From Roseibacillus sp. (GTDB lineage Bacteria; Verrucomicrobiota; Verrucomicrobiia; Verrucomicrobiales; Akkermansiaceae): a stretch of DNA of 64,000 bases. Location of the stretch: positions 1,408,001 through 1,472,000 of the forward strand of contig JBPOGI010000001.1 of NCBI GenBank assembly GCA_051251855.1, read 5' to 3'. The position numbers and the translations under genes are program-made. The notes under the pieces are model-generated. The model searched no databases. It worked only from the letters and a program-made list of their open reading frames with translations, and was not told the origin of the DNA. Each line of letters begins with the position of its first letter. The stretch's first letter is position 1. Shown in pieces: positions 1 through 64,000 of this stretch.

Positions 1-375
1 AACGATTCCAGATATCGCAGTGAGAAACAGCGCGCCCCGAAGCTGAGGTTTGAACTTCCCGAAAGACAGAATTCCAAAGAACTCCATTGCGAGGACGTAG
101 ACAAAAAGACCAATCGGAACGTGAAGAACGAGGACGTGCAAGTCGCCGAGCCAAAGCATCCAATCATTAAGAACTGAGGAGTCTGGGGAAACGGCTTTTC
201 TATCTTCCAAGCCCCAAACATACGGAAATACAAAAAGCCCCACAGCAGCAATAAGCATGAGCAGGGTTAAAAACTTCAGGCCTCCTGAAGATTTCTTAGG
301 GGATGAATTTTCGTCTTCGGGCTCTGGCACTGCGGCAGCAAAGTCCTCTTCTGGGGTGTCATTTTCTTCGGACAT
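1..375 (-). CDS. 5' part of a membrane protein (DUF2231-like N-terminus, often fused to planctomycete cytochrome c); runs off the window start
   Basis: Manual translation from ATG at 375: MSEENDTPEED...WLGDLHVLVLHVPIGLFVYVLAMEF..., open to base 1. The 'G.LH.LVLH.PIG' motif is typical of this family. Confidence 0.6.
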   Translation of the reverse strand, partial: MSEENDTPEEDFAAAVPEPEDENSSPKKSSGGLKFLTLLMLIAAVGLFVFPYVWGLEDRKAVSPDSSVLNDWMLWLGDLHVLVLHVPIGLFVYVLAMEFFGILSFGKFKPQLRGALFLTAISGIV

Positions 376-432
376 AAGGGGTGATTGATTTGTTACGGGC
401 TATATTTCTCTGACCTTACCAAATCGAACAAG

Positions 433-636
433 CTAATTAATGTCGATGGGCTTTTCCGTGCCCTTTTTCTTGCTGCTTTTCATTCCGACAAAGCGCTTCA
501 AGTCGAGACCGAGCATTGAAAGCGAATTGATTAGGATAATAAACAAGAGTCCCTCATCAATAAAAGGAACAGGATCAGGGATGGCCAATCCGAAGACGGA
601 AGCTAAGAGCAAGAGAACGGCAAATACTTTTTTCAT
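433..636 (-). CDS. Small membrane protein (DUF1232/YkvA-like)
   Basis: 67 aa with two hydrophobic segments around an IPDPVPFIDE motif and a basic tail. Confidence 0.55.
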   Translation of the reverse strand: MKKVFAVLLLLASVFGLAIPDPVPFIDEGLLFIILINSLSMLGLDLKRFVGMKSSKKKGTEKPIDIN

Positions 637-817
637 GTCGATAATCTGGGTGATTTCGAGCCTTTAGACAAACAGAACTCCTGCCAAGGCACTACAAATT
701 CGTCGAAAAATTGCATCGAATCGTCCGATTCAACCAATTGCCGTCGTTTTTTCATTTCACAATGGCCAATTTTACCTCAGTTTCCGCGCCCCGCCGGTGA
801 GAGCCCGGCCCGTCTTT

Positions 818-2164
818 ATGAATATCTCGGTTCAAAAACAGCCCCAATGCCAAGCGACCCTCGAAGTGGAAATCCCAGCCGATGTGGTCTCCACCGAACG
901 GAAACAGCTTTTGCAGAATTACGTCAGTCAGGCCAGCATCCCAGGCTTTCGCCCTGGCAAAGCCCCACTGAAGGTCATCGAAAAGCGCTTCGGTGCCTCC
1001 ATCAACGAAGAATTGGATGGTCGCCTCATGGACAAGGCCTTTCAAACGGCCCTCAAGGAGGACGAAAGCCTTAAGGTAATCGATGTCAAATGGCCCGACA
1101 CTCTCGACCATAATGACAGTGGTTCTGCGACCCTCAAAGCAAACCTGATTCTCGCTCCTGAGTTCACTCTTCCCCCTTACACAGGCCTCACCGTCGAAGT
1201 CCCTAAACAGGAAGTAACCCCTGAGTTAGTCGAGCAAGAGCTCAATACTCTCCGTGAGCGTCACTCCGACTTCGCCGATGTTGAAGATCGCGCGGTGCAA
1301 GAAGATGATATTGTCGTCATCGACTACACCGGCACTTGTGACGGTAAGCCTGTCTCAGAAGTCGCTGGCCAACCCGTCCCTCAAGTCGAAACCGGTGAAG
1401 ACTTTTGGCTCAAGGTCGACGAGGAATCCTTCCTTCCCGGCTTTGCAACCCAACTTGTCGATTTGAAAGTCGGCGATAGCAAAGAAGTCACCGTCTCCCT
1501 TCAAGAAGACTTCCCTCTTGAACCTCTTCGCGAAAAAGACCTCGTTTTCCAAGTCACCGTCAAAGGTATCAAGGAGCAGAAGCTTCCCGAAGACGACGCC
1601 CTTGTCGAAGCTCTTATGCCTGGTGGCTCAATGGATGACATCAAGGAGACCATCGAGTCCCAGATGCGCTTCCAAATCAACAAGCAGTTGGAAGAGTTCA
1701 AGGAAAGTAAACTCCTCGAACAGATTGCCACAGCTGTCGACTTCGAGCTTCCAGAAGAATACGTTGCTTCCGAGACTCAAGGCCAAGCTGATCGTCTCGT
1801 TGAAGACGCGGTGAAGCAAGGAATGAGCGAGGAGCAACTCCAAGCAGAGCAGGAGAAAATCTTCGAAACCGCCGGTGAGCGCGCTCGCAACAATCTCAAG
1901 GTTCAGTTCCTCCTCGGCGAAATTGCCCAAGAGGAAAAAATCAAAGTGCCTGAGAACGAGCTACTGCAAGCCATCACTAGTATGGCCAAGCGCGAAGGCA
2001 AGCCCCTCAAGGCATTTATCAAACAATTGCAGCGTGAGCGCCGTATTGATTCCCTCCGAAACCAAATGCTGATCGGCAAGACCGTTGACTTCTTGCTAGA
2101 GAGCGCGAACTTCGTTGAAGTTGAACCAACTGAAAATGACAGTGAATCAAAATCCGATGACTAA
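818..2164 (+). CDS. tig: Trigger factor
   Basis: Ribosome-binding motif [10 protein letters not shown] and FKBP domain (IDYTG..DGK, FLPGF). ATG 818 preferred over GTG 797. Confidence 0.97.
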
Positions 2165-2801
2165 TTCCTCCGCCGGCGTCCCTAGTAACAACTACTACGT
2201 CCCTACTGTAATTGAGCAAGATGGCCGCGGTGAGCGTGCCTTCGACGTTTACTCGCGCCTTCTCAAGGACCGCATCATCTTTATCGGCGTCGGTATCGAT
2301 GACTACGTGGCCAACTCAGTGATTGCTCAGTTGCTCTTTTTGCAGATGCAGGATCCTAAGAAGGACATCCACATCTACATCAACTCCCCCGGCGGCTCCG
2401 TAACCGCGGGCCTAGCCATCTACGACACCATGCAGTTCATTACATGCGACGTGAACACCTATTGCATCGGAATCGCTGCTTCTATGGGAGCAGTCCTCCT
2501 AACAGCCGGAACCAAGGGCAAGCGCTTCTGCCTTCCTAACTCTCACGTCATGATTCACCAAGTCTCTGGCGGAGCACAAGGCACCGCTTCAGACGTAGAG
2601 CGAACCATTGGCTTTATGTTCAACTTGAAGCAACGCCTCAATCGCATTCTTTCTGAGCATACTGGGAAGACAATTGAAGAAGTAGAGCGCGATGCAGACC
2701 GAGACAACTATATGACCAGTGAGGAATCAGCTGCATACGGACTTGTCGACAAAGTTCTCGAAAATCGAACCGAGCATCCCGTGATCGCTCCTGCCGAATA
2801 G
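2157..2801 (+). CDS. clpP: ATP-dependent Clp protease proteolytic subunit
   Basis: [27 protein letters not shown] (Ser), MIHQ (His), DRDNY (Asp); start overlaps the end of tig. Confidence 0.98.
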
Positions 2802-2828
2802 AGCGAGCTCCAAGACCTTACTTTTAAG

Positions 2829-2858
2829 AAGCCCGGGCATCACGTTCGGGCTTTTTTT
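2829..2858 (+). terminator. Intrinsic terminator after tig-clpP
   Basis: AAGCCCGGGC-ATCAC-GTTCGGGCTT followed by a T run. Confidence 0.85.
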
Positions 2859-2903
2859 GATCCCCGATTCCGCCGGAGGCTCGACTTCAGACGACTGGCT
2901 CTG

Positions 2904-2939
2904 GTTTGATGGCACGCATTTGTTTGATGGCACGCATTT
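2904..2939. repeat. Perfect 18-bp tandem duplication
   Basis: GTTTGATGGCACGCATTT twice (2904-2921, 2922-2939). Confidence 0.95.
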
Positions 2940-3188
2940 CTCTCAAGCCACAAGAACCAATCCGAGTAGAGAGCCCGTCTGGACATCCTGAATGGGGAAG
3001 GTCGGCAACCTTCGAGACCTGCAACCCACGAGGTCGCCTAGCTCAACTCCTACGAATCGTAGTCCGCAGGAAATCATCCTAGCCTGAATTCGAAAATCGA
3101 AACAATGGTCGACAACTAAAGTCGCCCTTCCCTTCCACAAAAGGCGAATCTTAGCCTATCGGGATCGGACAACCATCGAAATATTCGA

Positions 3189-3548
3189 CTACCACTTCAG
3201 CTCGATAAACTCAGCCTGATTGATTCCATCAGTTACGTTAGGCTGAATATTCTCAGGAACCTCAAAACGAGGAATCTCAGCAATTTGAGTAACCTGAGTT
3301 GGATCCGGAGTGAGCGGGTCAAATGCCTTCTCCTTAGGAGTCGTCGGAGTCGGAGTCGGAGTCGAAGTCGGGGTGGTCTTCGGCTTCGTAGTCTTCTTTG
3401 GGCGATAAGTTCTTTTCTTTGGCTTACTGACCACGGTCGGGGCCTTTTTCTCTACCACTGGAGGAAGTGTTTTCACTGTTGGAGTGTTTTGCTGACAGCT
3501 TGTGCCTAAGAAGGCTACAAGGGGGATGACTGAGAGGAGTTTTTTCAT
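3189..3548 (-). CDS. Pro/Thr/Lys-rich hypothetical lipoprotein
   Basis: MKKLLSVIPLVAFLGTSC lipobox; low-complexity KPKTTPTSTPTPTPTT linker. Confidence 0.75.
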   Translation of the reverse strand: MKKLLSVIPLVAFLGTSCQQNTPTVKTLPPVVEKKAPTVVSKPKKRTYRPKKTTKPKTTPTSTPTPTPTTPKEKAFDPLTPDPTQVTQIAEIPRFEVPENIQPNVTDGINQAEFIELKW

Positions 3549-3616
3549 AAGCAACTGTCGTTAAGACGAAGGACCCAAGTAATGAATTCAATCTTTCATA
3601 CCAGTAAAAAAAGTAA

Positions 3617-4132
<516 letters not shown>

Positions 4133-4156
4133 TTTTCCTTTCCTCTATTTTCGAAG

Positions 4157-4186
4157 AAGGCCAACCACTGCGGTTGGCCTTTTTTT
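4157..4186 (+). terminator. Intrinsic terminator after glnB
   Basis: AAGGCCAACC-ACTGC-GGTTGGCCTT followed by a T run. Confidence 0.9.
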
Positions 4187-4321
4187 GTGAGGGTGGAAGC
4201 CCGCTGCTCAACGAGACTGAGAATGGAAGACAACCAAGCTGGTCACTTTCTGACCACCGCTAGGTCAAGGAACATCCAAAATCCATTTTCCGATTGCCAA
4301 AGAATGGCATAGTCTCTCCCC

Positions 4322-4741
4322 GTGCTCGGTTCCGATCCCATCAATCTCCATTTTCACATTCCTGCTTCTGACCATCTCGGACGTGAGGAAGTACAAGGAC
4401 AGCTGCGCTTTCACGCCGATCACATCGACCTTCACTGGCGACTCAAAGGCAACGTCTTCACCGGCGGACCGGGAGAGATGAAACTCATCGAAATCCCCTA
4501 TCCCGTGGTTGCCGAAGTCACCATGAAACGGCGCTGGTTTCGACCCGCACTACTCATTCTTAGGCTCGACACCCCCGAACTCGTGGCTGAAATCCCAGGC
4601 ATCGAGGTAGGAAGGATGACCCTTCATATCGACCCTCAATCCAAAGAAGCCGTCAGCAAAGTCCACGACCTCATCGACTATCGGCGCTCTCTCTTTGTCC
4701 TCGATGAGACTAACAAGCGCCTCGATTCCATGCGCGGCTAA
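4322..4741 (+). CDS. Hypothetical protein
   Basis: 139-aa ORF with host-like codon usage, GTG start 6 nt after a TAGTCT box. Confidence 0.7.
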   Translation: MLGSDPINLHFHIPASDHLGREEVQGQLRFHADHIDLHWRLKGNVFTGGPGEMKLIEIPYPVVAEVTMKRRWFRPALLILRLDTPELVAEIPGIEVGRMTLHIDPQSKEAVSKVHDLIDYRRSLFVLDETNKRLDSMRG

Positions 4742-4756
4742 TCGCACTAAAAACCC

Positions 4757-5767
4757 GTGTCCATTCTTCGCCTCACCCTCAGCCTTAGCCCTCTGTTTCT
4801 AGCTAGCTGTAGTTCATTCTCTTTTTATACCCAAGCATTTCGCGGTCAGACCGAGATCACCTTCGGACGCCGCGCAGTTGCCTCAGTCATCGCCGACCCC
4901 GCGACCGACGCTAAGCTTGCAGCCAAACTTAGACTCACGCAAAAGCTCGTCGATTTCGCGGAGCAGGAACTCGCCCTCGACGCCTCCGGTTCCTATCGCC
5001 ACTACCGAGACCTCAAGCGTGATCACGTCGTCTATATCGTTCATGCAGCCCCCGAGTTCTCGCTCGAACCCAAAACTTGGTGGTATCCCGTTGTTGGAGC
5101 CCAAGATTATCGGGGTTACTTCAAAAAAGAAGACGCTCAATCTCTTATCAACGAGCTCAAGGCAGAAGGCCTCGACACCTACACAGGCGGCGTCAATGCC
5201 TACTCAACTCTCGGATTTTTCAACGATCCCATCCTCAACACTTTCATTGATTACCCCGAAGTTGACCTTGCCGAGCTCATTTTTCATGAACTTACCCATC
5301 ACCGATATTACGAGAAAGACGAAACTCCTTTCAACGAAGCCCTCGCCGAAGTCGTAGCCCGCGAAGGCACCCGCCGCTGGCTCAAGCAAAAGGGAGACGC
5401 CAAAGCCCTTGCCAAGTATGAACTCAGGTTGGAGCGACGCTCCCAAATTCGGAAAGCGATCGAGAACACCGTCGTCGGCCTCGAAAAAATCTACCAATCG
5501 CTTACAACGACCGACGAAAAGCGCCGCCAGAAGAACGCTGAAATCGAAGCGCTCCGCAAGGCTGTCAAACAACTCTACGCCGGCTGGCAGCAAAAGCCCT
5601 CCAACTTCCTATCCACCCCTCTCAACAATGCGCGCCTCAACGCCTTCACCACCTACGAATCACTTGTTCCGCCGCTCAAAAAACGACTTGCGAGCCACAA
5701 CGGCGACTTAGAAGCCTTTTTTGAGGATATCCAAGCCAACGGTAAAGAGCCGAATCCCCGCCCCTGA
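4757..5767 (+). CDS. Putative zinc aminopeptidase lipoprotein (DUF2265-like)
   Basis: LASC lipobox; YRGYF, AYSTLGFFNDP, LAELIFHELTH (HExxH), FNEALA. Confidence 0.85.
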   Translation: MSILRLTLSLSPLFLASCSSFSFYTQAFRGQTEITFGRRAVASVIADPATDAKLAAKLRLTQKLVDFAEQELALDASGSYRHYRDLKRDHVVYIVHAAPEFSLEPKTWWYPVVGAQDYRGYFKKEDAQSLINELKAEGLDTYTGGVNAYSTLGFFNDPILNTFIDYPEVDLAELIFHELTHHRYYEKDETPFNEALAEVVAREGTRRWLKQKGDAKALAKYELRLERRSQIRKAIENTVVGLEKIYQSLTTTDEKRRQKNAEIEALRKAVKQLYAGWQQKPSNFLSTPLNNARLNAFTTYESLVPPLKKRLASHNGDLEAFFEDIQANGKEPNPRP

Positions 5768-5799
5768 CTTGACAGAACCGAGTTTCGCGCAAGACTAAT

Positions 5800-8111
<2,312 letters not shown>

Positions 8112-8146
8112 TTTCCTCGAAAGAGGAAGCATTGATTAACAGATAG

Positions 8147-8173
8147 AGGGGCGGCATTTATTGCCGCCCTTTT
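8147..8173. terminator. Terminator after thiC, between convergent genes
   Basis: AGGGGCGGCA-TTTAT-TGCCGCCCTTTT. Confidence 0.8.
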
Positions 8174-8266
8174 CACTGCAGAAGACAACAGTGAACAAAA
8201 AAGCCATCTGCAGCTCATCGTAGGCGCACCCCAACGGAATCTGCTCATCACCTCACGGCTAGACCT

Positions 8267-8644
8267 CTAGTCGAGAATCACGACCTTGCCCTGCACTCCT
8301 TGAGCGGCAGCTTCAGCGCGTGCTTGAGCTTCGTGTTGCTCAGGAGAACAAGATGAATCAATCGGCGCATCTGCAGCCTCTTCACTGTGAGAAATCAAAT
8401 TTTGCTCTACCATCCAGCTCTCCACTTCTTCTCCGCTCACATCAGCCAGCATCGTTCCGTTCACCTCCACACAAGGAGAAAGAGGCTGCCCACTCTTCAT
8501 CTCCATCTCCATGCGCATAGCTGGATTCTTAATGATGTCCTTTTCTTCCCACTCAAGGCTATATTTACGGAGGACAGCGCGCACGCCTTCACTCCAGCCA
8601 CAGTAAGTCTTCAGATAACACACGATTTTTGGTTGGTCGCTCAT
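8267..8644 (-). CDS. Monothiol glutaredoxin-like protein
   Basis: YCGWS (CxxS) active site, P-C-V-E-V-N-G cis-Pro region. Confidence 0.8.
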   Translation of the reverse strand: MSDQPKIVCYLKTYCGWSEGVRAVLRKYSLEWEEKDIIKNPAMRMEMEMKSGQPLSPCVEVNGTMLADVSGEEVESWMVEQNLISHSEEAADAPIDSSCSPEQHEAQARAEAAAQGVQGKVVILD

Positions 8645-8727
8645 GAGGACTAAACTACCCCGATTTTAGAAAACCTCAAGCGTGCTTCCCGCTCGTTTCC
8701 CCACAAAAAATAACTACCCTTCTTCCC

Positions 8728-9381
8728 GTGGACCGACCTCGTATTCTCATTAATTTCGCCATCTCAGCCGATGGCAAGATCGGAACCTCACAAAAAGGCC
8801 CTTCCCGCTTCACATCCAAAGCCGATCTCGACCGTTTGCTCCAGATACGGCTCCGGGCCGACGCCATTCTTGTGGGGCGCGGAACCTTGGAAGCCGACGA
8901 AATGTCGATGACCATCCCCGCTGAACTCAACCCTCCCAAACAACCTCTCCGTTGCATTATCTCCCGCTCAGGAAAGTTCGATTCCGCCCACAAAGTTTTT
9001 CATAGCCCCGGTGGCGATATTCATCTCATTGCCACAGACACCAAAGAGCCCTTCGACGAAATTCCGCACACCATCCCGCATCTTTGCTCTCTCGAGGACT
9101 TTCTCGCCCGAGCAAAGAACGAACTTGGAGTAGAAACTCTCCTTTGCGAAGGCGGTGGTTCACTCGTCAAAGACCTCTTCGCCATCGACGCTATCGACGA
9201 AATCAATCTCACCCTCGCCGGCCACTCCCTCATCGGCGGAAAAAACGCACCGACCATCACCGGAATTCCTAGTGACTTCCTACCCACCTCTCGCGACTTC
9301 AAAATCACCCACTTCGAACCCACCGAGGACGGTGAACTCTTTGCAACTTGGTCTCGAGAGGAGACGACTACTTCGCCTTGA
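8728..9381 (+). CDS. RibD C-terminal (DHFR-fold) reductase family protein
   Basis: NFAISADGKI, DAILVGRGT, LLCEGGGSL, IDEINL. Confidence 0.88.
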   Translation: MDRPRILINFAISADGKIGTSQKGPSRFTSKADLDRLLQIRLRADAILVGRGTLEADEMSMTIPAELNPPKQPLRCIISRSGKFDSAHKVFHSPGGDIHLIATDTKEPFDEIPHTIPHLCSLEDFLARAKNELGVETLLCEGGGSLVKDLFAIDAIDEINLTLAGHSLIGGKNAPTITGIPSDFLPTSRDFKITHFEPTEDGELFATWSREETTTSP

Positions 9382-10645
9382 TCTGCCCTTCACCGCGCAA
9401 GCGATACTGGTAACTCGTCAACTCACGTAGAGCCATCGGCCCACGCGCGTGAAGTTTGTCGGTCGAAATTCCAATCTCGGCCCCGAAACCAAACTCTTCC
9501 CCATCACTAAACCGAGTGGAAAGGTTATGAAAAGCACACGCCGAATCCACACCACGCAAGAAGCGCTCCGCCTCATCATGGTCTTCCGTGACAATGCAAT
9601 CACTGTGCTTGGAGCCATATTGATTCACATGTGCCATCGCCTCTTCCACTGAGCTCACCACTTTCACTGCAAGAATGTAATCGAGATACTCCATCTCCCA
9701 ATCCTCTTCCGTCGCCAGCTTTACGCGCTCGCCAAGAATCGCCTGCGTCTGCTCATCACCACGCAACTCGACCTTCTTCGCCTCAAGCGCCGCTGCCACC
9801 AGTGGCAAAAATTCTGCCGCCACTGACTCGTCAACGAGCAAGGTCTCCAGTGCATTGCAAACACTTGGCTTCTGAGTCTTGGAGTCTACCGCGATATCCA
9901 CAGCCTTCGCAAAGTCAGCCTTCGCAGCCACATAGACATGGCAGATGCCATCGTAATGCTTAATCACCGGCATTCGCGCTAAGGAAACAACCGTCTCAAT
10001 GAGACCCTTGCCACCGCGTGGAATAATCAAATCGAGATACTGGTCCATACCCGCCATCACCTTCACACTCTCTCGGTCAGTAAAGGGAATAAGCTGAATC
10101 GCATTCGCAGGAAGCCCCGCCTTCTCACCACCCTCTTGCAGAGCCTTCGCAATGGCACGGTTCGAGTGAATCGCCTCACTACCACCTCGCAAAATCGTCG
10201 CATTTCCACTTTTCAAGCAAAGCACTGCCGCGTCACTCGTCACGTTAGGACGACTCTCATAAATGATTCCAATCACCCCAATCGGCACTCGAACCTGCTC
10301 AATCGAAAACCCCTGAGGATGTTCCCACTGTGCCAGTTGCTCACCCACCGGATCATTCAGACCAGCTACCTTCTCGATGCCCGCGGCGACTGCCTCCAAG
10401 CGAGCCTCATCAAGCCGCAATCGGTCTAGCATCGCCGAAGAAAGCTCCCGCTCTTCTCCTGCTGCAATGTCCTTGGCATTCGCAGCCAAAACCTCAACCG
10501 CGTGCTCTCGAAGCTCCCGCGCCATGGCTCGCAAGATCTCGTTCTTCTTATCCGCACTTAGAATTGCCAACTCCAAAGCCGCTGCGCGCGCCTTCTTCCC
10601 CATCGCCAAAACCTGTTCTGTTACTTCTTCCGTGGTCATCGCCAT
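9368..10645 (-). CDS. proA: Gamma-glutamyl phosphate reductase
   Basis: GVIGIIYESRPNVT, PSVCNALETLL, STRFSDGEEFGFGAEIGIST. Confidence 0.98.
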   Translation of the reverse strand: MAMTTEEVTEQVLAMGKKARAAALELAILSADKKNEILRAMARELREHAVEVLAANAKDIAAGEERELSSAMLDRLRLDEARLEAVAAGIEKVAGLNDPVGEQLAQWEHPQGFSIEQVRVPIGVIGIIYESRPNVTSDAAVLCLKSGNATILRGGSEAIHSNRAIAKALQEGGEKAGLPANAIQLIPFTDRESVKVMAGMDQYLDLIIPRGGKGLIETVVSLARMPVIKHYDGICHVYVAAKADFAKAVDIAVDSKTQKPSVCNALETLLVDESVAAEFLPLVAAALEAKKVELRGDEQTQAILGERVKLATEEDWEMEYLDYILAVKVVSSVEEAMAHVNQYGSKHSDCIVTEDHDEAERFLRGVDSACAFHNLSTRFSDGEEFGFGAEIGISTDKLHARGPMALRELTSYQYRLRGEGQIKAK

Positions 10646-10646
10646 T

Positions 10647-11405
10647 TCAATCTACTAAAAATCTCGTACAAACTCCTCCACCGCTCACAATCTCATTCAA
10701 TCGTTCAGGATAACGACCGTTTCCAATCACCACCTGAACTCCTGCCAACAAAGCCAATTCCACCGCACCCAACTTCGAGCGCATGCCCCCGATGGAAAAC
10801 TTACCGGAAGCATCACCCACCTGCGCCTTAGCTTCCGATAAATTACGCACCTCAGGAATCAACTCACCGCCCAGTCCTTTGCAGAGGCCATCCGCACTCG
10901 TCAACATCACCAGCAATTTAGCCTCCATCAATTCGGAGACCCTGACCGAGAGCATATCATTGTCTCCTTGGCTCAACTCCTCAACCGCTACCGAATCATT
11001 TTGATTCACAATCGGCACTACCCCCCCTTTGTCTAACAAGCAGTTGATCGTATTCTTCACCCGAGCCCGGACTTCCTCATTCTGCAAATTATCTCCCGTC
11101 AAAAGAATCTGAGCCACACTCAAACCAAATTGCGAAAAAAGATTCTCGTAGGTATGCATCAACCTCGCTTGACCCACTGCTGCAGCCGCCTGCTTCTCGG
11201 ACAACTCACTCGGATACTGTTCTAATCCTAACGCCGAAACTCCCGAGCCCACCGCACCGGATGAAACTAAAACGACCCGCTGACCACCATTCACTTGTTC
11301 CGCCAGCGCCGTCACTAGCTTCACCAAAGAACCGCCGTCGATGCGGCCATCACTGACGCGCGTCAACACGCCCGTTCCAACCTTAACCACAATCAAATCG
11401 CTCAT
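10647..11405 (-). CDS. proB: Glutamate 5-kinase (short form without PUA domain)
   Basis: VVKVGT, LVSSGAV, AAAVGQ, GDNDMLS, GGMRSKL; 252 aa. Confidence 0.95.
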   Translation of the reverse strand: MSDLIVVKVGTGVLTRVSDGRIDGGSLVKLVTALAEQVNGGQRVVLVSSGAVGSGVSALGLEQYPSELSEKQAAAAVGQARLMHTYENLFSQFGLSVAQILLTGDNLQNEEVRARVKNTINCLLDKGGVVPIVNQNDSVAVEELSQGDNDMLSVRVSELMEAKLLVMLTSADGLCKGLGGELIPEVRNLSEAKAQVGDASGKFSIGGMRSKLGAVELALLAGVQVVIGNGRYPERLNEIVSGGGVCTRFLVD

Positions 11406-11406
11406 C

Positions 11407-13110
11407 TCAGGAAGACGCTGATAACTTACTCGCAGCCGATCGGCAAGCCCCCCAAACCGCAGGAAAGACCTGCTTCTTACGGCTCACAACTCCAGGAGCA
11501 ATAAAGACCCCATCTTTATTCTCGTAGGGCAAAGCTTCCAGAAGAGCAGGATCACCGCTCGCCAGAATCAAACTGTCGTGCTTCGAGATATCCGTAATCA
11601 CCAACAAGGCAAAGTCACAGCTCTCCTGGATACGCAGCGCCTCCAAGGCACTCACCAGCTTGCTCTTCCGTTTGGTAAAGCCACCCAAACCACGCTCCTC
11701 AATTTGGGAAATACTGATCTTGATGCCGTCCTCGAAGAACTCTTTTCGATCCGTAGTCAGAATATCAGTAGGAGTTCCTCCACCGAGCAAAGAACCCACC
11801 GCAAAAAACTCATCTGTGAAACTCTCGGGGTCAACTCCCGCAATCGGTGCGAGCCAAGCCAACATCTCACGATCCAACTTCGTGGTCGTGGGAGAGGTCA
11901 GCATTAACGTATCGGAAATCAATCCCGCGCACAAACACATCGCTACCCCTGGAGTCGGCTCTAGGTCGCGATGCATAAACTTGCGTGCGACCAGCGTGCT
12001 CGTAGAACCAACCGGCTCATTTAAAAATCGAATCGGTTCCCGTGAGGCTAAGTCACCCGCCAACCGGTGATGATCAATGACTTCATAAATCTCCGCTTCA
12101 TCCACCCCCGTCACTGCCTGCGCATATTCGTTGTGGTCCACCAGCACCAAACGCGTGCGCTTCGGCTCCACTAAATCACCCTTCGAAAGCACTCCCACCA
12201 TCGTTCGCGTGCCTCGCCTAACAACAGGAAACAAATCTTGCTTCTCAGCAGAGAGACGCTTGCGCAAAAGAGAAACAACCTCTCCCTCTTCGACTACCAT
12301 AAAGTCACCAGAAACCACACAACTCACCTTACGCGAACACTGAATCAGCTTCGCCACACTCGCTGTATCGAGGCTCGCCATGAGAATCGCGACACCCTTT
12401 TCACGCGCCAAAGCCAACAGCTCAGTTGAAACTCCAAACCCACCCGTCACGACCAAAGCACGGACGCCATGCTCAATCGCAAACTCCTGAATCCCCGGGC
12501 GGTCTCCACAAATCACAAGATATTTGTCAACGATGCCATCATCCTCGGCGGATTGAAGACGCTTCTTCACGGTCTTCTCACTCGAAGCTCCTACCAGCAA
12601 ATGCAACTCCTCCTCGTTCCCATCACAATCATCACAAGGTGCCCCCATCGACTCAGCCTGCAAAGTCAGACAAATCTTCTGTAACGAAGCTTGAACCGTC
12701 CTCACCGCAATCCCCTCCATTTGGGCAGGTAGAAGCAACTGCAAAAGGTCGAGATAGCGAAGCAAGCCCTTCACCTCCCCATCCCTATCAACGACGGGCA
12801 CGCTTTTCACCCCACTCGCCAACATCCGGCGATAAACCGTCAAAAAACTGTCTTCCGTCGAAACCGAGATGACCTCCTTGCGAGCAATCTGTCCCGCAGT
12901 CACCCGCACATCCGTCACCAACCTTGGGGCCTCTAAGCCAGCCTTCTCCAAAACCCAAGCCGTCCGCGACGGAACCTCACCACAGCGAATCGCCTCCGCA
13001 TCTGAGCCCGTCATTCGCAACAACTCAGCCTGCCCAATCGCCGAACAAATGGCATCAGTATCAGGATTTTTGTGGCCAACCACCAGGAGCTTAGATTCTG
13101 AACTTTTCAT
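11407..13110 (-). CDS. ppaC: Mn-dependent inorganic pyrophosphatase with CBS and DRTGG domains
   Basis: GHKNPDTDAICS, LVDHNE, IDHH, EPVGSTST, SDT, VSRKKQ; central CBS-GDR-TGG-CBS insert. Confidence 0.93.
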   Translation of the reverse strand: MKSSESKLLVVGHKNPDTDAICSAIGQAELLRMTGSDAEAIRCGEVPSRTAWVLEKAGLEAPRLVTDVRVTAGQIARKEVISVSTEDSFLTVYRRMLASGVKSVPVVDRDGEVKGLLRYLDLLQLLLPAQMEGIAVRTVQASLQKICLTLQAESMGAPCDDCDGNEEELHLLVGASSEKTVKKRLQSAEDDGIVDKYLVICGDRPGIQEFAIEHGVRALVVTGGFGVSTELLALAREKGVAILMASLDTASVAKLIQCSRKVSCVVSGDFMVVEEGEVVSLLRKRLSAEKQDLFPVVRRGTRTMVGVLSKGDLVEPKRTRLVLVDHNEYAQAVTGVDEAEIYEVIDHHRLAGDLASREPIRFLNEPVGSTSTLVARKFMHRDLEPTPGVAMCLCAGLISDTLMLTSPTTTKLDREMLAWLAPIAGVDPESFTDEFFAVGSLLGGGTPTDILTTDRKEFFEDGIKISISQIEERGLGGFTKRKSKLVSALEALRIQESCDFALLVITDISKHDSLILASGDPALLEALPYENKDGVFIAPGVVSRKKQVFPAVWGACRSAASKLSASS

Positions 13111-13198
13111 GAAATTACGGTTTCCCGTTGGGTAGAAACTTTAAGCCAAAGCCCCCCTGCAAACAAGGAAAGACTAACAAGGGACCCGAACCTCGGAA

Positions 13199-14959
13199 CT
13201 ACATCTTTTCGGGGACTTGAATCCCCAACAACCCAAGCCCTTGCTTGAGAACCCGCGCCGTCACCTCACACAAAGTCAATCGCGAAGCCTTCGTAGGCCC
13301 TTCCGACTTCAACACGGGACAACTCTGGAAAAAGGAGTGATAAGCCCGGGCCAAGTCCAGCAAGTAACTCGCCAACACATTGGGCCTTAAATCCTCCAGA
13401 ACCTGCGGCACCACTTCACCATAACGCGCAATCATCCGCGCCAGGTGAACTTCTCGCTCATCTTCCAGAATTAAATCATCGCCCGCCAGCGCCACTTCTC
13501 CCTCTAACTTCCTGAAAATACTACGGCAGCGGACATAACTATACTGCAGATAAGGGGCGGTGTCTCCTTCAAGAGCCACCATCTTCTCGAGGTCATACAT
13601 GTAGTCCGACTCACGACGATGGGAAAGCTCCATGAATTTGATCGCACTCAAGCCAATCAATTCCGCCAGTTCTTCCTTCTCCTGAGCATCTTCCAAGAAA
13701 CTTTTCTCCGCCACCGACTTGCGCGCCGCTTCCACAGCATCATTGATGACATCCTGCAACTCCGGCAAATCGCCCGCACGCGTCTTCAGCGGCGTGCCGT
13801 CCTTACCGAGAATCGTTCCAAACTTCACATGCTGTAGCTCAGCCTCGCACCCCCGACGCTTCGCCACTTCAAAGAGCCTTGCAAAGTGCTCCTCCTGACG
13901 AAAGTCCACCACATACCAAATCACCTCCGCCTGCCACTCCTTCAAGCGGTAGTCGATGGTCGCGATATCGGTCGTAGCATAGTTAAAGCCGCCGTCACTC
14001 TTCCGAATAATAAAGGGATAATCCTCCACCCCCTCCTTGGTCGTCTTCAAGAACGGATCCTTCTTCGGAGGCAATTCACCTGCGGAAAAGACACAAATCG
14101 CCCCTTCGCTCTCACGAGCCATCCCCGAAGCCACCATCTCATCCACCACGGGTCCAAGCTGGTCATTATAGAAACTCTCGCCCAACCAGTGATCAAAACT
14201 CACATCCAAACGGTCATAAATCGCATTCAGACCCGCCTTCGACAACTCGATACAGCGCTGCCAAATGGCGGTATTCTCCTCATCGCCGCTCTGTAGCTTC
14301 ACCAACTCAGCCCGACACAAATTCGCAATCTCCTCGTCGGCCTTCGTCGAACTACTGCCCAGACGATACAAACGCAGCAGCTCACGCAACGGCTCTTCCT
14401 CCAGCGCCGCCTCATCCAGCTCCTTCTTCCAGGCCCACAAAACCATTCCAAATTGCGTGCCCCAATCCCCGATATGGTTATCCCGAATCACCTCATGACC
14501 CACGAAGCTCGTGATCCGTGCCAAAGACTCCCCAATCACCGTCGACCGGATATGGCCCACGTGCATCGGCTTGGCTACGTTCGGAGCAGAAAAATCTAAC
14601 ACAATCCTTTGAGGCTCTGCAACTAAAGGAATTCCCAACCTTTCATCCCGAAACGTCGCCCTCAGATGCTCCGCAAAGAAGGTCGGCTCCAGCTTAAAGT
14701 TGATAAAACCAGGCCCCGCTAAAGAGCAAACAGCCTTCCCCGCCAACTCAGATTCCAGCAATTCCAACACCTCTTCAGCCAGCACTCGTGGATTCTTCTT
14801 CGCCGCTTTCGCCAACATCATCGCCGCGTTCGACTGATAGTCCCCATGACGAATATCAGACGCCGCAACCACAGCCACGCGCCCAAGGTCATCGCCCTCA
14901 ATTCCCGCTTTCTCAAATGCCGCTACTAAAAGCCCACGCAAGGTGTCCGCCAAAGTCAT
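13199..14959 (-). CDS. argS: Arginine--tRNA ligase
   Basis: DFSAPNVAKPMHVGHIRS (HIGH), HIGDWGTQFG, GDTAPYLQY. Confidence 0.98.
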   Translation of the reverse strand: MTLADTLRGLLVAAFEKAGIEGDDLGRVAVVAASDIRHGDYQSNAAMMLAKAAKKNPRVLAEEVLELLESELAGKAVCSLAGPGFINFKLEPTFFAEHLRATFRDERLGIPLVAEPQRIVLDFSAPNVAKPMHVGHIRSTVIGESLARITSFVGHEVIRDNHIGDWGTQFGMVLWAWKKELDEAALEEEPLRELLRLYRLGSSSTKADEEIANLCRAELVKLQSGDEENTAIWQRCIELSKAGLNAIYDRLDVSFDHWLGESFYNDQLGPVVDEMVASGMARESEGAICVFSAGELPPKKDPFLKTTKEGVEDYPFIIRKSDGGFNYATTDIATIDYRLKEWQAEVIWYVVDFRQEEHFARLFEVAKRRGCEAELQHVKFGTILGKDGTPLKTRAGDLPELQDVINDAVEAARKSVAEKSFLEDAQEKEELAELIGLSAIKFMELSHRRESDYMYDLEKMVALEGDTAPYLQYSYVRCRSIFRKLEGEVALAGDDLILEDEREVHLARMIARYGEVVPQVLEDLRPNVLASYLLDLARAYHSFFQSCPVLKSEGPTKASRLTLCEVTARVLKQGLGLLGIQVPEKM

Positions 14960-15021
14960 GAGGGGTAGTTGCCTCCATTGCCTCTCTTTTTCAAGTCTTG
15001 CGTGAAGCGGAGAAGATGAGA

Positions 15022-15188
15022 ACCGCAGATGAACGCTGATAAACGCAGATTTGACGAGGTCGTATCATTTTTTGAAGAATATTGAATGAATCAGATTGAA
15101 GCTGAAATTCCGCTAAGACCCCATTCAATCCAAATTCCAAATAAGCAATGGTTCGTCAAATCTGCGTTCATCTGCGTTCATCTGCGGT
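15022..15188. repeat. MITE/REPIN-like element: 36-bp inverted arms built from three ~10-bp units around a 95-bp AT-rich spacer
   Basis: Left ACCGCAGATGAACGCTGATAAACGCAGATTTGACGA (15022-15057) vs right TCGTCAAATCTGCGTTCATCTGCGTTCATCTGCGGT (15153-15188): 34/36 complementary. Confidence 0.9.
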
Positions 15189-15242
15189 AAAAAAGACCAA
15201 AGAATCTTAGCCATTCCCAGTATCACTCCTCATACTTCCTCA

Positions 15243-16619
15243 ATGAAAACTCTCCTCATCCTCTTTCTCACCACCCTCCTCTGCTCCGCAAAGACGCCCC
15301 TCAACGTCATCGTCATCTTCACCGACGACCAAGGATACAACGACCTCGGCTGTTTCGGCTCCAAAATCATTAAGACCCCCCACCTCGACCAACTCGCCAA
15401 AGAAGGCAAAAAATTCACTTCCTTCTACGTCGCAAGCCCCGTGTGCTCCCCCTCCCGCGCCGCCCTCCTCACCGCCTGCTACCCCAAGCGCGTCGGCATG
15501 CATCGCCACGTCCTTTTCCCCAAATCCACCTACGGACTCAACCCCAAGGAACACACCCTCGCCGACCACTTCTCCTCCCACGGCTACGCCACCGCCTGCG
15601 TCGGCAAGTGGCACCTCGGCCACCTTCCCGAAGTCCTCCCCATTACCAACGGTTTCGACAGCTATTACGGCATTCCCTACTCCAACGACATGAATCACCC
15701 CGACAACAAGGGGAAGCCCAAGGGTGGCCATGACGGCATGGATGCCCTCTGGAACGATCCCGAAAGCACCCTCACCGCTTGGAAGACCCCGCTCATGGAG
15801 AACGAAAAAATCATCGAGCTCCCCGTCGACCAACGCACCATCACCCGTCGCTACACCGACAAGGCCATCGAATTCATTGAGAAAAACACCGCCGAAGAAA
15901 AGCCCTTCTTCCTCTACCTTCCTCACTCCATGCCCCACATCCCCCTCTACGTTCCCGACGAGATTCAGGACAAAGACCCCAAGCGCGCCTACATCAACGT
16001 CATCGAACACATCGACACCCAAGTCGGCCGCATCATCACCACCTTACGCGAGAAAAACATCGCCGAAAACACCCTCGTCATCTTCACCTCCGACAACGGC
16101 CCCTGGCTCCGCTTCAAACACCATGGCGGCTCTGCCCTCCCGCTCCGTGACGGTAAAGGAACCACTTTCGAAGGCGGCCAACGCGTCCCCTGCATCATGT
16201 GGGCTCCCAGTCGCATCGAACCCGACACCACCTGTGACCAAATCCTCTCCACCCTCGACCTTCTCCCCACCCTCGCAGCCCTCAGCAAAACCGAACTTTC
16301 GGTTGAACATAAAATCGACGGCCTTGACGCCTCCCAAACCATCCTCGCCAACGAGAAGTCACCTCGCGACGAATTCGTCTACTACACCTCTAGAGGCGAC
16401 CTTGCTGGCATCCGCAATGACCATTGGAAACTCCTCCAAACCGGCTCCGCCAGCAAGAAGAAGACCCTCCTCTTCAACCTCGCCAAAGACCTCTCCGAAA
16501 CCACCAACCTCGCCGCTGAGCACCCCGAAATCGTCACCCGCCTCACAGCCCGCATGATCGAAGTAGATGCCGAAATCACCACCAACGCCCGCCCAGTCTG
16601 GGGAACAATGAATCGGTAA
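15243..16619 (+). CDS. Secreted formylglycine-dependent sulfatase (S1)
   Basis: Signal peptide; FTDDQGY, CSPSRAALLT, GKWHLG, FTSDNG. Confidence 0.95.
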   Translation: MKTLLILFLTTLLCSAKTPLNVIVIFTDDQGYNDLGCFGSKIIKTPHLDQLAKEGKKFTSFYVASPVCSPSRAALLTACYPKRVGMHRHVLFPKSTYGLNPKEHTLADHFSSHGYATACVGKWHLGHLPEVLPITNGFDSYYGIPYSNDMNHPDNKGKPKGGHDGMDALWNDPESTLTAWKTPLMENEKIIELPVDQRTITRRYTDKAIEFIEKNTAEEKPFFLYLPHSMPHIPLYVPDEIQDKDPKRAYINVIEHIDTQVGRIITTLREKNIAENTLVIFTSDNGPWLRFKHHGGSALPLRDGKGTTFEGGQRVPCIMWAPSRIEPDTTCDQILSTLDLLPTLAALSKTELSVEHKIDGLDASQTILANEKSPRDEFVYYTSRGDLAGIRNDHWKLLQTGSASKKKTLLFNLAKDLSETTNLAAEHPEIVTRLTARMIEVDAEITTNARPVWGTMNR

Positions 16620-16630
16620 CCGGGACCGTC

Positions 16631-16737
16631 ACTGGGACCGCTGGTCTTCGACCGGCCCCAACGGTTGATTATTGCGGCTGCGAACAGGAGAGTTTTGACG
16701 ATGGCAGCGGGGCCGGTCACAGACCAGCGCTCCCAGT
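16631..16737. repeat. REPIN-like inverted REP doublet
   Basis: ACTGGGACCGCTGGTCTTCGACCGGCCCC (16631-16659) and GGGGCCGGTCACAGACCAGCGCTCCCAGT (16709-16737): 26/29 complementary; each arm is itself a small hairpin. Confidence 0.88.
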
Positions 16738-16759
16738 CCGAACCCAACAGACAGAGAAC

Positions 16760-16787
16760 CTTCGTGCCCTTCGCCCCCTTCACGGTT
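16760..16787. repeat. Triple 9-bp periodic repeat ending in GGTT (orphan arm)
   Basis: CTTCGTGCC-CTTCGCCCC-CTTCACGGTT. Confidence 0.6.
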
Positions 16788-16804
16788 AATCATCAGAACA
16801 GCGC

Positions 16805-17827
16805 ATGACCGACCCTTTCGACCCCAAAACGGCTCCCGAAGAAGACACCCCCTTCGACGTCTCCCTGCGCCCCCCCGACTTCGACGACTTTCACGGTCAG
16901 GAAAAAGTCAAAGACCGCCTCATCCTCATGGTCGAAGCCGCCAAGCAACGCGACGACGTCCTCGAACACGTCCTTCTCTCCGGCCCTCCCGGACTCGGCA
17001 AAACCACCCTCGCCAACATCATCGCTGCCGCCACCGGCACCACTCTCCACACCACCTCCGGCCCGCAAATCGAAAAAGCCGGAGACCTCGCCGGCATCCT
17101 CACCAACCTGCAAAAAGGCGACCTCCTCTTCATCGACGAGATTCACCGCCTCCACCCCGCCATCGAGGAATACCTCTACCCCGCCATGGAGGACTACCGA
17201 CTCGACATCATCATCGACTCCGGCCCCTCCGCTCGTTCCATCCAACTCAACCTTCCCAAGTTCACCCTTGTTGCCGCCACCACCCGCGCTGGCAAACTCA
17301 CCGCCCCTCTCCGCTCCCGCTTCGGCCTCATCAACCGCCTCGACTACTACACCGCAGAAGAACTCGCCCACATCATTCGCCGCACCGCCGACATCATCGA
17401 CGTCCCCATCGACACCGAAGGCTCTGTCGAAATCGCGCGCCGTTCCCGAGGCACCCCGCGCATCGCCAACAACCTTCTCCGTTGGGTACGCGACTATGCA
17501 CAAGTCCGCGCCCAAGGCGACATCACCGGCCCCGTCGCCATCGCCGCCCTCGGCATGATCGACATCGACTCCGACGGCCTCGACGAAATGGACAAGCGCC
17601 TCTTAGAAGCCCTCATCTACAAATTCCAAGGCGGACCCTGCGGTCTGAAAACCCTCGCCACCGCCCTCGGCGAAGACGAATCCACCCTAGAAGAAGTGCA
17701 CGAACCCTTCCTCATCATGCAAGGCTTCCTCAAACGCACCCCCCGCGGCCGCGTCGCCCTCCCCCCCGCCTACCAAAAAATCGGAGCCGAACCACCCAGC
17801 CCCGATGGCCAAGCAGCTCTCCTCTAA
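16805..17827 (+). CDS. ruvB: Holliday junction branch migration DNA helicase
   Basis: [39 protein letters not shown]. Confidence 0.98.
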
Positions 17828-17910
17828 AAAACGGACAGTACGGAACGCAGGTTGATATGCCCTTTGGGTGCTTCAGCACGCCCCGCCGGTCCGTTCACGA
17901 AAAAGTCAGC

Positions 17911-18249
17911 CTACTTCTTTTTTGAGTCCTCAGCCTTGACCTTCTTCTTCAACACCAGCATTCCCGTCTTCGTCTCAGAGACCACCCGATCCACTGGCAC
18001 TTTCGCGAGCGGCTTGCCTTTCGGATTTTTGGGATCTTTGGCAAAGTAATACATCGTCCGCACCTTCGTTGAATTCTTAAGCTTCACCTCTGTTGAAAAA
18101 AGGTAGTATGTCTTGCCCTTCGAATTGGTGTGCGCATACGGACCGGCAGCCTTTGCTGATTCGGGTGCCTGCTTGGATTCCTCAGCCTGTGAATAGGACG
18201 CGGAACAAACGAGCACCAGGATGACTAGGAGGTTTTTTAATGAGTTCAT
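17911..18249 (-). CDS. Small basic hypothetical protein with signal peptide
   Basis: MNSLKNLLVILVLVCSASYSQA signal; YAHTNSKGKTYYL...MYYFAK...SETKTGMLVLKK domain. Confidence 0.75.
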   Translation of the reverse strand: MNSLKNLLVILVLVCSASYSQAEESKQAPESAKAAGPYAHTNSKGKTYYLFSTEVKLKNSTKVRTMYYFAKDPKNPKGKPLAKVPVDRVVSETKTGMLVLKKKVKAEDSKKK

Positions 18250-18402
18250 CGTCTCGAGCTTATTCCCAAGCGCCTTAAAAGCGACTACCATTTTCAGAGC
18301 TCATCTACTAATCCACCTGCAGAGCGCCCACACAGCACAGAGTTTCTACATTGCAAAATGGGTCAAAGAAGAGAGGCTTTTCTCACCCAATCATCATATT
18401 CC

Positions 18403-19230
18403 ATGAACAACCTTTTCCCCGTCTTCATTCTCGTTTCGCTTTCAATGGTCGCGAAATCACAAATCCAAGTGGCTTGGCAATATGATTTCGATGTGAGCCA
18501 AACTGACAACCCCACCTTGGAATTTTCCATTTCGCAGATTCGAACCTCAGCATCGAATTACTGTTTGGCCGAGTATCGAGCCAGTGATGGCGACACTCCA
18601 GTGGAACAGCGACTCGTGTTCTTGGACCCTGCGGGCAATCAGCTTTGGATGAGCGAAAACATCACTACTACCTATGGGCTCCCCTTATCCTCATCCTTCA
18701 ATGATATTGAGATCCAACGTGTCGGAGCAGGGTCACTCACGGTCGGAATCCTCTCCATTTTTGAGGAAAGCGATCTGTTTGCAAGCGAGAGCATCCTTCG
18801 ATTCGCTCAGGATGCCAGTCCTCAGGTTTTGACCCTAGACCTCGCTCCGGGAGAATATCTAGCGCTTCAAAAAGTAGATCCCGTCCAAGACTTCACTTAC
18901 GATGTTCCCGCTTCTACCTCCGGAGAAAACGGATTTTTCACGACCGGATTTTTAGCTGAATCAGCAAGCGCTGAAAGCATTCGCCGCTACCTATTCTCAG
19001 CAACTCCTTCCTTGGATATCGTCACCACCGCAGGTGTTTCCTCTGGAAGCGCAGTTCTGGTTTGGGAGGGAGAGGCAGGAGCCAGCTACCAAGTTCAAAG
19101 AACAACCGACCTGTCGGACTCCGAGTCTTGGGTCAATCTGAGCGGCTTAATTTCTGGTAACGGAGCGACTCAAACCTGGGCCTCAGAAATCCAAAGTGCG
19201 AGTGCGTTCTTCCGCTTGATCCAATTATAG
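18403..19230 (+). CDS. Secreted hypothetical protein with Verrucomicrobia-type C-terminal module
   Basis: Signal peptide from ATG 18403; C-terminus YQVQRTTDLSDSESW...AFFRL. Confidence 0.75.
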   Translation: MNNLFPVFILVSLSMVAKSQIQVAWQYDFDVSQTDNPTLEFSISQIRTSASNYCLAEYRASDGDTPVEQRLVFLDPAGNQLWMSENITTTYGLPLSSSFNDIEIQRVGAGSLTVGILSIFEESDLFASESILRFAQDASPQVLTLDLAPGEYLALQKVDPVQDFTYDVPASTSGENGFFTTGFLAESASAESIRRYLFSATPSLDIVTTAGVSSGSAVLVWEGEAGASYQVQRTTDLSDSESWVNLSGLISGNGATQTWASEIQSASAFFRLIQL

Positions 19231-19310
19231 CTTGCGAAACGTGGATTTCCAAAAAAGAGCAAGCCAGAGCCTTAGCTCCAACTTGCGCTCGTATTCAAGA
19301 AGGTGGTTCT

Positions 19311-19682
19311 CTAGCTCAGGCTATGCAGCCCCACATTGTTCCCCTCGCTGTCCTCGAAGACCGCGATGAAGCCATGGGGAGGAATCGCCATTTTTTCTAA
19401 TACAATCTTCCCTTCCGCCTCTTGGATCCGCGCGACCACCGCGTCGAGTTCACCCTCTACATTCAAGTAGATCAGAGTTCCACCCGGTCCCGGCTGACAA
19501 TGCTCAATCTTCATCAAGGCTCCACCCACGCCCTCCTTCTCATCGCAAGGAAAAGCAGCCATCTCGCACATTTCCGATGGCATATCGGTCAAGGTCACGC
19601 CCAAAATCTTCTCATAAAAGGCCTTCGCTCTCTCCAGATCAGCCACATAAATCTCAAACCAATTCAACGCATTCTTTTTCAT
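19311..19682 (-). CDS. VOC/glyoxalase family protein
   Basis: WFEIYVADLERAKAFY, GVGGAL, FEDSEGN.VGLHS. Confidence 0.92.
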   Translation of the reverse strand: MKKNALNWFEIYVADLERAKAFYEKILGVTLTDMPSEMCEMAAFPCDEKEGVGGALMKIEHCQPGPGGTLIYLNVEGELDAVVARIQEAEGKIVLEKMAIPPHGFIAVFEDSEGNNVGLHSLS

Positions 19683-19739
19683 AATCTGTTTCTATTTAGA
19701 ATCCACTCAATGAATTCGATTCCATAGAAACATATCCCA

Positions 19740-19757
19740 CTGACAACCCTATGTCAG
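19740..19757. promoter_or_regulatory. Candidate operator of the WYL regulator, upstream of the VOC gene
   Basis: Perfect dyad CTGACA-N6-TGTCAG overlapping the regulator's stop codon. Confidence 0.65.
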
Positions 19758-20734
19758 GAGGATTTCACCGACTTCAATCCTTCAACATCCTCAGTGAAAT
19801 ATTGGGCAGCAACCTCCTGCGCATTCAACTTCACCTTTTCCACCAACTCATCGGGAGAAATCGCTCTCACCCCTGTCCCCAAGCCCAGCAGCCACGCCGC
19901 GAGCCAATCAATCGAATAAGCCCCTGCACGCAACCGAGCCCCTCCATTTGGCAAATCCTCTCGTTCGATAAGGCGCGCAGGCATCTCCGACAGTAATCTC
20001 TCCAAAGCCCATCTCTCGCACTCAAGGGTCACCTCCCTCAGCGCATCTGCATGGACATCACCCTCAAGAAACTCCATCACCGAGAAATCCTCATGCCCTA
20101 CGAACCCTTCTTCCATGACCTCCCAGCTTCGAACCCGGTCCAAGCGAAAATTCCGCATCGCCTGCCGCATTCGACACCAAGCTAACAAATGCCAACACCC
20201 ACCATAGAAGACCACCCCCAGCGCCTCTACCACTCGTTCCGAAATTTCTCCCTTCGAAGCGGTATCATAGCGCAACGAAAGACACTTTCTCCGCACCACC
20301 GCTTCCTGCACCGACATCAACGACTGCACCTCCTCCAAGGTTCTATTTCCGCCCCAAACACTCACCGAATTCCCCAGCCGCGATAAGTAATCCTTCTTCT
20401 CCTCCGGAAGAACTGACCGCACCTTCAACAACGCCCCTTGCAGCGAACGCTTCAAAGATTCATCTCCGAACTGCTCCACCAACTCACCGCTCATAAAGAG
20501 AGCGGCAGCTTCCTCTTCAGTGAACATAATGGGTGGCATGTGATAACCGCGCATCAAACTATAGCCCACCCCCGCCTCTGCCACGATGGGAACTCCCACT
20601 TCCCCCAACGAAGCAATATCGCGGTAGACCGTCCTGACCGAAATTTCAAAATGCTCTCCAATCTGGTCAGCCGTCACTACGCGCCGCCCTTGCAGCATCA
20701 GAATCATCGCAGTCAGACGGTCAATACGATTCAT
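19754..20734 (-). CDS. YafY-family HTH-WYL-WCX transcriptional regulator
   Basis: MNRIDRL..., FEISVRTVYRDI (HTH_11), WHLLAWCRMRQAMRNFRLDRV (WYL); start ATG 20734. Confidence 0.93.
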   Translation of the reverse strand: MNRIDRLTAMILMLQGRRVVTADQIGEHFEISVRTVYRDIASLGEVGVPIVAEAGVGYSLMRGYHMPPIMFTEEEAAALFMSGELVEQFGDESLKRSLQGALLKVRSVLPEEKKDYLSRLGNSVSVWGGNRTLEEVQSLMSVQEAVVRRKCLSLRYDTASKGEISERVVEALGVVFYGGCWHLLAWCRMRQAMRNFRLDRVRSWEVMEEGFVGHEDFSVMEFLEGDVHADALREVTLECERWALERLLSEMPARLIEREDLPNGGARLRAGAYSIDWLAAWLLGLGTGVRAISPDELVEKVKLNAQEVAAQYFTEDVEGLKSVKSS

Positions 20735-20986
20735 CGTATCTATACTTTCCCCATCATCCCTCCATGAGGCAACGAAAATCTCACTCTCCGCCATGAAAGA
20801 ATCGAGCAGCAAAAAACTGGCTAGATAGGAGAGGACCTCTTTTTCTTCCAGCAAGAATCCTAAGCCTGAAGTTAGAAGAAAGTTGCAAGAATCAGCTTAA
20901 GTATCAAATCCGCATAAGAACGATTTTCCTCATCCCATGAGGCGATCAGCCTCGGATCGAGTAATCAACCAAAGCCAATTTTTTCC

Positions 20987-22054
20987 ATGTCTCATATCCT
21001 TCCAAATACAAGCAGAGCATTCGATGTCCCTCGTCGCAGTTTCCTTTTCAGCACTCGACTCAGACTCACTTGCCTCCTTCTCGCTGGACTGGGTTTTACG
21101 AGATTCGTCTCAGCAGAGGATTCTCAAACCATCCTGAAACCGCGACTCGCTGGCGACTATGTAAACATCTATCAACCCGTTGGAGACGTATTCCCCGGAC
21201 CATCGACAGAAGAATTGGAGGCCGGAAAATTTTACAAGGAATGGGTGCCAAACGACCATTGTTTTGTTCGAAGCAAATCAGGACGCTGGCACTCTTTTGG
21301 AATCACCCACCCTCGTACGAGTCTCGACCGAATTCACGATGGTGAAGTGCTTTCTTTTCATGCCTTGGCACCCGAAGGTCCCTTGTCCGCTATTCTCGAA
21401 GAGGGCAGCTGGGAAGATCAACCGAAAGTTCTTCCCCCCTCGCAGCGACCGGGAGAACCCTTACCGAATCACGCACCCTACATCATTCGCCGCGAAGGCC
21501 TCTTTCATATGATTTACGGTCCCACCCCGATGCGGCTAGCCGTTTCTGAGGACCTGAATCAGTGGACGCCCAAGGGAAATTTGGAAAACGCGCCCGAAGG
21601 TCGCGATCCCAGTATCTTCATCCACGATGGCACCTACTATCTCGTGGTGTGCGATGAGGGCAAAGTCCACGTCTCGACTTCCACCGATTTCAAGTCGTGG
21701 AAACGGCAAGGAGTAATCGTCGAAATGCCCGAGGGAACCGATCCCGAATCACCCTCGATCATTCAACTTGGCGACCGCTTCTACCTTTTTGTCTGTGGCT
21801 GGGACGGAAACTGGGACAAGAAAGAATTACAGGGTGCCTATCAACACAAAACATACGTCTACATGTCCCGCAACCCATTGCTCTTTGAACAGCAAATCGC
21901 AGTGCTCGATGCTCACGCACCCGAGATTTTTCAAGACGAAGTGGGAGATTGGTTTATCTCAAGTGCAGAGTGGCCATATCGCGGAGTGAGTATTGCCCCC
22001 TTGGCTTGGGACTCTATTCCAGCGCCAGATTCTTCTCCGTCTCTCGATAAGTAA
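20987..22054 (+). CDS. Putative five-bladed beta-propeller glycoside hydrolase (GH32/43/68-like), probably exported
   Basis: PNDH, HAP, GRDP, ESP and HAPE motifs; hydrophobic N-terminal segment; start uncertain. Confidence 0.7.
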   Translation: MSHILPNTSRAFDVPRRSFLFSTRLRLTCLLLAGLGFTRFVSAEDSQTILKPRLAGDYVNIYQPVGDVFPGPSTEELEAGKFYKEWVPNDHCFVRSKSGRWHSFGITHPRTSLDRIHDGEVLSFHALAPEGPLSAILEEGSWEDQPKVLPPSQRPGEPLPNHAPYIIRREGLFHMIYGPTPMRLAVSEDLNQWTPKGNLENAPEGRDPSIFIHDGTYYLVVCDEGKVHVSTSTDFKSWKRQGVIVEMPEGTDPESPSIIQLGDRFYLFVCGWDGNWDKKELQGAYQHKTYVYMSRNPLLFEQQIAVLDAHAPEIFQDEVGDWFISSAEWPYRGVSIAPLAWDSIPAPDSSPSLDK

Positions 22055-22112
22055 AGCCGAGGTCTCTTTTGAGAAAGACCGACTCAACTCTTCGATTAAA
22101 CCAGACGCTTCT

Positions 22113-22604
22113 TTAAGGCCCCTTTCTCCGCTGACTCGGAGAAACCGGTCCTCTCATCTGCACCACATTCCGTTCATTCGCGATTCGCAGGTTTTCAGCT
22201 CGATCCCGCTGTATTCCTTGCACCGCAGCCCCCACTCCAGCCCAAAAAACGGAAATCAACAATACGAACGGATTCCAAAACACTCCCCACAATGCCAGAA
22301 CCGGCGAAGCCATCGCTAAAATCACCAGTCCGCTTAGCAGCAGCATCACCCTACGCCCCGTCCCCGGAGTCCCATCCAGCGCGAGAACAATGCCAAAGGT
22401 GAAAATCACCAACGCCAACAACGAAGCCGGCGAACTCGAGCCCATTGCCTCCATCTTAGGAAATCCCCGCCCCTGGTAAGCAGCCAAAAGACCTTCTCCA
22501 AAATGAGACCCCGCGCCCAACAAGAGACATACCAATCCAACTACGAGCCCCATTCCGGCAGCGAGCCAAAGAGTCGGAGAAATGAGTGGATTGCGTGAAT
22601 TCAT
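22113..22604 (-). CDS. Hypothetical membrane protein (about 4 TM)
   Basis: Hydrophobic ORF translationally coupled (ATGA overlap) to the ClpX-like gene. Confidence 0.7.
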   Translation of the reverse strand: MNSRNPLISPTLWLAAGMGLVVGLVCLLLGAGSHFGEGLLAAYQGRGFPKMEAMGSSSPASLLALVIFTFGIVLALDGTPGTGRRVMLLLSGLVILAMASPVLALWGVFWNPFVLLISVFWAGVGAAVQGIQRDRAENLRIANERNVVQMRGPVSPSQRRKGP

Positions 22605-24229
22605 GAGTCGTTCCCAGAATCCTCATCAGACTCTGTTTCACGACCATAGCTCAAAACCACCATCTGACTCAAGAACTTGTCTGGGTCCTCAACCGACTCA
22701 GGATTTAGCTCGAACTCTTTCCGCCCCGTATTCTTCTCAATCAGCTTCAGCCCGAACTGATAGTCCTTAAATCGCTCTCGGCAAACCTGTAACACGCTCC
22801 GGCCCTGCTCACTCGCCCTTTTAGCCAACGCCAAGACCGCCTGATCATTCAGCTTCACCTCCAATTCGTGCTTCTGATTGAACTCCTTTTCCCAAATACC
22901 AACTTCGGAACGAGTCTTTTTCACATCCACCCTCTTCCCTAGCTCCGCGAATTCCTTAAGCTTCGCGTCCCGATTCTCTAATAGCGCTCGGTCAATCACC
23001 AGCTCACTCACTGATGTCCCTGGCAGGTCGAACTTAAAGTCGCGCAACTGCTTTTCCAAAACAGTCATTAACGCGCGCGCTCCAGTCTCCTCTCTCTCCG
23101 CCAACTGAGCGATCATCTCAATCGCATCAGGCTGAAACTTGGCATCAATACCATAGGCCTCAAATTCACGCTCATACTGCCGCAAAATACTCCCCTCCGA
23201 ATCGTTGAGAATTTTTACAAAGTCATCCGCGGTTAGCTTCTCACAAATCACCCGCACCGGCAGGCGCCCCACAAACTCAGCCTCAAACCCAAACTCCACA
23301 AAGTCCCGGGTCTCCACCTCTCGGAATGACTCCCCATCGAGCACCGCTTCCGAAATCTCGGCCCCAAAGCCCATCTGACCACTCTTCAAGCGCGCTTGCA
23401 CCACCTTCTCCAAACCAGAAAAAGCGCCACTCACAATGAACAAAATATTCCGCGTATTGATCGTCTCTTTCGCTGAATCTGCGCCTGAGCGCATCTGCAT
23501 CATCGCCTTCATCTGAGCACGCATATCGGTGGGATTCGTCATCGGCACCTCGGTCTCTTCCATCAGCTTAAGCAAAGTCGTCTGCACTCCCCGCCCACTT
23601 ACATCGCGGCCACCCATTCCCGCCTTGCTCGCCAACTTATCCACCTCATCGATGTAGATAATCCCACACTCGGCTAGGTCTACATCGCCATCCGCCTTCT
23701 GCACTAGCTCACGAACGAGGTCATCAACATCCCCTCCCACGTAGCCGGTCTCGGAAAACTTGGTCGCATCCGCTTTCACAAACGGCACCCCCATCAGCTC
23801 CGCAATATGCTTCACCAGATACGTCTTCCCAACTCCAGTCGGTCCCACGATCATCACGTTTTGCTTCTGATACTCCATTCCATCCGGCAACTGCCCCCCA
23901 TTCTCTTGCTCTAACACCCGCATCTGCTTGGCATGGTTGTAGTGATCGCATACCGCGATCGCCAAAGCCTTCTTGGCCTCATCCTGACGAATCACAAACC
24001 GGTCCAAATGCCGTTTCACATCACGCGGTAATAGGTCGAAGTCAAAAATCGACGAACTTTCCTCCACCACAACCTCCGGTTCACCCTCAACATCTGGCGT
24101 CGCCTCCATGCCCATTCCTCCAATATCGAAACTCACATTCCCAAACTTCCCGAAAAAATCCTGAAAAGCCTTCTGCAGCTCCTCAGGGGTCTTAGGATTC
24201 TTGGGATCATTTGGTTTATCGTCTGCCAT
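22601..24229 (-). CDS. Atypical ClpX-family AAA+ unfoldase
   Basis: GPTGVGKT, DATKFSETGYVG, IYIDEVDK, RDVSGRGVQ, NILFIVSGAF, EFVGRLP, TGARAL; no N-terminal zinc finger. Confidence 0.9.
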   Translation of the reverse strand: MADDKPNDPKNPKTPEELQKAFQDFFGKFGNVSFDIGGMGMEATPDVEGEPEVVVEESSSIFDFDLLPRDVKRHLDRFVIRQDEAKKALAIAVCDHYNHAKQMRVLEQENGGQLPDGMEYQKQNVMIVGPTGVGKTYLVKHIAELMGVPFVKADATKFSETGYVGGDVDDLVRELVQKADGDVDLAECGIIYIDEVDKLASKAGMGGRDVSGRGVQTTLLKLMEETEVPMTNPTDMRAQMKAMMQMRSGADSAKETINTRNILFIVSGAFSGLEKVVQARLKSGQMGFGAEISEAVLDGESFREVETRDFVEFGFEAEFVGRLPVRVICEKLTADDFVKILNDSEGSILRQYEREFEAYGIDAKFQPDAIEMIAQLAEREETGARALMTVLEKQLRDFKFDLPGTSVSELVIDRALLENRDAKLKEFAELGKRVDVKKTRSEVGIWEKEFNQKHELEVKLNDQAVLALAKRASEQGRSVLQVCRERFKDYQFGLKLIEKNTGRKEFELNPESVEDPDKFLSQMVVLSYGRETESDEDSGNDS

Positions 24230-24390
24230 AGGGGAAGGTTCGACCACCTTCTAAAAATTTCAACTCTCTTCCCAAAAAAGGCTACACCGACCCCTCATCC
24301 ACAAGCATCTCCTATCCATCGTCTCTCACTCCACCGATCAATGGAAAAACTGATCAAGCAGAGAGGAGAGTCGACTTCGAAACTTAACAG

Positions 24391-25299
24391 CTAGCTTCCG
24401 CCTTTTTCAAAGTCCAAACGCAACACCTCCTTCATCAAGCTATCCGCGCTCGGCTTTAGCTTCTTCCCCCTCCTCTTCAAGGTATTGATGGCCCGAGTCG
24501 GAACCGGATCTTTAATGCGTAAATAGCTCACTCCCGCAATCGCATGATGTTCCCGAAACATCTGCGGGATAAAGGCCACACCCAACCCAGTCGCAACTAA
24601 AGCCTGCAAAGTCGTCAACTGCTCGCACCGAACCTGCTGAGACGCTCCTTCCACCTGACAAACTTCCAACGCCTGCTCCCTCAAACAATGCCCTTCACCT
24701 AACATCAATAACTCCGCCTTCGGAACATCCTCTAAGGAGATCACCATCTGCCGCTGTGCCGCCAAAGGGTGATGACTCGGAACAGCTAACAGCAAAGGCT
24801 CTCGAAAAAGCGTCTGCAAATGCAACGACCAGCGGTTCAAAATACTCTTCGCCAAGTCGCTCATCACCGCAAAGTCCACCTCCTCCGAAACAACCATTTC
24901 CACCAACTCCAAAGTCTGAGCTTCCCGAACATTTACCAGAACATTCGGAAATTCCTCCCGAAATGCTCCCAAAAGCTGTCCCAACAAAAATGGAGCAATC
25001 GTCGGAATCACCCCCAAGGTGACCTCACCGCTGCGCGCCTCCTCCCTCTCTCGGAAAGTCTCCACCAAACCCTCGCGCCCCGCCAAAAGCTCCTTCGCCT
25101 GCTCATACACCCGCTGCCCACTCGCCGTCAGCGAAACACCACGCGGCTTCCGCAAAAGCAAGGGCTCCCCCAGTTCTTCTTCCAACTTCTGAATCTGCGC
25201 GCTTAACGAAGGCTGTGCAACTGAGCACTTACGCGCCGCCGCCGTAAAACTGCCCTGCTCCACAATCTGGGCAAAATACTCCAATTGGCGAAACTCCAT
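24391..25299 (-). CDS. oxyR: OxyR-like LysR regulator
   Basis: LysR HTH (SFTAAA...QPSLSAQIQKLEEELG), LGVIPTIAPFLL, GHCLREQALEVC (two Cys with OxyR spacing). Confidence 0.75.
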   Translation of the reverse strand: MEFRQLEYFAQIVEQGSFTAAARKCSVAQPSLSAQIQKLEEELGEPLLLRKPRGVSLTASGQRVYEQAKELLAGREGLVETFREREEARSGEVTLGVIPTIAPFLLGQLLGAFREEFPNVLVNVREAQTLELVEMVVSEEVDFAVMSDLAKSILNRWSLHLQTLFREPLLLAVPSHHPLAAQRQMVISLEDVPKAELLMLGEGHCLREQALEVCQVEGASQQVRCEQLTTLQALVATGLGVAFIPQMFREHHAIAGVSYLRIKDPVPTRAINTLKRRGKKLKPSADSLMKEVLRLDFEKGGS

Positions 25300-25303
25300 G
25301 GAT

Positions 25304-25320
25304 GATAGCTAAAACCTATC
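25304..25320. promoter_or_regulatory. OxyR/LysR binding site
   Basis: GATAG-CTAAAAC-CTATC = ATAG-N7-CTAT dyad just upstream of the regulator start. Confidence 0.7.
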
Positions 25321-25399
25321 GCAACTCACATCGCAATCACTTTCACCCGCTCAAAAAAAAGCAATCGAACCCGCCTATCTTTCACGCTAGTCTCATCCT

Positions 25400-26536
25400 A
25401 TGAACGTTGTCAGCAACATCGGATGGTTTGGTCGTATCGGGCGCTCGCTCAAAGGTATCTTCGTCGGACTCGTCCTCGCCCTTATTTCTGTGGTCCTCCT
25501 CATCGCCAACGAGCGCAATGCTGTTCGCGATATCCGCGCAAATAAGGAACTTGATAAAAATGTCGTTTCCGTGGGCAACGACAAAGTGGATTCCAATAAA
25601 GAAGGCCAACTCATTCACCTCAATGGCCCCTCAGTCACCAACGATCGGGTGACAAACCCGCAATTCGGCATCGACGAAAATGCCATTCGCCTCAATTGGT
25701 CCTCCGAAATTTATCAATGGAAGGAACGCAGTGAGAACAAAACAGAGAAAAAAGTAGGCGGCGGTGAAACCACTACCACTAGCTATTCATACGTTAAAGA
25801 ATGGGGCCCCGACCCTGTCGACTCCTCTCAGTTTCAAGAGCCCACCGGACATCAGAACGGATCCACCCAGCAATTCACCTCGGGCCAGTCCCAAGCCAAA
25901 AACGTCACCGTAGGCGTCTTCACCCTTCCTGAAACTCTCATTAACAAAATCTCCTCCAGCGAACCCTATCCCCTCAAAGAAATCCCCACCGATCTCACCA
26001 CCGAAACCTCCAACATCTTCGGGGGTGCCTTCTACACTGGCGATGCCAACGCACCCATCGTCGGCGACGAGCGTGTCACCTTCAGCCTTACCCAACCCGG
26101 CGATGTTTCCGTTATGGCCGTCCAAAACGGTAACACCTTCGAGCCTTGGCGCGCCAAAAACGGCAAAACTAGATTCATCCTGATGGAAGGCCTCCTCAGC
26201 GCGGACGAAGTAATCATGGCCGAGGAGCAAAAAGCAAAATTCCTCCGTTGGGCCGCACGAATCGGTGGCTTCATCCTCATGTCCATCGGACTGGGACTCG
26301 TCCTCAAGCCCCTCTCCGTTTTAGCTGATGTCATTCCTTTCATGGGTAACCTCGTCGGAACCGCCACTGGCTTCATCGCTATGATGATTGCCGCAGGAAT
26401 CACCCTCATCATCATCGCTGTTTCATGGCTCACCTTCCGACCTCTCATCGCGGTCCCCATCCTCATCATCGCTGTTGTCGCCCTCTTCTTTGGAATCAAG
26501 AAACTCACCGCCAAGCCCGCGACTGCTGCTGCGTAG
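25400..26536 (+). CDS. TMEM43 (DUF1625) family membrane protein
   Basis: N-terminal TM, NE..AV, EG.LIHL.G, EIYQWKE, GDERVTF, three C-terminal TMs with LADVIPF. Confidence 0.88.
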   Translation: MNVVSNIGWFGRIGRSLKGIFVGLVLALISVVLLIANERNAVRDIRANKELDKNVVSVGNDKVDSNKEGQLIHLNGPSVTNDRVTNPQFGIDENAIRLNWSSEIYQWKERSENKTEKKVGGGETTTTSYSYVKEWGPDPVDSSQFQEPTGHQNGSTQQFTSGQSQAKNVTVGVFTLPETLINKISSSEPYPLKEIPTDLTTETSNIFGGAFYTGDANAPIVGDERVTFSLTQPGDVSVMAVQNGNTFEPWRAKNGKTRFILMEGLLSADEVIMAEEQKAKFLRWAARIGGFILMSIGLGLVLKPLSVLADVIPFMGNLVGTATGFIAMMIAAGITLIIIAVSWLTFRPLIAVPILIIAVVALFFGIKKLTAKPATAAA

Positions 26537-26610
26537 CCGAGTTGGTGACAACTTAGGCGGGGAAGGGCTCCTCCATATCAACCTCGCCCGAATTATCAGT
26601 AATTCCGCGC
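26533..26610. repeat. Degenerate GTAG-type REP doublet
   Basis: GTAGCCGAGTTGGTGACAACTTAGG and the inverted, related hairpin CCCGAATTATCAGTAATTCCGC. Confidence 0.5.
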
Positions 26611-26814
26611 TCCCTGTCAGGAACGCGGAGCACCAGCTTCGCCCGACTCCTTAACTCTTTCCTTTTCTTGGCAAGCTGGTGATAACTTGGACGTGGACGA
26701 CGGCATTCAGGTCAACCCAGCCTGAATTATCACCAATTCAGCGACAAAGAACCTTTTCGCAGACCTGCCAGCCACTTGCACGATTTCGCTTTTTGCCCTT
26801 CATTACCCTTCGAC

Positions 26815-27501
26815 ATGAAACTAATTACTCCATTCCTCTCCCTCTTCGTTTTGGCCTCTTGCCTCGAAGCTGATGATAAAGCTCCTGCCGCAGTAGAAAA
26901 GGAAGCTCCCGCAGCCAAAGCTGAAGCCAAAAGCGCTCACCCAGCCATGAAGGACCCTTCTAAGGCCGTTGAGAAAGCTCCCGATAAATTCACCGCCGTT
27001 TTCACAACGACCAAGGGCGAGTTCGAAATCAGCGTCAACCGTGAGTGGTCGCCCCTCGGTGCGGACCGTTTCTACAACCTCATCAAGATCGGCTACTTCC
27101 AAGATGTCGCCTTCTTTCGTGCGGTCGACAACTTCATGGTTCAATTCGGCATTCATGGCGACCCAGCTGTCAACAGCGTTTGGAAAAACGCCAATATCAA
27201 GGACGATGGCAAAGCAGCTGTTACCAATGCTCCAGGCAAAGTGACTTTCGCCAAAACCGGCGCGCCAAACTCTCGTTCAGTCCAGTTCTTCATCAACTAC
27301 GGCAACAACGGCTTCCTCGACAACCAAGGCTTCACCCCCTTCGGCGAAGTCACCAAAGGCATGGAAATCGTCAACAGCCTTTACAAGGGCTACGGTGAAC
27401 GCCCATCCGGCGCTCAAGGCACCATCCAAGCCCAAGGCAACGCCTTCCTGAAGAAAAGCTTCCCTGAGCTGGACTACATCAAGTCAGCCAAGCTCAAATA
27501 A
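26815..27501 (+). CDS. Cyclophilin-type peptidyl-prolyl isomerase (exported, probable lipoprotein)
   Basis: LASC lipobox; FFRAVDNFMVQFG, QFFINY, FTPFGEV. Confidence 0.92.
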   Translation: MKLITPFLSLFVLASCLEADDKAPAAVEKEAPAAKAEAKSAHPAMKDPSKAVEKAPDKFTAVFTTTKGEFEISVNREWSPLGADRFYNLIKIGYFQDVAFFRAVDNFMVQFGIHGDPAVNSVWKNANIKDDGKAAVTNAPGKVTFAKTGAPNSRSVQFFINYGNNGFLDNQGFTPFGEVTKGMEIVNSLYKGYGERPSGAQGTIQAQGNAFLKKSFPELDYIKSAKLK

Positions 27502-27527
27502 ACGGTTTTCCAATCAGTCACTTTTTC

Positions 27528-27553
27528 AAAGGCGGGGCACAACCCCGCCTTTT
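27528..27553 (+). terminator. Intrinsic terminator
   Basis: AAAGGCGGGG-CACAA-CCCCGCCTTTT. Confidence 0.8.
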
Positions 27554-27584
27554 CCTTTCCCACTCAACTACTACTCTCTCCAGC

Positions 27585-28289
27585 ATGGCCTACGTCCTTC
27601 CCATCATTGCCTTCATCATTGCCGCCACCCCATTTGGGCTCATTATTGGCAAAATGGTCAAGGGCATCGACATCCGTGACCACGGCTCTGGCAACATCGG
27701 CACCACCAACGTCTTTCGCGTTCTCGGCAAAGGGCCCGGTATTATCTGCCTCATTCTCGATATTCTCAAAGGATTCGTCCCCGTCATCCTCGCCATCAAC
27801 CTTCTACAATTCGGCGACCGCGAGCCATGGCCTCATCTCCCCTTCCTCGACTCCCTGCGCCAGACCCTGCCCGCATCACAGCAGCTCTTCGTACAAGTCA
27901 TCCACGTCGTCACCGCCCTCTTTGCCATTCTTGGCCATAACTTCTCCCCATGGCTCGGTTTCAAGGGCGGCAAAGGCATCGCCACCTCCCTCGGCGTCCT
28001 CCTCGCCCTCATGCCCTTCGGAGCCCTCATTCTCTTCCTCCTCTTCACAGTCATCTTTCTGACCACACGCTACGTCTCCCTCGCTTCCATCATCGCGGCA
28101 GGCTCCCTTCCGTTGCTCACCCTCTGGGGTTCGTGGCACCACGGCCGCATTCAAGACGGCACTTGGAACATCCCCCTCTTCGTCTTCAGCCTCGTCATCG
28201 GTATCCTTGCTATCTGGAAACACCGCTCCAACATTCAACGCCTCCGCGATGGCACCGAAAACCGCTTCTCAAAAAAGAAAAAGGCCTAA
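27585..28289 (+). CDS. plsY: Glycerol-3-phosphate 1-O-acyltransferase
   Basis: DIRDHGSGNIGTTNVFR, DILKG, LGHNF, FKGGKGIAT, KHRSNIQRL. Confidence 0.97.
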   Translation: MAYVLPIIAFIIAATPFGLIIGKMVKGIDIRDHGSGNIGTTNVFRVLGKGPGIICLILDILKGFVPVILAINLLQFGDREPWPHLPFLDSLRQTLPASQQLFVQVIHVVTALFAILGHNFSPWLGFKGGKGIATSLGVLLALMPFGALILFLLFTVIFLTTRYVSLASIIAAGSLPLLTLWGSWHHGRIQDGTWNIPLFVFSLVIGILAIWKHRSNIQRLRDGTENRFSKKKKA

Positions 28290-28310
28290 GCTCACCCTTC
28301 ACCTCCCAAC

Positions 28311-29303
28311 ATGAAAACCACCATCATCGGAGCCGGATCCTGGGGCACGGCCCTCGGCATTCTTGCAGCTTCCAACAACCATGAAGTCACCCTTCTCGCT
28401 CGCGAACAGGAACAAGCCGACACACTTAACACCACTCGCGCAAACGAGCGCTATCTTCCCGGGGTCTCTTTCCCCGAAAAACTCTCAGCCTGTGCTACCC
28501 CCAGCGACTGCCTCCCCACCTCCGAACTGGTCCTCTTCGTCATTCCCACCGCTCACTTCCGAGCCACCGCTGAGAGCTTTAAGCATCTTATCAAACCCGA
28601 GACCATCCTTCTCTCCTGTGCCAAAGGCATCGAGCGCGGCACCGGCTTGCGCATGACTCAGATCCTCTCCGAGGTGTATCCTGACAACCCCGTCGCAGTG
28701 CTCTCCGGCCCCAATCATGCCGAAGAAATCTCTCGCGGCCTCCCCGCCTGCGCCGTCATCGGAGCTGCTGAGGAAAAATTCGCTAGCGAACTGCAGAACC
28801 AATTCGCCACCAAAACTTTCCGCACCTATACCTCAACTGACCTCATTGGCATCGAATTCGGAGGCGCCATCAAGAACGTCTACGGACTTGCCGCCGGAAT
28901 CGCCGCGGGTCTCAAACTCGGGGACAACGCCCTTTCCGCCCTCACTACTCGAGCCCTTGCCGAGATGACTCGGCTCGGAACTCAACTCGGCGGCCAACCC
29001 GAAACCTTCGCCGGTCTCTCCGGCATCGGCGACCTCATCGCCACCTGCTTTTCCCACCACTCGCGCAATCACCAAGTCGGACTCGCTCTCGCAAAGGGCG
29101 AATCCCCAGCCGAAGCCGAAGCCCGCCTTGGCATGGTCGCAGAAGGAGTGCCGAACACCCTCTCCATCTACGAAGCCTCTCAAGCCATTGGAGCCCGCAC
29201 TCCCATCCTCGATGCCATGCACGCCATTCTCTATCAGGATCAACCAGCCTCCGAGGTGCTTCACCAACTCCTCACCCGCGACCCACGACCAGAAGCAGAG
29301 TAA
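28311..29303 (+). CDS. gpsA: NAD(P)H-dependent glycerol-3-phosphate dehydrogenase
   Basis: GAGSWGTAL, KGIE, LSGPNHAEE, GAIKNV, GLSGIGDLIATC, SRN. Confidence 0.97.
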   Translation: MKTTIIGAGSWGTALGILAASNNHEVTLLAREQEQADTLNTTRANERYLPGVSFPEKLSACATPSDCLPTSELVLFVIPTAHFRATAESFKHLIKPETILLSCAKGIERGTGLRMTQILSEVYPDNPVAVLSGPNHAEEISRGLPACAVIGAAEEKFASELQNQFATKTFRTYTSTDLIGIEFGGAIKNVYGLAAGIAAGLKLGDNALSALTTRALAEMTRLGTQLGGQPETFAGLSGIGDLIATCFSHHSRNHQVGLALAKGESPAEAEARLGMVAEGVPNTLSIYEASQAIGARTPILDAMHAILYQDQPASEVLHQLLTRDPRPEAE

Positions 29304-29318
29304 GCACAAAATCAGCAA

Positions 29319-31337
29319 CTAAACTTCCCGCTTTACCCCACCTGCTTCGGCATCCTTCACCTTCGCCGCTTTCGCAGCCTTCTTTTGTGAACTTTCCCAC
29401 ATGGAAAACGCAGCCCCTGTCGCAATCACGAAGATGGCAGCTCCATAGAAAATCCAAATCGCAGACTTACCGTCGGTAAAGCCGTAGGAGTGCAGACCAG
29501 TTCCCAGCATGTTCACGTGGAACCAAGAAAAGGTCACCACGATGCCACCGAACGCCGCAGCCATATTTACCCCCCACTCGCGCAACAAACCTGCCGCGCG
29601 GCCATGGAGCACGAAGAGCGACCAGAGCACAATCATTAGGGCTCCATTCTCCTTAGGGTCCCAACCCCAAAAACGGCCCCAAGAATAGTTAGCCCAAATA
29701 CCACCTAGCACAGTTCCAATCAACGAGAGCACCAACGTGAAACAGGTAATTCCATAAACCATACGCGTAATCGAGCGGCGGAAAGCCTTATCTTCCCCAT
29801 CCAAACCAAGCACTCGATAGAAAATATAGACGAAGCCAAGAATCGCGGCTCCAAGTCCCGCCGCATAACCGAAGGTGATCGTCAAAACATGGGTCACTAA
29901 CCAGAAATTCGACCGCAATACCGCCACCAACGGATCTAACGAATCCGAAGCTGCTGCCACTTCAAAAACCACTGCTAAAACCATCCCGCCCATTCCCACC
30001 ACAGGAGCGGCCAAGAGCGCAATTCGTCCTTTCGTAAAGACCTCAGTCAGTAAGAAAAGAAACACGGTCCCCGCCGTAATATATGGAATCGTCTCATAGA
30101 GATTCGTCACCGGAGGCCTCAACACCACCATGTAGCGATGAACAATTCCTGCCAGAATAAAGAACAACCCCACCGAACAAAACGCCCAAAGAATCGCCCG
30201 CAGAATCTGACCGGCTTTACCCGCAGGAACAAACAGGTAGCCCAGCAAAAAGAGAGAACCAAATCCAAAGGTATAAAGGGCTTTCTTGAACCACTCCATT
30301 CGATTGAACGAAAGCTCCACCTTTACCGAAGCAACTGCATCTTCCCCCGCTCGCTCCATCGTCGAGTCTCGAAAATCAGTCAGATTTTCAGCAAAAGCCT
30401 CTTCACCTTCTCCATAGGAATCGTAGAGTTCCTCTAATCTCTTGATATCCATCACCGCCTGATTCGGATCGGCTACTTTCCCCGTCAGGGTCGCTTCGAT
30501 CAACTCGCCCACCGAAGACCACTTCTCTTCCTTCGGGTCTGTGGGTGGAAGTGGATGGAAGTTGAATTTCGACTTCATCACCGATTGGTCAATCTGACCC
30601 AAGAGTTCCTCGATATGAGGAGGAAGCCCCCCCGCCTGCTGCCCAGCCCGAATGGCCTCCACAATCTGACGCGATGTTGCCAAGACAGTGCTCATATCCA
30701 CCCGCTTGCCTTCTCCTTCCGCCGAACGCAGGACGATTCCGTTTCTCACAAAATCAAAGTAATGCGCGAGATAGAAGTAGCTCTGCATCGATGTCGCCAA
30801 GTCCAAAGTTTGCTCCTCAATGGGTGTCAAATCCGCGCCCTTTTCCTTCAAGGCCTGATAGTCGCCCGCCTTCTGCATCACTTCTGGCAAGTGCGGCTCC
30901 AGTTCAGCGAAGGCATAGCGGTCACGCTTCTTACGATCATCAAACTCGATGCCCAGCGCCTTCAACACCTCCGCATTATCAACTCGAAAGCTCGGAAGCT
31001 CAGCTGCTATCTCAGGACGGAAAAAAACATCCATCATCCACTCCACTGGCCCAATCTTCACCTTCTCGCCCCCTTGACCAATAATCGTGAGCCGACGGTC
31101 ACCCCTCATTTGAAGCATCGCATAGCTAGCCCGCGTCTCCAAAGGCTTGATACGACCGCCCTCCTGCACCGGCAAACTCTCCGCGACCTTGAGCACTTCC
31201 TCAGACCACGGCTTGTAGTCAGGAATCTCTACTTGATGCTTCTCTGGACGAAGCTCCTTGATGCCCATGAAGAAGAGGCCCAAGAGAAGGGTAACGAGAA
31301 GAACAAGAGCAATGATTTTTCCAACGAGAATTCTCAT
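29319..31337 (-). CDS. ccsA: System II cytochrome c biogenesis protein
   Basis: WWD domain LGGIWANYSWGRFWGWDPKE; WLVTHV; GLHSYG. Confidence 0.93.
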   Translation of the reverse strand: MRILVGKIIALVLLVTLLLGLFFMGIKELRPEKHQVEIPDYKPWSEEVLKVAESLPVQEGGRIKPLETRASYAMLQMRGDRRLTIIGQGGEKVKIGPVEWMMDVFFRPEIAAELPSFRVDNAEVLKALGIEFDDRKKRDRYAFAELEPHLPEVMQKAGDYQALKEKGADLTPIEEQTLDLATSMQSYFYLAHYFDFVRNGIVLRSAEGEGKRVDMSTVLATSRQIVEAIRAGQQAGGLPPHIEELLGQIDQSVMKSKFNFHPLPPTDPKEEKWSSVGELIEATLTGKVADPNQAVMDIKRLEELYDSYGEGEEAFAENLTDFRDSTMERAGEDAVASVKVELSFNRMEWFKKALYTFGFGSLFLLGYLFVPAGKAGQILRAILWAFCSVGLFFILAGIVHRYMVVLRPPVTNLYETIPYITAGTVFLFLLTEVFTKGRIALLAAPVVGMGGMVLAVVFEVAAASDSLDPLVAVLRSNFWLVTHVLTITFGYAAGLGAAILGFVYIFYRVLGLDGEDKAFRRSITRMVYGITCFTLVLSLIGTVLGGIWANYSWGRFWGWDPKENGALMIVLWSLFVLHGRAAGLLREWGVNMAAAFGGIVVTFSWFHVNMLGTGLHSYGFTDGKSAIWIFYGAAIFVIATGAAFSMWESSQKKAAKAAKVKDAEAGGVKREV

Positions 31338-32590
31338 GAGGTAATGGCTTTACGGGGTTTCTTTAGGAACGAGATCAACTTGTAGAGGAAGTGGCCAATC
31401 AGACCGGCCATTGAGATAAGAAGAGAGTAGAGAGGCCAGTGGTCGGCGGGGTTTCGAACCACCTCAAAGACCGAATAATACTCAGCTGGGTCCACTTGGT
31501 CCTGAGGACCCCAGTTCGCCTGGAAAAAGGTCCACCCTTCGCGACGCATGGGCTCGTTCATCTGAATCAAAACCTCTTCTGTATCATCCCCCTCCAGTCG
31601 AGTAACATCACTCTCATAGGCCGCGGCCCGATTGGTCCCTGGATCCCGCTCTACTCGAAAGTCATCCAACTGTACTCCGAATGGCAAAGGCCAAAGTTTC
31701 TTGCGCAATCGTAGGAGGTAGGGACGCCCATCCACCGTCACAGTAGCCGACTTCAGACTACGCGAAGCGAGTAGTAGCTCCTTCAAAGACTCACCCTCTT
31801 TCGTCAGAACCGAAACCTCGGCTCCCGACATATGCGCTTCCGTCTCTTTTTGACGCGCAAGCTTCTTCAAATAGAATCCATCCCGGACCGTTTCCCCCGC
31901 CATCGGAGGCACGAACTGAGCAGGGCTCACTTGCGCGTTTTCGTAAAGTTTCGTGACCTTCAAGTTGAACGGGAGGTCCGTCATCCGGAAGAGCCTCTCC
32001 CCGCCCTTGCGCAGGTCCTTCAAATACTCCCAATCCACGAGGTGAACCTTGGTCACCTTGCCATCAGCCAACTCCGAAACCTCAATCACCTCTTCATGGT
32101 AATCCTGAGCAGCGTCGCTGACCTTACCCTCATAGATTTGCAGCGCACCCCGCTTCTCAGTCAGCTGGGTCACCCCTGCCGCGACCATCAGGAATACGAT
32201 GGAAAAGTGGGAAAGTAGAATACCGATTTTCTGTGGTGATTTGCGAAAGCGAATCAATCCTCCCAATGTCAGATTGATGGTAAAGAGAACACAGAGCCAA
32301 AATCCACTCAGCATCGGAAAGTAGATCTTAATCGGAACCAAGGCTCCGTCTTCCTGCCAAGGCTTTCCAATCTCGGGAAAAAAGAAGAGTTCTTTCCAAT
32401 TAAAGTATTTATCCATCATCGGCTTCAAGCCGTTGACGGTCTGCTCCAAGGTCGCAAACCAAGTGATGACGAAAAGACCTAACAGAAGAAAGGTCGCCAA
32501 CTGCATACTCGCCAAAAAGTTGACAACTTTCCCTAGTGGGCCCGCTTCTTTTTTGAAGCTCTTCTGCGGTGATGTTGATTGATTCTCCAT
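31334..32590 (-). CDS. resB: ResB/Ccs1-family cytochrome c biogenesis protein
   Basis: FLASMQLA, GILLSHFSI, LPFGVQLDDF, IQMNEPMR..GWTFFQ; coupled to ccsA. Confidence 0.85.
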   Translation of the reverse strand: MENQSTSPQKSFKKEAGPLGKVVNFLASMQLATFLLLGLFVITWFATLEQTVNGLKPMMDKYFNWKELFFFPEIGKPWQEDGALVPIKIYFPMLSGFWLCVLFTINLTLGGLIRFRKSPQKIGILLSHFSIVFLMVAAGVTQLTEKRGALQIYEGKVSDAAQDYHEEVIEVSELADGKVTKVHLVDWEYLKDLRKGGERLFRMTDLPFNLKVTKLYENAQVSPAQFVPPMAGETVRDGFYLKKLARQKETEAHMSGAEVSVLTKEGESLKELLLASRSLKSATVTVDGRPYLLRLRKKLWPLPFGVQLDDFRVERDPGTNRAAAYESDVTRLEGDDTEEVLIQMNEPMRREGWTFFQANWGPQDQVDPAEYYSVFEVVRNPADHWPLYSLLISMAGLIGHFLYKLISFLKKPRKAITS

Positions 32591-32665
32591 TGAGAAAGAT
32601 GAAAGTTAAAAGGTCCCGATTGAGATAGATTTCCGCCTTCTTACGCAAGGAAAGCGAGAGGTCGT

Positions 32666-33316
32666 TCAATTCCGCTGCAATGAAGCCACGAATTTGATGA
32701 ATTGTTCACGGCGGCTCGCAATTTCTGCTTCAGCGCCAATCATCTTAACCGTGACCAAACGGCCCTCGTTTTCGACAATCGCACCCAAAAGAGCCTGCCC
32801 ATCTTTTCCTGGCCGTCCCATTCCGGGCTCGTAGCGCCCTGCGGTCTCCACGAGATAACCTTTCTTCCCTATGAAATCCAGCTGACCCATTTCAGTAAGG
32901 GACTTCGTTGCCGATCCAAACTGACGGAACCAGCGGTCTACATTGGGCTGAATTCCGCCTCCTACCACACTCAGATAGACCTCCCCCTGCGTTTCTCCTT
33001 CGCCAAAAGTGAGATTCACATCTCGCATCGGCTTCTTCTCGGCCACCTTCCAATCCGCCGCAGGCATTTGGTAGGTCCAAGGAGAAGAGCTCTTGGCATC
33101 TCCCTCTCCACCATCGATCTTCTGTCCTGAACCTTCAATCTGAGCAAGAATCTCAGGTGGTAAAAACTGCTCCGCACTCGTTGCATTCACCGCTGGTTCC
33201 TCATCGTGAGTGGTCAACACCCGTGTCTGACTGATATCAACTTCAGCTGGCTGCTTACGGCAACTTACCGAGACGAGACCCAACAAAAGGGCTGGAACAA
33301 GAACGATTGTCTTCAT
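32666..33316 (-). CDS. Hypothetical lipoprotein upstream of resB-ccsA
   Basis: VSVSC lipobox; GG...NVDRW..Q motif. Confidence 0.75.
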   Translation of the reverse strand: MKTIVLVPALLLGLVSVSCRKQPAEVDISQTRVLTTHDEEPAVNATSAEQFLPPEILAQIEGSGQKIDGGEGDAKSSSPWTYQMPAADWKVAEKKPMRDVNLTFGEGETQGEVYLSVVGGGIQPNVDRWFRQFGSATKSLTEMGQLDFIGKKGYLVETAGRYEPGMGRPGKDGQALLGAIVENEGRLVTVKMIGAEAEIASRREQFIKFVASLQRN

Positions 33317-33445
33317 CGGGCGCACTAGTAACCCCTCTTACCGTTTCGCGCAAGCTCCACTCTCGCGACTCATTTCATGAAATCCATATCACCTAAGAAT
33401 GGTTTTCATGAGCTTCAAGACGATTAGCGAAAGAAAAGCCATCCA

Positions 33446-34915
33446 CTACCGATCTAACGCTACCGTTTCCAATTCCTTACCCGCGGGATCAACCATTCGG
33501 AAGACGACCTGAGGTCCGCCGCTATCTTTACTGAAAGCCAACTCTCCAAAAGCCCAAGTAGGCCCTGCATAGCCGAAAAGTTGCTCTTCCTTATTCGCGC
33601 CAAAAGCACTCGGCCCCGGCACGCCACCCATTCCAGCAATTTCGAGTTCATGAATGACTCCTCCATCCGCTCGCGGAATGGCAATCGCCCTCGCTCCATG
33701 ACGATCTCCTGAAATCAGAATCACCTTCGAGTCCTTCTTGCCGTCGATCAGCTGGAAAATCTTTTCCCGCCCCTCCGTATCCCACGTTCCCCAGCTGTCT
33801 TTGCCAGCAGAAATATTATCGCTCCACATCGTACCTCCACTGATGAGGATGTAAGGAGACGTAGAATCCTCAATCTGCTTCTTCAGCCACTCCATTTGTT
33901 CGTCACCCAAAAACGAATTCAGCTTTCCTCGACTCTCGTTAACGCGGCAGGATCGAGTATCGAGAGCAATGTAATGAATCGGTCCCATTTGGGTCTGAAA
34001 GTAGATCCCCTCCCGTTCGATCTCGCGCTCGGGGTTGTTCCATTGTTTTTTCCAAGAACGACGTAAGCCATCGACATCAATCGGCTTCTTCCCGTTCGTG
34101 AACCTTCCCGAGGTATCATTTCCCCAGTAATCGTGATCATCCCAAGTCGCCGTCACCGGCACATAGGCGGTCAATCCCCGCCATGGCGGAGAAAGGTCAC
34201 GTAGAAGGTAATCTGCATCGATAAGACCAAAATCATCCTTCCTGCCATCGACAGCTGAATCTCCGCAAACCAACATCGCTCGATTTCCTCGCTCCCGAAT
34301 GAGCCGCATCAGCTCCGGTCGATACATCCCGACCTTGTGATAGCAGGTTCCGAACGCGATTTTGAACGGCTTCTCCGAAAGCTCATGAGGAAGCGTTACA
34401 AAGCTCCCCTCTCCCAAAACCTGCTTCTTCGAGTCCACGACTTGGTAACGGTATTCGGTATCCGGTAAGAGTCCCTCACAAGCGACCGAGAAACAACGCG
34501 CCGCTTCTTTTGGAGAAAATATCTGATGCTCACCTTTACCTTTCCAAACCACCACCTTCACCGAATCGGACTCCGGCAAGTTCATCCACACGGCAACACT
34601 CGTCGCAGTAACATCGCCCAACATCGGCCCGCCCAGTGTCCCACGCTCAAATTTTTGGCAAACCTCAGCGACCTCGCGGTCACGATCCTTCCCCACCATG
34701 GCCGCCCGGCAAGCCTTGTAAAAGTCCTGCATCTCCTGAGGCTGAGTCGTGTATTGATTCATGATCCGCAGGTCAATTTCGAGGCTCCCGATATGCGCAT
34801 CCTTCAACGAAACAATGCCTGACTCGTCAGTGACCCCAGCCCGCCCCACCAGCGTTCCGCCAACCGTTGCCGCCGTCAGCATTAGGAACTCTCTTCTCTC
34901 AAGGTTCTTCTTCAT
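33446..34915 (-). CDS. phoD: Alkaline phosphatase D family protein (Tat substrate)
   Basis: ERREFL Tat motif; IAFGTC, GD, WDDHDY, LDTRS, ISGDRH. Confidence 0.88.
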   Translation of the reverse strand: MKKNLERREFLMLTAATVGGTLVGRAGVTDESGIVSLKDAHIGSLEIDLRIMNQYTTQPQEMQDFYKACRAAMVGKDRDREVAEVCQKFERGTLGGPMLGDVTATSVAVWMNLPESDSVKVVVWKGKGEHQIFSPKEAARCFSVACEGLLPDTEYRYQVVDSKKQVLGEGSFVTLPHELSEKPFKIAFGTCYHKVGMYRPELMRLIRERGNRAMLVCGDSAVDGRKDDFGLIDADYLLRDLSPPWRGLTAYVPVTATWDDHDYWGNDTSGRFTNGKKPIDVDGLRRSWKKQWNNPEREIEREGIYFQTQMGPIHYIALDTRSCRVNESRGKLNSFLGDEQMEWLKKQIEDSTSPYILISGGTMWSDNISAGKDSWGTWDTEGREKIFQLIDGKKDSKVILISGDRHGARAIAIPRADGGVIHELEIAGMGGVPGPSAFGANKEEQLFGYAGPTWAFGELAFSKDSGGPQVVFRMVDPAGKELETVALDR

Positions 34916-34966
34916 ATTCTGCGTTTGATAGCACTGAGAACAACTTGGGTCTCAACTCTCTTCTTT

Positions 34967-36307
34967 CTACAGCAACTTCGCAAAAGCCTTCAACGACTTG
35001 CGCCCCACCATTGCATAAAGAATATCACCAACCTCCAAGACATCATCCCGTCCCGGAACCTCCGCTTGGAGCCCACGTTGACGACCGACGAGCACCACTC
35101 CTGGAGGCCATTTGACTTCACTTACCGGCTTTCCCGCCAAGGCTGACTTGCTCTCAATCCGAGTCTCAATCACTTGCCCCGGCCCCAACTTTTTCACCAC
35201 GTGATATTTTTCCGAGGTCAGATAGCGCTCAATATCCCGCCGCGTTGCCTCCCGTGGACTTACCGCCGCAACCACTCCAAAGTGTCGACCACTACTTCCA
35301 ATCGCTCGCGCATAGTCTGCTCGGTGAATAATAGTCAGACAATTCTTCACCCCAATATTGTTCGCCTGAAGACACGTCATCACGTTATCCTCGTCGCTCG
35401 TACTCGTAGCCACAAAGAAGTCTGCGTCCCCGACTTGCTCGTCCTCCAATTCGGCCAACACCGTGGCATCGACATTGATGACCGTGGTGTTCGCCAAGCG
35501 ATCCGCCAGCTCCAAGCAACGAGCTTCATCCTCCTCAAAGATGCGCACCTTACAATCCCAGCTCTCTAACATCTGAGCCAAAGAAAAACCGTATTCACCA
35601 CCACCAAAAATCACCACCTTCAAGCCCTCGAGGCCTCCATCCGTTTTCTGAAGATTTGCCGCCAGCTTCCGCAGCCGACGAGGCTCGCCAAAAATAGTCG
35701 CAATGTCCCCCGCCTCCAAAATACTGTCCGCATTGGGAATCGTGTGGGTATCCTCTCGGGAGATAGCCGCAATTCGGGTACGCTCAGGCAACTTCACTTC
35801 GCGCAGGGGCTTACCCACCACCCCACTTTTCGCATGAACCCTCACTTGCTGAAGTTCGATCTTCCCCTGAGCCAATTCTTCCACGGTGAGGGAGTCAGGA
35901 TTACGAATAAACTTCGCCAACTCAATCGCAGTGAGTCGCTCAGAACTAAAGAGGTGGTCGATATTAAAGTGCCCCCGATAATCGAACAACCACTCTTCCC
36001 GCTGAAGCCCCGGATGCACTCGAGCAATCACCCGTTCCACACCCATCGCCTTTGCCATCGAGGCACTCATTAAGTTGGCATTATTACTACTCGTCAGACC
36101 GAGAAACAGGTCGCAATCCCCCACATTCGCCTGCGCCAGCGCGTTCACCGAGTTGCCATCCCCTCTCACCACATTTGCATCAATGGTCTGCTCCAACTCT
36201 TCCGCTAACTTGCTATCAACCTCGATCACCGATAGCGCATGTAACTTTGACAACTCCTGCGAAAGGTGGCGTCCGATTTCACCGGCTCCTACAATGATGA
36301 TATTCAT
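34967..36307 (-). CDS. trkA: Trk potassium uptake regulatory subunit
   Basis: Two RCK repeats (IIVGAGEIG; VIFGGGEYG), DEDNVMTCL. Confidence 0.95.
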   Translation of the reverse strand: MNIIIVGAGEIGRHLSQELSKLHALSVIEVDSKLAEELEQTIDANVVRGDGNSVNALAQANVGDCDLFLGLTSSNNANLMSASMAKAMGVERVIARVHPGLQREEWLFDYRGHFNIDHLFSSERLTAIELAKFIRNPDSLTVEELAQGKIELQQVRVHAKSGVVGKPLREVKLPERTRIAAISREDTHTIPNADSILEAGDIATIFGEPRRLRKLAANLQKTDGGLEGLKVVIFGGGEYGFSLAQMLESWDCKVRIFEEDEARCLELADRLANTTVINVDATVLAELEDEQVGDADFFVATSTSDEDNVMTCLQANNIGVKNCLTIIHRADYARAIGSSGRHFGVVAAVSPREATRRDIERYLTSEKYHVVKKLGPGQVIETRIESKSALAGKPVSEVKWPPGVVLVGRQRGLQAEVPGRDDVLEVGDILYAMVGRKSLKAFAKLL

Positions 36308-36361
36308 AATCTGGGAATGCCGAACAAGCGGCGAACAAAGGCAAGGAAACGCTATTGAGGA

Positions 36362-37693
36362 CTATTTTCCGATGCAAAACTGGCTAAAAATACTCCCCAA
36401 AATTTCATCTGTATCAATCCGACCAGCAACCTCGCCCACGGCCTGCAGGGCCTCGCGCAAGGGTAAGCTAACGAACTCTGGCTCTTCGCCCGACGCCAGC
36501 ATCTGCCGAGCTTCAGACAAAGCCTCTTCCGCTCGTCTCAAACAATCTTGATGCCGCGCATTAATCGCAATCAGCGCACCTCCCGAATTCTCCGACAACC
36601 CTCCCCCAAGACGATCTGCCACTTCCTGTCGCAACACCTTCACTCCCTGCTCTTCTCTTACAGAAATCCTCACCGCCTCGGTCCCGTCCCAAGAATCGTC
36701 CTCGCCCAAATCCACTTTATTAAGAACCAAAAGCGCACTCTCGGACAACCGTTCTTCTTTTGGCCGGGAGACATCTACAAGCTCAAGAATCAGGTCCGCA
36801 TCCTCCATCCGCCGCCTCGCGCGCGCCATTCCCTCTTTCTCAATCACGCTTCCCTCATCACGCAGACCCGCGGTATCGATCAACCGCACCGGAAAACCAT
36901 CAAAATCTAACACCTCCTCCACAGTATCTCGAGTGGTCCCCGCCTCCTCGCTCACAATAGCGCGTTCATAGCCTAACAAGGCATTGAGCAAACTCGACTT
37001 TCCAGCATTGGGAGCGCCAATAATAGCAACGCGCGCTCCCTCGCGTAACAGACGACCTCTTTTCGCGGTCCCTAATAGCGAACTAATCGAGGTTTCTAAT
37101 TTCTTAAACGACAACTCCAAAGCCGACCCCGTCTCCGGTGAAATATCCTCCTCCGGAAAATCAATGTAAGCCTCCACATGTGCGGTCAGATTAATAATTT
37201 CCTCTCGAACCACCGCGACAGCATCACCCAAACTACCCGACAGTTGCTCGCGGGCCGCCTTCGCTGCCAAATCTGTCTGGGCCGAAATCAGGTCCATCAC
37301 CGCTTCCGCCTGAGTCAGGTCCAGCTTACTATTGAGAAAAGCCCGCAAGCTGAACTCCCCCGCCTCGGCCAAGCGAGCGCCACACTCCAAACAACGTTCT
37401 AACACCCTACGCGTGACATGGATTCCGCCATGGCCACTAATCTCCACCACATCCTCCCCCGTATAACTGCGAGGATTCCGGTATGCGACGACAAGAACAT
37501 CATCGATTGAGTGCCCCTCTTCATCAAGAACATCATCTCGAAAGGTCAGCCGAGGGGTGAGCGTCTCACTGCGAAACCGCTTTAACAACCGCTCGGCGAC
37601 TTTAAACACCCCGGGCCCGGACATTCGGACCAACGACACTGCCCCAACTCCAGGTGGACTCGCTATCGCCGCGATGACGTCGCTGCTACTCAC
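36362..37693 (-). CDS. mnmE: tRNA modification GTPase
   Basis: SYTGEDVVEISGHGG, LDLTQAEA, GAPNAGKSSL, GTTRD, DTAG, NKVD, FCIGK; probable GTG start at 37693. Confidence 0.97.
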   Translation of the reverse strand: MSSSDVIAAIASPPGVGAVSLVRMSGPGVFKVAERLLKRFRSETLTPRLTFRDDVLDEEGHSIDDVLVVAYRNPRSYTGEDVVEISGHGGIHVTRRVLERCLECGARLAEAGEFSLRAFLNSKLDLTQAEAVMDLISAQTDLAAKAAREQLSGSLGDAVAVVREEIINLTAHVEAYIDFPEEDISPETGSALELSFKKLETSISSLLGTAKRGRLLREGARVAIIGAPNAGKSSLLNALLGYERAIVSEEAGTTRDTVEEVLDFDGFPVRLIDTAGLRDEGSVIEKEGMARARRRMEDADLILELVDVSRPKEERLSESALLVLNKVDLGEDDSWDGTEAVRISVREEQGVKVLRQEVADRLGGGLSENSGGALIAINARHQDCLRRAEEALSEARQMLASGEEPEFVSLPLREALQAVGEVAGRIDTDEILGSIFSQFCIGK

Positions 37694-38936
37694 TTGCGTT
37701 CTCTTTCCAATTGCCTCGCTCGCCACCTAAATCAAGGAACTCCCAGCAAATGAGTTCACCCATCTGCAGCGATGGCTTTGGATCGTTTGACCAAACCAAG
37801 CTCACAGTCGCATTTCGAACAGGGGCCTTCACCACAATACGGTCACGCCACTTCAGAGAAGCCATAGCTCGGCCCAATTCGCTATCGTCCTTTACCAAGA
37901 CCTTGGCATAGTCGCTACTGTTCGCAGGGTCGCTAAACCGAAATACAGAGAACCCTTCTTTATCTCGTCCGTCCAAATCCACATCCTCTTGCACAAAGAC
38001 GCGGAAAATTCCTCGAGCTCCAGCTTCAGGATTATTTACAAACTGGTCTAGAAGACGAAATTTAGTTTGGCCATAAGTTTGCCAATCCAACTTAAGGCCC
38101 TCTGGAGTCTTCGCGAAAAACGCCATCACCTTCAAAGGACGATCCACAAAATTGTTCACCGCGGCTTCGGATACCAACCATTGATCTGGTTCTTCTATAC
38201 CATAACGCACTCGCAAAGGAGGGATGGGCCGGAAGAAGTTTCGAATCGTAAACTGCTCAGGCCGGTTATAGGTCATCAGAAAAATCCCCCGCTTGGTGTC
38301 GCTATCGCTAAGAGCTACTGGACTGAAAATACTCACGGGCGTACGAAACCCATCTTCCTCGAACTTCGAGTAGACAGACGCCATCTCGGCCTCGTTACTC
38401 GTTCCCCTAATGGTCCACTTAGCCCTCTCCTCAATCGTCTCAGCCTCTAGAAACCCTTGTAAAACAGTCTCAGCTTCTTCAATCCAACCTCGGGTCCGAT
38501 AGGCATTATCCTTCCTCTCTTCAGGACTCAGTGAGAGGCCGGCAGAAGGCTCCTCTTGAGCAACCTTCTTCTTGTCAGAAGAAAGAACCACCATTGCCGC
38601 CGCAGCAGCCAAAAGTAAAACTGCTCCAATCGAGGCAATGACAATAATCAACTTCCCTTTCCCCTGGCCTTGGCTTGGCTCACTTGGAGGGCTCCCTTGG
38701 GTAGCTGCCACGGGCTCAGGATTCTTGGGCTCAGGATTCTCGGCCACAGCCTTCACTGCTTGCTGAGGACGTGCCGCAGGCTCCACAAGAGGAGCTTGCG
38801 CTTCCAACGCTGGCGAAGTCACAAGCTCTCCGCATTTAGGACATGGGGCCGTCGTAGGCGGAAGATTGACCGGCACTTGGATGCCAGTTGCGCAATGCTT
38901 GCACTGGAACGTTCGAGTGGAATTGACTTCAGACAT
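37686..38936 (-). CDS. Hypothetical membrane-anchored protein with N-terminal zinc ribbon
   Basis: CKHC...CPKC, Pro/Ala linker, one TM, globular C-terminal domain. Confidence 0.8.
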   Translation of the reverse strand: MSEVNSTRTFQCKHCATGIQVPVNLPPTTAPCPKCGELVTSPALEAQAPLVEPAARPQQAVKAVAENPEPKNPEPVAATQGSPPSEPSQGQGKGKLIIVIASIGAVLLLAAAAAMVVLSSDKKKVAQEEPSAGLSLSPEERKDNAYRTRGWIEEAETVLQGFLEAETIEERAKWTIRGTSNEAEMASVYSKFEEDGFRTPVSIFSPVALSDSDTKRGIFLMTYNRPEQFTIRNFFRPIPPLRVRYGIEEPDQWLVSEAAVNNFVDRPLKVMAFFAKTPEGLKLDWQTYGQTKFRLLDQFVNNPEAGARGIFRVFVQEDVDLDGRDKEGFSVFRFSDPANSSDYAKVLVKDDSELGRAMASLKWRDRIVVKAPVRNATVSLVWSNDPKPSLQMGELICWEFLDLGGERGNWKENASE

Positions 38937-38953
38937 AATGAAATTCGGAGAAA

Positions 38954-40051
38954 TTAGTGGGCTGCTAAAACATCACGAAGGACCGAGAGGCAACGTTCGT
39001 TCTCAGCAGGAGTCCCTACCGAAATACGAACCCATCCGGGGAGCTTGTAACCACGCATAGCTCTCACAATCACTCCCTGCTTCAGCATTTCGCTAAAGAC
39101 GCGGTCGCCATCTCCCACCTTGACCAAGACAAAGTTCGCATGACTCGGAACATACTCGAGGCCCATTTCCCCGAAAGTCTTCTCGAACAAATCCCGCCCA
39201 ATTTTGTTGTTATCAACAGTTGCTTGAATGTGAGCCGTATCCGCTATCGAGGCCAAAGCCGCCATCTGAGCGAGTTCGTTGGTATTAAAGGGTTGCCGCG
39301 CCTTTTGTAGAATCCCAGCTAGAGATACCGGAGCCATACCATAGCCAATGCGCAGACCAGCCAATCCTTGAGCCTTGGAGAAGGTGCGCATCACCACCAC
39401 ATTGCGCCCCTCCTTGACATATTGAATGGTATCAGGCGCATCCTCTAAAAACTCGTAATAAGCCTCATCGAAAACCGCGATGACATGCTCAGGAAGTTTA
39501 TTCAAAAAGCGCTCAATTTCCTCAGCCCCGACTAACGTCCCCGTCGGATTATTTGGATTGGCTACAAAAACAAGCCGAGTCTTATCAGTCACAGCGTCCG
39601 CCATAGCATCGAGATCATGCACAAATCCTGGGTCAGGAACCTCCACATATTTGGCCCCAAACAACGTTGCCATCAGCTTATAGACAACAAAGGCATGCTC
39701 CGCCGCAATCAAGGCCGCTCCCTCATTCAAAAAACAGTGGCACAGCAACTCGATGATTTCGTTCGAGCCATTGCCAAGAACAATATTCTCCATCTTCAAC
39801 CCATGCTTCTCAGCCAACGCCGAACGCAAGCGCACCCCGCCACCATCGGGATAGATATGCATATGCCGAGCCGCATCAGCCATCGCCTGCTGCGCCATGG
39901 GAGAGGGGCCTAACGGATTCTCATTACTCGCCAACTTCACAATCTCGGCAGGATTTAATCCCAATTCGAGGGCGGTCTCCTCAATCGGTTTTCCTGGCTC
40001 GTAAGCGACAAGATCGCACACAAATCGATTAGCGTATTGCTCTAAAGACAT
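38954..40051 (-). CDS. hisC: Histidinol-phosphate aminotransferase
   Basis: KLASNENP, GNGSNE, NPNNPTG, DEAY, RTFSKAQGLAGLRIG. Confidence 0.96.
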   Translation of the reverse strand: MSLEQYANRFVCDLVAYEPGKPIEETALELGLNPAEIVKLASNENPLGPSPMAQQAMADAARHMHIYPDGGGVRLRSALAEKHGLKMENIVLGNGSNEIIELLCHCFLNEGAALIAAEHAFVVYKLMATLFGAKYVEVPDPGFVHDLDAMADAVTDKTRLVFVANPNNPTGTLVGAEEIERFLNKLPEHVIAVFDEAYYEFLEDAPDTIQYVKEGRNVVVMRTFSKAQGLAGLRIGYGMAPVSLAGILQKARQPFNTNELAQMAALASIADTAHIQATVDNNKIGRDLFEKTFGEMGLEYVPSHANFVLVKVGDGDRVFSEMLKQGVIVRAMRGYKLPGWVRISVGTPAENERCLSVLRDVLAAH

Positions 40052-40211
40052 CTCCGGCAGCTTCCACCTTGCCTGACAGAAACTCAAATCCCAATTCCGC
40101 CAGTTCTCAAAACACCTTTCCAACCTCCACTAGCCTACTGCGCCCTCCTCTCCAAACCCTGTCTCGTTTTCTGTTTGGCGCTCATGCCTAACACGTCCAT
40201 CCTCCTTTCCT

Positions 40212-42365
40212 GTGGAATTCCCTGAAAACTTTCTCTTTGGAGTCGCCAATGCTGACCATCAGGTAGAAGCCTACGATCCTGAGCGAGAAGACGTTTGGGA
40301 CCTTTGGGAACGAAGCCAAAACCTCACTCCACGTAAAAAGGCCGTCGATTTCTGGAATCGTTATCCCGAGGACATCGACCGAGCAGCGGATTTAGGCAGC
40401 AAAGTCTTCCGGTTTTCGATTGCTTGGGCCCGCGTTCAACCCTCAGAGAACGAATGGGATCAGACAGCCCTCGACCACTATCGTGACCTTGCTGAATACA
40501 TCCGCAGCAAAGGAATGAAGGTCATGGTCACCCTCGTTCACTTCGCTTGGCCGGTTTGGGTAGAAAAACGAGGAGGACTCATCGGCGAAGACTTTCCCGA
40601 CCTATTTGCGGACTACGGCGAAAAGATGGCCGACCTTCTTGGCGACATCACAGACTATTGGATCACCTTCAACGAGCCCACCCAGCTCGTCTACGGTTTC
40701 ATCAAGCCTTGGTGGCAGAACAACTACTACATGCCGCCAGGCCTCCCCGAAGGCACCGGAGCCAGCGGCGAAGCCGAAGCCATCGGCAAGCTCGTCTACA
40801 ACCTCTTCCTCTCCCACGCGCGAGCACGCGTCCGCATCAAAGGCCTCTTTCCCAACACCAAGGTCGGCACCAATCCGCTCGTCACCGGATTCCCCCCTTG
40901 GCTCCAAAGCATTCTCGATAACCAGGCACACTCCCCGTGGCTCCTCAAGGCCACCTATCGCTTCAGCATGGCCGAACCACTCGTCGCAGGCAAAAGCAAA
41001 GTCGACATGGTCATCGGTGGGCTCAGCCAAGAAAGCCATGACAATCTGAGCTACAGCGACCCCTACGTCACCACAGGCAAGGCTATCATGGTGACTCGTG
41101 AGAAGGACGCTCAGGACATTGAAGCTCTCGCCGAAAGCAACGTTGGCTTCGTGGGACCATCCGCCGACCGAGGCCTCGCCGCGACCCATCTCCCCGAAAC
41201 CTGCCAGCTACAGCCTTTCGAAAACTATCGCGATGGCCGCGAAGCTCTCAAAGAAGGAAAAATCACCGCCCTTTATGGCGACGCCCTTCTCCTTCTTCCT
41301 GCTCAATTCAAGCAAAGAGACGACTTCCGCTTTCTCCTAGAGGACATCACCCGCGAGACCCATTCCGTCGGCCTACCCCTCGGTCACCCCGGTCTCATTT
41401 CCGTCGTCAACAACACCATTGACGACTTTAGTTGCGAAGTCTTCGGAGCCTGCACCCCCACTCGCCCTGAGGAACCCGTCAAGGATCCCGTTCCGCCTGT
41501 ATCCTTGGCCGACTTTTTCGCCAACGACTCTCTCCCCGGACCTCGCAAGATCATCGAAGGCGAAGGTCTCCGACGCATTCGCCGTCGAGGTTTTCTCAAA
41601 GTGGGCATCCGAGACGACCTCCCGGGAATCTGCGAAACTTGCCCCGAGCCAGGGGTCGAGGTTCAACTCGCCAAAGCCGTCGCCAAAGCCATCTTCGATG
41701 ATGAAGATAAAATCGAATTCGTGATTCTGAACCACGAAAAACCTCTCAAGGTTCTCGAAACCAAAGCCAGTAAACTTAACCTACTCTGGCGCTTTGCCGG
41801 AGCAGCCGGACTCATCGCCAACTCCAATTGGTGGTATCTCGGCATTCGCGGCAAACTCCCCAAAGGCCTATGCCCACCCGAGGCCCACCAAGCCCAAGAC
41901 TTCGTCGGTATGGACTACTACTGGGGTCTGCCCACCAGTAAGCTTCATCGATTCAACAGCCTCGTCGAAGCAGGCGAAGGACGTTTTCTCAACGCTCCCG
42001 TCTGGCCCGAAGGGATGGGACACGCCATGCGACGCTATCATCGCTGGTTTCCTAATCAGGAAATCATGGTCGTCGAGAACGGCTGCGTCCCCCTCGCCGA
42101 TGGCGTCACCCGCAAAGAATACCTCCGTGTCCACCTCGAAGAAGTAGCCAAAGTCTGTGCCGAAGGCGTGCCCGTCAGTGCCTATCTTTGCTGGTCACTC
42201 ACTTCTAATCGTGAGTGGGGTCACGCCTTCAATCATCAAACCGACTTTGGCCTTTACCACGTAGGCTTGGACACCGATCCCGAGCTCAAACGTAAAGCCA
42301 CTCCCGAAGTTGAATACTACCGAAACTTCATCGCGGAGCATCAAGCTAAGAAGACTCAACGATAG
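40212..42365 (+). CDS. Family 1 glycoside hydrolase with an inserted (apparently permuted) family-3 solute-binding domain
   Basis: GH1 motifs FRFSIAWARV, TFNEP, DFVGMDYY, VVENG, WSL..N.EW, FGLY; internal ~255-aa SBP_bac_3-like insert. Confidence 0.9.
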   Translation: MEFPENFLFGVANADHQVEAYDPEREDVWDLWERSQNLTPRKKAVDFWNRYPEDIDRAADLGSKVFRFSIAWARVQPSENEWDQTALDHYRDLAEYIRSKGMKVMVTLVHFAWPVWVEKRGGLIGEDFPDLFADYGEKMADLLGDITDYWITFNEPTQLVYGFIKPWWQNNYYMPPGLPEGTGASGEAEAIGKLVYNLFLSHARARVRIKGLFPNTKVGTNPLVTGFPPWLQSILDNQAHSPWLLKATYRFSMAEPLVAGKSKVDMVIGGLSQESHDNLSYSDPYVTTGKAIMVTREKDAQDIEALAESNVGFVGPSADRGLAATHLPETCQLQPFENYRDGREALKEGKITALYGDALLLLPAQFKQRDDFRFLLEDITRETHSVGLPLGHPGLISVVNNTIDDFSCEVFGACTPTRPEEPVKDPVPPVSLADFFANDSLPGPRKIIEGEGLRRIRRRGFLKVGIRDDLPGICETCPEPGVEVQLAKAVAKAIFDDEDKIEFVILNHEKPLKVLETKASKLNLLWRFAGAAGLIANSNWWYLGIRGKLPKGLCPPEAHQAQDFVGMDYYWGLPTSKLHRFNSLVEAGEGRFLNAPVWPEGMGHAMRRYHRWFPNQEIMVVENGCVPLADGVTRKEYLRVHLEEVAKVCAEGVPVSAYLCWSLTSNREWGHAFNHQTDFGLYHVGLDTDPELKRKATPEVEYYRNFIAEHQAKKTQR

Positions 42366-42407
42366 AACCCCAGTCGACTCTACGTTACTCATAGACAAGC
42401 ACTTGAA

Positions 42408-43958
42408 ATGAAAAAACTTCTTATCCTCTTACTCCTAGCCGGCTCCTTGGCTGCCGAGAAGAAGCCCAACATCGTCTTCTTCCTCGTCGACGACCTCGGG
42501 ATCAACGACCTCTCGGGCGAAGGCTCGACCTACTACGAGACTCCTCATATTGACCAACTTGCCAAAGAATCCGTCCGTTTCACCAACGGCTATTCCACCT
42601 GCCAAGTCTGCTCTCCATCCCGCGCCTCCCTTCTCACTGGAAAGTATCCTCCACGCATCGGCATCACCGATTGGATCGGAGCCGCTACCGGCAAAAAGTG
42701 GAAGCGTAACGACAAAGTCCTACCAGCTCCCAATGCGAGTAAGCTCTCCACTGAGGAATACACTCTCGCCGAGGCCCTCGCCGATGGCGGTTATGCGACC
42801 TGGTTTCTCGGCAAGTGGCATGTCGGCGGCGAAGGCTCCCACCCCGAAGACCACGGCTTCCAAGTCAACATCGGCGGACACCATCGTGGTTCCCCTCCTG
42901 GAGGCTTCTTCGCCCCCTTTAACAATCCCAAGATCAACAACGACCCTCCAGCAGGAACATCCCTTCCCCTTTGGCTCGCCGACCAAACTTCCGAACTCAT
43001 CACCACTCATCAAAAGGAGAGCGCTGAACAACCCTTCCTTGCCTATCTCTCCTTCTACTCCGTCCACGGCCCCATCCAAACCACTCCGGAACTCTGGAAA
43101 AAGTATCAACAAAAGGCCGCAACCTCCTCTCATCAAGGAGACCGCTTCGCTGTCGACCGCACCCTGCCCGTGCGCCAAGTGCAGGACTGCCCCATCTACG
43201 CCGGCATGATGGAAGCCCTCGACCAAGCCGTCGGCAAAGTGCTCAACACTCTTAGCGAACTCCAACTTGAGAACGACACCATCGTCATTTTCACCGGCGA
43301 CAACGGCGGCGTCACCAGCGGAGACGCCTTCGCCACCGCCGCTCTTCCCCTGCGCGGTGGCAAAGGTCGCCAATGGGAAGGTGGCCTGCGCGCGCCCTAC
43401 TACCTCAAAGTCCCCGGCACCAAACCCACCAACATCGACATCCCAGCAACTGGCACCGACTTCTACCCCACTCTCCTCGACCTCGCCGGTCTCGACGCAC
43501 AACCCGAGCAACATCTTGACGGACTCTCTCTCAAGCCACTTCTCGAAGGCTCAAAACTTAAAGAGCGCCCCCTCTTCTGGCATTACCCTCACTACGGCAA
43601 CCAAGGCGGCGAGCCCTCCTCCATCCTCCGACAAGGGGATTGGAAGCTCATTCAATACTTCGAAGACAACCGTCTCGAACTCTATCACCTCCCCTCCGAC
43701 ATCGGTGAACAAAAGGACGTATCCAACGAAAACGCTGAAATCGTAGCAACCATGCTCACCACCCTAGAAAGCCTTCAAGAGGAAACCGGAGCTCTCATTC
43801 CCGAGAAAGACCCTCGCTTCGCTCCCGCAAAGAAAAAGTTGCAACTCGAACAGCTTCACACCGTCAAGAAATCCCAACTCGAGAAGCAGCACGCCCGCTT
43901 TCTCGACCCTGACTTCAAACCCAACAAAACTTGGTGGGGCTCTCTCCCAATCGACTAA
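42408..43958 (+). CDS. Secreted sulfatase (S1)
   Basis: Signal peptide; PNIVFFLVDDLG, CSPSRASLLTG, GKWH, GDNGG. Confidence 0.95.
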   Translation: MKKLLILLLLAGSLAAEKKPNIVFFLVDDLGINDLSGEGSTYYETPHIDQLAKESVRFTNGYSTCQVCSPSRASLLTGKYPPRIGITDWIGAATGKKWKRNDKVLPAPNASKLSTEEYTLAEALADGGYATWFLGKWHVGGEGSHPEDHGFQVNIGGHHRGSPPGGFFAPFNNPKINNDPPAGTSLPLWLADQTSELITTHQKESAEQPFLAYLSFYSVHGPIQTTPELWKKYQQKAATSSHQGDRFAVDRTLPVRQVQDCPIYAGMMEALDQAVGKVLNTLSELQLENDTIVIFTGDNGGVTSGDAFATAALPLRGGKGRQWEGGLRAPYYLKVPGTKPTNIDIPATGTDFYPTLLDLAGLDAQPEQHLDGLSLKPLLEGSKLKERPLFWHYPHYGNQGGEPSSILRQGDWKLIQYFEDNRLELYHLPSDIGEQKDVSNENAEIVATMLTTLESLQEETGALIPEKDPRFAPAKKKLQLEQLHTVKKSQLEKQHARFLDPDFKPNKTWWGSLPID

Positions 43959-43985
43959 GCCTTCTGTTTGACGAAAAAATTGATC

Positions 43986-44804
43986 ATGAAAACTCTCTTC
44001 TTCCTCCTCGTCCTCACCAGCGTTGCTTCTGCCTTCAAATATCCGCCAAAGCTCAAAGACGCCCGCAGCGAAGTCTATCGCACCATCGACGAGCTCGAGC
44101 TCAAGGTCCACATTCTCGGCGAAACCGATCCCAAGAACCCCAAGCCAGCCATCGTCTTCTTTTTCGGAGGGGGCTGGAACGGCGGCTCCCCTGAGCAGTT
44201 CGCAAAACAGGGACACCACCTCGCTGAGCGCGGCATGATTGCCATTCTCGCCGACTATCGCGTCAAATCACGCAACAAAGTCAAACCCGTTGAATGCGTC
44301 AAAGACGCCAAAGCCTGTCTCGCCTGGGTTCGTGAAAACTCAAAGCGCCTCGGCATCGTTCCCGACAAAATCTGCGCCGCCGGAGGCTCTGCCGGGGGCC
44401 ATCTCGCCGCGGCTACAGGCACCCTCACGGGCTTCGGAAACCACGAGCGCCCCAATGCCATGATTCTTTTCAATCCCGGCGCCCAAATGGCCGACTACGG
44501 CGAATTTATCATGAAAGGCTTTGGAGAAGGCCGCGACCTCGGAGCGCCCGCCCTAAACTTCTGTCCCACCAACAACGTCGGTGAGCACACCCCTCCGACT
44601 CTCATTGTGCACGGAACCAAGGACAAAACCGTCCCGTTCTCTTCTGCTCAAGCATTCGAAGCCGCCATGAAGAAAGCCAACCGCCCCATCACCCTCATCG
44701 GCTACGAAGGACGCGGACACGGATTCTTCAACCGAGGCGAAGACTTCACCGCCACCCTCGCCGAAGCAGACAAATTCTTGGTCAAACTCGGCTGGATCAA
44801 GTAG
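43986..44804 (+). CDS. Secreted alpha/beta-hydrolase (esterase)
   Basis: FFGGGW oxyanion loop, GGSAGG nucleophile, HGTKD, GHGF. Confidence 0.92.
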   Translation: MKTLFFLLVLTSVASAFKYPPKLKDARSEVYRTIDELELKVHILGETDPKNPKPAIVFFFGGGWNGGSPEQFAKQGHHLAERGMIAILADYRVKSRNKVKPVECVKDAKACLAWVRENSKRLGIVPDKICAAGGSAGGHLAAATGTLTGFGNHERPNAMILFNPGAQMADYGEFIMKGFGEGRDLGAPALNFCPTNNVGEHTPPTLIVHGTKDKTVPFSSAQAFEAAMKKANRPITLIGYEGRGHGFFNRGEDFTATLAEADKFLVKLGWIK

Positions 44805-44850
44805 TTCAGTCTGGACTCTCCCGCCCGAATTCTGAATGGTCCCCCTCCTC

Positions 44851-45345
44851 ATGGACGACATTAAAATCACCATCCACACCAACAAGGGCGATATCAACAT
44901 CACCACCTTCCCCGATGACGCCCCCGTCACCGTAGCCTCGTTCCTTCACCTCGCCTCCAGCGGGTTTTACGATGGCCTCAAGTTTCACCGAGTGATCTCT
45001 AACTTCATGGTTCAAGGCGGTTGTCCACAAGGCTCCGGCACCGGTGGCCCAGGCTACAAGTTCGAGTGCGAATGCAAACCCAACCGTCGCCACGACAAGC
45101 CCGGCATCCTCTCCATGGCCAACGCAGGCCCCAACACCAACGGTTCCCAGTTTTTCATCACTCACGGACCGACTCCTCACCTCGATGGCAAGCACACCGT
45201 TTTTGGAGAGACCACCGAAGGCCAGGACGTGATCAACTCCATTCGTCAAAACGACACCATCAAGAACATCACCATCCACGGATCTACCGACGATCTTTTT
45301 GCCGCCCACGCCGATCGCATCGCCGATTGGAAGTCAGCTTCCTAG
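44851..45345 (+). CDS. Cytoplasmic cyclophilin-type PPIase
   Basis: [40 protein letters not shown]. Confidence 0.96.
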
Positions 45346-45365
45346 GAGCATCATTCCTTTTATCC

Positions 45366-45398
45366 GCCGAGGGTGCTTCACGCTCCCTCGGCTTTTTT
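45366..45398 (+). terminator. Intrinsic terminator
   Basis: GCCGAGGG...CCCTCGGC followed by TTTTTT. Confidence 0.85.
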
Positions 45399-45435
45399 GT
45401 GGTCATTTCGGGGAGAAAACGAGACCCTCCCCTTA

Positions 45436-46164
45436 TTGAAGGCCCTCTTTGCATTTCTGCTCTTCGCTTCGTGGTGCCCTGCCGCACCACCAGACGACTA
45501 CTATCAATCCGCCAAAGGGCTGCAGGGGGAAGCATTGCGTAATGCTCTCCATGACATCATCGACGACCACAGGTTCCTTAAATACGGCAATACCCGCGAA
45601 GCGATGGCTCTTCTTCATCAAGACCCGAAGAATCCAGCCAACCTCATTCAGATTTACACTCAACAATCTGTTCCCAAAGAAAAACCCGACCTCTGGAACC
45701 GAGAACATCTCTGGCCCCGCGCACGTGGCAACACCGACAAACGAGGCCCTGACGACACCGATCTTCACCACCTCTTTCCATCGAATTACAAAGTGAATGC
45801 CAACCGTGCGTCTCTTCTTTTCGATATCACCACCCCTCCGCGCCTCCCCAAGTTTTGGTCCATGGACGAAGACTCCTTCCAACCGCCAGCCGCAGTGGTC
45901 GGAGACATCGCCCGTGCGCTCTTTTACATGGCGGTCCGCTACGACGGATCAGACCGCCAGACCTCGAATCTCACCCTCGTCTTCAGCGACTTTAATGGAG
46001 CCGAGATGGGCCACCTAGAAACGCTCCTCAAGTGGCACCTCTCCGATCCTCCAGATGCCTTTGAAAAACGACGAAACCAACTCATCTTCGAAAAATTTCA
46101 AGGTAATCGTAACCCCTTTGTCGATCATCCCGAATTCGTAACCTCCATCTGGGCTCAGCCATAG
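45436..46164 (+). CDS. Secreted endonuclease I family nuclease
   Basis: WNREHLWP, DLHHLFP, GDIARALFYMAVRY, QGNRNPFVDHP; start uncertain (TTG 45436 chosen because it follows the terminator). Confidence 0.9.
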   Translation: MKALFAFLLFASWCPAAPPDDYYQSAKGLQGEALRNALHDIIDDHRFLKYGNTREAMALLHQDPKNPANLIQIYTQQSVPKEKPDLWNREHLWPRARGNTDKRGPDDTDLHHLFPSNYKVNANRASLLFDITTPPRLPKFWSMDEDSFQPPAAVVGDIARALFYMAVRYDGSDRQTSNLTLVFSDFNGAEMGHLETLLKWHLSDPPDAFEKRRNQLIFEKFQGNRNPFVDHPEFVTSIWAQP

Positions 46165-46215
46165 AAAACCTGCGCCCTTCTCTCGGCATCAAAACGATGA
46201 TAGTCTGACCGAGTT

Positions 46216-46707
46216 ATGCGCAAAATCTTCCTTCTTTCGTTCCTTATCACCCTCACCAGTTGTGCCGACCGCACCCTCACGAAGGTCGAAGAAGTCAAAG
46301 AAAAGGCAGCCCCGACAACACCGGTCGTTCCTCAACCCGAACCAGCCGTTGAGGCACCCAAGCCAAAACCGAAGCTGATTGCCGGCAAGTACGTCGTAAA
46401 GTCGACTCAACGAGGGAAAATGTCGTGGTATTCAGTTAAAACAAATGGTGGCACTGTCACAGCCTCCGGCAAAAAATTCAGCAACTCGGGAGCGACCGCC
46501 GCTCACCGCACTCTCCGCTTCGGCACTAAAGTTCGCGTCACCAACCTCAGCAACGGACGTTCCGAAATTGTCACCATCACCGACCGTGGCCCCTTCATCA
46601 AAGGGCGCATCATCGACGTCTCCATCGGCACCGCGGGCAAGAGCAAACTTAACTTCGTCAACGCCGGGGTCGTCTCCTGCAAAGTCGAAGTGCTTGGCAC
46701 CCCTTAA
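46216..46707 (+). CDS. rlpA: RlpA-family lytic transglycosylase lipoprotein
   Basis: LTSC lipobox; TASG, TAAHRTL.FGTKVRVTNL, DRGPF..GRIIDVS. Confidence 0.93.
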   Translation: MRKIFLLSFLITLTSCADRTLTKVEEVKEKAAPTTPVVPQPEPAVEAPKPKPKLIAGKYVVKSTQRGKMSWYSVKTNGGTVTASGKKFSNSGATAAHRTLRFGTKVRVTNLSNGRSEIVTITDRGPFIKGRIIDVSIGTAGKSKLNFVNAGVVSCKVEVLGTP

Positions 46708-46728
46708 GCGCAAGCATTCAAAGAAGCA

Positions 46729-47958
46729 CTACCCCCTTCGACTCTCCTGCAACAACGGGACAATCATCAAGGTCGCAATCGTCATCAGAATCGCCCCGAC
46801 CACCCCCACCACTTGTGGCGACAAGGCCGCTGCCACCGCAAACCCCAAAAAGGGAGCAGCCGTTCCTCGGCATCCAGTGAGAAAGGTATGAACGCTCATG
46901 TATTCCGCCACATGTTCCGCCTTCGCAAACTTCGTTACCCACAAGCTCCAAGCCACATTGCCACCCGCTTTCCCGATCCCGTGTAAAGCCAATCCCACAT
47001 AAAGAGTCCACACCTCGCCTCCGAGGAAAAATACTAATACCGCCGCAATAAAGAAGAGGTTGATCACGATACGCGTCACGAAAAAGTTCACGCGGTCGAA
47101 GATTAGTCCCCACAAAAAGACCGTAATCAAGAAGCAGGCTTCCGGAGTCGTCGTCGTAATGAGACTGACCTGATCTGCACCTAATCCATATCCGTAGGCC
47201 GGATTCGCCACGAACTCGACGAAGATCCCAAAGCAAATCAAATTGCCAAACCCCAAGACCATCCAAGCAATCAGAATCAACCGAAACTGACGGTCTCTCT
47301 TCACATGCTCGAAGGCATCGAACAATCGCACCCCTGCCGTCTTTCGCAGATGAATGGGCGTCATCGCCTGCACGCAAAATGCCATCAACAAGCAGCATAC
47401 GGCATAAACCTTCAAAAGCGCCGGAAAGCCCACCGGATTTTCGCGTAGCCAAAATCCAAAACTCAGTGCCGCTACAATGGCTGCCACTTTTCTCACAATC
47501 GCAGTCACAGCAAAGAGGCGTCCGCGATTCACATCAGGATAATGTCGTCGATAAATCTGCGAATACAGCGGCAACGAAAGCGTCAATCCCAACTGAGCGG
47601 CAGACAAACCAAACAGATACAGCAGCAAACTCCCCGGATTGAATGCCGCCACGAAAAAGCCTGCTGCCGCAAATACAGCAATGGCCGAAATGGCAATATT
47701 GATACTGCATCCAATACGCCGCACGAATTGGACCATGAACAGACTCAGCAAAAGCCCCACACTCGCAGAAGCCACCAACACCGCCTTCTCCATCTGGCTC
47801 GCGCTAAAGACGGACACCGCCAAAAACACAGCAAAGGTCGTTCCCACCGTTTCAATCACTCCCGCTGGGACCGACCGTAAAAGCTCAAGCCGAAAGGTAC
47901 GGCGATTCCACTCACTCTCGATCAGTGATGAAGGGGTTGGAGATTCCAGTTCAGCCAC
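46729..47958 (-). CDS. MFS transporter
   Basis: About 12 hydrophobic segments; YP..NRGR and WG.IFDR loop motifs. Confidence 0.85.
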   Translation of the reverse strand: MAELESPTPSSLIESEWNRRTFRLELLRSVPAGVIETVGTTFAVFLAVSVFSASQMEKAVLVASASVGLLLSLFMVQFVRRIGCSINIAISAIAVFAAAGFFVAAFNPGSLLLYLFGLSAAQLGLTLSLPLYSQIYRRHYPDVNRGRLFAVTAIVRKVAAIVAALSFGFWLRENPVGFPALLKVYAVCCLLMAFCVQAMTPIHLRKTAGVRLFDAFEHVKRDRQFRLILIAWMVLGFGNLICFGIFVEFVANPAYGYGLGADQVSLITTTTPEACFLITVFLWGLIFDRVNFFVTRIVINLFFIAAVLVFFLGGEVWTLYVGLALHGIGKAGGNVAWSLWVTKFAKAEHVAEYMSVHTFLTGCRGTAAPFLGFAVAAALSPQVVGVVGAILMTIATLMIVPLLQESRRG

Positions 47959-47967
47959 AGAAGGTTT

Positions 47968-48957
47968 CTAGCTCTTCGCCCGCTGCAAGACCAAGCTCCA
48001 GTCACAAAGGATTGTCACCATTAGAGAAGCAGCCCCCACATGAAGCACCTGAACCCAAGGAAAAATACCTACCTGAGCCATCACCAATCCCATCACCATC
48101 ATACTCAGCACCAAGCCCACCATCATTTTGGCTCTCACTTCCAGAATCCCCAGCTCTTTCGCCTTCCAAGCCAAGAACGCCATCAAAAGCACGATGAGCC
48201 ACGAAAAACTTCGATGGATCAAATAGATGCCACTTTGCTCCAGCTCCCAAATCCAATCCGCCCGTGCTTCACCCACATGAGACTTCGCCAACACATCGGT
48301 CATCTCCCTCACCTGCGTGCCCAGAATCCCCTCCAGCATCACCAACGCCATCATCCCCCAAACCCAAGGAGCGAGCTTCTTCCCCACCTTGAAGGGAACC
48401 TTGCCGCCTATTTCTCTGCGACAGTAGACCAAGATGAAAATCAACAAAAACGCGAGTGCCAAGTGAATCGTGATAATGCCCGGTTTCAACCCCGAATAGA
48501 CAATCATCGCCCCCATCACCGCATTAATCAGAACAATCACCAGAGAAGCCATCGAGAGTAATATCATCTTGTCACGGCTTTTTCCTCTCGGCAGAAAAAA
48601 CGAACAAATCACTGCGCCTAGAGAGAAGAACCCCACCGGCAGACTCACTAGGCGATTGATGAATTCTGTCCACGTATGAACAGGATTAAAACTCTCCAGA
48701 ATATGCTCCGGTGTTACCGTCGAAGGGTCCCGCCCCAGCCGAGCCGCTTTTTTCTCGAAGCGCTCATAGTTGATCTTATTCAGGTCTACCTGCTCCACCT
48801 TCCATGGCGGAATGAGCTGCCCCCAGCATTTCGGCCAATCAGGGCATCCCAAACCTGCTCCCGTCGCACGCACAATCGCTCCCACAAAGACCAAAAGCAC
48901 CACAAAAGCCAGCACCCCAGTCACCATTTTGCGAAACCACTTTTCCCCTCTCGTCAT
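47968..48957 (-). CDS. ctaA: Heme A synthase (COX15/CtaA family)
   Basis: GAIVRATGAGLGCPDWPKCWG, EFINR, IHL, IHR, LHV. Confidence 0.9.
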   Translation of the reverse strand: MTRGEKWFRKMVTGVLAFVVLLVFVGAIVRATGAGLGCPDWPKCWGQLIPPWKVEQVDLNKINYERFEKKAARLGRDPSTVTPEHILESFNPVHTWTEFINRLVSLPVGFFSLGAVICSFFLPRGKSRDKMILLSMASLVIVLINAVMGAMIVYSGLKPGIITIHLALAFLLIFILVYCRREIGGKVPFKVGKKLAPWVWGMMALVMLEGILGTQVREMTDVLAKSHVGEARADWIWELEQSGIYLIHRSFSWLIVLLMAFLAWKAKELGILEVRAKMMVGLVLSMMVMGLVMAQVGIFPWVQVLHVGAASLMVTILCDWSLVLQRAKS

Positions 48958-49025
48958 CTGCGGGGACTGTAGCCTGCCCTTCGTTTTCGTCTAGTCACGA
49001 GACCCATCTATTTTCCAAAGAAGCT

Positions 49026-50222
49026 TTAACCCTCCACTGGAGTCTCGGGCACTTGACCGTCAGCCTCTTTAACCGCCTCTTTCAACTCCTCGACACGTTC
49101 TTTAATACGAGCCTTATCCTCCTTACTCATCGCCACTGCAAGCCAACGGAAATCTTCACTATTCAACATCGCCACCTTGATCAACATCGTCAGCGGAACT
49201 GCCAACAGCATTCCCACGGGTCCCCAGAGCCAGCCCCAAAACATCACCGAGAGAATCACCATCAGGGTAGAAATACCAAATCGACTCCCCATCATCATCG
49301 GCTCCACAAAATTTCCCAAAAAGACGTTAATCGCGATATAGCCCGTTGCCACCGCCATCGCCTGGGGGCCACCACTAACGATCAATGCCAAAACTGTGGG
49401 AGGCACCCCCGCAATCACCGAACCCACCACTGGGATATAGTTTAGAAAGAAGGCCAGAATCCCCCAAAGGATAAAGAAGTCCAAATCCGCGACCCAACAG
49501 AGAAAGCCGGCCAAGAATCCCGTAATCAGACTAATCGCCGTCTTAATTCCTAAAAACCGCTGAATGTCGCGCGTAGCGCTAAAGAGTCGCTCGAAATCAG
49601 GGCCTTTGGCCTCACAAATCGCAGTCAATCTGCGACCATACATGCGCGCTTCGGTGAGCATGAAAATCGTCATCAACATTACAAAGAAGGCTGTTCCGAA
49701 GAAGGATGCTACTCGCCCTACCACGCCGGTTCCCAAGCTCCAGACCTGTTCAAAGTCAATTTGGTCCAACTGGTCGAGCGCCTTAGTGCGGAAATAGTTA
49801 TCCACGGTCTGCTGGGCATTCTCGAAACCTCGCTTATCAAGCTGATCCACAATGAAAAGCGACAGATCGAAAATCTTCTGGGTCATCAAGCTCTTGTAGG
49901 ACTGCGGATCGTTGAACCCGCTCCCTGCCCACTTGTCGCTGAAGTCGCCAATTAAAATCACCGCAATGACCACCACCCCCACAAGGAAGGCAAAATCAAC
50001 AAGCACCGTCAGCAAAACCGCCAACCAACGTGGCACCTTGTGATCGCGTAACCAATTGGTAATGGGGAAGGAAACAGTCGCGATGAAAAAGGCGAGAAGA
50101 ACCGGAACAAACACCCCTGCAGCCGCCTTCAATCCAGCAATCACAATCACGGCGCACGCAATCAGAAAGAGAAGCCTCAGCCCTCCACTTGCGTCTCCGT
50201 AACCCCCTTTATGCGAAATCAT
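49026..50222 (-). CDS. AI-2E family transporter
   Basis: LNYIPVVGS, GNFVEP, FWGWLWGPVGMLLAVP. Confidence 0.93.
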   Translation of the reverse strand: MISHKGGYGDASGGLRLLFLIACAVIVIAGLKAAAGVFVPVLLAFFIATVSFPITNWLRDHKVPRWLAVLLTVLVDFAFLVGVVVIAVILIGDFSDKWAGSGFNDPQSYKSLMTQKIFDLSLFIVDQLDKRGFENAQQTVDNYFRTKALDQLDQIDFEQVWSLGTGVVGRVASFFGTAFFVMLMTIFMLTEARMYGRRLTAICEAKGPDFERLFSATRDIQRFLGIKTAISLITGFLAGFLCWVADLDFFILWGILAFFLNYIPVVGSVIAGVPPTVLALIVSGGPQAMAVATGYIAINVFLGNFVEPMMMGSRFGISTLMVILSVMFWGWLWGPVGMLLAVPLTMLIKVAMLNSEDFRWLAVAMSKEDKARIKERVEELKEAVKEADGQVPETPVEG

Positions 50223-50338
50223 CGTTGTTCTCTAGAAATCCTATCTCATCTTGAACGATTTAACCAACGACTTCGTAGAGGAATTTTGTTCCGCAATCTC
50301 TCTCTCTTGCCTAGACCTCCCTTGTTGCCTCCTCTTTC

Positions 50339-51079
50339 ATGAAAATCGCCCGCCTCCCTGATGGCTCCCCCGAAGTCTTTCGAACCCTCCAAGGTGAAGG
50401 CCCCTCGATTGGCTCCCCCGCCGTATTTCTTCGATTATCGCTCTGCAACTTGCACTGTTCATGGTGCGATACCCCCTTTACTTGGAATTGGGAAGGAACG
50501 CCGTGGACACACCAAGACGAACGAAAATATCTCAAGAGCGACCAAATCATTGAACACTCCCCAACCGAAATCGCTGACGTTCTCCGAACCCACGCCCACC
50601 CCGGCGACCGCTTAGTCGTCACTGGCGGCGAACCTCTCCTGCAACAAAAAGAGCTTCGCGAACTTTTCCAGAATCTCTCCTCCGAATTCTCCGCCATCGA
50701 AATCGAAACCAATGGCACCCAGCGGCCCGACGATGTTCTCGACCAAGCCGCCACCCAATACAATGTCTCACCCAAGCTCGAGAACTCAGGGAACTCAGCC
50801 GATCTTCGTATCCAAGACTCCCCTCTTCAATTCTTCGCCCAATCGTCCAAGGCCTACTTCAAATTCGTTCTCACAAGTCAGGATGACCTCGCCGAAGTCC
50901 TCGATTTACAGAAACGATTCCAAATCCCTTCTCAACGCATTCTTCTCATGCCCGAAGGGCGCACCTCGGCCGCGCTCGCCGAAAACCGAAGCTGGATCGC
51001 GCAAGCTTGCCTCGAGCATGGGTTCCGCCTTACCGACCGCCTCCACGTTCAACTCTGGGGAGATGAGCGAGGCACCTAG
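50339..51079 (+). CDS. queE: 7-carboxy-7-deazaguanine synthase (radical SAM)
   Basis: TLQGEG, CNLHCSWCDT, TGGEP, IETNGT, SPK, RLH. Confidence 0.92.
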   Translation: MKIARLPDGSPEVFRTLQGEGPSIGSPAVFLRLSLCNLHCSWCDTPFTWNWEGTPWTHQDERKYLKSDQIIEHSPTEIADVLRTHAHPGDRLVVTGGEPLLQQKELRELFQNLSSEFSAIEIETNGTQRPDDVLDQAATQYNVSPKLENSGNSADLRIQDSPLQFFAQSSKAYFKFVLTSQDDLAEVLDLQKRFQIPSQRILLMPEGRTSAALAENRSWIAQACLEHGFRLTDRLHVQLWGDERGT

Positions 51080-51175
51080 ATTTTGCGCTCAGACTCATCC
51101 CTTCCTCTGACAGACTCACCTCTTTCGCAGGCTGCCCAACTAGTAGCTAATCGAGACCGACTAATTCCAAGTGCT

Positions 51176-51520
51176 ATGCCCTACCTTCACGTCCAAACCA
51201 ACGCCAATCCCTCGGTTCCCGAACGCTCAGCTTTCCTCGACGCCGCCACTGATGCCGTCGCACGCGAATTGGGAAAAAACAAAGCTTACGTAATGGCCTG
51301 CATCGAGACCGGTCTCTCGCTCAACTTCAACAGCTCCGAAATCCCCGCCGCCTTTCTCGAGCTTAAAGTTCTTGGACTCGACTCCACAAAGAACCAAAAA
51401 CTTGCCACCGTCCTCTCCGACTTGGCGCGAGTCCATCTCCACGTTGACGAAGACCGCTGCTTTAGCCGCTTTGTCGATACTCCCCGAGGTCATTGGGGCC
51501 TAGGAAACGACGTATTCTAG
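51176..51520 (+). CDS. MIF/phenylpyruvate tautomerase family protein
   Basis: Start M-P-Y-L (catalytic Pro1), LGK...YVM, PAAFLELK..G, WG..N..F. Confidence 0.88.
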   Translation: MPYLHVQTNANPSVPERSAFLDAATDAVARELGKNKAYVMACIETGLSLNFNSSEIPAAFLELKVLGLDSTKNQKLATVLSDLARVHLHVDEDRCFSRFVDTPRGHWGLGNDVF

Positions 51521-51610
51521 TGAAACCCTGACAAAACAGCCTCACATTTTCAAACAACCGTTTGAATAAAGAACGCTCCCTCATCGTTCCATGAATAACG
51601 AACCAAATCG

Positions 51611-52411
51611 ATGATGCTCAAAACGACCCTACTTTCCGTCCTCTTCGTTTCCCCCTTGGCCTGGGCCAAACCCACCTGGATGCAGGAGGTGAACCTCACC
51701 AAGATGGGTCCCCATCACAAAGCCCGTCCCATTCAGCTGACTTATGACCTCAGCTGGAACGGAAGTGTCACAGCTGGCCAAGCAACCATTCGCTTCGGCC
51801 ATCCCGATCCTCGTTATCCTAAGAACTACATTGCACAGTCTTTCGGTCAAACTACCGGATTCGCACGCAAGCTCTTTCCCTTCGACTTCAACTATACCTC
51901 GTTCCTTCGATCCACAAACTACCGCCCACAGGTTTTCGTTGCGGACGAAACAACGAAGAAGGAGCGAAAGCTCACCGACACCCGTTTCTCAGGTAAAGGC
52001 GTCACTTCCACAGAAAAGGAGACCGACCTCACTAAAGGAAAGACTGACACGTCCTCGTCCTCTTTTGCCTATCCCAGCGCACTTGGAGCCCACTCCGCTG
52101 TTCTCTGGGTGCGCTCCCTTGATATGAAACCCGGCGAGGAGGCGGTCTTCGTCGTGATGCCTTTCAAATCACCTTACCTCTGCAGAGTTAAACATCTCGG
52201 CAACGAGGTTCTCGCCTCTCGCCGAACCATCAAATACGACCTCAAGCTTCAGAAAATTAATAAGAAAACTTTGGAACTCAAAAACTACGACAAGGTCAAA
52301 AGCCTCGTTCTTTGGGTCTCTGATGACGCCGAAAGACTTCCCCTTGAATTTCGCTCCAAGGTCTTCATCGGCGATGTTCGCGCAGTACTGACCTCACGGT
52401 CATACGACTAG
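51611..52411 (+). CDS. DUF3108-like secreted protein
   Basis: Signal peptide; LTYDLSWNG..AG, LWVSDD.ERLP...SKVFIG.VRA.L. Confidence 0.75.
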   Translation: MMLKTTLLSVLFVSPLAWAKPTWMQEVNLTKMGPHHKARPIQLTYDLSWNGSVTAGQATIRFGHPDPRYPKNYIAQSFGQTTGFARKLFPFDFNYTSFLRSTNYRPQVFVADETTKKERKLTDTRFSGKGVTSTEKETDLTKGKTDTSSSSFAYPSALGAHSAVLWVRSLDMKPGEEAVFVVMPFKSPYLCRVKHLGNEVLASRRTIKYDLKLQKINKKTLELKNYDKVKSLVLWVSDDAERLPLEFRSKVFIGDVRAVLTSRSYD

Positions 52412-52507
52412 CAGAAGGGTTTTCACCGTGCTTAGTAGGATTTTCACGTATTCTCCCGCTATTTAGTCTGGTCAACTTATTGCTTATTAGTTAACAATCA
52501 TGAAGTA

Positions 52508-53704
52508 ATGCGCCTCCTAACTCCCCTTCTCTTCTCGGCTGGAACCCTTTCCGCTCTCGATATCCAGATCGACTACACCTACGACGGAAACAACTTCTTC
52601 GATACCCAAGACAAGAAAGACGCCATCGAAGCCGTCGCAAAGTTCTACGGTAATCTCATCCAAGACAACCTTCTGAGAATCGATAGCTCAGAATTTTCTT
52701 CCTCCTCCAAATGGGTGCCCCAGTTTTTCCACCCAGTGACCGGAAACAGCACTACCATAGCTGAAATCGTGGTTCCGGAAGATACCATCATCATTTACGT
52801 GGGCTCAAGGAACCTTCCAGGATCAACACGAGGAGTGGGTGGCCCCAATGGTTTTGCCACTGGCACAAGCGGCACTTCCTCGTGGATCGACCGACTCTTG
52901 GGTCGCGGTCAAGAAGGCGCGGAATTCCGATCATCCGAAGCTCACCTCAGAACTGATATCGGTATTTGGGGTGGTGCTATCTCCTTCGACGACGACTCCA
53001 CTTGGAATTTCTCACTCGATTCGAATCAATCCGGGGTTGAATTTTTAAAGATTGCTCTTCACGAGATGGGTCACGTCCTAGGTCTTGGACCCTCGGACCC
53101 CTGGGATAATCTCATTGATAGTGGAACCTTCACCGGGCCCGCTGCCACCGCCTCCAACGGTACCGCTCCTACTGCCGATGGCAGTCACTTTCAGTCAACA
53201 CTCTCGAGCCCTCTTTTCGGTTCCTTTGGTGTGACTCACGGCACCTCGCGTCCAGCACTTATGCTCCCCTCGAGCACCGACACAGGTAGCAACTTTGATG
53301 TCATCACCGACCTTGATCTCGCGGCCCTCATCGATATTGGTTGGGAAATTGCCATTCCTACTGACTTCGACACCAACAGCCTCTCGCCCTCTGGAGCGAG
53401 CTTCAGTTGGCCTTCCAACTCCTTTTGCTCCTACGAGCTAAGAAGAACCACCGACCTTGAAAGCTTTAGCGGAGGCAGCAGCCTCATCACTGGCGACGGC
53501 TCCGTCCAAAGTTGGAGCGATCCTTCTCCAGACTCTTCCGCAGCTTTCTATCAATTCACAGTGAGCTCTAACACCTCATTGTCAAAGTCACAGCCTACGG
53601 CTCAATCGAAAAAATCCGCCGCTCGCTCCGAAACATTCGAATCCATCGAAATGGCTCCTCGAGTCGCCACTGGCTGCTATTGCGACGATCCCGAGGGACA
53701 CTAG
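52508..53704 (+). CDS. Secreted matrixin-like zinc metalloprotease with C-terminal module
   Basis: Signal peptide; ALHEMGHVLGL, Met-turn ALM, DLAALIDIGW; C-terminal YELRRTTDL...FYQF. Confidence 0.85.
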   Translation: MRLLTPLLFSAGTLSALDIQIDYTYDGNNFFDTQDKKDAIEAVAKFYGNLIQDNLLRIDSSEFSSSSKWVPQFFHPVTGNSTTIAEIVVPEDTIIIYVGSRNLPGSTRGVGGPNGFATGTSGTSSWIDRLLGRGQEGAEFRSSEAHLRTDIGIWGGAISFDDDSTWNFSLDSNQSGVEFLKIALHEMGHVLGLGPSDPWDNLIDSGTFTGPAATASNGTAPTADGSHFQSTLSSPLFGSFGVTHGTSRPALMLPSSTDTGSNFDVITDLDLAALIDIGWEIAIPTDFDTNSLSPSGASFSWPSNSFCSYELRRTTDLESFSGGSSLITGDGSVQSWSDPSPDSSAAFYQFTVSSNTSLSKSQPTAQSKKSAARSETFESIEMAPRVATGCYCDDPEGH

Positions 53705-53778
53705 TCAGCCTTCGAAACCCCGACATTATCGGGAAAAGTTGGCAAGATCTCGGCTGAACAAGCGTAGCCTCATCCTAC

Positions 53779-56067
53779 GTGTTTCGCCCTTTTATTTTAC
53801 CCGCCTTCCTAGGAACCCTTCTCCCCCTCTCTGGACTCGCTCTTCCGGATGAGATGGACGAGATTCTCGAGTTCTATTGCTACGACTGCCACGGCTACGG
53901 CAAAAAAGAGGGTGGAATTAAGCTCGATGAGCTCTCTCTCAAAGACGACCACGGAGACCTTTGGGAACGAATTTGGCGCAATGTCCGCACCGGAATGATG
54001 CCTCCCGCCGAGGGTGACCCTCTCGACGCCGACGAAAAGAAAGAGCTTCTCGACTGGCTGGAACGCAACCCTCTCAACATCGACCGCAACAACCCCGACC
54101 CCGGGCGCGTCACCGTTCGACGACACAATCGCTCCGAATACCAAGCAACCATCAAAGACCTCCTTGGTCTCGACTTCGACACCGCCGAGCACTTCCCTCC
54201 TGACGACACTGGATATGGCTTCGATACCATCGGCGATGTCCTCACCATCTCCCCCCTCCTTGCTGAACGCTACTTTGAATCCGCCAAATCCCTCATGGCG
54301 CAAGCCGTCACCGACAATGCAGCTTCCTTTCCAGAGCTCAGCATTTCGGCTCCTGACTTCATAGACCTGAACAACCCCAAGGACACAGGACGCTTTATCG
54401 AATTCAATCGTCCTCAAACAGTCACCGCCAAACGTCGACTAAAACAGGCTGGCGATTACGAAGTCACACTCACTTGCGCCGTCGAAGGCAGCTCTGAAGC
54501 CACCGACCAAACAGCTACCCTCATCATGGCCGTCGATGGCAAAGAGCTCGCTCGCAAGGATTTGGGCTGGGATTTCAGCAAGGGCCTAGAACTGAAAGCA
54601 CGCACTCAACTCGACGCCTCCGAACACACCTTCACCCTTCAACTTATTGCTGGAGAAAAGCCAAAACCCGGCCAAGGGGAACTCGGAGTCGCCGTCTCCT
54701 CCGTGAACATCAGTGGCCCAATGGGCTCACAAAGCAGGGAATATCCTTTAAGCTATCGCTACGTCATTGCATCAAGGCATCAGCCCCAACACAAAGAAGA
54801 ATGGCCTGTTAAAATGAAGGCCGCTATCTCAGCCTTTGGCGAGCGTGCTTGGCGTCGCCCCCTTCCCAAAGACTCCCTAAACAAACTTACCGACCTTGCC
54901 CTCGAAGCTGCCCGTCGCGAAGGCACCTTTGAAGCAGGCATCCGCCAAGCAGGCACCGCCATCCTTGCCTCACCACGCTTTCTACTTCGAACCGAAACTG
55001 CACAAGACAAAAAACCTAACGATAGCTATCCCCTTATCGACGATTGGTCTCTCGCTTCTCGCCTCTCCTACTTCCTCTGGAATTCCCTGCCCGATGACGA
55101 ACTACGAAGCCTCGCAGCAGCCGGTGATCTTCGAGCAAACCTCTCTCAACAAATCGAACGCATGCTACAAGATGCCAAGAGCGAGCGCTTTGTCGGAAAC
55201 TTCGTCGGCCAATGGTTACAAGCACGAGATGTCGAAAGCCAAGGAATGCGCCCCGAGGTCATTCTTGGAATTCGTTTTTCTGCAGGTCAACGCCTCTTCA
55301 ACAGTCGCCTCCGCCAAAACATGCGCGAAGAAACCGAAGCCCTCTTTCGTCATATCTTGGAAGAAAGAAAGGCTGCAGTCGAACTCATCTCGGCCGATTA
55401 CACCTTCCTCAACGAGCGCCTCGCCGACTTCTACCAAATCCAAGGTGTTCAAGGTGAAAACCTCCGGAAAGTTCAAGTCCCTAACAACCGAGGCGGCCTC
55501 CTTACCCAAGGAACTTTCCTCGTCGTCACTTCCAATCCAACTCGCACCTCTCCCGTCAAACGAGGCCTCTTTGTTTTAGATAATCTCCTTGGAACCCCTC
55601 CTCCTCCAGCTCCCCCCGATATCCCTGAACTCGAACAAGCCGGACACGGTAAAAAGAATCTCACCATGAAAGAGCGGATGGTCGAGCACCGCAAAAACCC
55701 CGATTGTCGTTCCTGCCATCAAAGGATGGACCCCATTGGCCTCGCCTTCGAAAACTTTACTGCCATCGGCACCTATCGCGACGAAGAAGACGGCCAAGCT
55801 ATCGAAACGGAAGGCGAACTCGTGACCGGAGAAAAATTTGCCAGTGTCGCCGACCTCAAACGAGTCCTAGCCACCGACCGTAAAGGCGACTTCCATCGCT
55901 GCCTTGCAGAAAAATTGCTCACTTACGCCCTCGGTCGCGGCATCGAATACTACGACGCCCCCGCCATCGACGAGATCGTCGCCCGCATGGAGAGCAACAA
56001 CGGCACCCTCCACGAAGCCATCTACGCCGTCATCGAGTCAGTGCCATTTCAAAGGAGACGTCCTTAG
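53779..56067 (+). CDS. Planctomycete-type cytochrome c / DUF1592 multidomain protein
   Basis: CYDCH, MPP, RRHNRSEY, GFD, AWRRP, LASRLSYFLW...PD, TSPVKRG, CRSCH, LLTYALGR. Confidence 0.92.
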   Translation: MFRPFILPAFLGTLLPLSGLALPDEMDEILEFYCYDCHGYGKKEGGIKLDELSLKDDHGDLWERIWRNVRTGMMPPAEGDPLDADEKKELLDWLERNPLNIDRNNPDPGRVTVRRHNRSEYQATIKDLLGLDFDTAEHFPPDDTGYGFDTIGDVLTISPLLAERYFESAKSLMAQAVTDNAASFPELSISAPDFIDLNNPKDTGRFIEFNRPQTVTAKRRLKQAGDYEVTLTCAVEGSSEATDQTATLIMAVDGKELARKDLGWDFSKGLELKARTQLDASEHTFTLQLIAGEKPKPGQGELGVAVSSVNISGPMGSQSREYPLSYRYVIASRHQPQHKEEWPVKMKAAISAFGERAWRRPLPKDSLNKLTDLALEAARREGTFEAGIRQAGTAILASPRFLLRTETAQDKKPNDSYPLIDDWSLASRLSYFLWNSLPDDELRSLAAAGDLRANLSQQIERMLQDAKSERFVGNFVGQWLQARDVESQGMRPEVILGIRFSAGQRLFNSRLRQNMREETEALFRHILEERKAAVELISADYTFLNERLADFYQIQGVQGENLRKVQVPNNRGGLLTQGTFLVVTSNPTRTSPVKRGLFVLDNLLGTPPPPAPPDIPELEQAGHGKKNLTMKERMVEHRKNPDCRSCHQRMDPIGLAFENFTAIGTYRDEEDGQAIETEGELVTGEKFASVADLKRVLATDRKGDFHRCLAEKLLTYALGRGIEYYDAPAIDEIVARMESNNGTLHEAIYAVIESVPFQRRRP

Positions 56068-57257
56068 ATAGATCCTGAACCGATCGACAAACGCCAAAAA
56101 TATCGGTCGTTCGCTCCGGAGAAGGTAAGCGACTCAATTGCAGCCTCCCCTTCGTCAACTTCCTCGGTAGCCGTCTGAGGAGCGTTCATCCAACTTTCCA
56201 AGTCAGAACTTACCTCCCATCGGTAGCTATATCCCGACAACTCTAGATTTCTCACTTTTCGGTACCGTAATACCAAATTACCTCCTTCGATTTCGCTTTC
56301 AGAAAAAGGCTCGCTCTGCGTTGAGAGAGGGTCGGAATTACTCACAAACTCGACCAAGTTCGCATACCCATCCTGATCCGGATCAGCTTCCGGCCCACTC
56401 AATAAATCATCTCCAATTTGAGCGAGGCTAAATGATTCTAGCTGCCACTTTCCAAAGGTGAGTACATCACTCCCCAAGAATATTGCATCCGCGAATTGAG
56501 GAAAGTCTACGAACGGATTTCGATTTCCCTGACGCAAGAAACCAGCCGTCGTAGAAACCCCTTCATAGATTCCATCGTTGCGCGCTCTCTCCGCCGCCGT
56601 AGGTGGAAACATCCGATTCCAAGCCAACATCGTCGTCAGCACCCCCATTCGACAGGAACTCGCGTCAGGAACATCACCCAACTCCATATCGCCAGTTCCC
56701 GAATCACTTCCATCATACCTTACCACTACATACAGCACCGCTCTCGCTACCATTCCTTTATCTACATCATCAGGCTCCCACGAGTCGCTGTCATAGGTAT
56801 TTTCAGGCGACACCGAGTTCATTGTTCCTGACCCAGTCGTCTCATCGAAAAACTTGTTCCCCCGTGACGAATTCACCGAAGCATTACAGGGGTAAAGATT
56901 GTGCAAATCGGAATTATCAGGACCGCTATTCCCAATACAATAGGAGCGAGGCCATACATGCTCCCTATTCCAAACTGAAGCCCCCGATGACCCGAGATCA
57001 CCTTTGGGCATCGAAAAGTCCGAGTAAATGAGCTCAACATTAGCCGAGTTTTCAGGGTCCTCGAAGACCTCTCTCATCACCTCATCGGTCGAAGTGTAGG
57101 AAATCACGTTATGGTCGTCGATGATCTCATGCAGAGTCTGCTTCAACGCCAACCCCGTTAAGCCTTCAGCCGAGTCGTAGTAGCCCGCAGGGGCCGCCCC
57201 TTGAAGCATGCCCCCCTTGCACAGAAGCAACAAAAGAATGTTCAAACCACGGAGCAC
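56064..57257 (-). CDS. Secreted endonuclease I family nuclease with C-terminal module
   Basis: WNREHVWP, SDLHNLYP, NSSRGN, QGNRNPFVD; DPDQDG..N..E motif and EVSSDLESW...FWRL tail. Confidence 0.9.
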   Translation of the reverse strand: MLRGLNILLLLLCKGGMLQGAAPAGYYDSAEGLTGLALKQTLHEIIDDHNVISYTSTDEVMREVFEDPENSANVELIYSDFSMPKGDLGSSGASVWNREHVWPRSYCIGNSGPDNSDLHNLYPCNASVNSSRGNKFFDETTGSGTMNSVSPENTYDSDSWEPDDVDKGMVARAVLYVVVRYDGSDSGTGDMELGDVPDASSCRMGVLTTMLAWNRMFPPTAAERARNDGIYEGVSTTAGFLRQGNRNPFVDFPQFADAIFLGSDVLTFGKWQLESFSLAQIGDDLLSGPEADPDQDGYANLVEFVSNSDPLSTQSEPFSESEIEGGNLVLRYRKVRNLELSGYSYRWEVSSDLESWMNAPQTATEEVDEGEAAIESLTFSGANDRYFWRLSIGSGSI

Positions 57258-57347
57258 GCATGAACTTAGTGCCCACCAGCCTTGTGTCTAGCGACAAAGA
57301 CGCAGCCTTGACCCCATGTCCGTCACCCTTCAAAGAAGCCTTCGCAA

Positions 57348-58238
57348 ATGTCGTGGCTTCTTCTCACCGTCTTTTCCTCCGCCTTGCTAGGGCTCTACGA
57401 CTTTCTAAAGAAAATCGCCGTGCGCGACAACGCCGTCTTTCCCGTCCTTTTTGGAGGTATCTGTGCCGGAGGCCTCGTATGGCTGCCCTTCATCCTCTGG
57501 AGTATCCTCGCCCCCGAAAGCCTCCCCCATAACAGTCTCAACGTCACTGGTATCAGCGCCACCGAACACGGTCTTCTTCTCATCAAATCCATTATCGTCG
57601 TTGCCTCATGGATTTTTGGCTACTTAGGCTTGAAAGAGCTTCCCCTTTCCATCGCCACTCCCATTCGAGCCACCAGCCCTATCTGGACCATCACTTTCGC
57701 CCTTCTCATCTTTTCAGAGAGCCCGAGCCCCCGCCAATGGCTTGGCGTTGCCATTATTCTCGCCGCCTTTTTCCTCTTTTCCTTCGCTGGTCGTAAAGAG
57801 GGCATTCACTTTCACCGTAGCAGAGCAGTCTACCTCATCATCGCGGCCACCCTGTTAGGAGCCAGCTCATCTCTTTTCGACAAATACCTTCTCCAGACCG
57901 TCCAGCTCAACGCCACCGAAGTGCAGGCTTGGTTCTCTCTCTATTCCGTCCTTGCCATGCTTCCCGCCTTCTGTTGGTGGCTGCGACGTGCCGACCGCAA
58001 CCATTTCGAATTTCGATGGTCGATTCCTGCCATCGGAGTCACCTTACTGGCGGCCGATTGGCTCTACTTCACCGCCATCATCGATCCCGACGCCCTCATC
58101 TCCATCATCGCCCCCGTCCGCCGAGCCGCCACCGTGGTCTCCTTCACACTCGGCATCCTCATCCTCAAAGAGCCCTTCCGCCCCTCTAAAGGCTTTGCCG
58201 TTCTGGGAATTCTCATCGGAGTCTTCCTATTGGCTTAA
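57348..58238 (+). CDS. EamA/DMT family transporter
   Basis: Two 5-TM repeats (LPLSIATPI...FSE; ISII.P....LKE). Confidence 0.88.
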   Translation: MSWLLLTVFSSALLGLYDFLKKIAVRDNAVFPVLFGGICAGGLVWLPFILWSILAPESLPHNSLNVTGISATEHGLLLIKSIIVVASWIFGYLGLKELPLSIATPIRATSPIWTITFALLIFSESPSPRQWLGVAIILAAFFLFSFAGRKEGIHFHRSRAVYLIIAATLLGASSSLFDKYLLQTVQLNATEVQAWFSLYSVLAMLPAFCWWLRRADRNHFEFRWSIPAIGVTLLAADWLYFTAIIDPDALISIIAPVRRAATVVSFTLGILILKEPFRPSKGFAVLGILIGVFLLA

Positions 58239-58379
58239 ATTTGCCCCCAACACCTTCAGTTCTTCCCCGTCAGGCTCCGCCAGATAGCCAGACCATAAAT
58301 CATCCTCCCACTAATTGCTGTAACACAGTGTTGCTTCTTGACCTGCTAACCATGCAAAATACCATCATAAACGATATAC

Positions 58380-59006
58380 ATGAAAAACCTTTTACTCATT
58401 TTTTCCGCTACCATCACCGTCCTGCTTTCGTCATGTGCAACAGGACCCCCAATGGAGGACTCACGGGTTCAGAAGGCAAAAACAGAAGGTTTAGTCATTG
58501 TCCCCTCAAAGAGGGTAGCGCCCCGATTTAGTTTTGTCGGGACAACAGCTTTCCAAAATAAAAATGAGCCCATCAACGAGCCCGACTACTCCTTCAGTGA
58601 CCACCTCGCAACTCGGCTACGCGCGAAAGGCTACAAAGTTAGCGTCGGAGAAAGCTCCGAAACCCGCCTCAACCTCTTTTTGCGTGACAGTTATCCCTAT
58701 CAAGGAGACTTCATCTATGGAGTTGGTATCCACAAGCGCAGCCTTCTTGGCATGAGCGGACCTTACGTCGCTCATTGCAATGTCTTCGCGGACCTCACTG
58801 ATCCAGTCACGAAAAGCCGACGAGTCGACCACGTTAAAGTTTCACTACTCGAGGGTTCCAAGTATTTCTTGGGCAACACCCCTCTCAAACTCAAGAAAAA
58901 CACATGGGCTCAGTTTACCCCGGCTGAGAAAGAAACTCTTCGTCTCAGCTTAGAAGGTTACATACGGCAATGCGCCGACCACATCATTGAAAATCTCAAC
59001 CTCTAG
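58380..59006 (+). CDS. Hypothetical lipoprotein
   Basis: LLSSC lipobox, 208 aa. Confidence 0.75.
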   Translation: MKNLLLIFSATITVLLSSCATGPPMEDSRVQKAKTEGLVIVPSKRVAPRFSFVGTTAFQNKNEPINEPDYSFSDHLATRLRAKGYKVSVGESSETRLNLFLRDSYPYQGDFIYGVGIHKRSLLGMSGPYVAHCNVFADLTDPVTKSRRVDHVKVSLLEGSKYFLGNTPLKLKKNTWAQFTPAEKETLRLSLEGYIRQCADHIIENLNL

Positions 59007-59048
59007 ACAGCGAAGCGTAGTTCTCGTTCGTCTCTAAGAACAAAGCCC

Positions 59049-60254
59049 TCACTCAAACAGAGGTCGTAAACAGGACTCCTTCAGAGTCGCCAGAATTTCA
59101 TAGGGTTCTTCCTCTAAGTTCTCACTTTTCCTATCTCCCTCCAGCACGGGTCTCAGAGTGCTAATGATAAAAGGCGCCTGCTCATACGTATCCAAGTCGA
59201 AGGTTTCGATTAGAACAGCATCGAGAAGTATCGCTCCAGATTCACTAGGCTCAATCAGTTCTCTCAACCATCCGAGAATGGTTGCGGTGGGTGACTGCTC
59301 GTCAAACCTCTCTCCCACGAACGCAAAGATGTCATCGCGCGTCGGCACGTTCATTAGCAGTGCGAGAAAGAAGCGATGTTCAGGATCCTCGATATAGTAC
59401 CGCAGCTGCGCAATGGTCTCCCTTCGAAGCCCTTCCTTCAAAGTCTCCGCCACCCCCATCGCCAATTCCCCATGCTTCTCTTGAAAGCACAACAAAGTAG
59501 GCTCCCACTCATCCAACTCCAGCAACCGCCCCATCGAGTGCTGGAGCACATGGAATCCCCGCTCGAAATCCAACCGCGCCACCATCTCCTCCACTCGCTG
59601 GCCATACTCCGGATGATCGAGCGTCTCTAACACCCCCAGCAACTGCTTGCGACGCATCGTCAAAGCGTCCTCACGCAGCGGATCAATTGCCACCCGTGGT
59701 GGCAAATAGTTAAACTGCGGGCCAGCGCCCTCATCATTGTGTGTGCGCACCACCATCGTCACCGAAGGAGTATCGAGGTGAAACAGCGAATGAATACATC
59801 CCTGCCCCGAAGAAATCGCAACAGTCCGTCCCGTTTCCAGCAACTCGACCTGCCTCATCTTCAAGTCGCCCACCTGCAAATGCGGAGTTACCGCCTGCGC
59901 ATTCGCGAAATCAAACTCAGCATGAATACTCGACCCATGCATCACATGAAACGCCCCCGAAAACGCGTGCTGATGAATATCGGTCGTACCATCCAACCAA
60001 AAAAGAACCTGAATATAGAAGCGCTCATGATTAAACGCCACCAACTCAGGCTGCCCGAACCCCGACTCGCTCTGCAGAGGTTGTTCGTCATTCAAGAGAA
60101 ACTCCCTCATCATTTCCTCAATCTCAACTTCCCCAGCCGGAGGCCACTCCTCAATAGCCACCCGAGCCACCTCAGGAAACGCCTCCAAAGAGAAGCTCAC
60201 CTCACGCCATCGTTCCAGCACCTGACTCCCTAGCGTATCAAAGTAAGAATTCAT
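59049..60254 (-). CDS. Hypothetical protein with a cupin (CDO-like three-His) domain
   Basis: LFW..GTTDIHQH.FSGAFHV..G and a later CIHSLFH motif. Confidence 0.7.
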   Translation of the reverse strand: MNSYFDTLGSQVLERWREVSFSLEAFPEVARVAIEEWPPAGEVEIEEMMREFLLNDEQPLQSESGFGQPELVAFNHERFYIQVLFWLDGTTDIHQHAFSGAFHVMHGSSIHAEFDFANAQAVTPHLQVGDLKMRQVELLETGRTVAISSGQGCIHSLFHLDTPSVTMVVRTHNDEGAGPQFNYLPPRVAIDPLREDALTMRRKQLLGVLETLDHPEYGQRVEEMVARLDFERGFHVLQHSMGRLLELDEWEPTLLCFQEKHGELAMGVAETLKEGLRRETIAQLRYYIEDPEHRFFLALLMNVPTRDDIFAFVGERFDEQSPTATILGWLRELIEPSESGAILLDAVLIETFDLDTYEQAPFIISTLRPVLEGDRKSENLEEEPYEILATLKESCLRPLFE

Positions 60255-60518
60255 AAAAGCAAAATCCTGCAGTCACTCCACGGCTTACCGCAAAACGTCT
60301 GACTTCAAAGAACTACCACTCTCACCCTTCGAATGGCAGAACCAAAACTCCCCCACCACCCACAACCACTGGAGTGTCGACGTCAGCCGCCGACACCTTT
60401 TGAGATTCGCAGATTTAACAAGCTTCGCGCTCAATTCCCACAAGGCCACTAAGAAGCACCGAAAGAAGATTCAGACTCCCTTCTCAGCTGGCTCCCTCCA
60501 ACCAGAGAACAATAGCCC

Positions 60519-60791
60519 CTATGTTCCATACTCCTTCAGAATCTTCTCCGTCTTCGCCTCCTCAACCCGATTAATAATACGATCATACTCGTGCTTATCA
60601 CGTAGGGTCTTAGAAACCGAAATCGTGCTACTCACCAAAAAGAAAACCCCCATCCCGAAATAGCCTTTGATCCAGAGGTCCAAGGGTAACATCACAATTC
60701 CGAGAACCATCGCACCCAGAGAAATCAAAAAGGACATTTTGGTGAAGGAAACCCAAGCACTCGAATCGGCATAAAGACGCGTTTGTTTCAT
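60519..60791 (-). CDS. YiaA/YiaB-family inner membrane protein
   Basis: DS.AW, KGYFGMG, SKTLRD.HE motifs; ATG 60791. Confidence 0.85.
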   Translation of the reverse strand: MKQTRLYADSSAWVSFTKMSFLISLGAMVLGIVMLPLDLWIKGYFGMGVFFLVSSTISVSKTLRDKHEYDRIINRVEEAKTEKILKEYGT

Positions 60792-60946
60792 AACATCTCT
60801 ATTTACCCCGAAGAATGGCTCCCTCTTCATCGTTTCCATCTGCCAAATCATCGATTCAACTGATGTCAACTTACCCAGAAGCGTTCGAAGACCTTGAAGA
60901 CCTTGCTACCCTCAAACCAGTTCAAGCAGACACTCTCAATAAAGAA

Positions 60947-60976
60947 AAAAGCCTCAGCAAATTTGCTGAGGCTTTT
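60947..60976 (-). terminator. Perfect 30-bp palindrome; terminator downstream of the RNA-gene 3' fragment
   Basis: AAAAGCCTCAGCAAATTTGCTGAGGCTTTT. Confidence 0.85.
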
Positions 60977-60983
60977 GAAAGAT

Positions 60984-61012
60984 TGGTGGAGGCGAGGGGG
61001 ATCGAACCCCTG
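60984..61012 (-). mobile_element. 3'-end fragment of tmRNA or tRNA-Ala (att-site scar)
   Basis: Minus strand CAGGGGTTCGATCCCCCTCGCCTCCACCA = T-arm, acceptor 3' strand and CCA; no matching 5' half upstream. Confidence 0.8.
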
Positions 61013-61127
61013 CTTGGGACTACGCGACACTGTGACACACCGTCAAATTATTGAATTCAAAGGAATTCGTTGGCTCAAACAATTCGTCGCAGGGTAGAAT
61101 TGAAGAATATCTTGAGAACATTTGTAG

Positions 61128-61673
61128 AACACTGGGGCAAGTGTTGGTCAAATACGAACATTTCTACCCTATGAGCTCATCCTTTCCCTTCCTCTTAATT
61201 CTTGGTTTAAATCTCCTCACACTCTCTGGCCTTTTACTTCCTCGGTCGTTTCACCCCTCGCTGTAGCAGACCTCGATTCTCGGGTTCACTCTCACTCCAA
61301 ACTGAAACGTCACCCCATTGTCAAAGCCCAAAAATGGAAGATAATCCTTGAGACCAACCCCACTCTTTCAACCACAGATATCGCTCACCATGAAAGACTT
61401 TCGAATTCTCGTATAAAGCAACTCCTGCGGATTACGAAGCTGGAACCTACCATTCAGAAATTTCTCGCTAACCTAACAGATCCAAAAGAAATCCGAGTCT
61501 TGAACGAATCGAAATTTCGACATTTTTACGAACTCACTCACCAAGAACAGGTCCATCAATTTACAAAGCTCGCTCAAGAAAACGGAATTACTGTCAATAC
61601 GTTTGAGCCCAATGGAGAATCTCAGAAGAACAGTTTCCCAGCAATACAGACAACCAAAGCCTTGCACGATTAG
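61128..61673 (+). pseudogene. Start-less open frame encoding an HTH segment like those at recombinase-bearing island ends
   Basis: 181 codons stop-to-stop: ...KRHPIVKAQKWKIILETNPTLSTTDIAHHERLSNSRIKQLLRITKLEPTIQ...; no ATG/GTG/TTG before the HTH. Confidence 0.55.
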
Positions 61674-61957
61674 ACCCATTCGATTCAGACCTGTCTCTAT
61701 TCTCAATAAATTGCTCTGACTACAATGGAGTAGAGACCTCAAAGTCAGAGACCGCTATGCAAAAAGCACGATCTCGCAGCAATGCTCGCTCGTTGACTAT
61801 CTGAAGGAATCTCTCCGTGAGATTTTGAATGGAATCGTAGTATTACAGATAAGGAAATACGCCGGACCACAAAGACCACTGGGATTGGATATTGCCACCC
61901 ACCCCCTTCTCTCTTTAGAAACGATTGTTAATCGATCGAAAAACATCTCTTTATCAA

Positions 61958-62422
61958 ATGAGCAAGCTCTCACTCAAAATCAACGGCAGCGACCATCAGG
62001 TCGAGGCCGACCCCGACACCCCGCTCTTGTGGGTTCTTCGCGATCACCTCGGACTCTGTGGCACCAAGTTTGGCTGCGGAGTCGGTCAGTGTGGAGCCTG
62101 CACCGTCCATCTTGATGGCACTCCGGCCCGCGCCTGCTCAGTCCCCGTGTCTGCCGTCGAAAAAGCCGAAGTCACCACCATCGAGGGCCTCGCCCCAGAA
62201 GCCACTCTCACTCCCCTGCAGCAAACTTGGTGCGACCTCGACGTCGCGCAATGCGGCTACTGCCAGGCGGGACAAATCATGAGCGCCGCCGCCCTCTTGA
62301 AAGCCAATCCCGACCCCGATGACGACGCCATCGACGAAGCGATGTCGGGCAACTTCTGCCGCTGTGCCACCTACAAGCGCATTCGCCAAGCCATCAAAAC
62401 CACCGCTACCGCCGCCAAATGA
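61958..62422 (+). CDS. iorA: (2Fe-2S) subunit of an isoquinoline 1-oxidoreductase-like molybdoenzyme
   Basis: [33 protein letters not shown]. Confidence 0.93.
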
Positions 62423-64000
62423 AAACTTCTTCCCTTCCCCGTCGCGACTTTTTCAAGCTGACCTCGCTGGCAGGCGGCGGCTTTCTCCTCGGCCTTCCTG
62501 CCCACGCGGACACCACCCAACCGGGAGCCACATTTTCTCCTTCCGCCTTCATCAAAATCACCAGCCAGGGCGAAATCACTCTCATGGCCCACAAGCCCGA
62601 GATCGGCCAAGGAGTAAAAACCTCTCTTCCCATGATTCTTGCGGAAGAGCTCGAAGTCCCTTGGGAATCCGTCCAAGTCGAGCAAGCGCCCGTGGACCAA
62701 AAGACCTTCGGAGGCCAAGCAGCCGGGGGAAGCACCTCGACTCCCTCCAACTATGATCGTCTCCGCAAATTGGGGGCAGCCGCGCGCTATCTTCTTGTCG
62801 AAGCCGCCGCCCAAACTTGGAATACGGACGCCACCAAATGTATCGCTTCCGGTGCGGTGGTCACCCATCCCGACGGTCGCAGCCTCACATACGCGGAACT
62901 AGCGGAACCCGCTTCGAAGCTCTCACCACCTAAACCAAAGGACATAAAACTCAAGGACCCGGCCGATTTCAAAATCCTAGGACGACGGATTGGCGGAGTG
63001 GATAACGAAGCTATCGTCACTGGCGAGCCCCTCTTTGGCATCGACCAAAAGGTGGAGGGCATGAAATTCGCCAGCTATTTGCGCTGCCCCGTCTTCACCG
63101 GCAAAGTAAAGTCCGCCAACCTCGACGAAGTGAAAGCCCGCCCCGGCGTAAGTGACGCCTTCATCATCGAAGGCACCCAAAACCACTTTGGCCTTCTCCC
63201 CGGCATCGTGGTGCTTGCTAGCTCAACTTGGGAAGCAATGCAGGGCATGAAAGCGCTCAAGGTGGAGTGGGATTCCCCCCAAGTCGCCAACGACGATTCC
63301 GCTCAACTGACAGCTAGTGCAGTCGAAAAAAGCAAGGAGAGCCAAATCGACTTCGAACCTGACTTGGAATCCTTTTACGAATACCCACATGTGGCCCACA
63401 ACACTCTCGAACCCCAAAATTGCACTGCCGTTTTCAAAGACGGCAAGCTGGAAATGTGGGCTCCCACTCAGAATCCAGGCTCGGCGTTCAAGCAAATCCA
63501 ATCCGACCTCAAGCTACGCCAAGAAGATATCACCATCCACATGACTCGCATCGGCGGTGGATTTGGACGACGCCTCTTTGTGGACTTTATGGTGGAATGC
63601 GCCGCCATCGCGATGAAAGTGCCCGGAACTCCCATCAAGCTCACCTGGACCCGCGAACAAGACCTTGCCCACGACCTTTACCGGGCCGCTGGCTGGCATC
63701 GCTTTTCAGGCAAACTCGATGACGAAGGTCAAATCTCTCATTGGCACGATCACTTCGTCACCCTTGGGCTCAACACCGAATCCAAGCCAGGCAATGGAGC
63801 CAACATGCGCGCCACCGAGTTCCCTCACAATTTCGTTCCCGAATTCAAAATTGAACAAACCGTTCTCCCCACCAACATCCCCATGGGCTGGTGGCGCGCA
63901 CCCGGCTCCTGCGCTCTCGCCTTTGCTATCCAGGGCTTCATTGATGAACTCGCGGTCAAATCCGGACAAGATCCCGTCGCCTTCAAGCTGGCCCTCCTTG
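62419..64000 (+). CDS. iorB: Molybdopterin-binding subunit (IorB-like), Tat-exported; runs off the window end
   Basis: ATGA overlap with ior[14 protein letters not shown]at signal, [37 protein letters not shown]. Confidence 0.9.

What the first reader, a model, noticed from the sequence alone, without database searches (positions are those of the whole stretch)
40212..42365. GH1 glycosidase carrying a circularly permuted solute-binding domain: candidate natural ligand-gated enzyme
Seen: the 717-aa protein keeps the GH1 acid/base (TFNEP, E155) and nucleophile (VVENG, E622). These two glutamates are ~467 aa apart, against roughly 200 in ordinary GH1 enzymes. The insert lies between the beta5 and beta6 regions and resembles an amino-acid-binding SBP_bac_3 domain (GlnH/GltI/PEB1 type) in swapped order. 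First (~40998-41430) comes the normally C-terminal part: KVDMVI...YSDPYVTTGKAIMV...VGFV...ALKEGKITALYGD...LISVVNNTI. A Pro-rich linker follows (~41430-41565). Then (~41565-41765) comes the normally N-terminal part: LRRIRRRGFLKVGIRDDLP...GVEVQLAKAVAKAIFDDEDKIEFV...PLKVL. The second piece stops about where the first begins in a normal SBP, so the halves are complementary and non-overlapping. There is no signal peptide, although SBPs are normally exported. Inference: permutation places both new termini together so the Venus-flytrap domain can sit in a barrel loop, as in engineered allosteric switches, and ligand binding may regulate glycosidase activity.
Basis: partly seen in the sequence, partly recalled or inferred. 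Interest (0 to 1): 0.9.

Follow-up and report, generated by a model that had tools for sequence, protein, structure and literature searches.

The report
Glycosidase with inserted, permuted binding domain
This gene encodes a sugar-cleaving enzyme with a complete small-molecule-binding "flytrap" domain spliced into it in rearranged order; the design is conserved across several bacterial phyla, resembles engineered protein switches, and its function is still untested.

Summary
Window 40212-42365 (+) encodes a 717-aa GH1 glycosidase with no room for a signal peptide. Its catalytic and sugar-binding residues are invariant in 251 of 251 relatives. Between barrel strands beta5 and beta6 lies a complete family-3 solute-binding (Venus-flytrap) domain in circularly permuted order. 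All 45 ordinary SBPs that match both pieces match them in swapped order (median gap 9 aa). The computationally re-ordered insert aligns to an SBP profile as one domain. The insert alone folds confidently and matches amino-acid SBPs.

It is not a misassembly. The architecture occurs in hundreds of sequences from Verrucomicrobiota, Nostocales cyanobacteria, Chloroflexota and Vulcanimicrobiota.

Three further results:
- The "Pro-rich linker" carries a conserved P-x-S/T-L motif predicted to dock on catalytic-face loops of the barrel.
- Distant members keep the canonical amino-acid-binding Thr/Arg/Asp. The window's clade has lost the Arg but fixed other cleft residues (K290, R343, D357, H392).
- The sister clade has cleanly deleted lobe 2.

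Ligand gating remains an inference. I rate a ligand-responsive lid at about 0.45 and an aglycone-recognition role at about 0.3. I found no description in print. Interest is high, pending biochemistry.

The parts
40212..42365 (+). Whole gene: 717-aa GH1 glycosidase with an inserted permuted SBP domain (GTG start; stop codon 42363-42365)
40212..40973 (+). N-terminal part of the GH1 barrel (aa 1-254: beta1-beta5 plus two extra helices, aa 229-252)
   Evidence: Pfam GH1 aa 2-241 = profile 4-239/453; secondary structure of the model
40674..40676 (+). Codon of E155, the acid/base Glu of the TFNEP motif
   Evidence: E in 251 of 251 aligned relatives
40974..41444 (+). SBP piece 1 (aa 255-411), the normally C-terminal two thirds: end of alpha2, beta3 of lobe 1, hinge, all of lobe 2, return strand and C-terminal helix of lobe 1
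   Evidence: TIGR01096 aa 262-386 = profile 82-212/250; HMM positions 103-247/272; Foldseek and VIA matches to amino-acid SBPs
41079..41345 (+). Lobe 2 of the flytrap (aa ~290-378), the mobile jaw. Exactly this stretch is missing from the ~620-aa sister clade
   Evidence: alignment A3; tree
41445..41561 (+). Linker joining the SBP's native C- and N-termini (aa 412-450). Confidence is low in the model except around the latch
   Evidence: pLDDT below 50 at aa 412-428 and 440-447
41493..41519 (+). Conserved latch motif within the linker (aa 428-436, P-V-S-L-A-D-F-F), predicted to contact GH1 residues 28-37, 118-119 and 171-181
   Evidence: complex prediction; P429 120/121, S431 121/121, L432 121/121 in the Verrucomicrobial set; P 103/130, T or S 99/130, L/I/V 114/130 in the distant set
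41562..41756 (+). SBP piece 2 (aa 451-515), the normally N-terminal third: beta1, alpha1 and beta2 of lobe 1
   Evidence: NF008885 aa 453-508 = profile 31-90/259; HMM positions 25-102/272
41757..42362 (+). C-terminal part of the GH1 barrel (aa 516-717: alpha5, beta6-beta8)
   Evidence: NF041004 aa 597-691 = profile 360-450/479; model; own-genome Pfam match to profile 335-452
42075..42077 (+). Codon of E622, the nucleophile Glu of the VVENG motif
   Evidence: E in 251 of 251

Best explanation
Shown: the gene encodes a cytoplasmic retaining beta-glycosidase of family GH1. All catalytic and glycone-binding residues are intact. A complete family-3 solute-binding (Venus-flytrap) domain interrupts the loop after barrel strand beta5, on the catalytic face. 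The domain's sequence order is circularly permuted. The chain enters at SBP alpha2/beta3, runs through lobe 2 and back to the native C-terminus. It then crosses a ~40-aa linker to the native N-terminus and leaves after SBP beta2.

Inferred origin: a tandem SBP-SBP unit trimmed at both ends.

Inferred mechanism:
- Lobe 1 is fixed on the barrel by three tethers: entry, exit and a conserved P-x-S/T-L latch in the linker that docks on the loops after beta1, beta3 and beta4.
- Lobe 2 is the free jaw.
- A small molecule bound in the conserved cleft (D357, K290, R343, H392, T288 in this clade; Thr/Arg/Asp, i.e. an alpha-amino acid, in the cyanobacterial and Chloroflexota members) closes the jaw.
- Closure changes access to, or the shape of, the adjacent active-site entrance. 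The enzyme would then be ligand-responsive.

The stated confidence applies to this ligand-responsive mechanism. The architecture itself I hold at about 0.97.
For: Architecture:
- Swapped, complementary matches appear. They hold for 45 of 45 ordinary SBPs that match both pieces.
- The re-ordered insert aligns as one HMM domain, 30-247/272; the native insert gives two domains meeting at 102/103.
- The insert-only AlphaFold2 model has pLDDT 87.0 and pTM 0.80. It matches amino-acid SBPs by Foldseek (E 1.7e-10 and weaker, ~150 columns) and VIA-align (Z 12-14, 140-170 aligned).
- The full model (pLDDT 78.9, pTM 0.70) matches GH1 structures at E ~6e-18.

Real and old:
- 543 relatives at E <= 0.001, mostly 703-763 aa.
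- 258 stretches in species genomes, including complete chromosomes.
- 665 more relatives around the distant members, named Nostoc, Calothrix, Chlorogloeopsis and Roseiflexaceae. Thermoflexales appears and Vulcanimicrobiota.

Enzyme alive: Q17, H110, N154, E155, Y569, E622, W661 and E668 are invariant in 251 of 251.

Cleft under selection:
- The Asp at the canonical alpha-ammonium position is D in 130/130 distant and 114/114 Verrucomicrobial full-length members.
- The canonical Arg is R in 129/130 and the Thr is T in 117/130 distant members.
- In the Verrucomicrobial clade K290 is 114/114, R343 113/114 and H392 114/114, although the insert is only 33-40% identical across most of the clade.

Latch:
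- ESMFold2 complex of the two barrel parts with the insert as partner scored 0.63. The best of 3 controls scored 0.00.
- That mark was reached by 116 of 157 solved complexes and 2 of 215 mismatched pairs.
- The runs agree in at least 42% of contacts, and partner pLDDT is at least 65.
- These counts hold only roughly. My own alignment was used, the job had three chains, and the chains are pieces of one polypeptide.
- The confident contacts are aa 428-436 against aa 28-37, 118-119 and 171-181. Both sides are conserved.

Origin: tandem-SBP proteins (5 of 5 checked by Pfam) align colinearly with the insert across their domain junction, e.g. P0126 query 20-263 = 137-406.

Precedent: MltF's SBP-like N-terminal domain activates its glycan-cleaving domain when muropeptides bind (passages of PMC10746161).
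Against: - No experiment bears on ligand binding or regulation.
- All three tethers are on lobe 1, so jaw closure is not mechanically transmitted through the connections. Any coupling would have to be steric.
- In the complex prediction only the latch is placed with confidence. The position of the two lobes relative to the active site is not established, and I could not inspect model coordinates.
- A monophyletic sister clade (6 of 6, support 1.0; sister to the window's clade, support 0.998) has deleted lobe 2. It keeps every catalytic residue, so the enzyme can persist without a flytrap.
- In the window's own clade the canonical carboxylate-binding Arg is absent (0 of 16; S in 10). Only 1 of 114 full-length Verrucomicrobial members has it. 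An ordinary amino acid is therefore doubtful as the ligand here.
- No conserved gene neighbour hints at a ligand or substrate: at most 13 of 70 genome loci and 8 of 41 metagenome loci share a neighbour family.
Confidence: 0.45

Rival explanations
1. Substrate-recognition module. The flytrap, above all lobe 1 with its ligand loop, binds the amino-acid-like or acidic aglycone, or a distal part, of the enzyme's own substrate (for example a beta-glycosylated amino acid, peptide or metabolite). It presents the glycosidic bond to the GH1 site. It would be a specificity domain, not a regulator.
For: - The insertion is on the catalytic face, in the beta5-alpha5 loop.
- The permutation breakpoint is the SBP beta2-alpha2 loop. 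From recalled GlnBP/LAO structures, that loop forms one wall of the ligand side-chain pocket. The pocket could therefore open toward the barrel; this is inference.
- The lobe-2-less clade still has Arg at the canonical position in 6 of the 7 sequences under 660 aa, whereas its sister clade lost it. This would fit lobe 1 acting without a closing jaw.
- This gene is the only GH1 in the genome.
Against: - A GH1 pocket is deep, and an SBP sitting on its rim is probably too far from subsite -1 for a small glycosyl-amino acid (recalled geometry, not measured).
- No lobe-to-barrel contact was placed with confidence.
- Arg retention in 6 related sequences may be inheritance only.
- No neighbouring transporter or pathway gene points to such a substrate.
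Confidence: 0.3
2. Structural or scaffolding role only. The insert once bound a ligand. It is now kept for folding, stability, oligomerisation or protein-protein contacts, and its cleft is vestigial.
For: - Lobe 2 was lost without loss of the enzyme's catalytic residues.
- Canonical binding residues are degenerate in the Verrucomicrobial clade.
- The only confidently predicted contact is a linker motif, not the cleft.
Against: - D357, K290, R343, H392 and T288 are invariant or nearly so in 114 sequences whose inserts are only 33-40% identical to the window's.
- The Thr/Arg/Asp triad is kept in 117-130 of 130 distant members across phyla. Such conservation is hard to explain without a bound ligand.
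Confidence: 0.2
3. Artefact: a misassembly or chimeric gene call, or a chance resemblance of the insert to SBPs.
For: On the window protein, Pfam SBP_bac_3 stays below its gathering cut-off (22.2 against 26.4 bits on the insert; not reported on the whole protein).
Against: - The same colinear architecture occurs in hundreds of independent sequences, including complete chromosomes.
- Relatives pass the Pfam cut-off. Sixteen of 18 full-length-type representatives checked carry both families; P0133, for example, scores 76 bits.
- The profile match of the re-ordered insert reaches E 7.7e-45.
- Fold matches reach Z 12-14.
Confidence: 0.01

Closest known systems
Ordinary GH1 beta-glucosidases/galactosidases (e.g. 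Thermotoga maritima BglA 1uz1; Bacillus pyruvylated beta-galactosidase 5yif; Streptomyces griseus GH1 8kap)
   Same: (beta/alpha)8 barrel, NEP acid/base, ENG nucleophile and the glycone-binding Q, H, N, Y, W, E-W set. Foldseek E ~1e-17, TM 0.66-0.77 on the target.
   Different: About 260 extra residues after beta5. Only 14-18% identity to solved GH1s. Below NCBI's equivalog cut-off for BGL (180.7 against 478.5 bits). Substrate unknown.
Polar amino-acid solute-binding proteins of family 3 (GlnH, ArgBP, PEB1a 2v25, LAO 1lst, AncQR 4zv1)
   Same: Bilobed type II fold. Motifs VD-x-[VI]-[IA]-x-G/A, S-x-P-Y and G-D. Asp at the alpha-ammonium position. Distant family members also keep the T-x-x-R carboxylate clamp.
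   Different: Sequence order is permuted. Not exported. Not free-standing. The window's clade has a 2-aa deletion in the clamp loop and no Arg there.
MltF, a membrane-bound lytic transglycosylase with an N-terminal SBP_bac_3-like regulatory module
   Same: An SBP-3-type domain fused to a glycan-cleaving catalytic domain. Ligand (muropeptide) binding to the SBP-like domain switches the enzyme to its active conformation (passages of PMC10746161). The NCBIfam MltF model weakly matches the insert of relatives (NF008112, E 5.4e-07).
   Different: MltF is an end-to-end fusion, not an insertion. Its SBP module is in normal order. It is periplasmic, and its catalytic domain is a lysozyme-like transglycosylase, not a GH1 barrel.
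Engineered domain-insertion/circular-permutation switches (maltose-binding protein with beta-lactamase; PBP-based sensors such as iGluSnFR)
   Same: A periplasmic-binding-protein fold is coupled to an output domain by insertion plus circular permutation, so that both junctions lie together. Abstract of PMC6335823 seen in the listings. iGluSnFR structures are among the fold hits. The beta-lactamase examples are recalled.
   Different: Those are man-made, and usually the output domain is the permuted or inserted one. Here nature permuted the binding protein and inserted it into the enzyme. Coupling is unproven.
Ionotropic glutamate receptor ligand-binding domain (S1S2)
   Same: An SBP-3-like clamshell joined to an effector through two connections. 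Pfam Lig_chan-Glu_bd weakly matches relatives' inserts.
   Different: In iGluRs the effector (channel) is inserted into the clamshell, at lobe 2, with no permutation (recalled). Here the clamshell is inserted into the effector through lobe 1.
Tandem SBP proteins (GlnPQ SBD1-SBD2, 6h30; multi-SBP sensor-type proteins)
   Same: The insert aligns colinearly with 'C-part of domain 1, linker, N-part of domain 2'. This is the expected intermediate of permutation by duplication.
   Different: They contain whole domains in series, and none is embedded in an enzyme.

Membership tests
Glycoside hydrolase family 1 (Pfam PF00232) | Profile match above the curated cut-off | tested here: met
   175.1 bits against a cut-off of 22.6, in two stretches
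Glycoside hydrolase family 1 (Pfam PF00232) | (beta/alpha)8 barrel fold | tested here: met
   The full-length model matches GH1 structures at E 6e-18 and weaker, TM 0.66-0.77 on the target
Glycoside hydrolase family 1 (Pfam PF00232) | Acid/base Glu in N-E-P and nucleophile Glu in E-N-G | tested here: met
   E155 and E622; invariant in 251 of 251 relatives
Glycoside hydrolase family 1 (Pfam PF00232) | Glycone-binding residues (Gln after beta1, His after beta3, Tyr after beta6, Trp and Glu-Trp after beta8; roles recalled) | tested here: met
   Q17, H110, Y569, W661 and E668 in 251/251; W669 in 250/251
Glycoside hydrolase family 1 (Pfam PF00232) | Measured beta-glycosidase activity | not testable with these tools
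   Needs an enzyme assay
NCBIfam TIGR03356 (GH1 beta-glucosidase equivalog) | Score above the equivalog cut-off | tested here: not met
   180.7 against 478.5 bits. It is not filed as an ordinary beta-glucosidase
SBP_bac_3 / polar amino-acid binding proteins (PF00497) | Profile match above the curated cut-off | tested here: not met
   Window insert 22.2 against 26.4 bits; none reported on the whole protein. Relatives with the same architecture do pass: P0133 76.1, P0134 65.2, P0130 61.6 bits
SBP_bac_3 / polar amino-acid binding proteins (PF00497) | Bilobed type II periplasmic-binding-protein fold | tested here: met
   Insert model pLDDT 87, pTM 0.80. Foldseek E 1.7e-10. VIA Z 12-14 over 140-170 residues. 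Only piece 1 can be aligned by these sequential aligners. That piece 2 packs into lobe 1 rests on the pTM, on DSSP strands at aa 462-467 and 501-506, and on the profile match
SBP_bac_3 / polar amino-acid binding proteins (PF00497) | Normal N-to-C order of the fold's elements | tested here: not met
   Order swapped in 45 of 45 comparisons and
SBP_bac_3 / polar amino-acid binding proteins (PF00497) | Export signal or lipoprotein signal | tested here: not met
   The GH1 fold starts at residue 3, and no upstream in-frame start exists
SBP_bac_3 / polar amino-acid binding proteins (PF00497) | Alpha-amino-acid clamp: Thr and Arg in the loop after beta3, Asp in lobe 2 (roles recalled from GlnBP/LAO) | tested here: inconclusive
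   Window protein: Asp present (D357), Arg absent (S275), Thr replaced by Ser (S272). Distant members: T 117/130, R 129/130, D 130/130
Circular permutant of a known fold | Two segments that together cover the parent fold once, without overlap, in swapped order | tested here: met
   HMM 25-102 and 103-247 of 272 in the native protein; one domain 30-247 after re-ordering; median gap 9 aa
Ligand-gated (allosteric) enzyme of the MltF or engineered-switch kind | Specific ligand binding to the sensor domain | not testable with these tools
   Only conservation of the cleft residues is available
Ligand-gated (allosteric) enzyme of the MltF or engineered-switch kind | Change of catalytic activity on ligand binding | not testable with these tools
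   Needs kinetics with and without ligand

The most novel reading that the evidence does not exclude
This is a natural counterpart of engineered domain-insertion switches. An ancient family spanning at least four phyla has a circularly permuted Venus-flytrap sensor built into the catalytic face of a TIM-barrel glycosidase. Closure of the free jaw on a cytoplasmic metabolite gates the active site. The metabolite would be an alpha-amino acid in the cyanobacterial and Chloroflexota forms and a different ligand in Verrucomicrobiota. Natural variants already sample the design space: the ligand clamp is rewired in one clade and the jaw is deleted in another.
Probability: 0.35. Interest if true: 0.85.

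Novelty: new variant of a known kind. Interest (0 to 1): 0.72.

Why it matters
**If the flytrap controls or directs the glycosidase**
- This would be a natural solution to a problem protein engineers solve by hand. They couple a binding protein to an enzyme by insertion plus circular permutation.
- The family offers hundreds of diverged examples.
- It also offers two natural "mutants": a clamp-rewired clade and a jaw-deleted clade.

**What the family already provides**
- A clear case of permutation by tandem duplication and trimming inside a host domain.
- A reminder that sequential profile and fold searches under-call such domains. Pfam misses the domain here, and databases name the protein simply "family 1 glycosylhydrolase".

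**For microbiology**
- It flags an uncharacterised and apparently cytoplasmic GH1 lineage in Nostocales, Chloroflexota, Vulcanimicrobiota and Verrucomicrobiota.
- It is the only GH1 in this genome.
- Its substrate is unknown.

Tried and rejected
**Gene neighbourhood as a clue to substrate or ligand: led nowhere**
- The window's aminotransferase and sulfatase neighbours recur only in close Roseibacillus-like relatives. They occur in 3 and 7 of 77 loci; two of the sulfatase matches are weak (~26% identity) and lie elsewhere in the locus.
- The commonest neighbour families cover at most 13 of 70 genome loci: LysM, MatE, HlyD and ABC/FtsX efflux parts.
- In metagenome loci the maximum is 8 of 41, a GMC oxidoreductase.

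**Other checks that gave nothing**
- Rfam scan of 39800-44900 at E <= 0.1 for a riboswitch: 0 matches.
- Earlier notes of this scan, searched by sequence, words and place: nothing.
- Protein Atlas structure search: not possible, because no model is held. The feature search only returned the family's own clusters.

**Literature**
- Searches for GH1 with solute-binding, circular permutation, SBP_bac_3 with Glyco_hydro_1, Venus flytrap with glycoside hydrolase, and Nostoc GH1 found no description of this architecture.
- The CIRPIN survey of permutations does not mention periplasmic or solute-binding proteins or glycoside hydrolases in its main text (term search only).
- PMC12632509 merely lists both Pfam names in a table.
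- Subscription journals and supplements were not searched.

**Distribution**
- A search with the insert alone found it in 2 of 401 sampled genomes of the phylum, including the window's own. It is patchy within the phylum, not universal.

**Limits and a rejected idea**
- I could not test directly whether piece 2 packs against piece 1, or where the cleft points.
- I rejected the idea that the ~620-aa forms are fragments. Six sequences from separate contigs share the same clean internal deletion and form one clade.
Full report
**1. The observation**

Window 40212-42365 (+) is an intact 717-aa ORF starting with GTG. An in-frame stop lies at 40131, and no ATG, GTG or TTG lies in frame between it and 40212. 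Relatives start at the same position (consensus M-x-F-P-x-x-F-L-F-G). The GH1 fold therefore begins at residue 3, and there is no room for a signal peptide.

The protein carries TFNEP (E155) and VVENG (E622), 467 residues apart. Pfam GH1 matches in two stretches (E 2.2e-51), the first covering aa 2-241 = profile 4-239/453.

Two NCBIfam models of amino-acid-binding proteins match the region in between, in swapped order:
- TIGR01096 matches aa 262-386 to profile 82-212/250.
- NF008885 (PEB1-type) matches aa 453-508 to profile 31-90/259.

Pfam's own SBP_bac_3 model does not reach its cut-off on this protein. It scores 22.2 against 26.4 bits on the insert and is not reported on the whole protein.

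**2. Is the permutation real?**

A phmmer search of the insert against PDB sequences found 25 SBP sequences. For 2yjp_A, insert residues 20-160 align to chain 115-256 and insert residues 213-268 to chain 49-107.

I then took the 69 proteins of 200-350 aa among the 150 best hits of a full-library search with the insert:
- 45 match both pieces at i-E below 0.01, and all 45 do so in swapped order.
- The median gap in the target is 9 residues (range -3 to 77).
- 12 match only piece 1, 9 only piece 2 and 3 neither.

An HMM built from 33 of these ordinary SBPs gives two results:
- On the native insert: two domains, profile 103-247 then 25-102, meeting at positions 102/103.
- On the computationally re-ordered insert: one domain, 30-247 of 272 (141 bits, E 7.7e-45).

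This profile came from sequences selected because they matched both pieces, so it is not an independent sample.

**3. Fold**

- The full-length AlphaFold2 model (58-sequence alignment; pLDDT 78.9, pTM 0.70) has barrel strand beta5 at aa 217-226 and beta6 at aa 564-572. Its best PDB matches are GH1 enzymes (E ~6e-18).
- The insert alone (aa 258-515) folds with pLDDT 87.0 and pTM 0.80.
- The insert model matches polar amino-acid SBPs (4ymx, 5eyf, ArgBP, GlnBP, PEB1a, LAO) by Foldseek at E 1.7e-10 and weaker over ~150 columns.
- VIA-align gives Z 12-14 with 140-170 residues aligned. Model residues 4-157 match the C-terminal two thirds of the chains.
- Both aligners are sequential, so they can cover only one piece.
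- That piece 2 completes lobe 1 rests on three things: the high pTM, piece 2 being predicted as hydrogen-bonded strands with pLDDT above 90, and the profile result. I could not inspect coordinates.

**4. Anatomy**

From the alignments and recalled SBP topology, the chain follows this path:
1. It leaves the barrel after beta5 and two extra helices.
2. It enters the SBP at the end of helix alpha2 and strand beta3 of lobe 1 (K-V-D-M-V-I-G-G).
3. It crosses hinge 1 into lobe 2 (aa ~290-378) and returns through hinge 2 to the lobe 1 strand and C-terminal helix.
4. It crosses a ~40-aa linker to the native N-terminus (beta1, alpha1, beta2).
5. It leaves after beta2 into GH1 helix alpha5.

The breakpoint is therefore the beta2-alpha2 loop of lobe 1. 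Both hinges are intact, both junctions with the barrel are on lobe 1, and lobe 2 is free. The host site is a beta-to-alpha loop and so lies on the catalytic face of the barrel.

**5. Not an artefact, and old**

- A search with the whole protein found 543 relatives at E <= 0.001 among the 7998 candidates scored. The 120 listed are nearly all 703-763 aa and cover 98-100% of the query. Source names include Roseibacillus persicicus, Luteolibacter and Haloferula. JGI's automatic name joins 'beta-glucosidase...' with 'ABC-type amino acid transport substrate-binding'.
- In one-genome-per-species contigs, 258 stretches encode a relative, including complete Luteolibacter chromosomes.
- The full-library search with the insert found more distant proteins of 680-800 aa that align over the whole insert at 25-33% identity.
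- Of 18 such representatives scanned, 16 carry both Pfam GH1 and SBP_bac_3, one carries only GH1 at the threshold used, and one is not a GH1.
- A profile of 16 distant members retrieved 665 more proteins. Names include Nostoc sp. PCC 7524, Nostoc, Calothrix, Chlorogloeopsis, Brasilonema, Halotia and Roseiflexaceae.
- One cluster is from Thermoflexales. An Atlas cluster of 93 members is most often Vulcanimicrobiota.
- All align colinearly with the window protein, with the same insertion site and the same piece order. This points to one origin.
- Within the window's phylum the gene is patchy: the insert found 2 of 401 sampled genomes, including its own.
- It is the only GH1 in the window's genome.

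**6. Origin**

Proteins with 2-4 tandem SBP_bac_3 domains (5 of 5 checked by Pfam) align with the insert in a single colinear stretch across a domain junction. An example is P0126, query 20-263 = 137-406. This is what the duplication-and-trimming route to circular permutation predicts. The step itself is inferred.

**7. Conservation**

I aligned 251 proteins: 121, and 130 distant ones.
- GH1 residues Q17, H110, N154, E155, Y569, E622, W661 and E668 are invariant in 251 of 251. W669 is invariant in 250.
- In the distant set the canonical amino-acid clamp is kept: Thr 117/130, Arg 129/130, Asp 130/130.
- In the 114 full-length Verrucomicrobial proteins the clamp loop is 2 residues shorter.
- The Arg position in those 114 is D 70, E 17, S 12, N 6, A 6, G 2, R 1. 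In the 16 Roseibacillus-like proteins nearest the window it is S 10, D 3, N 2, A 1.
- The Asp (D357) is 114/114, and new cleft-region residues are fixed: K290 114/114, R343 113/114, H392 114/114, T288 114/114.
- Across most of this clade the insert is only 33-40% identical to the window's.

I read this as a binding site that is still selected but has changed its ligand. This is inference.

**8. A natural jaw deletion**

Six proteins of 615-627 aa from separate contigs lack exactly aa ~290-378 (lobe 2). They keep lobe 1, the linker and all GH1 residues. On a FastTree tree built from GH1 columns only (250 of 251 rows; P0012 dropped as partial):
- They form one clade (support 1.0).
- That clade is sister to the 16 Roseibacillus-like sequences that include the window protein (support 0.998).
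- Both lie inside the Verrucomicrobial clade (support 0.989).

The enzyme can therefore persist without a flytrap. This argues that lobe 1 and the linker are structurally integrated, and that jaw function is dispensable in at least one lineage.

**9. The linker is a latch**

I folded the two barrel parts (aa 1-254, 516-717) with the insert (aa 255-515) as the partner.
- Score 0.63; the best of 3 controls scored 0.00.
- That mark was reached by 116 of 157 solved complexes and 2 of 215 mismatched pairs.
- The runs agree in at least 42% of contacts, and partner pLDDT is at least 65.
- The tool warns that the counts hold only roughly here, because my own alignment was used and the job differs from the calibration.
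- The chains are pieces of one polypeptide, so a pass says little about whether they associate at all.
- The informative part is where they touch. All confident contacts are between aa 428-436 of the linker and GH1 aa 28, 31-32, 35-37, 118-119, 171-172 and 175-181.

Conservation of the motif:
- Verrucomicrobial set: P429 120/121, S431 121/121, L432 121/121.
- Distant set: P 103/130, T 90 plus S 9 of 130, L 96 plus I 10 plus V 8 of 130.
- GH1 partner loop Y-x-M-P-P-G-L-P: P176 and G177 are invariant in 251/251.

No lobe-to-barrel contact was placed with confidence. The position of the cleft relative to the active site stays open.

**10. Context**

- The sulfatase (42408-43958) and alpha/beta-hydrolase (43968-44804) follow on the same strand after gaps of 42 and 9 bases. 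This arrangement recurs only in close relatives.
- No neighbour family is shared by more than 13 of 70 genome loci or 8 of 41 metagenome loci.
- No Rfam element lies nearby.
- Context gives no handle on substrate or ligand.

**11. Mechanism**

Shown: an intact GH1 catalytic apparatus, a complete permuted flytrap on the catalytic face, a conserved cleft and a conserved latch.

Inferred, with my odds:
- Ligand-responsive lid, about 0.45. Lobe 1 is clamped to the barrel, and lobe 2 closes on a small molecule and alters access to the active site.
- Substrate-recognition module, about 0.3. The flytrap recognises an amino-acid-like aglycone or a distal part of the substrate.
- Structural remnant, about 0.2.
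- Artefact, about 0.01.

The jaw-less clade, the lobe-1-only tethering and the lost Arg weaken the simple amino-acid-switch reading for this particular protein. The cyanobacterial and Chloroflexota members, which keep the full Thr/Arg/Asp clamp, are the better test objects.

**12. Comparison and novelty**

- The closest natural analogue in function is MltF. Its SBP-like N-terminal domain activates a glycan-cleaving domain when muropeptides bind (passages of PMC10746161). MltF is an end-to-end, unpermuted, periplasmic fusion.
- The closest analogues in design are engineered insertion/permutation switches and PBP-based sensors (abstract of PMC6335823 in the listings; iGluSnFR structures among the fold hits; other examples recalled).
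- Databases record the two-family composition (JGI names; Atlas cluster names).
- I found no paper describing the architecture, its permutation or its function. The searchable library excludes most subscription journals.
- I classify it as a new variant of a known kind: an enzyme with an SBP-type accessory domain, built here by permuted insertion.

Noticed in passing
window 42408-43958 (+) and 43968-44804 (+): A sulfatase (Pfam Sulfatase plus SGSH_C) and an alpha/beta-hydrolase (BD-FAE/Abhydrolase_3) follow the GH1 gene on the same strand after gaps of 42 and 9 bases, so they may form an operon. The arrangement recurs only in Roseibacillus-like relatives, and those often have an extra ~0.9-1.3 kb between the GH1 gene and the sulfatase.
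   Followed up: partly
window 37686-38936 (-): A 416-aa ORF with no Pfam family at E <= 0.01. It overlaps the start of mnmE by 41 bases. It is conserved at 58-60% identity at the same place in two relatives (L001, L002).
   Followed up: no
proteins P0172 (1171 aa) and P0187 (1241 aa): Three or four tandem SBP_bac_3 domains are fused to a C-terminal FGE-sulfatase (formylglycine-generating-enzyme-like) domain. This is another unusual pairing of SBP-3 domains with an enzyme fold.
   Followed up: no
metagenome loci, e.g. L129:195-2138 (-): A GMC oxidoreductase lies next to the GH1-SBP gene in 8 of 41 metagenome loci of 6 kb or more. It is the most frequent neighbour there, but too rare to call conserved.
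   Followed up: partly
window 41631-41642 (aa 474-477): A C-x-x-C pair sits in the SBP beta1-alpha1 loop, a ligand-contacting loop in ordinary SBPs (recalled). It is present in the Roseibacillus-like sequences and in 5 of the 6 jaw-less sequences aligned. Luteolibacter-type proteins have S-x-x-C.
   Followed up: no
protein P0225 (771 aa), residues ~1-25: One distant family member has a hydrophobic N-terminal extension that looks like a membrane anchor or signal. The other distant members aligned have none, or a polar extension.
   Followed up: no
proteins P0128, P0135, P0137, P0143 (484-552 aa): Shorter gene products start about 10-90 aa before the SBP piece 1 and carry only the C-terminal GH1 part. 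They are probably truncated gene calls at contig ends, but a split form was not excluded.
   Followed up: no
whole genome G000: The permuted-insert gene is the only Pfam GH1 match in the 4.96-Mb genome (95% complete). The organism has no ordinary GH1 alongside it.
   Followed up: yes
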